In this document: positions 1 to 24,000 of the stretch, piece after piece | Layout of the letters: each line of letters starts with the position of its first letter | Position numbering within the stretch: the first letter of the stretch is position 1 | DNA from: an uncultured Coriobacteriales bacterium | Lineage (GTDB): Bacteria > Actinomycetota > Coriobacteriia > Coriobacteriales > UMGS124 | Assembly: GCA_903789505.1 (NCBI GenBank) | Contig: CAIFEU010000014.1 | Coordinates: forward strand, 3,253 to 27,252 | Reading direction: 5' to 3' | Length of the DNA stretch: 24,000 nt | The notes under the pieces: generated by a model | Told to the model about the DNA's origin: nothing | The model's database searches: none | The model's input: the letters and a program-made list of their open reading frames with translations, nothing else | Translations under genes and position numbers: made by a program

Positions 1-501
1 CCGAGCGTCTTCGAGCAGATGCCGCTGGGCCAGCTGTGGGGCGCGCTGTTCTTCGTGTTCATGAGCTTCGCCGCCCTGTCGACCGTCATCGCGGTGTTCG
101 AGAACCTGATCAGCTTCGTCATGGAGAAGTGGGACCTGTCGCGGCGCGCCTCGGTCGTGCGCGTGGGCATCCTGATCGCGCTGCTGAGCCTGCCGTGCGC
201 GCTGGGGTTCAACGTGTGGAGCGGCGTGCAGCTGCCCGGCATCGGCGACATCCAGTCGATCGAGGACTTCGTCGTCTCCAACAACCTGCTGCCGCTGGGT
301 AGCCTTGCCTACGTGATTTTCTGCACGACCAGGCTCGGCTGGGGTTGGAAGGGGTACCTCGCCGAGGCCAACACGGGCGTCGGCGTCAAGGTGCCCGCCT
401 GGGCGCGCGGCTGGTTCACGTTCGGGATTCCGGTGCTGATCGTCTGCATCCTGGTGATGGGCTATGTGCCCAAGATCATGGCGTGGGCCGGCATGGCGTA
501 G
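1..501 (+). CDS. Sodium-dependent transporter, neurotransmitter:sodium symporter (NSS/SNF) family, C-terminal part (5' end outside window)
   Basis: Frame 1 is open from base 1 (PSVFEQ precedes the listed Met at 19). The block MPLGQLWGALFFVFMSFAALSTVIAVFENLISF is the conserved NSS core pattern and is followed by further hydrophobic helices. Stop is TAG at 499-501. Confidence 0.8.
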   Translation, partial: PSVFEQMPLGQLWGALFFVFMSFAALSTVIAVFENLISFVMEKWDLSRRASVVRVGILIALLSLPCALGFNVWSGVQLPGIGDIQSIEDFVVSNNLLPLGSLAYVIFCTTRLGWGWKGYLAEANTGVGVKVPAWARGWFTFGIPVLIVCILVMGYVPKIMAWAGMA

Positions 502-584
502 CCTGAGCGGCGCGCGGCAGGCGCGCCGGGCGCGCGGTAAACGCGCGGCTCTGTGATGGCGCGCTGCTGATGAGAGAAGAAGAC

Positions 585-845
585 GGGGGCGCCGGGCGCC
601 GCGTGCGGCCCGCCCGGCGCCCCCCGTGTTGTCAGGCGCCCCTGCGGGGCGGTCGGGCGGGGCGCCGGGGCCCGGCGGGGGTGGGTGGGGCGGTGGCTAG
701 TCACCTCCTTCCGGGGGGGGCGGGGGGGGGGGGCGCCCGCCCCCCCCCCGCCCCCCGTTGTTGCCAGGCGCCCGTGCGGGGAGGTCGGTCGGGGCGCCGG
801 GACCCGTGAGGGGAGTGTCGGGCGCCTGTCAGGCGCGCGGCCGGC
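585..845. repeat. Tandem ~130-bp intergenic repeat (2 units), each a strong G/C hairpin followed by a conserved ~50-nt block
   Basis: Unit 1 has a perfect 14-bp stem, GGGGGCGCCGGGCG (585-598) with CGCCCGGCGCCCCC (611-624), then block 621-670 CCCCCGTGTTGTCAGGCGCCCCTGCGGGGCGGTCGGGCGGGGCGCCGGGG. Unit 2 has G8-C-G12 (713-733) facing C10-G-C6 (740-756), then block 752-802 CCCCCGTTGTTGCCAGGCGCCCGTGCGGGGAGGTCGGTCGGGGCGCCGGGA. The repeat lies between convergent genes. Confidence 0.7.
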
Positions 846-913
846 GGCACCCCTTGTGCTGCCCCGCAATCGAACTCGGCCGGGCGCAGCCCCTCGCCTC
901 CGACATGCCCGTG

Positions 914-2062
914 CTACCTCGTCGACGACGAGGCGGCCTTGTCGGCATCCGCGCTGGAGTGGGAGACGGCTGCCTGGGCGGATGCCTTGGCCTTGCTCAC
1001 CGCGGAGTCCTTCTTGGCGGACGCGGGCCCGTCGGCAGTGCCGTCGTCGACGACGACGCGGAACACCATCTGCTCCTCGGCGGAGTCGCTGTAGTCGTCA
1101 GAGGCGTAGGAGGTGTCCGAGGCGCTCGCCGCGTCGCTGACGACCAGCGCGCCGGTGTCGTCGATCGTTGCGGTCAGCGTGCCGTCGGGGAACGCGAGCG
1201 TCGCGGTGCCGTCGGGGTTCTCCTGCCAGGTCCCGTCCTCGGACTGGGTCTCGCCGAAGAACGAGATCGTGTAGGAGCACGTCCCGTCCTCGTCGAGGAC
1301 GAGGCTGCCGCTGGCGCTCGCGTCGTCACGCTGGTCGACGGTGCCGTCGGTCGCCGTCAGGGCAGTGAGCATGGCAATCGGGAACTCGACGCCCTCGGAG
1401 CGCATGGCGGTCAGCGTCCACTCGTACGCGAAGCCGTCGGGGTCGCTCAGGTAGCTGGTGGTGTCGGCGCCCCGCGGCGTGAACAGGCCCGCCTCGACGT
1501 CCGCCTTGGGCGCGAGAGTGATGATGCCGCCGTCGGAGTCCGCCAGGATGAGCGTGCCGTCGTCGGCGAACGCGGCGTACCCGTTGTCGTCGAGCACGAC
1601 GCCCTCGCCGTCGGAGTACCAGGTGCCGGTTTCCTCGGTCTCGCCGCCGCCCGCGAACATCTCGTCGAGCTGGCTCTCGCTCACCATCGAGGACCCCATC
1701 GAGAGCGTGTAGGTGCCGTCGGGCTCGAACTCGACGTCCATCGTGAAGCCCATCGAGAAGAACATGGAGATGGCGAGCTCCGCGTTCTGTGCCTCCGTCT
1801 CGGAGGACACGGCGGACTCGTCGAACGACATGTCGATCATCTGCCACTCGCCGATGACCTGCTGGGCGATGGCGTCGGTCGTGCTGCCCGCGGAGGCCGT
1901 GGGCGACGTCGTCGAGGACGTGATGCCTACGCTCGAGGCGGTGGCGGCGAGCGCCGGCGTGCAGGCGATGCCCGTCCCGGCGAGCGCGAGGCCGAGCGAG
2001 GCGACGACGGCGAGCGAGCGAAGGCGGGGTCTGCTTGCGGTGATGTGGGAGCCGTTTGGCAT
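914..2062 (-). CDS. Secreted (possibly lipid-anchored) protein with two lipocalin-like modules, paralog A
   Basis: I place the start at the internal ATG 2060-2062, preceded by SD AAAGGAA (revcomp of 2068-2074) with a 5-nt spacer; the listed ORF start at 2233 is an upstream extension. The N-terminus MPNGSHITASRPRLRSLAVVASLGLALAGTGIACTPALAAT is a signal peptide with a Cys and an ALA cleavage-type motif. An S/T-rich linker follows. Two G-x-W...DGT repeated modules (IGEWQM..., YEWTLT...DGTWQENPDGTATLAFPDGTLTATIDD) resemble lipocalin-like/DUF domains, and the C-terminal tail is acidic. Confidence 0.8.
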   Translation of the reverse strand: MPNGSHITASRPRLRSLAVVASLGLALAGTGIACTPALAATASSVGITSSTTSPTASAGSTTDAIAQQVIGEWQMIDMSFDESAVSSETEAQNAELAISMFFSMGFTMDVEFEPDGTYTLSMGSSMVSESQLDEMFAGGGETEETGTWYSDGEGVVLDDNGYAAFADDGTLILADSDGGIITLAPKADVEAGLFTPRGADTTSYLSDPDGFAYEWTLTAMRSEGVEFPIAMLTALTATDGTVDQRDDASASGSLVLDEDGTCSYTISFFGETQSEDGTWQENPDGTATLAFPDGTLTATIDDTGALVVSDAASASDTSYASDDYSDSAEEQMVFRVVVDDGTADGPASAKKDSAVSKAKASAQAAVSHSSADADKAASSSTR

Positions 2063-2400
2063 GGCGGTTCCTTTCTCTGCGGAGGTGTCACCGGCAACAG
2101 CGGGGGCGGGGGCTGGGATGCCGGGCGCCCCGGGGGCCGGCCTGCGTCGACCGCGCCGGCGGGCGGCGTGGCGTCCCGCTGGCGGGCGTCGCTGAAGCCG
2201 GCCTGCAAGTGCGAGGGCACCGCCAGTATACATGGGACGGTCACGGGCCGGATGCCGCCGCTCACGAAAGAGCGCCGCGCCCGGCGAGCGGCTGCCGGGC
2301 GCGGCGCTGGACGCCTGCGGGGGCGCGGAGATGCGGGGACCTCGCGCGATGCCTTGAACGAGGCCCTTGCGCGAGGCGGTCTCCGAGGCGCGCTCGCCCC

Positions 2401-3576
2401 CTACTTGGCGGAGGCAGCCGAGGCAGCCTTGTCGGCGTCAGCGCCGGAGTGGGACGCCGCCGCCTTGGTCGCGTCCGCCTTGGCCTTGCCGGCAGCGGAG
2501 TCCGCGCCGGAGGACTTGTCGGCCGCGGCGCTGTCGACGACGACGTGGAAGACCATCTGCTCGTCGGAGGAGCCCGCCAGGTCTGCCGCGGCGCTCGCGG
2601 AGTCGGCGGCGGAGGAGGACGCGGCAGCGCCGGTCGCGTCGCTGACGACCAGCGCACCGGCGTCGTCGATCGTGGCGGTCAGCGTACCGTCAGGGAACGT
2701 GAGCGTCGCGGTGCCGTCGGCGTTCTCCTTCCAGGTCCCGTCCTCGGACTCGCTCTCGCCCGAGAGCGAGAGGGCGTAGGTGCAGGTGCCGTCGTCCCTG
2801 AGGACGAGGCTGCCGCCGACCTCGACGGACAAGGCCTGCGAGGGGTCGGTGGCCATCGCGGCGACGAGCGTGTCGAGGGGGATCTCGATGCCGCTGGAGC
2901 GGATGCCCGTCAGCGTCCACTCGTACGCGAAGCCGTCGGGGTCGCTCAGGTAGTTGGCGGCGACGTTGGCGCCGAACGGTGTGAACAGGCCGGCCTCGAT
3001 GTCGGCCTCGCTCGCGAACTCGATGACCGTCCCGTCGGGGGACGCCAGCGAGATGGTGCCGTCGTCGGCGAAGGCGACGTACGCCTGGTCGTCCAGGACG
3101 ACCCCCTCGCCGTCGGAGTACCAGGTGCCGCTCTGCGTGGTGTCCTCGGTCATGCCCATGTCGGCGAGCTGGCTCGCGCTCAGCGTCGAGGACCCCACCG
3201 AGACCGTGTAGGTGCCGTCGGCCTCGAAGTCCAGGTCGATGGTGATGCCCATCGAGGAGACCAGCGCCATGCCGAGCTGCGCGCTGTCGGCCGCCTCGGA
3301 CGACACGCCGGACGACTCGTCGAACGACATGCCGATCATCTGCCACTTGCCGATCACCTGCTGGGCGACGGCGTCGGTCGTGCTGCCCGTGGTGGCGGCG
3401 GTCGACGTGGTCGCCGCGGTGGACGTCGACGTGGTGGTGGACGCAGTGCCCGACGCGGTGGATGCCAGGGCCGGCGTGCAGGTCACGCTCGCCCCTGCCA
3501 GCGCGAGGCCGAGCGAGGCGACGACAGCGAGCGAGCGGAAGCGGGTGCTGCGCGTGCTGGAGGAGCTGTTCGACAT
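2401..3576 (-). CDS. Secreted (possibly lipid-anchored) protein with two lipocalin-like modules, paralog B
   Basis: Start is the internal ATG 3574-3576 with SD AAAGGA (revcomp of 3583-3588). The signal peptide is MSNSSSSTRSTRFRSLAVVASLGLALAGASVTCTPALAST. Long blocks are identical to paralog A: GTWYSDGEGVVLDD, YLSDPDGFAYEWTLT, FPDGTLTATIDD-GALVVSDA. Confidence 0.8.
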   Translation of the reverse strand: MSNSSSSTRSTRFRSLAVVASLGLALAGASVTCTPALASTASGTASTTTSTSTAATTSTAATTGSTTDAVAQQVIGKWQMIGMSFDESSGVSSEAADSAQLGMALVSSMGITIDLDFEADGTYTVSVGSSTLSASQLADMGMTEDTTQSGTWYSDGEGVVLDDQAYVAFADDGTISLASPDGTVIEFASEADIEAGLFTPFGANVAANYLSDPDGFAYEWTLTGIRSSGIEIPLDTLVAAMATDPSQALSVEVGGSLVLRDDGTCTYALSLSGESESEDGTWKENADGTATLTFPDGTLTATIDDAGALVVSDATGAAASSSAADSASAAADLAGSSDEQMVFHVVVDSAAADKSSGADSAAGKAKADATKAAASHSGADADKAASAASAK

Positions 3577-4077
3577 AGCGTGTCCTTTCTCGGAGGGAGT
3601 GCCATCGGCCGCGGGCGGGGCGCGAGCGCGCAAACGACACGCGGCGCGCCGGGTGGCCCTGCGTGGGCGACGCCACTCGGTGCGACCGCCGTCGATACCT
3701 GCCAGTTTGGCCGACGGCTTCGCCTCGAGTATATATGACCCATGGATGTACTACGCCAGACTCACGCCGTTCGTCGTCGAAGGGGAGCCATTCGGGGCAG
3801 CCGACGGTCCGTCAGGGGCAGGCGGTAGGGGTGATTTCGGCGACCGTGCGCGTGGGATCCCTCATGAGGCCGGGAATGTGGAGGACATGCGGAGGACGCG
3901 GGCAAGTGGGACGCCGTCCGCGCGCCCGACGGGACGTGCGCGCCCATATCTCGCGCATGCGCCGGGCGCATGACGACATGACGACGAAGAATTGTACTTG
4001 TCGCTGCCGCGCCGCCATCATCTTGTCGTGAGACGAGACGAGAGGCGTCGCATCGCGGCGCGGGAAGGCGGGGTCGC

Positions 4078-4956
4078 ATGGGCGGCAGGGACGTCGAGCT
4101 TGAGGAGTCGGGGACCGTTCTCGGGAAGGAGGGCGGCGCGTCCGGTCTGAGCAGGCGCGCCCTGCTGGCGGGCCTTGCGGGCCTGGTCGCGGCGCTGGCG
4201 GGAACGGCACTTGCCGGATGCTCCGGCGCGGCGTCGAGCGCCGGCGCGGCGGGCGTCCCCGCGACGTCGGCGTCGGCATCGTCGGGTGCGTCCGCGGGCG
4301 GTAACACCAAGCTCGCAGCCGCGTCCGCGGCGTCGTCGGGGGCGGACTCGATCGCGAGCTCCCTCAGGGGGACAGGCGCGGCGGTCGTGTACTTCTCGAT
4401 GCCGCTCACCTCGGCGCCCGACCTGGACGTGGAGAGCGGCGCGAGCGTGCTCGTGCGCGGCGACGGCTCCATGGTGGGCCTCAACCAGATGGTTGCCGAG
4501 TACGTGAGCCAGCAGACCGGCGCCGACCTGATCCGCATCGTTGCGCAGGACGGGTGGTATCCCACCGACACGCCCGAAGACCTGATCGACTTCGCCCAGC
4601 AGGAGCAGGACGACGACGGGCGGCCGCCCTACACGCTGCAGGCGCCCGACGGCAGCGAGATGGGTTCGCTGGCGGGCTACGACACGCTCTACATCGGCTA
4701 CCCCATCTGGTGGTACGAGCTCCCGATGATCATGGACACGTTCTTCGAGAGCGAGGACCTGTCCGGCAAGACTATCCACATGTTCGTCGTGCATGGCGGC
4801 AGCGGCCTCTCGGGGACGCCGGCGGACATCGAGCGGATGCAGCCCGGCGCGTCCGTCGACGAGAACGGGCTGTCCATCAATCGCGCCGTCGTGGGAAGCG
4901 AGGGCGAGAGCGACGCCCATAGCTGGCTCGTGGGCATGGGGGCAATCGATGAGTAG
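4078..4956 (+). CDS. Exported flavodoxin-like lipoprotein (Tat signal + lipobox; flavodoxin_4-like core)
   Basis: ATG 4078 follows the purine-rich GGGAAGGCGGGG. The twin-arginine motif LSRRALLAGL is followed by the canonical lipobox LAGC and an A/S-rich linker. The core has VVYFSMP and LYIGYPIWWYELPMIMDTFFES...TIHMFVVHGGSG, which is typical of the short flavodoxin family. Confidence 0.8.
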   Translation: MGGRDVELEESGTVLGKEGGASGLSRRALLAGLAGLVAALAGTALAGCSGAASSAGAAGVPATSASASSGASAGGNTKLAAASAASSGADSIASSLRGTGAAVVYFSMPLTSAPDLDVESGASVLVRGDGSMVGLNQMVAEYVSQQTGADLIRIVAQDGWYPTDTPEDLIDFAQQEQDDDGRPPYTLQAPDGSEMGSLAGYDTLYIGYPIWWYELPMIMDTFFESEDLSGKTIHMFVVHGGSGLSGTPADIERMQPGASVDENGLSINRAVVGSEGESDAHSWLVGMGAIDE

Positions 4957-5860
4957 GGCGGCGGCGCCTCCGACGACGCCTGCGGCAGCGGCCCTGGCCG
5001 AGGCGGCGGGCGGCAGCGTCGCGGGCGATGCCGACGCGCGGCCACGCGCGGCTTCAGTCTCCGCCCCGCGGCGTTCCGGCGCCCGCGGGGGCGTCGTCGT
5101 GCGCCGCACGAGGACGGCAATCGACGCGGCGATGGTGGTCCTGCTGCTGCTCCAGATGGGGCGGCAGCTGATGCCGAGCGCCGTGCACGAGGCGTGCGGG
5201 ATTGCCCTGGGCGCACTCGCGGTGGCCCACGTCGTGCTGAACCGCCGCTGGTTCAGGGGGCTGGCGCGGGGCAGGTGGGACGCCGCCCGCGCGCTGCGCA
5301 CCGTCATCGACGCTGCCTGCATCGCGATTCTGCTCGCCATGGTCGCGAGCGGGCTGGGGGCGAGCGGGTTTCTGCGTGATGTCGTCCCCGCCGTGGGACG
5401 CCCCTCGATGTACCGGGGCGCGCACATGACGTTCGTCTACCTGGCGCTGATCGTGTTCTCGCTCCCGCGCGGGCCCCCCGGGCCGCCCACGGCCGCGCGC
5501 GCCCGCGCGGCGCGCGGGGCCGGCCGGGGCCGCGCCCGCGCGCGGGACGCCGACGCCCGGGCGGCGGCAGGCGTGCGAGGGGCGGCCCGCCGCGATGCCC
5601 GAGGCAATCTCCCTCTTGCCGCGCGCGTGGCGTCGCGCGTCGCTGTCGCGTCGCTCTGCGCGGTCGGCGCCTATGAGCTTGTGAACCTGCAGCTCATCCC
5701 CTACATCACGCATGCCGTGAGGTTCGCCTTCATCGACACGAGCACGCCCCTGGTGCCCTACCTCGCTCAGTATGCCTCCGTCATGGTGCTGTTCGCGACG
5801 CTGGGGCGCTGCCTCGACGGGCTGCTGACGCGCCTTGCGCGGCGCCGCCGGAGGGCGTGA
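4949..5860 (+). CDS. Polytopic membrane protein, DUF4405-like (His-containing, putative cytochrome-b-type)
   Basis: ATG 4949 overlaps the flavodoxin stop (ATGAGTAG, 8-nt overlap), suggesting translational coupling. The signature HEACGIALGALAVAHVVLNRRWF is present, with further membrane-embedded His in AHMTFVYLAL and ITHAVRF. The ORF-track start at 4793 lies inside the upstream gene. Confidence 0.65.
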   Translation: MSRAAAPPTTPAAAALAEAAGGSVAGDADARPRAASVSAPRRSGARGGVVVRRTRTAIDAAMVVLLLLQMGRQLMPSAVHEACGIALGALAVAHVVLNRRWFRGLARGRWDAARALRTVIDAACIAILLAMVASGLGASGFLRDVVPAVGRPSMYRGAHMTFVYLALIVFSLPRGPPGPPTAARARAARGAGRGRARARDADARAAAGVRGAARRDARGNLPLAARVASRVAVASLCAVGAYELVNLQLIPYITHAVRFAFIDTSTPLVPYLAQYASVMVLFATLGRCLDGLLTRLARRRRRA

Positions 5861-6000
5861 CGGTTGGGTTCGTTGCTGATATCCGGTCGCTGGAGTGCTA
5901 CCGCTTCCACAATTCCTTTGAGGAGGCTTTTCTCACGTAACTTGCTATATACATAAATCAGAATGCCTTTCTGCTGAAGAGCTATTGAGCATATTAGACA

Positions 6001-6030
6001 GCGCCTAATATCACGGCGCTTAATATCAAG
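6001..6030 (+). promoter_or_regulatory. Tandem 15-bp direct repeat in an AT-rich island upstream of the LuxR-type regulator; candidate promoter/operator
   Basis: GCGCCTAATATCACG (6001-6015) is immediately followed by GCGCTTAATATCAAG (6016-6030), 13/15 identical. Each copy carries a TAATAT -10-like hexamer. TTGAGC at 5985-5990 lies 15 nt upstream of the first. Confidence 0.4.
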
Positions 6031-6127
6031 CTTGAACATCTCGCATCGTGGCTGAAGTGCCCAGCGGTCCCTCCCGCCGAGGCGGCTCCCGACGACGCGG
6101 GACTACTCACCAGGCAGGAGGCTGTCC

Positions 6128-6712
6128 ATGCAAGAGAGCGTCGACGCGAGCGACCGCGACGGGGGAGCGCCCGTCGTGTTCCCGATGCGCCTGGTGGGAA
6201 TCTGTCTGCTGCTCGTATGGGACTGGGGCATACACGATGCGTCGACCCTGCGCCTGGTGGGAGGGGTGGCGGAGAATGCGCTCGACGTGTCGGGCGTCTC
6301 GGCGGTCTCCTACGTGGTGGCGAAGTGCCTCACGCTCGTCGTCCTTGCCCTGATGTTCAGGCGGCTCTGCCCGCTCTCGCGCCGTCGCGGCGTCATCGCG
6401 TGCGGCCTCACGGCGTTCCTGACGTCGACCGCGCTGCTGGTCCTGGTGGTGAACGCCGACCTGCTCGGTTGGGCTGCGGCGGACGCCTCCGCGCTAGCAT
6501 CGGACGTCGAGCGCGGGCTGCTCGTCGTGGCGGGCGCGCTGGGCGGATTCGGTTACGCGGTCGTGCTGCTCGTCTGGGCGGAGGTCTATGGCCGGCTGGG
6601 GATAGGACGCGTGCTGCTCTTCGGCGGAATCTCGTTTGTCGTCGGCCCGGTTTGTTACCTGTTCATCCGCGCGATGGAGGACCCGCGCAGCTCTTGGCGA
6701 TGTGTCTGGTGA
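6128..6712 (+). CDS. Membrane-spanning LuxR-type regulator, N-terminal sensor fragment (gene appears split by a frameshift)
   Basis: ATG 6128 is preceded by AGGAGG (6115-6120). The fragment encodes about five hydrophobic helices and ends at TGA 6710-6712, while the protein logically continues in frame 1. Confidence 0.6.
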   Translation: MQESVDASDRDGGAPVVFPMRLVGICLLLVWDWGIHDASTLRLVGGVAENALDVSGVSAVSYVVAKCLTLVVLALMFRRLCPLSRRRGVIACGLTAFLTSTALLVLVVNADLLGWAAADASALASDVERGLLVVAGALGGFGYAVVLLVWAEVYGRLGIGRVLLFGGISFVVGPVCYLFIRAMEDPRSSWRCVW

Positions 6713-7665
6713 GCGTCGCTATCTATCCAACGTGCATCGCGAGCAGCAGCTATGTCGGTTCCGAGCCGAGCGATGAAGTCAGGAGGTCGCGCTACCCGTT
6801 CCCTTGGCAGCCGGTCGTCATCCTCGCGCTCATCGGGTTCATGACGAGGTTCGTGAACGCCTACATCCTCGACCCGACCCTCGCGAACACGCGCCAGATT
6901 GCCGAGATCGCAATCGGTGCCACGATTATCCTCTCGCTGGCGCTCGGCAGAAGGACGAGACCCGTCCTGCTGTCCAACCTCGCGCTGGTCGTGAGTGTCG
7001 CGGGGTGTGCGTGTGCGGCCGCATTCGGCGGCGTCGGGAGGGCCGTCGCCCCGCTGCTGTTCATGACGTGCTACCTGCTCCTGACGGTCTCTGTGCTTAT
7101 TATGCTCGCCGACGTCTCCCACCAACAGGGCGTACCGAGCATGTACCTGTTCGGCCTCGCGTGTGCTGCCCGCGTCGCGATGGGCCGGCTCGGGGCGGAG
7201 GCCGGGGGCGCGCTCGCGCGCGGCTACACGGACGCGGCCGGCTCGGGGGCGGGGCTCGCCGGCGACTCCTCCGCTGCTCTCCCGCTGTTGGTGGCGGGCC
7301 TGACGATCATTCTGCTCTCGGGCGCGATGCTGCTGCGAGACCACCGCGGCGGGGGCTGGTCGCTCGAGGGCGTCGACATAAGAGAGGGGCGCCACATCCT
7401 GTCCGGTCACGAGCGTGTCGTCCGGGCGGTGGAAGCCGCTCGCTCGACGCATCGCCTCACCGCCCGTGAGTCGGACGTCCTCGCGCTGCTGCTGGAAGGC
7501 GGGTCGTACCAGGACGTATGCCAGAGCCTCTTCCTCTCCATGAGCACGGTCAAGACCCACGCCCACCACGCCTACGAGAAGCTCGGCGTCCACAATCGCG
7601 ACGAGGCGGCGGAGCTTCTGGGTGTGAGCGACGTCCTCGCAGGTGAGAAGTCAAGTACGAGATGA
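6700..7665 (+). CDS. Membrane-spanning LuxR-type regulator, C-terminal fragment with GerE/LuxR HTH
   Basis: Frame 1 looks coding from ~6685 (AQLLAMCLVSVAIYPTC...). The first ATG is at 6700. Further TM helices are followed by LTARESDVLALLLEGGSYQDVCQSLFLSMSTVKTHAHHAYEKLGV, a LuxR-type HTH. The ORF-track start at 6217 overlaps the N-terminal fragment in another frame and is not credible. Confidence 0.7.
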   Translation: MCLVSVAIYPTCIASSSYVGSEPSDEVRRSRYPFPWQPVVILALIGFMTRFVNAYILDPTLANTRQIAEIAIGATIILSLALGRRTRPVLLSNLALVVSVAGCACAAAFGGVGRAVAPLLFMTCYLLLTVSVLIMLADVSHQQGVPSMYLFGLACAARVAMGRLGAEAGGALARGYTDAAGSGAGLAGDSSAALPLLVAGLTIILLSGAMLLRDHRGGGWSLEGVDIREGRHILSGHERVVRAVEAARSTHRLTARESDVLALLLEGGSYQDVCQSLFLSMSTVKTHAHHAYEKLGVHNRDEAAELLGVSDVLAGEKSSTR

Positions 7666-7891
7666 GTACGAGACGCGCGTGGGCTTTTCCCTTCCGGGTG
7701 TCGCGAACGTTCTGACAATCTCATACCGCTCTCGAACTGGTCGAATCACTCCAGCGCGGCGACGATCGGCTCAGCCGGGCGGGTCACGCCGATGCCGAGC
7801 CGCCGCGTCGTGCTCGTAGCTTCGCCTGCGTCCGATTCCGTTCCGGCAGGCTTGTCCATGGAGCGGACCGTTCGATCAGATGGGAGTCAGA

Positions 7892-9760
7892 ATGTCTTCA
7901 CGCATTGGCTTTGACGGCGACCTCGAGGTGTTGGGTCGCGACGACGTCGCCTCGGGCGAGAGGGGAATGAGCAGAAGGAGCTTCGTTGGGTCGTCCGCGG
8001 CGGCGCTGGGGGCCATGGGGGCGGCGGCGATCGTCTGCCCGGCGCTTGCCCAGGCCAAGTCGGCGGGTTCATCGGCGGCTGACTCGGTGAGGGAGAATGG
8101 CCCCCTGTTCTCCAACCCGGGAACCTACTCGGCCACGGCGCCCGGCAGGAACGGGGACGTGGAGCTCGAGGTCGAGTTCACCGCCGATTCGATTGCCTCC
8201 ATCACCGTCACGTCGACCAAGGAGACGCTGACGATCGGCGGCCAGGCGATGGACATCTTGACCGAGCGCGCGCTCGACGGCCAGACCATCGAGCTCGACA
8301 ACGTCTCGGGGGCCACGTTCAGCTCGAACGCGTTCATCAAAGCGCTCAAGGACTGTGTCGAGCAGGCAGGGGGCGATCAGGATGCGCTTTCGGTCGAGGT
8401 CGAGGTGGACGAGCCCGATTACGAGACCGATGCCGACGTGCTTGTGCTTGGGGCGGGCGCGGCCGGCCTGACCGCCGCCCTCACGGCGGCACAGGAGGGC
8501 GCCAAGGTCATCCTGCTCGAGAAGGGTGACATCGTCGGCGGCAACACGAACGCGGCGAACTCGGGAATCAACGCCGCGGAGTCGCAGGTCCAGATTGACG
8601 CGGGGTTGGAAGGGACGACCGTTGACGACCTGGTCGAGGTCCAGATGAACAACGATCTGGCGCGCTCCGAGCTGGTCGACGCATTCGCGCAGGCCACCGG
8701 CGAGGTCGTCGACTGGCTTACCGGGCTGGGAGTCGTGTTCGAGACGAGCTCCGACAACCCGCTGCAGCTCTCTTGCACGAGTGACATTGCGCGCACCGGG
8801 GACTCGCTGGTCAAGGCGCTCCACGACGCGATTCTGCAGGATGACCGCGTCAGCCTGTACAAGGGCATTGCCGCGACGTCGCTCACGACCGACCCCGACG
8901 GCAGGGTGACGGGCGCCGTCGCAACCGACGCCTCCGGGCGGGAAGCCGAGTTCTCTGCCGGCGCCGTCATCGTCGCGACGGGCGGCTACGGGAAGAATCA
9001 CGACATGGTGCTGCAGTATCGCCCGGACCTCGCGAACACAATCACCGACGAGATTGCCCCGACGACCGGCGACGGATTCGTCATGACGACGGCCGTGGGC
9101 GCCGTGCCGGTCGATATGGGCGAGATTAACTTCCACGGCCATTGCGTCCCCGGGTACAGCATGATGTTCACTCGCGACGTGCCCGGAGGCCGCACCGCGC
9201 CCGCAGGCATCTACGTCAACGCCGAGGGCGAGCGCTTTGCCGACGAGACGAGCTTCCCCAACGACGTCTACCAGCCCGTGCTCGACCAGACCGACGGCGC
9301 GGTGTTCCACGTCTTCCCCGAGACGTTCGTGACTGACGTAATTAAGGCGATGCTGGCGACGGGGTTCGCCTCGAAGGCCGACTCCCCCGAGGAGCTCGCC
9401 AAGGACCTCGGAGTCGACCCCGACGGCCTCTCCCAGACCGTGCAGGCATGGAACGAGGACATCGCGAGCGGCGGTGACGAGCAGTTCGGGCGCACCGACG
9501 AGAACGCCGTCGCCCTGGAGGGCACGCTCTACGGCTACGAGTTCCACGATGCCGTCCACTATTTCATGGGAGGCGTGCTTATCAACCCGAGCGCCCAGGT
9601 GGTCGATGAGAATGGCGACCCGATTCCGGGTCTGTACGCCGCGGGCGAGGTGACCGGGGGCATGCAGGGCACCACGCGCGTCGACGGAACCGGCCTCATG
9701 GACGGCTTCACGTTCGGCCGCATCGCCGGCAAGGCCGCCGCGGGCGAGGTGTTGGCGTAG
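7892..9760 (+). CDS. Tat-exported flavoprotein reductase: FMN_bind domain + FAD-dependent fumarate/urocanate-reductase-like domain
   Basis: Twin-arginine signal MSRRSFVGSSAAALGAMGAAAIVCPALAQA. The FMN_bind flavinylation motif DNVSGATFSS is at 8297-8326. Rossmann motif DVLVLGAGAAGLTAALTAAQEGAKVILLEK. C-terminal motif AAGEVTGGMQGTTRVDG...FGRIAG. The start is uncertain: ATG 7892 has GGGAG plus a 5-nt spacer, and the alternatives are ATG 7880 and ATG 7967 (MSRRSF). Confidence 0.88.
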   Translation: MSSRIGFDGDLEVLGRDDVASGERGMSRRSFVGSSAAALGAMGAAAIVCPALAQAKSAGSSAADSVRENGPLFSNPGTYSATAPGRNGDVELEVEFTADSIASITVTSTKETLTIGGQAMDILTERALDGQTIELDNVSGATFSSNAFIKALKDCVEQAGGDQDALSVEVEVDEPDYETDADVLVLGAGAAGLTAALTAAQEGAKVILLEKGDIVGGNTNAANSGINAAESQVQIDAGLEGTTVDDLVEVQMNNDLARSELVDAFAQATGEVVDWLTGLGVVFETSSDNPLQLSCTSDIARTGDSLVKALHDAILQDDRVSLYKGIAATSLTTDPDGRVTGAVATDASGREAEFSAGAVIVATGGYGKNHDMVLQYRPDLANTITDEIAPTTGDGFVMTTAVGAVPVDMGEINFHGHCVPGYSMMFTRDVPGGRTAPAGIYVNAEGERFADETSFPNDVYQPVLDQTDGAVFHVFPETFVTDVIKAMLATGFASKADSPEELAKDLGVDPDGLSQTVQAWNEDIASGGDEQFGRTDENAVALEGTLYGYEFHDAVHYFMGGVLINPSAQVVDENGDPIPGLYAAGEVTGGMQGTTRVDGTGLMDGFTFGRIAGKAAAGEVLA

Positions 9761-9780
9761 GCGGCACTCCTGCAACGCCC

Positions 9781-9823
9781 AGCCTGCCTCGGGGGCAATC
9801 CCGAGGCAGGCTTTCTTGTCTTT
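9781..9823 (+). terminator. Rho-independent terminator of the first reductase gene
   Basis: Perfect 13-bp stem AGCCTGCCTCGGG (9781-9793) with CCCGAGGCAGGCT (9800-9812), 6-nt loop GGCAAT, then the T-rich tail TTCTTGTCTTT (9813-9823). Confidence 0.8.
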
Positions 9824-9841
9824 GGCAGGGTGCCGTTATCT

Positions 9842-10585
9842 CTACCCTACGCGGGGAGGCGTCCTCCAGTCGCAGGGGTCCGGCGCCGAGACCGCGCGCA
9901 CGCCTGCGACGATGATGTCGATCCCGTCGAAGAAGGCCCGCTCGTCGTACGCCCCCTCCGCCGCCTCCATCCACTCCTGGCCCTCGGGGTCGGGGCGGGG
10001 GGAGCCGTCGGATAGGCTCGCCAGCTCGGCCTGGATGAAGCCGCCCAGGAACGCGTCGACGATCCTCCAGAGTCGGCGCAGCGTCTCCGGCGGTATCCCC
10101 TGGGCCTCGTGCAGTCGGTATATTCGCTTCGTGTGCTCGATGAGCCCGGCCGAGTACCCGTTCGTCTCCACCTTGAACAGGTTGCATCGACGGTGGCGCA
10201 GGTACATCTGACGAATCGACGACATGGTGCGGCGCAGTGTGTCGTCCCACCTCTCGCCGGGGATGGGGCTGGTGTCCACCTCCTGGAACGCCTTGGCCAG
10301 CGCCGCGACGCGCACGTCGGCGATGGAGTCGAAGTACGTGTACAGCGCCATGGGCGTCTTGCCCAGGCGGGCGGCGAGCTTGCGCGCGGAGACGTTCTCG
10401 ATGCCGATCTCGTCCCCCAGGGTCAGCGCCTCGGCGGCGATCTGCTCGCGGGTGAGCGAGGGGGCCGCGCCGGGCGTCCCCGGCCTTCTCCCGTCGCGGC
10501 GTCCGCTCTCGGCGGCATTGCGACGCGGGCTCTCGCCCGTCTTTTGCGCCTGCCTCTCCGAAGCCTCGGTGGCGTCGGTCATCAT
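9842..10585 (-). CDS. TetR/AcrR family transcriptional regulator
   Basis: Start is ATG 10583-10585 (MMTDATEAS) with SD GGAAGGGAG just upstream; the track ORF extended to 11092 is spurious. HTH: IENVSARKLAARLGKTPMALYTYF. Stop is TAG 9842-9844. Confidence 0.85.
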   Translation of the reverse strand: MMTDATEASERQAQKTGESPRRNAAESGRRDGRRPGTPGAAPSLTREQIAAEALTLGDEIGIENVSARKLAARLGKTPMALYTYFDSIADVRVAALAKAFQEVDTSPIPGERWDDTLRRTMSSIRQMYLRHRRCNLFKVETNGYSAGLIEHTKRIYRLHEAQGIPPETLRRLWRIVDAFLGGFIQAELASLSDGSPRPDPEGQEWMEAAEGAYDERAFFDGIDIIVAGVRAVSAPDPCDWRTPPRVG

Positions 10586-10802
10586 GGGCTCCCTTCCTGT
10601 CGCTTCCTGGCCCAATGCCCCGAGGGCGTCTGAGGGCCTGTCGGAATCGGGCGCCCGAACTCGACCCATTATCCCCTCTCGCCCGCCCTGCGTGTGCCTG
10701 TCCGAGAAAAGGCATCCGGATTGCGTGCGCCGGATGCGCGCGCCGACTGCGTGCGCACGGAGCCGCTCCCGCCCGATGCGGCGAATTCGCCTTCGCGAGC
10801 CG

Positions 10803-10863
10803 TTGCGCGCGAATGATATACGCCGTATAGTACTCCCTGTTGCCAGTTTCCGTACACTGTACG
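10803..10863 (+). promoter_or_regulatory. Candidate promoter of the second reductase with two related palindromic operators (likely TetR sites)
   Basis: TTGCGC (10803-10808), 17-nt spacer, TATAGT (10826-10831). Palindrome TATACG-C-CGTATA (10817-10829) overlaps the -10. A second palindrome CGTACA-C-TGTACG lies at 10851-10863. This is a locally AT-rich patch in the TetR/reductase divergent spacer. Confidence 0.45.
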
Positions 10864-10952
10864 CCAATTGGGGGCACTGGACGCGCTCGAGGCCGGGGGA
10901 GCCGGCGCGCTGCGCGGATGCGACCGAGGGAAGATGGGAAGGGGAATCGACG

Positions 10953-13001
10953 ATGCGAATTGACGACGCGAGGAACGGGGAAGTCGAGGGCGCGTCTGCC
11001 TGCTCCGAGGCGAGGGTGTGCTCCGTCTCGCGCAGGGGCCTCATCGCGGGCGCGACGCTCGGGGCGGCCGCCATGGGAGTAGCGGGCGGCATGGGCGCCG
11101 CCCGCGCGTTCGGCGCGGACTCGGGCTCGGGCGCGGCGGATGCCGGCTCGAGCGCGGCAAAAGACGCGACCGCCGAGGCTGGTGCCGCCGACTACGTGAA
11201 CATCTACGCAGACGGTGTCAACCTCATGCCCGCCCGCAAGGCGACCTGCCCCGGCCCCCAGGGGCCGGTCGCGTTCGAGTCGCGCCAGATCGACGAGGGC
11301 GAAATCGTCCGCACGGAGGAGTTCGACCTCGTCGTGGTGGGCGCCGGCATCGGTGGCCTCATGGCGACGCTCAAAGCGGCCGACATGGGCGCGAACGTTC
11401 TGCTGCTCGAGAAGATGACGCGCGGCCGCGGCTGCTTCGAGTGCTTCGGCGCGGTGGGCGCGAAGTGCCAGGAGGGCACCGAGATCGACAAGACCGCCCT
11501 GCTCGACGAGATCCTGCGCAGCGCCTACTACCGCACCCGTCCCGAGCCTGCCGTCACCTACGTGAACCGCTCCGGCGAGGCGACGGACTTCTGGCAGGAG
11601 ATGCTCGACAAGGGCAGCAACGGGTTCAAGATCACCAAGGTCGAGCAGACCCCGTCCACGTGCGGCTTCCCGGCGATGACCCAGCTGATCGACTCCGAGC
11701 TCGGGTTCTACGACTCGCCCGCTCTGCCTGCGGACGCGGGCTCGCGCTCCGGGCTCTCCGGCATCTACGTGTGCCTGGAGATGCAGGAGGTGGCGAAGAG
11801 CGCCTACGACAACGTCGACATGCGCTTCTCGACCCCTGCCGTGCAGCTCACCACCGATGGCTCCGGTGCGGTGACCGGCGTAATCGCCAAGGACGCCGAC
11901 GGCTACTTCCGCGTGAGCTCGAAGCTCGGCGTGATCCTGGCGACCGGCGGCTACGACGCCAACCCGCGCCTGATGGAGGCCTGGACGCGCCCCGAGGACT
12001 ACGCTACCTCGAGCTGGTGGAACCCGAGCTGGGGCACGACGGGCGACGGCCACATGATGGGCCTTGCCGTTGGCGCCCAGATGGACTCGGTCCCTCAGCC
12101 GGTCATGAACTTCCGCTGGGGCACGCCCGACTCCTTTGCCGACGCGCGCACCTGGAACGCCGTGTACTTCGGCATCCTGGTCAACGGGCGCGGAAGGCGC
12201 TTCGTGCGCGAGGACCTGCCGTTCCAGTGCGTCTCCAACGCGCAGAACGCCCAGCCCGCCTACGGCAAGAACTGCTGGTACGTCTTCGACGAGGGCATGA
12301 TGGAGGGCATGCAGGACGCCGTCGAGGAGTTCGAGGACAAGGGCTGGCTGTACGAGGGTGCCACCCCCGAGGAGCTCGCCGAGAACGTGGGAATCGACCC
12401 GCAGGGCCTCTCGGCGACGCTCGAGGAGTACGCCGCGGGGTTCGAGGCGGGTGCCGACGCGCTCGGCCGCGACCTGACGCAGACGATGCCGTTCACCGGG
12501 GGCAAGCTCTACGCCTTCGTGAGCAACTCCAACGTCCTCGCGACCGTGGGCGGCCTGACCATCGACGGCAACTGTCAGGTGCTCGACACCTCTGACAGGC
12601 CGATTCCCGGCCTCTGGGCGTGCGGCAACGCGAGCGGCAACTTCTTCGCCGGCAACTACCCGCGCCACATCCCCGGCACCAGCATCGGCCGCGCGATAAC
12701 CTTCGGCTACGTCGCTGCGGAGAGCGCCGTCAACGGCGTCCAGGGCGAGGACCCGCTCGTCGACAGCAAGGCGCCGGCGCTGGCGAGCTACGACCCGTCG
12801 GCAGCGGACCCGAGCGCCGCGGTCGCCGACGACGCGCTCGGCGTCTGGGACCCCGCGAACCCGATTCACGGCTCGAGCTTGGCATACACCGACGCCGACA
12901 TCGCCGTGGCGACCCAGAGCTGCGACAACTGCCACGCGTATCGCCCGGGCGACTCCACCGTCGCCGACGGCATGACGTTCTCGGCCTCCGCCGACAAGTA
13001 G
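10953..13001 (+). CDS. Tat-signal FAD-dependent oxidoreductase (fumarate-reductase/KstD-like FAD_binding_2 family) with C-terminal CXXCH tail
   Basis: ATG 10953 follows GGAAGGGGA; the track ORF start at 10224 is an extension. Tat motif VSRRGLIAGATLGAAAMGVAGGMGAARAFG. Rossmann motif DLVVVGAGIGGLMATLKAADMGANVLLLEK. C-terminal FAD motif PGLWACGNASGNFF...GTSIGRAITFGY. Tail with SCDNCHAY; the CXXCH codons are at 12921-12935. Confidence 0.88.
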   Translation: MRIDDARNGEVEGASACSEARVCSVSRRGLIAGATLGAAAMGVAGGMGAARAFGADSGSGAADAGSSAAKDATAEAGAADYVNIYADGVNLMPARKATCPGPQGPVAFESRQIDEGEIVRTEEFDLVVVGAGIGGLMATLKAADMGANVLLLEKMTRGRGCFECFGAVGAKCQEGTEIDKTALLDEILRSAYYRTRPEPAVTYVNRSGEATDFWQEMLDKGSNGFKITKVEQTPSTCGFPAMTQLIDSELGFYDSPALPADAGSRSGLSGIYVCLEMQEVAKSAYDNVDMRFSTPAVQLTTDGSGAVTGVIAKDADGYFRVSSKLGVILATGGYDANPRLMEAWTRPEDYATSSWWNPSWGTTGDGHMMGLAVGAQMDSVPQPVMNFRWGTPDSFADARTWNAVYFGILVNGRGRRFVREDLPFQCVSNAQNAQPAYGKNCWYVFDEGMMEGMQDAVEEFEDKGWLYEGATPEELAENVGIDPQGLSATLEEYAAGFEAGADALGRDLTQTMPFTGGKLYAFVSNSNVLATVGGLTIDGNCQVLDTSDRPIPGLWACGNASGNFFAGNYPRHIPGTSIGRAITFGYVAAESAVNGVQGEDPLVDSKAPALASYDPSAADPSAAVADDALGVWDPANPIHGSSLAYTDADIAVATQSCDNCHAYRPGDSTVADGMTFSASADK

Positions 13002-13040
13002 GGATCGGCGGCATCGGAAGCGGCGTCGTCCGCCATCGAC

Positions 13041-13084
13041 CGGCCCTCCTTCCTAGAATACAATGTATTCAGGAAGGAGGGCCG
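13041..13084. promoter_or_regulatory. Near-perfect 20-bp-arm inverted repeat covering the relB ribosome-binding site; candidate TA operator / RBS-sequestering hairpin
   Basis: CGGCCCTCCTTCCT-A-GAATAC / AAT / GTATTC-AGGAAGGAGGGCCG. Pairing is 13041-13054 with 13071-13084 and 13056-13061 with 13065-13070, with one bulged A (13055). The right arm contains the SD GGAAGGAGGG, 7 nt before ATG 13089. A TAGAAT hexamer lies at 13054-13059. Confidence 0.6.
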
Positions 13085-13088
13085 ACTC

Positions 13089-13304
13089 ATGACCACGATG
13101 ACCCTGAGGATCGATGACGACGACGCCGAAATCGTGCGCCGGTATGCCCGCTTCGAGGGGAAGAGCATCTCGGAATTCATCCGCGAGGCCGTCTTCGAGA
13201 AGATTGAGGACGAGCAGGACCTCTCCGAGCTCAGAGAGGCAATCGCCGCGGATGACGGCGAGCGGTACACGCAGGACGAGGTGCTTGGGGAGCTGGGCCT
13301 GTGA
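13089..13304 (+). CDS. relB: Type II antitoxin, RelB/DinJ (ribbon-helix-helix) family
   Basis: 71 aa: MTTMTLRIDDDDAEIVRRYARFEGKSISEFIREAVFEKIEDEQDL... This is a typical RHH antitoxin with an acidic C-terminal half. Its stop overlaps the toxin start (GTGA). Confidence 0.85.
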   Translation: MTTMTLRIDDDDAEIVRRYARFEGKSISEFIREAVFEKIEDEQDLSELREAIAADDGERYTQDEVLGELGL

Positions 13305-13576
13305 GCTGCTATCGCGTCGAGTACACGACAAGGGCCCTCAGGCAGCTCAAGAAGATGGATGTCTTTGACGCCAGGCTCATCGTCTCGTGGATCGGCAAGA
13401 ACCTCGAGGGAGCCGATGACCCCCGGAGCCTGGGCAAGGGGCTGACCGCGAACCGGACCGGGGAATGGCGGTATCGTGTCGGGGACTATCGAATCCTCTG
13501 CCGCATCCTGGATGATGTGCTCATCATCGAGGTGTTTGCCGTGGGGCATCGCCGCGACGTGTACAGGAGGAACTGA
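13301..13576 (+). CDS. relE: Type II toxin, RelE/ParE (mRNA interferase) family
   Basis: 91 aa with a GTG start at 13301. YRVEYTTRALRQLKKMD...WRYRVGDYRILCRILDDVLIIEVFAVGHRRDVYR is the canonical RelE/StbE pattern. Confidence 0.88.
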   Translation: MSCYRVEYTTRALRQLKKMDVFDARLIVSWIGKNLEGADDPRSLGKGLTANRTGEWRYRVGDYRILCRILDDVLIIEVFAVGHRRDVYRRN

Positions 13577-13678
13577 CCGAGGGCTCCCCGAGGTCTTGCT
13601 CGCCCCTGTCGCCGAGCCGCGCGGAGCTGGGGCGATGGGGCGGTTCTCCCAGACGCCACGCGGGCTGCTGCCAAGCGA

Positions 13679-14446
13679 CTACCAGTACCGCGCCCCCGCT
13701 TGGCCGCTCCCGTCGCCGCCGAACCGCCGGTCGTGCCGCGCGGCCACGCGCACGACGATGAACACGATGACGTAGATCGCCACGACCACGAGCATGAACA
13801 CGGCGCCGGAGGACTCGCTGTTCACCATCGCCGCGGAGTCATACAGGCCGTGAAGGGCGACCGAGAGCGCGTAGCCCACGATCACGCAGAGCGCCCCCGA
13901 CACCGACTTGCCGCGCGTGGAGAGGAGTTTCGCCTGCCCGTACAGCATCCCGAACAGCACGGCGAACCCCATGTGGGCGGGGATGGCCATGAGCGCGCGG
14001 CTAAACAGGACCCCCGGGCCGTACGTGAGTCCGTACATGACGTTCTCAGCGGCCGCGAACCCCAGCGAGGTGAACACCGCGTACACTACGCCGTCGAAGC
14101 GGCAGTTGAACGCCGGGTGGTTCCAGGTCTTGCGCGCCATGAGCGCGTACTTGAGCCCCTCCTCGACGACGCCGACGACCACGAAGTCGCTCACGACCGT
14201 GAACTTTGCGCTCGTGGGGTCAAGCCCGCTGAACAGCCCCAACGCCGCCATGCCCACCTGCTCGAACAGGCCCGCGAACAGCGCGGCGACCACGCCCCTG
14301 AGCACGAGGTTCCAGAGCAGGTCTGCCGGCTCCTTGTCGATGGGGTCCTGGCGGTAGACGTAGACCATCAGCGCGATCGCCGGCGCGATGGCGAGGAACA
14401 GGAACATGTACAGGTACATGCTCAGTCCGCTTGCGATGAGAAGCAC
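13679..14446 (-). CDS. prsW: PrsW-family intramembrane metalloprotease
   Basis: GTG start (14444-14446) with SD GAAAGGA and a 7-nt spacer. The protein is polytopic, with motifs VVEEGLKY, GFAAAEN and ALHGLYD characteristic of PrsW-type proteases. Confidence 0.8.
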   Translation of the reverse strand: MLLIASGLSMYLYMFLFLAIAPAIALMVYVYRQDPIDKEPADLLWNLVLRGVVAALFAGLFEQVGMAALGLFSGLDPTSAKFTVVSDFVVVGVVEEGLKYALMARKTWNHPAFNCRFDGVVYAVFTSLGFAAAENVMYGLTYGPGVLFSRALMAIPAHMGFAVLFGMLYGQAKLLSTRGKSVSGALCVIVGYALSVALHGLYDSAAMVNSESSGAVFMLVVVAIYVIVFIVVRVAARHDRRFGGDGSGQAGARYW

Positions 14447-14509
14447 GGGCGGGTCCTTTCGGCGTGAGGGGGGCGCAGCGGGCGCGCGGGATTCGGTGCG
14501 ACGTCCTCG

Positions 14510-14545
14510 ATTCTACGATTCTACGTGCGAGGCGCGCACGCACAA
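14510..14545 (-). promoter_or_regulatory. Candidate prsW promoter with duplicated -10
   Basis: The minus strand reads TTGTGC (14545-14540), 16-nt spacer, TAGAAT (14523-14518), CG, TAGAAT (14515-14510). On the plus strand this is the tandem CGATTCTA-CGATTCTA. It lies about 65-75 nt upstream of the GTG start. Confidence 0.4.
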
Positions 14546-14631
14546 GGCTCAACGCGCGGGCGCGCAGAGCCCCCATCTACCCCCGCCCGCAAGGCGTCGG
14601 CGCCGGTCAGGCGCGCCCGTCCGACTGGTCG

Positions 14632-15027
14632 TCAGTCGTAGCCCATACCCGCGAGCTGGTCCTCGTCGAGGCCGTAGTAATGCCCGATCTCGTGGACGAC
14701 CGTCTTGCGAATCTCCTCGACGACCTCCTCGCGGGTATCGAAGCAGCGCTCGTGGGGCCCCTTGAAGATGGTGATGATGTCGGGCATGTCGCCCGGCTCG
14801 CCGTAGTCCTGCCCGCGCTCGGTCAGGGCAATCCCCTCGTACAGCCCGAGCAGCTCGCCGCTGTCGCGGTCCTGCGTGCCGAGGTCGGCGTCGCCGAGCT
14901 GCTCGACGTCGGGCTCGTCCTGCAGCGCGATGCCCACGTTGTCCAGCGAGTCGATGAATCGCTGCGGGATGGAGTCGAGCGCCTCCTGGACGGCCTGCTC
15001 GAACTCGTCGTCGGTCATCTTGTACAT
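14632..15027 (-). CDS. Small zincin-like metallopeptidase family protein (DUF1025/Zincin_1 type)
   Basis: Start is the internal ATG 15025-15027 (MYKMTDDEFEQAV), with GGAAAGGAG upstream. HEIGHYYGL zinc motif near the C-terminus. The R/P-rich N-terminal extension of the track ORF is not credible. Confidence 0.8.
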   Translation of the reverse strand: MYKMTDDEFEQAVQEALDSIPQRFIDSLDNVGIALQDEPDVEQLGDADLGTQDRDSGELLGLYEGIALTERGQDYGEPGDMPDIITIFKGPHERCFDTREEVVEEIRKTVVHEIGHYYGLDEDQLAGMGYD

Positions 15028-15316
15028 GGGCCGGACGTCTCCTTTCCGACGGTGTCTCTGGTGTCTCCGCGTGGGTGGGGCACGCGCCGTGCGCGGGCGG
15101 CGCCTCGGGGCGCCCGGCGCCTGCTGGTCCGGCCGCTCCGGTGCTGCCCCGAAGGTCCCTCGCGACCCGACGGACGCCCGCCCTCGCTGACCCCGCAGCA
15201 TACCTCATGACGGGGGCTCGCGGAGGAGGCGGGGCGCGGGCGCGCGAGCGAAGCGCGCGGGCCGGGGCGGGCGGGTGAGGCGTGCGGGGCGCCATTGCCG
15301 GCGAGACCCCGACTTT

Positions 15317-15341
15317 TGGCGGCAAACCGGGGTCGGGGACG
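15317..15341 (+). repeat. Copy A of a dispersed intergenic repeat core (partner at 23077-23101)
   Basis: TGGCGGCAAACCGGGGTCGGGGACG matches TGGCGGCAGACCGGGGTCGGGGACG at 24/25 positions in the same orientation. Weaker collinear similarity continues for ~250 nt. Confidence 0.7.
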
Positions 15342-15930
15342 TCCCCGTGCGGGGCCACGCGCGGACCACCCTCATGGATGATGCCGCTGAGCTGCGATGA
15401 TGCAATCCCGCGTTCCCGCCGCGGCCTCTCCGCGCCTCCGCAGGGGAGCAATCGGACGTCCCCAGCCCCCGTCTGCCGCCACGGAAGCCGCTTCTGCCGG
15501 CGGAGCGCCCACGCGCCCCTGCCCTCGCCCGGCCCCCGCTCCCGCCCGCGCCCCGTGTCCCCCCGCTCCCCGCATCCTCGCGCGGTTCGTGTAAGCCGCC
15601 GCGCCCGTCCCTCAACCGCGGATTTCGCACGCGTAAAGCGGGCGTAAGCATGCATCACATGCCGGTAATCGAGGGGCGACGCCCTCGTGACGGACCTTTG
15701 CCAGGCCGTAGCATTCCACGCGAAACGCCGACGTGCCGCCCGCGTCCCGTCCCATCCGGGCGGGATGGCCCGCACGCCCCGCCTCGGCCGTCCCGCCGCC
15801 ACAGACCCGCCCCGCGCGGGGACGTGTGGCGCGGACGCGTCGGAGCAGTGGGCGTGCCGGAGCAGCGGGGCGGGCGTCGGGCGCGAGTGGCGCGTGAGTC
15901 GAGGACGATGGAAAGGAAGAGGCGACGCAA

Positions 15931-16977
15931 GTGTCGAGTGCATCGAACGTCACGTCGGAAAGCCCGGGCACGCCGACCGCCGTCGGGCAGGCCGTCGAGC
16001 CGGCGGCCGGGGCGTCGGGGTCGGGTCCGAAGCCGGGGCGCGGTTCGTCTGACGCGGGGCTGCGGGCACAGGGGGTGGCACCCAAGCGCAGGGTCGAGGT
16101 GCGCGGCAAGGTCCTGACGGGAGCATGCGTGGCGGTGGTCGCGGCGCTGGTCGTCGCGCTGATCGTCATGATCTGCGGCCAGGGTGTCCAGACGTTCACC
16201 AAGGACGGCGTCCCGTTCTCCAAGTTCCTGTTCGGCACGGCATGGAACCCGACGCGCACCGACGCCGACGGCGTCCCGTACGTCGGGGCGCTGCCGATGA
16301 TTGCCGGCTCGTTCTCCGTCACGCTGCTGTCGTGCCTGTTCGCGCTGCCGTTCGCCCTGGGCTCGTCGATATTCGTCGTCGAGGTGGCGCCGCGCTTCGG
16401 GACGCGCATCTTCAGGCCGGTCACCGAGGTCCTCGTCGGTATCCCGTCGGTCGTGTTCGGCATGATCGGCCTGTACGTGATCGTCCCCCTCATCCGCTCG
16501 ATCGTGGGCGGCACGGGCTACGGAATCATGTCGGCGTCGATCGTGCTGGCCGTCATGATTCTGCCCACGGTCACCTCGCTGTCGATCGACGCGATCGCCT
16601 CGGTGCCCGAGTCGTACCGCGAGGGCTCGCTCGGCCTGGGGTGCACGCGTTGGCAGACGATCGTGCACGTCGTGCTTCCCAGCGCCCTGCCCGGCATCCT
16701 GACGGCGATCGTGCTGGGGATGACCAGGGCGTTCGGCGAGGCGCTGGCCGTCCAGATGGTCATCGGCAGCGGCGGCGCGAGCGTGATGCCCACGAGCCTG
16801 TTCAAGGCCGCGACGACGCTGACCTCGGTCATCACGATGAACATCGGCAACCAGGCGCAGGGCACGCTGTACTACGACGCGCTGTGGTCGCTCGCGATGG
16901 TGCTGCTTGTCATGTCGCTGCTGTTCATCCTCATCGTTCGTCTCATCGGCCGCAAGGGGAGTGTGAAGAATGACTAG
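15931..16977 (+). CDS. pstC: Phosphate ABC transporter permease PstC
   Basis: GTG 15931 follows GGAAAGGAAGAGG. The permease core contains ALPMIAGSFSVTLLS and the EAA-loop-like SVPESYREGSLGLGCTRWQTIVHVVLPSALPGI. Gene order is pstC-pstA-pstB. Confidence 0.9.
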   Translation: MSSASNVTSESPGTPTAVGQAVEPAAGASGSGPKPGRGSSDAGLRAQGVAPKRRVEVRGKVLTGACVAVVAALVVALIVMICGQGVQTFTKDGVPFSKFLFGTAWNPTRTDADGVPYVGALPMIAGSFSVTLLSCLFALPFALGSSIFVVEVAPRFGTRIFRPVTEVLVGIPSVVFGMIGLYVIVPLIRSIVGGTGYGIMSASIVLAVMILPTVTSLSIDAIASVPESYREGSLGLGCTRWQTIVHVVLPSALPGILTAIVLGMTRAFGEALAVQMVIGSGGASVMPTSLFKAATTLTSVITMNIGNQAQGTLYYDALWSLAMVLLVMSLLFILIVRLIGRKGSVKND

Positions 16978-17965
16978 GTCTGACAAGGCCGCGACGAATG
17001 CCGCGGATGCCGCGCCGAGGGCCGGGGCCCAGACGGGCGCGACGCGCGCAGCCAGCGCGATGGACGCCGACACCGCGGCGTCGATGGCGCGGCGGGCGCG
17101 GCGCAGCGATCACGTCGCCACGGGCGTGCTCGCCGTGCTCGTGGGCGTCGTCTGCCTGCTGACGGTGGCGATGGTCGTCTACATCCTCGCGTCGGGCGGC
17201 ACCAAGATGCTCGACTGGTCGTTCCTGACGTCGAACCCATCCGACGGCGGCATCGGCCCGGAGATCTTCAACTCGTTCTACCTGCTGTTCCTCACGCTGC
17301 TGATCTCGCTGCCGCTGTCGCTGGGCGCTGCGATCTTCCTGACGCAGTACGCGCCGTCGGGGCCGGTCACCACCTGCATCAAGACGATCATCGAGGTGCT
17401 CTCGAGCCTTCCGTCGATCGTCGTGGGCCTGTTTGGCTTCCTGGTGTTCGTCATCAAGTTCGGCTGGCAGTTCTCGATCATCGCCGGCGCGTGCGCCCTG
17501 ACGATGTTCAACCTTCCGATCATGGTGCGCGTGATCCAGCAGGCCTTGGAGGCGGTGCCGCGCGGCCAGCGCGACGCCGGCCTGGCGATGGGCCTCACGC
17601 GCTGGGAGACGACGATTCACGTGCTGATCCCCAGCGCCATCCCCGCGATCGTGACGGGCGTGATCCTGTCGGCGGGTCGCGTGTTCGGCGAGGCGGCGGC
17701 GCTGATCTACACCGCCGGCCAGTCGGCCCCGGCGATCGACTTCACGAACTTCGACATCACGAGCGCGAGCTGCCCGTGGAACGTGTTCCGGCCCGCCGAG
17801 ACGCTGGCCGTGCACATCTGGAAGCTCAACAGCGAGAGCGTCGTCACCGACGCCGCGGCGATCTCGGCGGGCACGGCGGCGTTCCTCGTGGCCTGCATCC
17901 TGGTGTTCAACATCCTGGCGCGCATCATCGGCCGCGCCCTCGAGAAGAAGGTGACGGCGGCATGA
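16970..17965 (+). CDS. pstA: Phosphate ABC transporter permease PstA
   Basis: ATG 16970 overlaps the pstC stop (ATGACTAG). Motif [36 protein letters not shown]. Confidence 0.9.
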
Positions 17966-18831
17966 CGACCATCGAGCCCGAGACGTCGGGGGCTTCCGCG
18001 ACCGCTGCGGCGGCCCCGGGAGCGGCCCCGGCGGACGCCCCCCGCACCACGCCCGCCGAGCGCCCGTCCGACGGGGAGCACCTGCTCTCGACGCGCGACG
18101 TGAGCGTGCTGTACGGCGACAACCGCGCCCTCAAGCCCACGACGCTGGACTTCGACGCGGGCACCGTCACGGCGCTGATCGGCCCGTCGGGCTGCGGCAA
18201 GTCGACGTTTTTGCGCTGCATCAACATGATGAACCGCGAGATCCCGCACTGCCGCGTCGAGGGGCACATCTGGTACGGCGGCGTCGACGTCAACGCCCCC
18301 GACACCGACCTGTACGAGGTCCGTCGGCGCATCGGGATGGTGTTCCAGCAGCCCAACCCGTTCAACAAGAGCATCTACGACAACATCGCGTTCGCGCCTC
18401 GTCGGCACGGCGTCAAGGGGCGCAAGCAGCTCGACCAGCTCGTCGAGGAGAGCCTGCGCGGCGCCGCGCTGTGGGACGAGGTCAAGGATGACCTGCACAA
18501 GAGCGGCAGGGCGCTCTCGGGCGGCCAGCAGCAGCGCCTGTGCATCGCGCGCACGCTGGCCCTGCACCCCGACGTGATCCTGATGGACGAGCCGTGCTCG
18601 GCGCTCGACCCCATCGCCACGCTCGCGATCGAGCAGACGGTTCGCGACATCGTCGCGACCGGCATCTGCGTGATCATCGTGACGCACAACATGGAGCAGG
18701 CGGCACGCGTGTCGGACCGCACCGCGTTCTTCTACCTGGGGGAGATGGTCGAGACCGGCCCGACCGCGCACCTGATGAAGATGCCGAAGGACCAGCGCCT
18801 GTCCGACTATCTCACGGGAAGGTTCAGCTGA
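17962..18831 (+). CDS. pstB: Phosphate ABC transporter ATP-binding protein PstB (copy 1)
   Basis: ATG 17962 overlaps the pstA stop (ATGA). Walker [10 protein letters not shown], followed by FLRCINMMN, signature [16 protein letters not shown] and Walker B ILMDEP. The C-terminus DYLTGRFS is typical of PstB. Confidence 0.92.
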
Positions 18832-19658
18832 TGGACGAGATGGATGACAACCTGACCGAGAGCGCCCCGGCGGCGGGCGCCCGCGCAACGGTGACCCCGG
18901 CGGCTGGCGGCGCGGAGGTGGTCGCGCGCGACGTCGACCTGTTCTACGGCGACCACCAGGCGCTGTTCGACGTGAGCCTCGACATGCCCGCCAACAAGGT
19001 GACGGCGCTGATCGGCCCGTCGGGCTGCGGCAAGTCGACGTTCCTGCGCTGCATAAACCGCATGAACGACCGCATCGCCGGTTGCCGGCACACCGGCAGC
19101 ATCACGCTCGACGGGCAGGACGTCGACACGCAGATCGACGAGTACCTGCTGCGCACGCGCGTCGGCATGGTGTTCCAGAGGCCGAACCCGTTCCCGCTGT
19201 CGATCTTCGACAACGTCGCGTACGGCCCGCGCCGCCACGGCAAGCCCAGCCGCGAGGCGCTGCGCCAGACCGTGCAGCGCTGCCTGGAGCGCGTGGGGCT
19301 GTGGGACGAGGTCAAGGACGACCTCAAGAAGAGCGGCCTGGGACTCTCGGGCGGACAGCAGCAGCGCCTGTGCATCGCGCGCACGCTGGCGGTGGACCCG
19401 CAGGTCCTGCTGATGGACGAGCCCACCAGCGCCCTGGACCCCATCTCGACCTCCCTGGTGGAGGACCTCATGAGCGACCTGGCGAGCGACCACACGGTGA
19501 TCGTCGTCACGCACAACATGCAGCAGGCGACGCGCGTGAGCGACTACACCGCCTTCTTCTACATGGGCAAGCTCGTGGAGACCGCCCCCACGACCGAGCT
19601 GTTCTCGCGCCCCAAGGAGAAGCAGACCGAGGACTACCTCACCGGCAGGTTCAGCTAG
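18831..19658 (+). CDS. pstB: Phosphate ABC transporter ATP-binding protein PstB (copy 2)
   Basis: ATG 18831 overlaps the copy-1 stop by 1 nt (TGATG). Walker [10 protein letters not shown], then [25 protein letters not shown] and LLMDEP, ending DYLTGRFS. Confidence 0.92.
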
Positions 19659-19765
19659 CCGGCGGCGGGTGCGGCGTGCCGGGCCCGCGGGGACGGCGCG
19701 TCGCGAGCGAGGGCCACGGCGCACGGGCGGTCCCGGGCGCCACGAACGCCACCACGAACGAACAG

Positions 19766-20500
19766 ATGACGAGGAGCGTGCATCGACAAATGGTCAAGAA
19801 CAAGACGCGGGCAGCCTACATCCAGCAGATCGAGGAGCTCGACGGCCTCGTCTCGCGCCTGGGCGAGGTCGTGGTGGCGGCGGTCCGCGCCACGGGGCAC
19901 GCCCTGGGCGAGGCTGACGAGGCGGCGGCGCGCGGCGTCGTCGAGGGCCGGGGGTCCGCAGACCGCCTGCACCGCTCGGTCGAGGACTCCTGCATGGGCC
20001 TCATGCTGCTGCAGCAGCCCCTCGCGGGGGACCTGCGCCTGGTAACGGCGTCGTTTCGCATGGAGAGCGACCTCGCGCGCATCGAGGAGATGGCGGTCGA
20101 CATCGCCCAGCTGGCGCCCGACGTGATCGGCAAGCGGGTCCCGCCGACGATCACCGGCGACCTCGCCATGCTCTCTGCCCAGGTCGCTACAATGGTCGAG
20201 AGCGCCGTCGACGCGTTCAGCCGCTCCGACGCCGACGCTGCCACGGCTGTGTTCCCGCTCGACAACGGTGTCGACGCCTCGTTCGGCAAGATCCGCGCGA
20301 TGATCGTCGACAACCTGCGCTCCGACGACTCCTTCGCCGACGTCGCCGCCGAGCTGCTGATGATCGCGAAGTACTACGAGCGCATGGGCGACCACGCCCA
20401 GCAGGTGGCTGATTGGGCGATTTTCAGGACCACCGGGCTGTACCGGGGCCGTCCGATGGGCGAAGATAGTCTCGACCAGGCGGACTGGTCGGCCAGGTAG
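19766..20500 (+). CDS. phoU: Phosphate signalling regulator PhoU
   Basis: Two PhoU repeats with PLAGDLRLVTASFRMESDLARIEEMAVDIA and AAELLMIAKYYERMGDHAQQVADWAIF. The start is uncertain: ATG 19766 or ATG 19790 (MVKNK). The track ORF start at 19082 is an artefact. Confidence 0.85.
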   Translation: MTRSVHRQMVKNKTRAAYIQQIEELDGLVSRLGEVVVAAVRATGHALGEADEAAARGVVEGRGSADRLHRSVEDSCMGLMLLQQPLAGDLRLVTASFRMESDLARIEEMAVDIAQLAPDVIGKRVPPTITGDLAMLSAQVATMVESAVDAFSRSDADAATAVFPLDNGVDASFGKIRAMIVDNLRSDDSFADVAAELLMIAKYYERMGDHAQQVADWAIFRTTGLYRGRPMGEDSLDQADWSAR

Positions 20501-20632
20501 GGGCAGTGCCCGCGGGGGCGCCGCGCGCTGCGACGAGGGGCTCGCCGCGGCGGGGCGCCCGCGCGGGAGGTGGGTCGCCGCGCCCCGCGGTGAGGGGTCG
20601 CGGTCGGGCGAGGCTAGAGAGGCAGAAGCAGC

Positions 20633-21346
20633 GTGGTCTACTACGTCGAGGACGACACCAACATCAGGGAACTCACCATCTACGCGCTGATGCAGGCGGG
20701 GATCGAGGCCAAGGGATTCTCCGACGACCTCGCGTTCCGCCGCGCATGCGCCCAGCAGAAGCCCGACGCCGTGCTGCTCGACATCATGCTGCCCGACACC
20801 GACGGCCTGGCGATTCTCAAGCGCATCCGCCAGACGCCCGACCTGCAGAACGTCCCCGTCATGATGATGACCGCCAAGGACACCGAGCTCGACGCCGTCA
20901 GGGCGCTCGACGGCGGCGCCGACGACTACCTGGCGAAGCCGTTCGGCATGATGGAGATGGTCAGCCGCGTGCGCGCGCTGCTGCGCCGCACGGGGATGGG
21001 CCAGCAGGGGTCGCCCCAGAGCGATGAGGTCACCGTCGGCCCGATCACGCTGTCCGACTCGCGGCGCGAGGCGTCGATCGACGGGGCGCCGCTCGACCTG
21101 ACGATGCGCGAGTTCGACCTGCTCAGCTTCCTGATGCAGCACCCGGGCGTGGTGCAGTCGCGCGAGACGCTGCTGCAGCGCGTGTGGGGCTGGGAGTTCG
21201 ACGGTGGCAGCCGCACCGTCGACGTGCACGTGCAGACGCTGAGGGCGAAGCTGGGCGAGCACGCCGACATGATCGAGACGGTCCGCGGCGTCGGCTACCG
21301 CCTCAAGGACGAGCGCCGCGACGAGCGGAAGGATGAGCGCTCGTGA
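20633..21346 (+). CDS. OmpR/PhoB-family response regulator (Pho-type by context)
   Basis: GTG start. Receiver domain YYVEDD...VLLDIMLPDTDG...MMMTAKD...YLAKPF. Winged-helix output domain LTMREFDLLSFLMQHPGVVQSRETLLQRVWG...RTVDVHVQTLRAKLG...ETVRGVGYRL. Confidence 0.9.
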   Translation: MVYYVEDDTNIRELTIYALMQAGIEAKGFSDDLAFRRACAQQKPDAVLLDIMLPDTDGLAILKRIRQTPDLQNVPVMMMTAKDTELDAVRALDGGADDYLAKPFGMMEMVSRVRALLRRTGMGQQGSPQSDEVTVGPITLSDSRREASIDGAPLDLTMREFDLLSFLMQHPGVVQSRETLLQRVWGWEFDGGSRTVDVHVQTLRAKLGEHADMIETVRGVGYRLKDERRDERKDERS

Positions 21347-23040
21347 GACTCTCGGGGGGCGCACCCCCCGCCCGCGGGGACGACGCCGCCCGCACGGACC
21401 GCTCCGCGCGCAAGTGGCCATCGCTGACCAGGCGGATCTTCGTCGCTCTGCTCTCGGTCGCGCTCGCCGTGAGCGTCATCATCGCGGCGTTCTCGGCGTA
21501 CGTCCTCGACAAGGAGACGACCGACGCCAGCCGCGAGCGCCTGGCCGGCGAGTGCGCCTCTCTGGCGGCCATCCTTGACGACCTGAGCTCCCGGGGCATC
21601 GAGCCTGCCGACCTGCTCGACGAGGCGCATCTTTCCGACGACCGCGTCACCCTGATCGCAGCCGACGGCACGGTGCTCTACGACTCGGTGGAGGCCGACG
21701 TCTCGACGATGGGCAACCATGCCTCGCGTCCCGAGGTGCAGCAGGCGCTGCAAAGCGGGTCGGGCAGCGACGAGCGCCCGAGCGAGACGCTGGGATACAA
21801 CAGCATCTACCAGGCGCAGCTCCTCGCGAACGGGCAGGTCCTGCGTCTGTCGATCGACCGCAAGGGCATCGTCTCGGCGGTCGCAGAGAACCTGCCGATC
21901 TTCCTGGGGTCGGCGGTCGTGCTGGCACTGGTGTGCTGGGTGCTGTCGGTCGTGCTCGGGCGGCAGCTGATGAAGCCGATCCTGAGCATCGAGCCGACGA
22001 CGGGCGGCAAGCCGACGCGCTCCTACCGTGAGCTCGCGCCGCTGGTCAAGCGCCTCGACGAGCAGCAGGCGACGCTGATCAGCCAGATGGACTCGCTGCG
22101 CGATGCGAACGCGATGCGCCTGCAGTTCACCGCCAACGTGACCCACGAGCTCAAGACGCCGCTGACGTCGATCTCGGGAGCTGCCGAGCTGATTCGCGAC
22201 GGCATCGCGCGCCCCGAGCACGTTCCCGACTTCGCCGGTCGCATATACGACGAGGCGGCGCACCTGACGGACCTGGTCAACGACATCCTGACGCTGTCGC
22301 GCCTCGACGAGTCCGAGCGCGCCGGCGACCAGAGTGTCGTGGGGCCGATGGAGCCGGTCGACCTGCTGACGATTGCCCGCGCGGTGGTCGACCGACTCGC
22401 GCGGCCTGCGGACAAGGCTCAGGTCAGCATCACCTGCATCGGGAGATCGCAGGTCATGACGGGGCAGGCGCGCCTGCTCGACGAGCTGATTTATAACCTG
22501 TGCGACAACGCCATCCGCTACAACAAGCCGGGTGGCTGGGTCCTGGTGGAGGTGGGCAGCCACCTGCCCGGGGAGACCGGCGCCTCGTGGGGCGCCTTCG
22601 GCGGAGCGGGCGGCGAGGCGACCTCCGGCGGCGCCGGCGACGGGCGCGCGCTGCCCGCACCGACGACGATCGTCACGGCGCCGCCCGCGGGGGATGGCAC
22701 GGGGGCGGACGGGGTCGCCGCGCCTGCCGCGCCGGTGCCCGCACAGGTGACGGGGCATGCGGGCGCGCGCTCCCCGAGGGCGGGCGAGGACGCCGGCGAC
22801 GACGGCAGGGTGCCCTTCGTCCGCGTGAGCGACAACGGCCGCGGCATCCCCAAGGAGAGCCAGCGCAAGGTGTTCGAGCGGTTCTACCGCATGGAGAAGA
22901 GCCGCTCGCGCGAGAGCGGCGGCACCGGGCTGGGCCTGGCGATTGTCAAGCACGCCGCCGCGTTCCACGGCGCGACGATCATCGTCGAGAGTGAGCCCGG
23001 CAAGGGCACGAGCATCACGGTCGACTTCCCGCGGGCGTAG
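21343..23040 (+). CDS. Sensor histidine kinase (PhoR-like by context) with a low-complexity insertion in the ATPase domain
   Basis: GTG 21343 overlaps the regulator stop (GTGA), with GGAAGGA upstream. Two TM helices flank a ~130-aa outer loop. H-box FTANVTHELKTPLTSI, N-box LIYNLCDNAIRYN, G1 VSDNGRGIP, G2 GGTGLGLAIVK. Confidence 0.88.
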   Translation: MRLSGGAPPARGDDAARTDRSARKWPSLTRRIFVALLSVALAVSVIIAAFSAYVLDKETTDASRERLAGECASLAAILDDLSSRGIEPADLLDEAHLSDDRVTLIAADGTVLYDSVEADVSTMGNHASRPEVQQALQSGSGSDERPSETLGYNSIYQAQLLANGQVLRLSIDRKGIVSAVAENLPIFLGSAVVLALVCWVLSVVLGRQLMKPILSIEPTTGGKPTRSYRELAPLVKRLDEQQATLISQMDSLRDANAMRLQFTANVTHELKTPLTSISGAAELIRDGIARPEHVPDFAGRIYDEAAHLTDLVNDILTLSRLDESERAGDQSVVGPMEPVDLLTIARAVVDRLARPADKAQVSITCIGRSQVMTGQARLLDELIYNLCDNAIRYNKPGGWVLVEVGSHLPGETGASWGAFGGAGGEATSGGAGDGRALPAPTTIVTAPPAGDGTGADGVAAPAAPVPAQVTGHAGARSPRAGEDAGDDGRVPFVRVSDNGRGIPKESQRKVFERFYRMEKSRSRESGGTGLGLAIVKHAAAFHGATIIVESEPGKGTSITVDFPRA

Positions 23041-23076
23041 CGGCGCGCCCCGGCGCGTCGGCTGGACTGCCAATCC

Positions 23077-23101
23077 TGGCGGCAGACCGGGGTCGGGGAC
23101 G
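23077..23101 (+). repeat. Copy B of the dispersed intergenic repeat core (partner at 15317-15341)
   Basis: TGGCGGCAGACCGGGGTCGGGGACG. See copy A. The collinear downstream blocks start GCCACGG...GCCGGC.GAG.GCGCCC at 23227 here and at 15478 in copy A. Confidence 0.7.
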
Positions 23102-23433
23102 CTCCACGGGGCGCCTCCGGGAGCCGTCGTCGCCTTCGTGCGCACATCGTCGCAGGTCAGTACGGTGCCCTGCATACGGGGCCTCGCGAAAGGGCCCCGG
23201 GCCCGCATCCCCAACCCCGCTTTCCAGCCACGGCGGGGCCTCCCGCCGGCAGAGTGCGCCCGCCCGCCTTAGTCGCGGCTGCCACGACGGGAGCTCCCCG
23301 TCCCCCGTCGTCGCTCCGTGCTCCCCGCTCGCCCCCGCGCTTTGCCCTTCCTGCTCGCTCTCGTTCCCGTCCTGCCTTGCGACGAGCGCGCCCCGCGAAT
23401 GTAGCGCCCCGATGGACGTCGCGGGCGCGTCCC

Positions 23434-23481
23434 TTGAACGAGTCCGATTTCGGACTATCATGATGGTCCGAAATTGGATTC
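23434..23481 (+). promoter_or_regulatory. Candidate marR promoter overlapped by a 42-bp near-perfect palindrome (operator)
   Basis: TTGAAC (23434-23439), 16-nt spacer, TATCAT (23456-23461). The palindrome GAGTCCGATTTCGGACTATCA|TGATGGTCCGAAATTGGATTC spans 23440-23481, with 18 of 21 arm positions complementary. It is a locally AT-rich patch ~90 nt upstream of ATG 23572. Confidence 0.5.
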
Positions 23482-23571
23482 AACGAGCAGAGGTCCCGTC
23501 TCGTCCGCGTGGGGGCGCCCGCGGCGGGTGCGGCGTCTTTGCGGGCAAGCCGGAGGGGCGGGGCGGCGACC

Positions 23572-24000
23572 ATGCGCATCACCGAGGGGCAGCGGCGCAC
23601 GCTGCGGGAATGGAACGACGCGATTCGCAGGATTGACGGGGAGTACGACCGCGTCGCACGTGTGGCGGGGCTCTCCCCCAATGCGTTCGACATCCTGTAC
23701 ACGCTGTACGCGGAGGGGGAGGGCTGCTCGCAGAGGGAGCTGTGCGAGCGCTGCTACTCCAACAAGCAGACCGTCAACTCCACGGTCCATCGCCTCGCTG
23801 AGCAGGGCGTCGTGAGCCTCGGGCGCACGGGCTCGCGCAGCTCGTGCGTCGAGCTCACGCCGCAGGGCCGTCGGCTGGCAGAGGTCGTCGTCGACCCCGT
23901 GGCGCGCGCCGAGCTCGCCTCGCTCGAGGCGAGGCGGCTCTCGCGGGACGAGCTCGCGGGGGGAGGCCCCGCCTCCGAGGCGCCGTCCGAGCCGTCGGCG
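23572..24000 (+). CDS. MarR-family transcriptional regulator, 5' part (runs off the window end, so absent from the ORF track)
   Basis: My own translation from ATG 23572 in frame 1: MRITEGQRRTLREWNDAIRRIDGEYDRVARVAGLSPNAFDILYTLYAEGEGCSQRELCERCYSNKQTVNSTVHRLAEQGVVSLGR...VELTPQGRRLAE. This is a winged-helix MarR pattern. The frame is open for all 143 codons to base 24000. Confidence 0.75.
   Translation, partial: MRITEGQRRTLREWNDAIRRIDGEYDRVARVAGLSPNAFDILYTLYAEGEGCSQRELCERCYSNKQTVNSTVHRLAEQGVVSLGRTGSRSSCVELTPQGRRLAEVVVDPVARAELASLEARRLSRDELAGGGPASEAPSEPSA

What the first reader, a model, noticed from the sequence alone, without database searches (positions are those of the whole stretch)
12740..13001. 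C-terminal ~85-aa tail with a single CXXCH haem-c motif on a Tat-signal flavoprotein
After the last FAD motif (GRAITFGYVAAESA), the second reductase continues into a low-complexity Asp/Ala/Ser/Pro-rich linker and then ...IAVATQSCDNCHAYRPGDSTVADGMTF. The CXXCH codons are at 12921-12935. Possible distal ligands are nearby (His in NPIHGSS, Met in DGMTF). Flavocytochrome c reductases are known, but classically they have N-terminal multihaem domains and use Sec export, because haem c is attached outside the cell to unfolded protein. A twin-arginine signal (SRRGLIAG) combined with a single C-terminal CXXCH is therefore an unusual pairing. It might replace the separate cytochrome partner found at loci such as cgr1/cgr2. 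It could equally be a chance CXXCH.
Basis: partly seen in the sequence, partly recalled or inferred. Interest (0 to 1): 0.62.

Follow-up and report, generated by a model that had tools for sequence, protein, structure and literature searches.

The report
Tat flavoprotein with fused one-haem tail
The 85-residue tail of this exported flavin reductase is not a chance motif: it is a shrunken, fused copy of the small three-haem cytochrome that relatives encode as a separate gene just downstream. A haem-c site therefore apparently leaves the cell by the folded-protein (Tat) route, which is unusual.

Summary
Gene 10953-13001 (+) encodes a 682-aa protein with three parts: a twin-arginine signal (SRRGLIAG), a FAD_binding_2 domain, and a ~90-aa tail carrying CDNCH at 12921-12935.

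The motif is not chance. About 50 protein clusters (67-83% identical) carry the tail. It evolves fast (44% column identity against 79% in the core), yet W632, H639, G640, C657, N659, C660, H661 and T669 are invariant and M674 is 98% conserved.

The closest tail-less homologues (all five loci checked) have a ~125-aa lipoprotein trihaem cytochrome c (PF14537) gene 3-4 nt downstream or overlapping. Profile comparison shows the tail is homologous to it (hhalign 97.8%, E 7e-13).

The tail keeps only the third CXXCH and one distal His. Through the trihaem family, these map to haem IV and His61 of Shewanella flavocytochrome c3, the FAD-proximal haem. The tail clade is monophyletic, which points to one fusion event.

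The genome has TatC, a System I Ccm cluster and genuine multihaem cytochromes.

Most likely mechanism: the FAD-loaded protein is exported by Tat with a hydrophilic apo-tail, Ccm then attaches haem outside the cell, and the haem feeds electrons to FAD. Haem binding itself is inferred, not shown.

This is a new variant of flavocytochrome c: permuted domain order, one haem, Tat export.

The parts
10953..13001 (+). Whole gene: a 682-aa Tat-signal FAD reductase with a C-terminal monohaem cytochrome-c remnant
   Evidence: ORF and SD GGAAGGGG upstream; identical protein P0001 in the database
10953..11111 (+). Signal peptide (aa 1-~53) with twin-arginine motif SRRGLIAG at 11028-11051, a Gly/Ala-rich h-region and ARA-FG at its end
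   Evidence: The [ST]RRxF[VM]xG motif is present in 49/51 tail-bearing homologues. TatC is present in the genome. The cleavage site was read by eye only.
11325..12662 (+). FAD_binding_2 catalytic domain (aa 125-570; GAGIGG dinucleotide fold at the start)
   Evidence: Pfam PF00890 E 3e-39. Best solved relatives are Shewanella Ifc3 1QO8 (E 2e-31), Fcc3 1D4D and urocanate reductase 6T85.
12729..12836 (+). Acidic Ala/Asp/Ser/Pro-rich linker (aa 593-628). It takes the place of the signal peptide, lipobox, spacer and haem-1 region of the ancestral separate cytochrome.
   Evidence: Low conservation except A607, L610 and Y613. The hhalign match starts only at tail residue 29.
12837..12998 (+). Cytochrome-c remnant (aa 629-682), homologous to the C-terminal two thirds of the PF14537 trihaem lipoprotein cytochrome
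   Evidence: hhalign A1 vs A2: probability 97.8%, E 7e-13. An HMM of the trihaem family hits only this ORF in the genome.
12867..12869 (+). His639 (in WxPxxPIHG), the predicted distal haem ligand
   Evidence: Invariant in all aligned tails (46 distinct; 43 besides the query). It aligns to the second His of NPHxxxHGG in the trihaem family. That His aligns to His61 of Fcc3, the residue changed in PDB 1P2H and 1P2E.
12921..12935 (+). CDNCH haem-attachment motif (Cys657, Cys660, His661)
   Evidence: C, N, C and H are invariant and D is 93% conserved. The motif aligns to the third CXXCH of the trihaem cytochrome and shares its flank C[DE]NCHxYxP.
12957..12974 (+). Conserved TVxDxM motif (T669 100%, V670 98%, D672 91%, M674 98%). 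It could be a docking surface or an alternative Met ligand.
   Evidence: One homologue (P0041) has Leu in place of Met.
9842..10633 (-). Divergent TetR-family regulator, the likely regulator of the reductase gene
   Evidence: Pfam TetR_N/TetR_C_1. A TetR gene sits divergently upstream of the gene in all three fused loci examined and co-oriented downstream of the cytochrome gene in four of the five unfused loci.

Best explanation
The gene encodes a permuted, minimal flavocytochrome c. An ancestral two-gene cassette consisted of a Tat-exported FAD reductase followed by a Sec-exported, lipid-anchored trihaem cytochrome c of the c3/STC type. The two genes fused once. In the fusion the cytochrome lost its signal peptide, its first two haem sites and the His that aligns with the haem III ligand His58 of Fcc3. 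It kept the last CXXCH and that site's own distal His. This surviving pair is the equivalent of haem IV in Shewanella flavocytochrome c3, the haem next to the FAD.

Proposed mechanism:
1. The flavoprotein folds and binds FAD in the cytoplasm, while the acidic, hydrophilic ~90-aa tail stays haem-free and unstructured (inferred).
2. The twin-arginine signal takes the protein through Tat (inferred from the motif and from TatC in the genome).
3. Outside the membrane, the System I Ccm machinery (CcmABC, CcmE, CcmF) attaches haem to Cys657 and Cys660. His661 is the proximal ligand and His639 the distal one (inferred from homology and conservation).
4. The haem takes single electrons from a membrane-bound multihaem cytochrome or another exported carrier and passes them to FAD. 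FAD then reduces a still unknown, TetR-controlled organic substrate (inferred).
For: Conservation of the tail:
- It is present in ~50 clusters, with the CxNCH motif, H639 and W632 invariant, while the tail as a whole is only 44% conserved per column against 79% for the core.
- The protein has only four His residues. Two are in the tail and both are invariant.

Origin from the partner cytochrome:
- Every tail-less homologue whose locus was examined has a 122-128-aa PF14537 trihaem lipoprotein cytochrome gene 3-4 nt downstream or overlapping. These are G124/L011, L013-L014, L015, L016-L017 and L018.
- Fused loci have no such gene.
- hhalign of tails against the trihaem family gives 97.8% probability and E 7e-13. 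The tail CXXCH falls on site 3 and the tail His on the second His of NPHxxxHGG. The first His is replaced by Tyr/Ala and site 2 is deleted.
- The trihaem profile matches haems II-IV of Shewanella Fcc3/Ifc3 (E 5e-6 to 1e-4). The retained His falls on the position mutated in 1P2H/1P2E.
- The flavin domain is also most similar to Ifc3/Fcc3.
- The tail clade is monophyletic (SH-aLRT 99) and nested among tail-less proteins.

Export and maturation:
- The twin-arginine motif is present in 49/51 fused proteins and TatC is in the genome.
- A Ccm cluster lies on contig C8 and the genome has genuine multihaem cytochromes.
- The tail is hydrophilic (GRAVY -0.21, charge -11, no hydrophobic stretch). Tat tolerates such unstructured segments (review PMC13673990).

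Specificity:
- A tail profile finds no other protein context among 1.84 billion representatives.
Against: - No experiment shows covalent haem.
- Pfam and NCBIfam do not recognise the tail, and the tail profile alone finds no solved cytochrome.
- AlphaFold confidence in the tail is only moderate and falls below 50 at the CXXCH. Foldseek finds nothing.
- From my own knowledge: Sanders, Wethkamp and Lill (2001) found that apocytochrome c behind a Tat signal was not exported by E. coli Tat unless haem had been attached in the cytoplasm.
- When NosZ gained a cytochrome c domain (cNosZ), the export route changed to Sec (PMC8139620). Tat combined with haem c is therefore against precedent.
- No CcdA/DsbD-type thiol reductase was found in this 91%-complete genome.
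- The distal ligand could be Met674 rather than His639.
- The mapping to Fcc3 haem IV is transitive (tail to trihaem family to Fcc3). The His61-haem IV ligand assignment and the position of haem IV next to FAD are recalled from the literature, not read from coordinates.
Confidence: 0.75

Rival explanations
1. The tail is a genuine descendant of the partner cytochrome but no longer binds haem. It would serve as a docking peptide for another cytochrome, or its Cys pair would form a disulfide or bind a metal.
For: Two of three haem sites have clearly been lost, so degeneration is under way. AlphaFold is unsure about the CXXCH segment. Tat export of an apocytochrome is against precedent (cNosZ, PMC8139620). 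No thiol-reduction partner was found.
Against: A vestige would not keep Cys, Cys, His and the cognate distal His invariant across ~50 clusters while the rest of the tail drifts to 44%. The losses come in matched sets, site 2 together with the His that aligns to the haem III ligand of Fcc3, while the matched pair for site 3 is retained. A CXXC disulfide or metal site would not need the His directly after the second Cys.
Confidence: 0.17
2. Despite the RR motif, the protein is exported unfolded by Sec, as the Shewanella flavocytochromes are. Haem and FAD are both inserted outside the cell, so nothing about the export is unusual.
For: Shewanella Fcc3 is Sec-exported and receives its FAD in the periplasm (own knowledge). 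The window protein's motif, SRRGLIAG, departs from the consensus SRRxFLK.
Against: Homologues carry near-consensus [ST]RR[NSG]F[VM]KG in 49/51 cases, and the tail-less paralogues have it too (63/68). The separate partner cytochromes use lipoprotein Sec signals, and only 2 of 113 have an RR pattern. The two routes are therefore clearly distinguished in this system. A monoderm cell has no closed periplasm in which to load non-covalent FAD (inference).
Confidence: 0.06
3. The CXXCH is a chance motif, or the fusion is an assembly or frameshift artefact that joins two genes.
For: A few chance C..CH motifs are expected per genome. In relatives the two genes are only 3-4 nt apart.
Against: The same fused architecture, with an invariant motif, occurs in about 50 independent clusters from isolates and metagenomes, including Slackia heliotrinireducens and Denitrobacterium detoxificans. 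The tail lacks the signal peptide and two haem sites of the separate gene, so it is not a simple read-through.
Confidence: 0.01

Closest known systems
Shewanella flavocytochrome c3 fumarate reductases (Fcc3 1QJD/1D4D, Ifc3 1QO8)
   Same: Both modules are homologous. The flavin domain matches at E 2e-31. The partner-cytochrome family from which the tail derives matches haems II-IV. The logic is the same: a haem next to FAD feeds single electrons to a soluble extracytoplasmic C=C reductase.
   Different: The domain order is reversed: the haem module is C-terminal here and N-terminal there. There is one haem instead of four and a Tat signal instead of a Sec signal. The TIGR01813 score of 149.8 is below the 285.45 cut-off. 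In the Ifc3 alignment the fumarate-binding His/Arg positions do not look conserved (by eye), so the substrate is probably not fumarate.
Cgr1/Cgr2 of Eggerthella lenta (cardiac glycoside reductase)
   Same: It pairs a Tat-predicted FAD_binding_2 reductase with a PF14537 cytochrome c partner in one operon, in the same bacterial class, with LuxR/TetR-type regulators nearby (PMC5953540).
   Different: In cgr the cytochrome is a separate, membrane-anchored NapC/NrfH-like multihaem protein encoded upstream, and Cgr2 also needs a [4Fe-4S] cluster. Here the cytochrome is fused, C-terminal and reduced to one haem.
Flavoprotein plus trihaem lipoprotein cytochrome cassette of tail-less homologues (Rubneribacter, Adlercreutzia, Gordonibacter, Raoultibacter and others)
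   Same: This is the direct evolutionary precursor. The flavoprotein is 57-72% identical, carries the same Tat signal and has a TetR neighbour. The tail aligns to the cytochrome at E 7e-13.
   Different: It has two genes, three haems, and a cytochrome with its own Sec/lipobox signal (108/113). I found no paper that describes this cassette.
Cytochrome c nitrous oxide reductase (cNosZ, Wolinella succinogenes)
   Same: A normally Tat-exported redox enzyme that acquired a C-terminal monohaem cytochrome c domain as a built-in electron entry point (PMC8139620).
   Different: cNosZ switched to Sec export. This family kept the twin-arginine signal, presumably because FAD has to be loaded in the cytoplasm.
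UrdA-type FMN_bind-FAD reductases (for example the neighbouring gene at 7880-9760)
   Same: A Tat-signal flavin reductase with a built-in one-cofactor electron-entry module that is modified only after export. In UrdA-type enzymes that modification is ApbE flavinylation (PMC11334425).
   Different: The entry module is an N-terminal covalent-FMN domain, not a C-terminal haem c.

Membership tests
c-type cytochrome (covalent haem) | CXXCH attachment motif | tested here: met
   CDNCH at aa 657-661; invariant C, N, C and H in all aligned homologues (46 distinct tails)
c-type cytochrome (covalent haem) | Sequence homology to a recognised cytochrome c family | tested here: met
   hhalign to the PF14537 trihaem family: 97.8%, E 7e-13. 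The direct Pfam scan of the tail was negative and the tail profile against the PDB was not significant.
c-type cytochrome (covalent haem) | Conserved sixth (distal) ligand | tested here: met
   His639 100% and Met674 98% conserved. His639 aligns to the Fcc3 His61 position. Which of the two is the ligand is undecided.
c-type cytochrome (covalent haem) | Extracytoplasmic location and a haem-c maturation system in the genome | tested here: met
   Signal peptide. ccmE-ccmF-ccmA-ccmB-ccmC on contig C8. Octahaem and NrfA-like cytochromes are present. No ResB.
c-type cytochrome (covalent haem) | Haem covalently bound to the protein | not testable with these tools
   Needs haem staining, a pyridine haemochrome spectrum or mass spectrometry
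Flavocytochrome c3 (TIGR01813 / Fcc3-Ifc3 type) | Homologous FAD_binding_2 catalytic domain | tested here: met
   1QO8 E 2e-31, 1D4D E 2e-27
Flavocytochrome c3 (TIGR01813 / Fcc3-Ifc3 type) | Score above the curated family cut-off | tested here: not met
   TIGR01813: 149.8 bits against a cut-off of 285.45
Flavocytochrome c3 (TIGR01813 / Fcc3-Ifc3 type) | N-terminal tetrahaem domain and Sec export | tested here: not met
   No CXXCH in the N-terminal part; a single C-terminal site; a twin-arginine signal
Flavocytochrome c3 (TIGR01813 / Fcc3-Ifc3 type) | Fumarate-binding and proton-delivery residues (His365, Arg402, His504, Arg545 of Fcc3) | tested here: inconclusive
   Inspected only by eye in the Ifc3 alignment. 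The QAHPT His position reads Asn. No structure-based check was made.
Tat substrate | Twin-arginine motif followed by an h-region, and TatC in the genome | tested here: met
   SRRGLIAG plus a Gly/Ala h-region. Motif present in 49/51 homologues. TatC E 5e-54.
Tat substrate | Export that depends on Tat | not testable with these tools
   Needs an RR-to-KK change or a tat mutant
Two-gene flavin reductase plus c3-type cytochrome cassette (Cgr1/Cgr2-like) | Separate cytochrome c gene in the operon | tested here: not met
   No cytochrome gene flanks the window gene or the fused homologues. No standalone family member exists in the genome.

The most novel reading that the evidence does not exclude
This clade would be a natural Tat substrate that carries a Ccm-dependent haem-c site. 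A folded, FAD-loaded enzyme would drag an unfolded apocytochrome tail through Tat and have it matured outside the cell. That breaks the textbook rule that c-type cytochromes travel by Sec. It would also define a ~50-residue minimal monohaem module, derived from haem IV of the c3/STC fold, as a portable electron-entry tag.
Probability: 0.65. Interest if true: 0.78.

Novelty: new variant of a known kind. Interest (0 to 1): 0.66.

Why it matters
- Export and maturation. It is a natural test of two rules of bacterial protein export: Tat for cofactors inserted in the cytoplasm, and Sec for haem c attached outside. A single polypeptide that needs both would show that Tat passes an unfolded, hydrophilic apocytochrome segment in vivo. 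It would also show that System I can mature a CXXCH at the end of an already folded enzyme.
- Evolution. The case gives a clean, datable example of gene fusion followed by cofactor loss. Matched sets (a haem site and its ligand) were lost together, and the FAD-proximal pair was kept.
- Gut microbiology. Coriobacteriia carry up to ~100 exported flavin reductases per genome that act on dietary, host and drug molecules. How each is wired to the electron-transport chain is largely unknown. This work identifies a widespread flavoprotein plus trihaem lipoprotein cassette and its fused derivative as one such wiring scheme.

Tried and rejected
- Pfam and NCBIfam scans of the tail alone gave no hit.
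- A ResB/CcsB search of the genome found nothing. The maturation system is System I instead.
- The tail profile against PDB sequences gave only a weak SoxA hit at E 0.038, which I did not use.
- AlphaFold of the full protein (pLDDT 72.7; tail 56-76; CXXCH below 50) and of the tail alone (68.5) could not be used for docking. Foldseek against the PDB gave only E~9 hits.
- A profile of four tails against 1.84 billion representatives recovered only fragments of the same family plus repeat-rich false hits. No intermediate two- or three-haem fusions appeared, and no other host protein.
- The LuxR, FMN_bind reductase and flavoprotein order in L016 looked like conserved synteny with the window. The neighbouring reductases are only 26% identical, so I dropped that claim.
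- Lipobox gain in the Tat signal of fused proteins (33/48 against 8/59) looked like compensation for the lost lipid anchor. On the tree it amounts to one or two events, so it is only an observation.
- Literature searches for a natural Tat-signal protein with a C-terminal cytochrome c domain, or for this cassette, found nothing specific.
- A DsbD/CcdA search of the genome was negative.
Full report
**1. What is in the sequence**

The finding lies at the 3' end of a gene at 10953-13001 (+). A Shine-Dalgarno sequence (GGAAGGGG) precedes the ATG. The 682-aa product has three parts.
- A long signal peptide carries SRRGLIAG (11028-11051) and a Gly/Ala-rich hydrophobic region.
- A FAD_binding_2 domain spans aa 125-570 (PF00890, E 3e-39).
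- After ...GRAITFGYVAAESA (12687-12728) comes a 90-aa tail rich in Ala, Asp, Ser and Pro, ending ...NPIHGSS...QSCDNCHAYRPGDSTVADGMTFSASADK.

Neither Pfam nor NCBIfam recognises the tail. From composition, only 0.002-0.005 C..CH motifs are expected in a protein of this size. Across a whole genome a handful of chance motifs would still occur, so conservation had to decide the matter.

**2. The tail is conserved where a haem site needs it**

A search of 5.8 billion proteins returned two length classes of close homologues.
- About 50 clusters (637-709 aa, 67-83% identical) include Slackia heliotrinireducens, Denitrobacterium detoxificans, a Raoultibacter MAG and many gut metagenome contigs. All carry the tail.
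- A second class (~560-570 aa, 56-72% identical) includes Rubneribacter, Gordonibacter and Adlercreutzia. These proteins end shortly after the last FAD motif.

In an alignment of 46 distinct tails, the invariant positions are W632, H639, G640, C657, N659, C660, H661 and T669. M674 is 98% conserved. The tail as a whole is only 44% identical per column to the query, against 79% for the catalytic core. So it drifts fast everywhere except at the residues a c-type haem site needs. The protein contains only four His, and the two in the tail are both invariant. Chance is excluded.

**3. Where the tail came from**

A six-frame search of 401 genomes of the class with the tail found strong hits in only three other genomes, always at the end of a long flavoprotein ORF. 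It also found weak hits (E~0.002) in small ORFs.

Those small ORFs are ~122-128-aa lipoproteins with three CXXCH motifs. In G124 this gene overlaps the stop codon of a tail-less Tat flavoprotein (L011). The same arrangement appears next to every tail-less homologue I looked up: Tat flavoprotein, then 3-4 nt, then a PF14537 (Cytochrom_c3_2) gene. A co-oriented TetR gene follows in four of the five loci; none was seen in G124/L011. The tail-less loci examined were:
- P0055 (Rubneribacter, L013/L014)
- P0078 (Adlercreutzia, L015)
- the partners of P0147 (L016/L017) and P0150 (L018)

A search with the G124 cytochrome gave 152 family members at E <= 0.001. Of the 120 listed, 114 have exactly three CXXCH. 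Of 113 with a complete N-terminus, 108 have a lipobox and only 2 have an RR pattern. They are Sec/lipoprotein-type cytochromes.

A profile-profile comparison of the tails (A1) with the mature trihaem cytochromes (A2) gave 97.8% probability and E 7e-13. The alignment maps as follows:
- tail LGxWNPYxPIHG aligns with LGDWNPHxxxHGG;
- tail CDNCHxYRPG aligns with the third site, C[ED]xCHxYxP;
- the second CXXCH falls in a gap;
- the first CXXCH lies in the region that has become the linker;
- the first His of NPH is Tyr or Ala in the tails, and the second His is invariant.

Fused loci have no separate cytochrome gene downstream, and their TetR gene is divergent upstream, as in the window. This holds for L004-L006, L019 (P0042, Denitrobacterium detoxificans), L020 (Slackia sp.) and L021. 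An HMM of the trihaem family hits nothing in the window's own genome except this tail.

A maximum-likelihood tree of 111 flavoprotein cores places all 50 tail-bearing proteins in one clade (SH-aLRT 99). That clade is nested among tail-less proteins, so a single fusion event suffices. A profile of four tails searched against 1.84 billion representative proteins recovered only fragments of this same family. The module therefore exists in no other protein context.

**4. Which haem survived**

The trihaem profile matches the N-terminal cytochrome domain of the Shewanella flavocytochromes c3 (1QJD, 1D4D, 1QO8; E 5e-6 to 1e-4). The match covers residues 33-90, which hold haem sites II, III and IV.

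The best two PDB hits, 1P2H and 1P2E, differ from wild type at exactly the position that aligns with the retained His (YNAHAS[M/A]FPG against YNAHASHFPG). From the literature as I recall it (Rothery et al. 2003), these are the H61M and H61A variants, and His61 is an axial ligand of haem IV. In the Fcc3 structures as I recall them (Taylor, Leys and Bamford, 1999), haem IV is the haem nearest the FAD. I did not re-derive either point from coordinates.

The flavin domain of the window protein is also most similar to Ifc3/Fcc3 (E 2e-31). The tail thus keeps the CXXCH and the distal His of the FAD-proximal haem. It has lost site III together with the His that aligns with the haem III ligand His58 of Fcc3 (also as I recall it), and it has lost site II. 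Loss in matched sets, with one complete set retained, is what a still-functional haem site predicts. It is hard to reconcile with a dead remnant.

A bis-His, low-potential haem would also suit electron delivery to FAD better than a His/Met haem would. That is an inference, and Met674 remains an alternative ligand.

**5. Can the cell make it?**

The 2.75-Mb genome (91% complete) encodes TatC (E 5e-54). ResB is absent. Contig C8 carries a System I cluster:
- CcmE, of the variant type with Cys in CPSKY instead of the usual His, and with two CcmE-domain matches;
- CcmF (with the CcmF_C domain);
- an ABC ATPase in the CcmA position (not scanned against a family library);
- CcmB and CcmC.

The genome also has real multihaem cytochromes:
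- a membrane-anchored octahaem protein with a C-terminal FMN_bind domain;
- an NrfA-like protein with an FMN_bind domain;
- two proteins with three CXXCH followed by a molybdopterin-oxidoreductase region; the Oxidored_molyb domain was confirmed by Pfam for the C85 protein only.

No DsbD/CcdA-type thiol reductase was found.

**6. The export problem and the proposed mechanism**

Haem c is attached outside the membrane to unfolded protein, and known flavocytochromes c use Sec. When NosZ acquired a cytochrome c domain, it moved from Tat to Sec (PMC8139620).

Here the twin-arginine motif is retained in 49 of 51 fused proteins, mostly as near-consensus [ST]RRxF[VM]KG. The ancestral separate cytochrome used Sec. 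The fusion therefore moved a haem-c site onto the Tat route.

This is mechanistically plausible. The tail is acidic and hydrophilic (GRAVY -0.21, net charge -11, maximum 9-residue hydropathy 1.13). Tat tolerates unstructured segments as long as no hydrophobic stretch is exposed (review PMC13673990). System I needs little more than an accessible CXXCH (own knowledge).

I therefore propose this sequence: cytoplasmic folding and FAD loading; Tat export with a disordered apo-tail; Ccm-dependent haem attachment outside; docking of the haem module next to FAD.

Likely electron donors are the octahaem membrane cytochrome, or the exported flavodoxin/DUF4405 pair upstream in the window (Flavodoxin_4 hit; earlier scan note e1-2640114).

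The substrate is unknown. The protein scores below every NCBIfam equivalog cut-off, and the fumarate-binding positions do not look conserved in the Ifc3 alignment (by eye). The gene is one of roughly a hundred FAD_binding_2 loci in this genome (119 matches, some of them split).

**7. What is shown and what is inferred**

Shown:
- the motif and its coordinates;
- its conservation;
- the homology of the tail to the neighbouring-gene cytochrome family;
- the single origin of the fusion;
- the presence of Tat and Ccm genes.

Inferred:
- that haem is actually attached;
- that export is by Tat;
- that His639 is the sixth ligand;
- that the haem sits next to FAD.

AlphaFold gave only moderate confidence for the tail, and I could not inspect the coordinates. 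Foldseek was uninformative.

**8. Comparison with the known, and novelty**

The system works like a flavocytochrome c3 and is built from homologues of both of its modules. It fails the membership tests for that family: the domain order is reversed, there is one haem instead of four, the signal is Tat rather than Sec, and the score is below the TIGR01813 cut-off.

It is the fused counterpart of the Cgr1/Cgr2 type of two-gene system. Cgr1 is a PF14537 cytochrome and Cgr2 a Tat-predicted flavoprotein (PMC5953540).

I found no paper describing either the flavoprotein plus trihaem-lipoprotein cassette or the fused form. The scan's own notes hold nothing similar on other DNA.

I class it as a new variant of a known kind. 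Its interest lies mainly in the predicted Tat-then-Ccm maturation order, which can be tested directly.

Noticed in passing
Own genome contig C8:3028-8615 (outside the window): The cytochrome c maturation genes are a System I cluster in the order ccmE-ccmF-ccmA-ccmB-ccmC. CcmE has CPSKY (Cys instead of the usual haem-binding His, the variant known from archaea and Desulfovibrio) and gives two CcmE-domain matches. No ResB and no DsbD/CcdA was found.
   Followed up: partly
Own genome contigs C85:2953-4816(-) and C144:259-2530(-): Two proteins combine an N-terminal region with three CXXCH and a sulfite-oxidase-type molybdopterin region. Oxidored_molyb was confirmed by Pfam for the C85 protein; the C144 protein was read by eye only. 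Both sit behind signal peptides without twin arginines. This is the mirror-image puzzle: a cofactor inserted in the cytoplasm on an apparently Sec-type precursor. Start codons were not verified.
   Followed up: partly
Own genome contigs C38:8621-10280(-) and C26:15927-18003(+): A membrane-anchored octahaem cytochrome and an NrfA-like pentahaem-type cytochrome each carry a C-terminal FMN_bind domain. These haem-to-flavin fusions may be the electron hubs for the many exported reductases.
   Followed up: partly
Whole own genome: A 2.75-Mb genome gave 119 FAD_binding_2 matches, roughly 90-100 loci. This is a 'high-reductase' genome of the kind described for Eggerthellaceae. Only the window gene carries the haem tail.
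   Followed up: no
Signal peptides of homologues P0006-P0051: 33 of 48 tail-bearing proteins have a lipobox Cys after the Tat h-region, making them putative Tat lipoproteins, against 8 of 59 tail-less ones. The window protein and the basal fused lineages lack it. This may compensate for the lost lipid anchor of the separate cytochrome, but it reflects only one or two events on the tree.
   Followed up: partly
window 9842-10633(-) compared with loci L013, L015, L016, L018-L021: The TetR regulator is divergent and upstream in all fused loci examined. It is co-oriented and downstream of the cytochrome gene in four of the five unfused loci. The fusion therefore coincided with a rearrangement of the cassette.
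   Followed up: partly
Trihaem cytochrome family (P0121-P0240): The family has two subtypes. One ends ...C[EN]xCHVYAPDEExLY, with no free His after site 3. The other ends ...CxxCHxWPHNP, with an extra His. The tail resembles the first subtype, although its flavoprotein is closer to partners of the second.
   Followed up: no
window 4078-5860: A Flavodoxin_4-domain protein lies upstream of the reductases (Pfam hit). An earlier scan note reads it as an exported flavodoxin plus a DUF4405 haem-b module. It is a candidate alternative electron donor to the tail haem.
   Followed up: no
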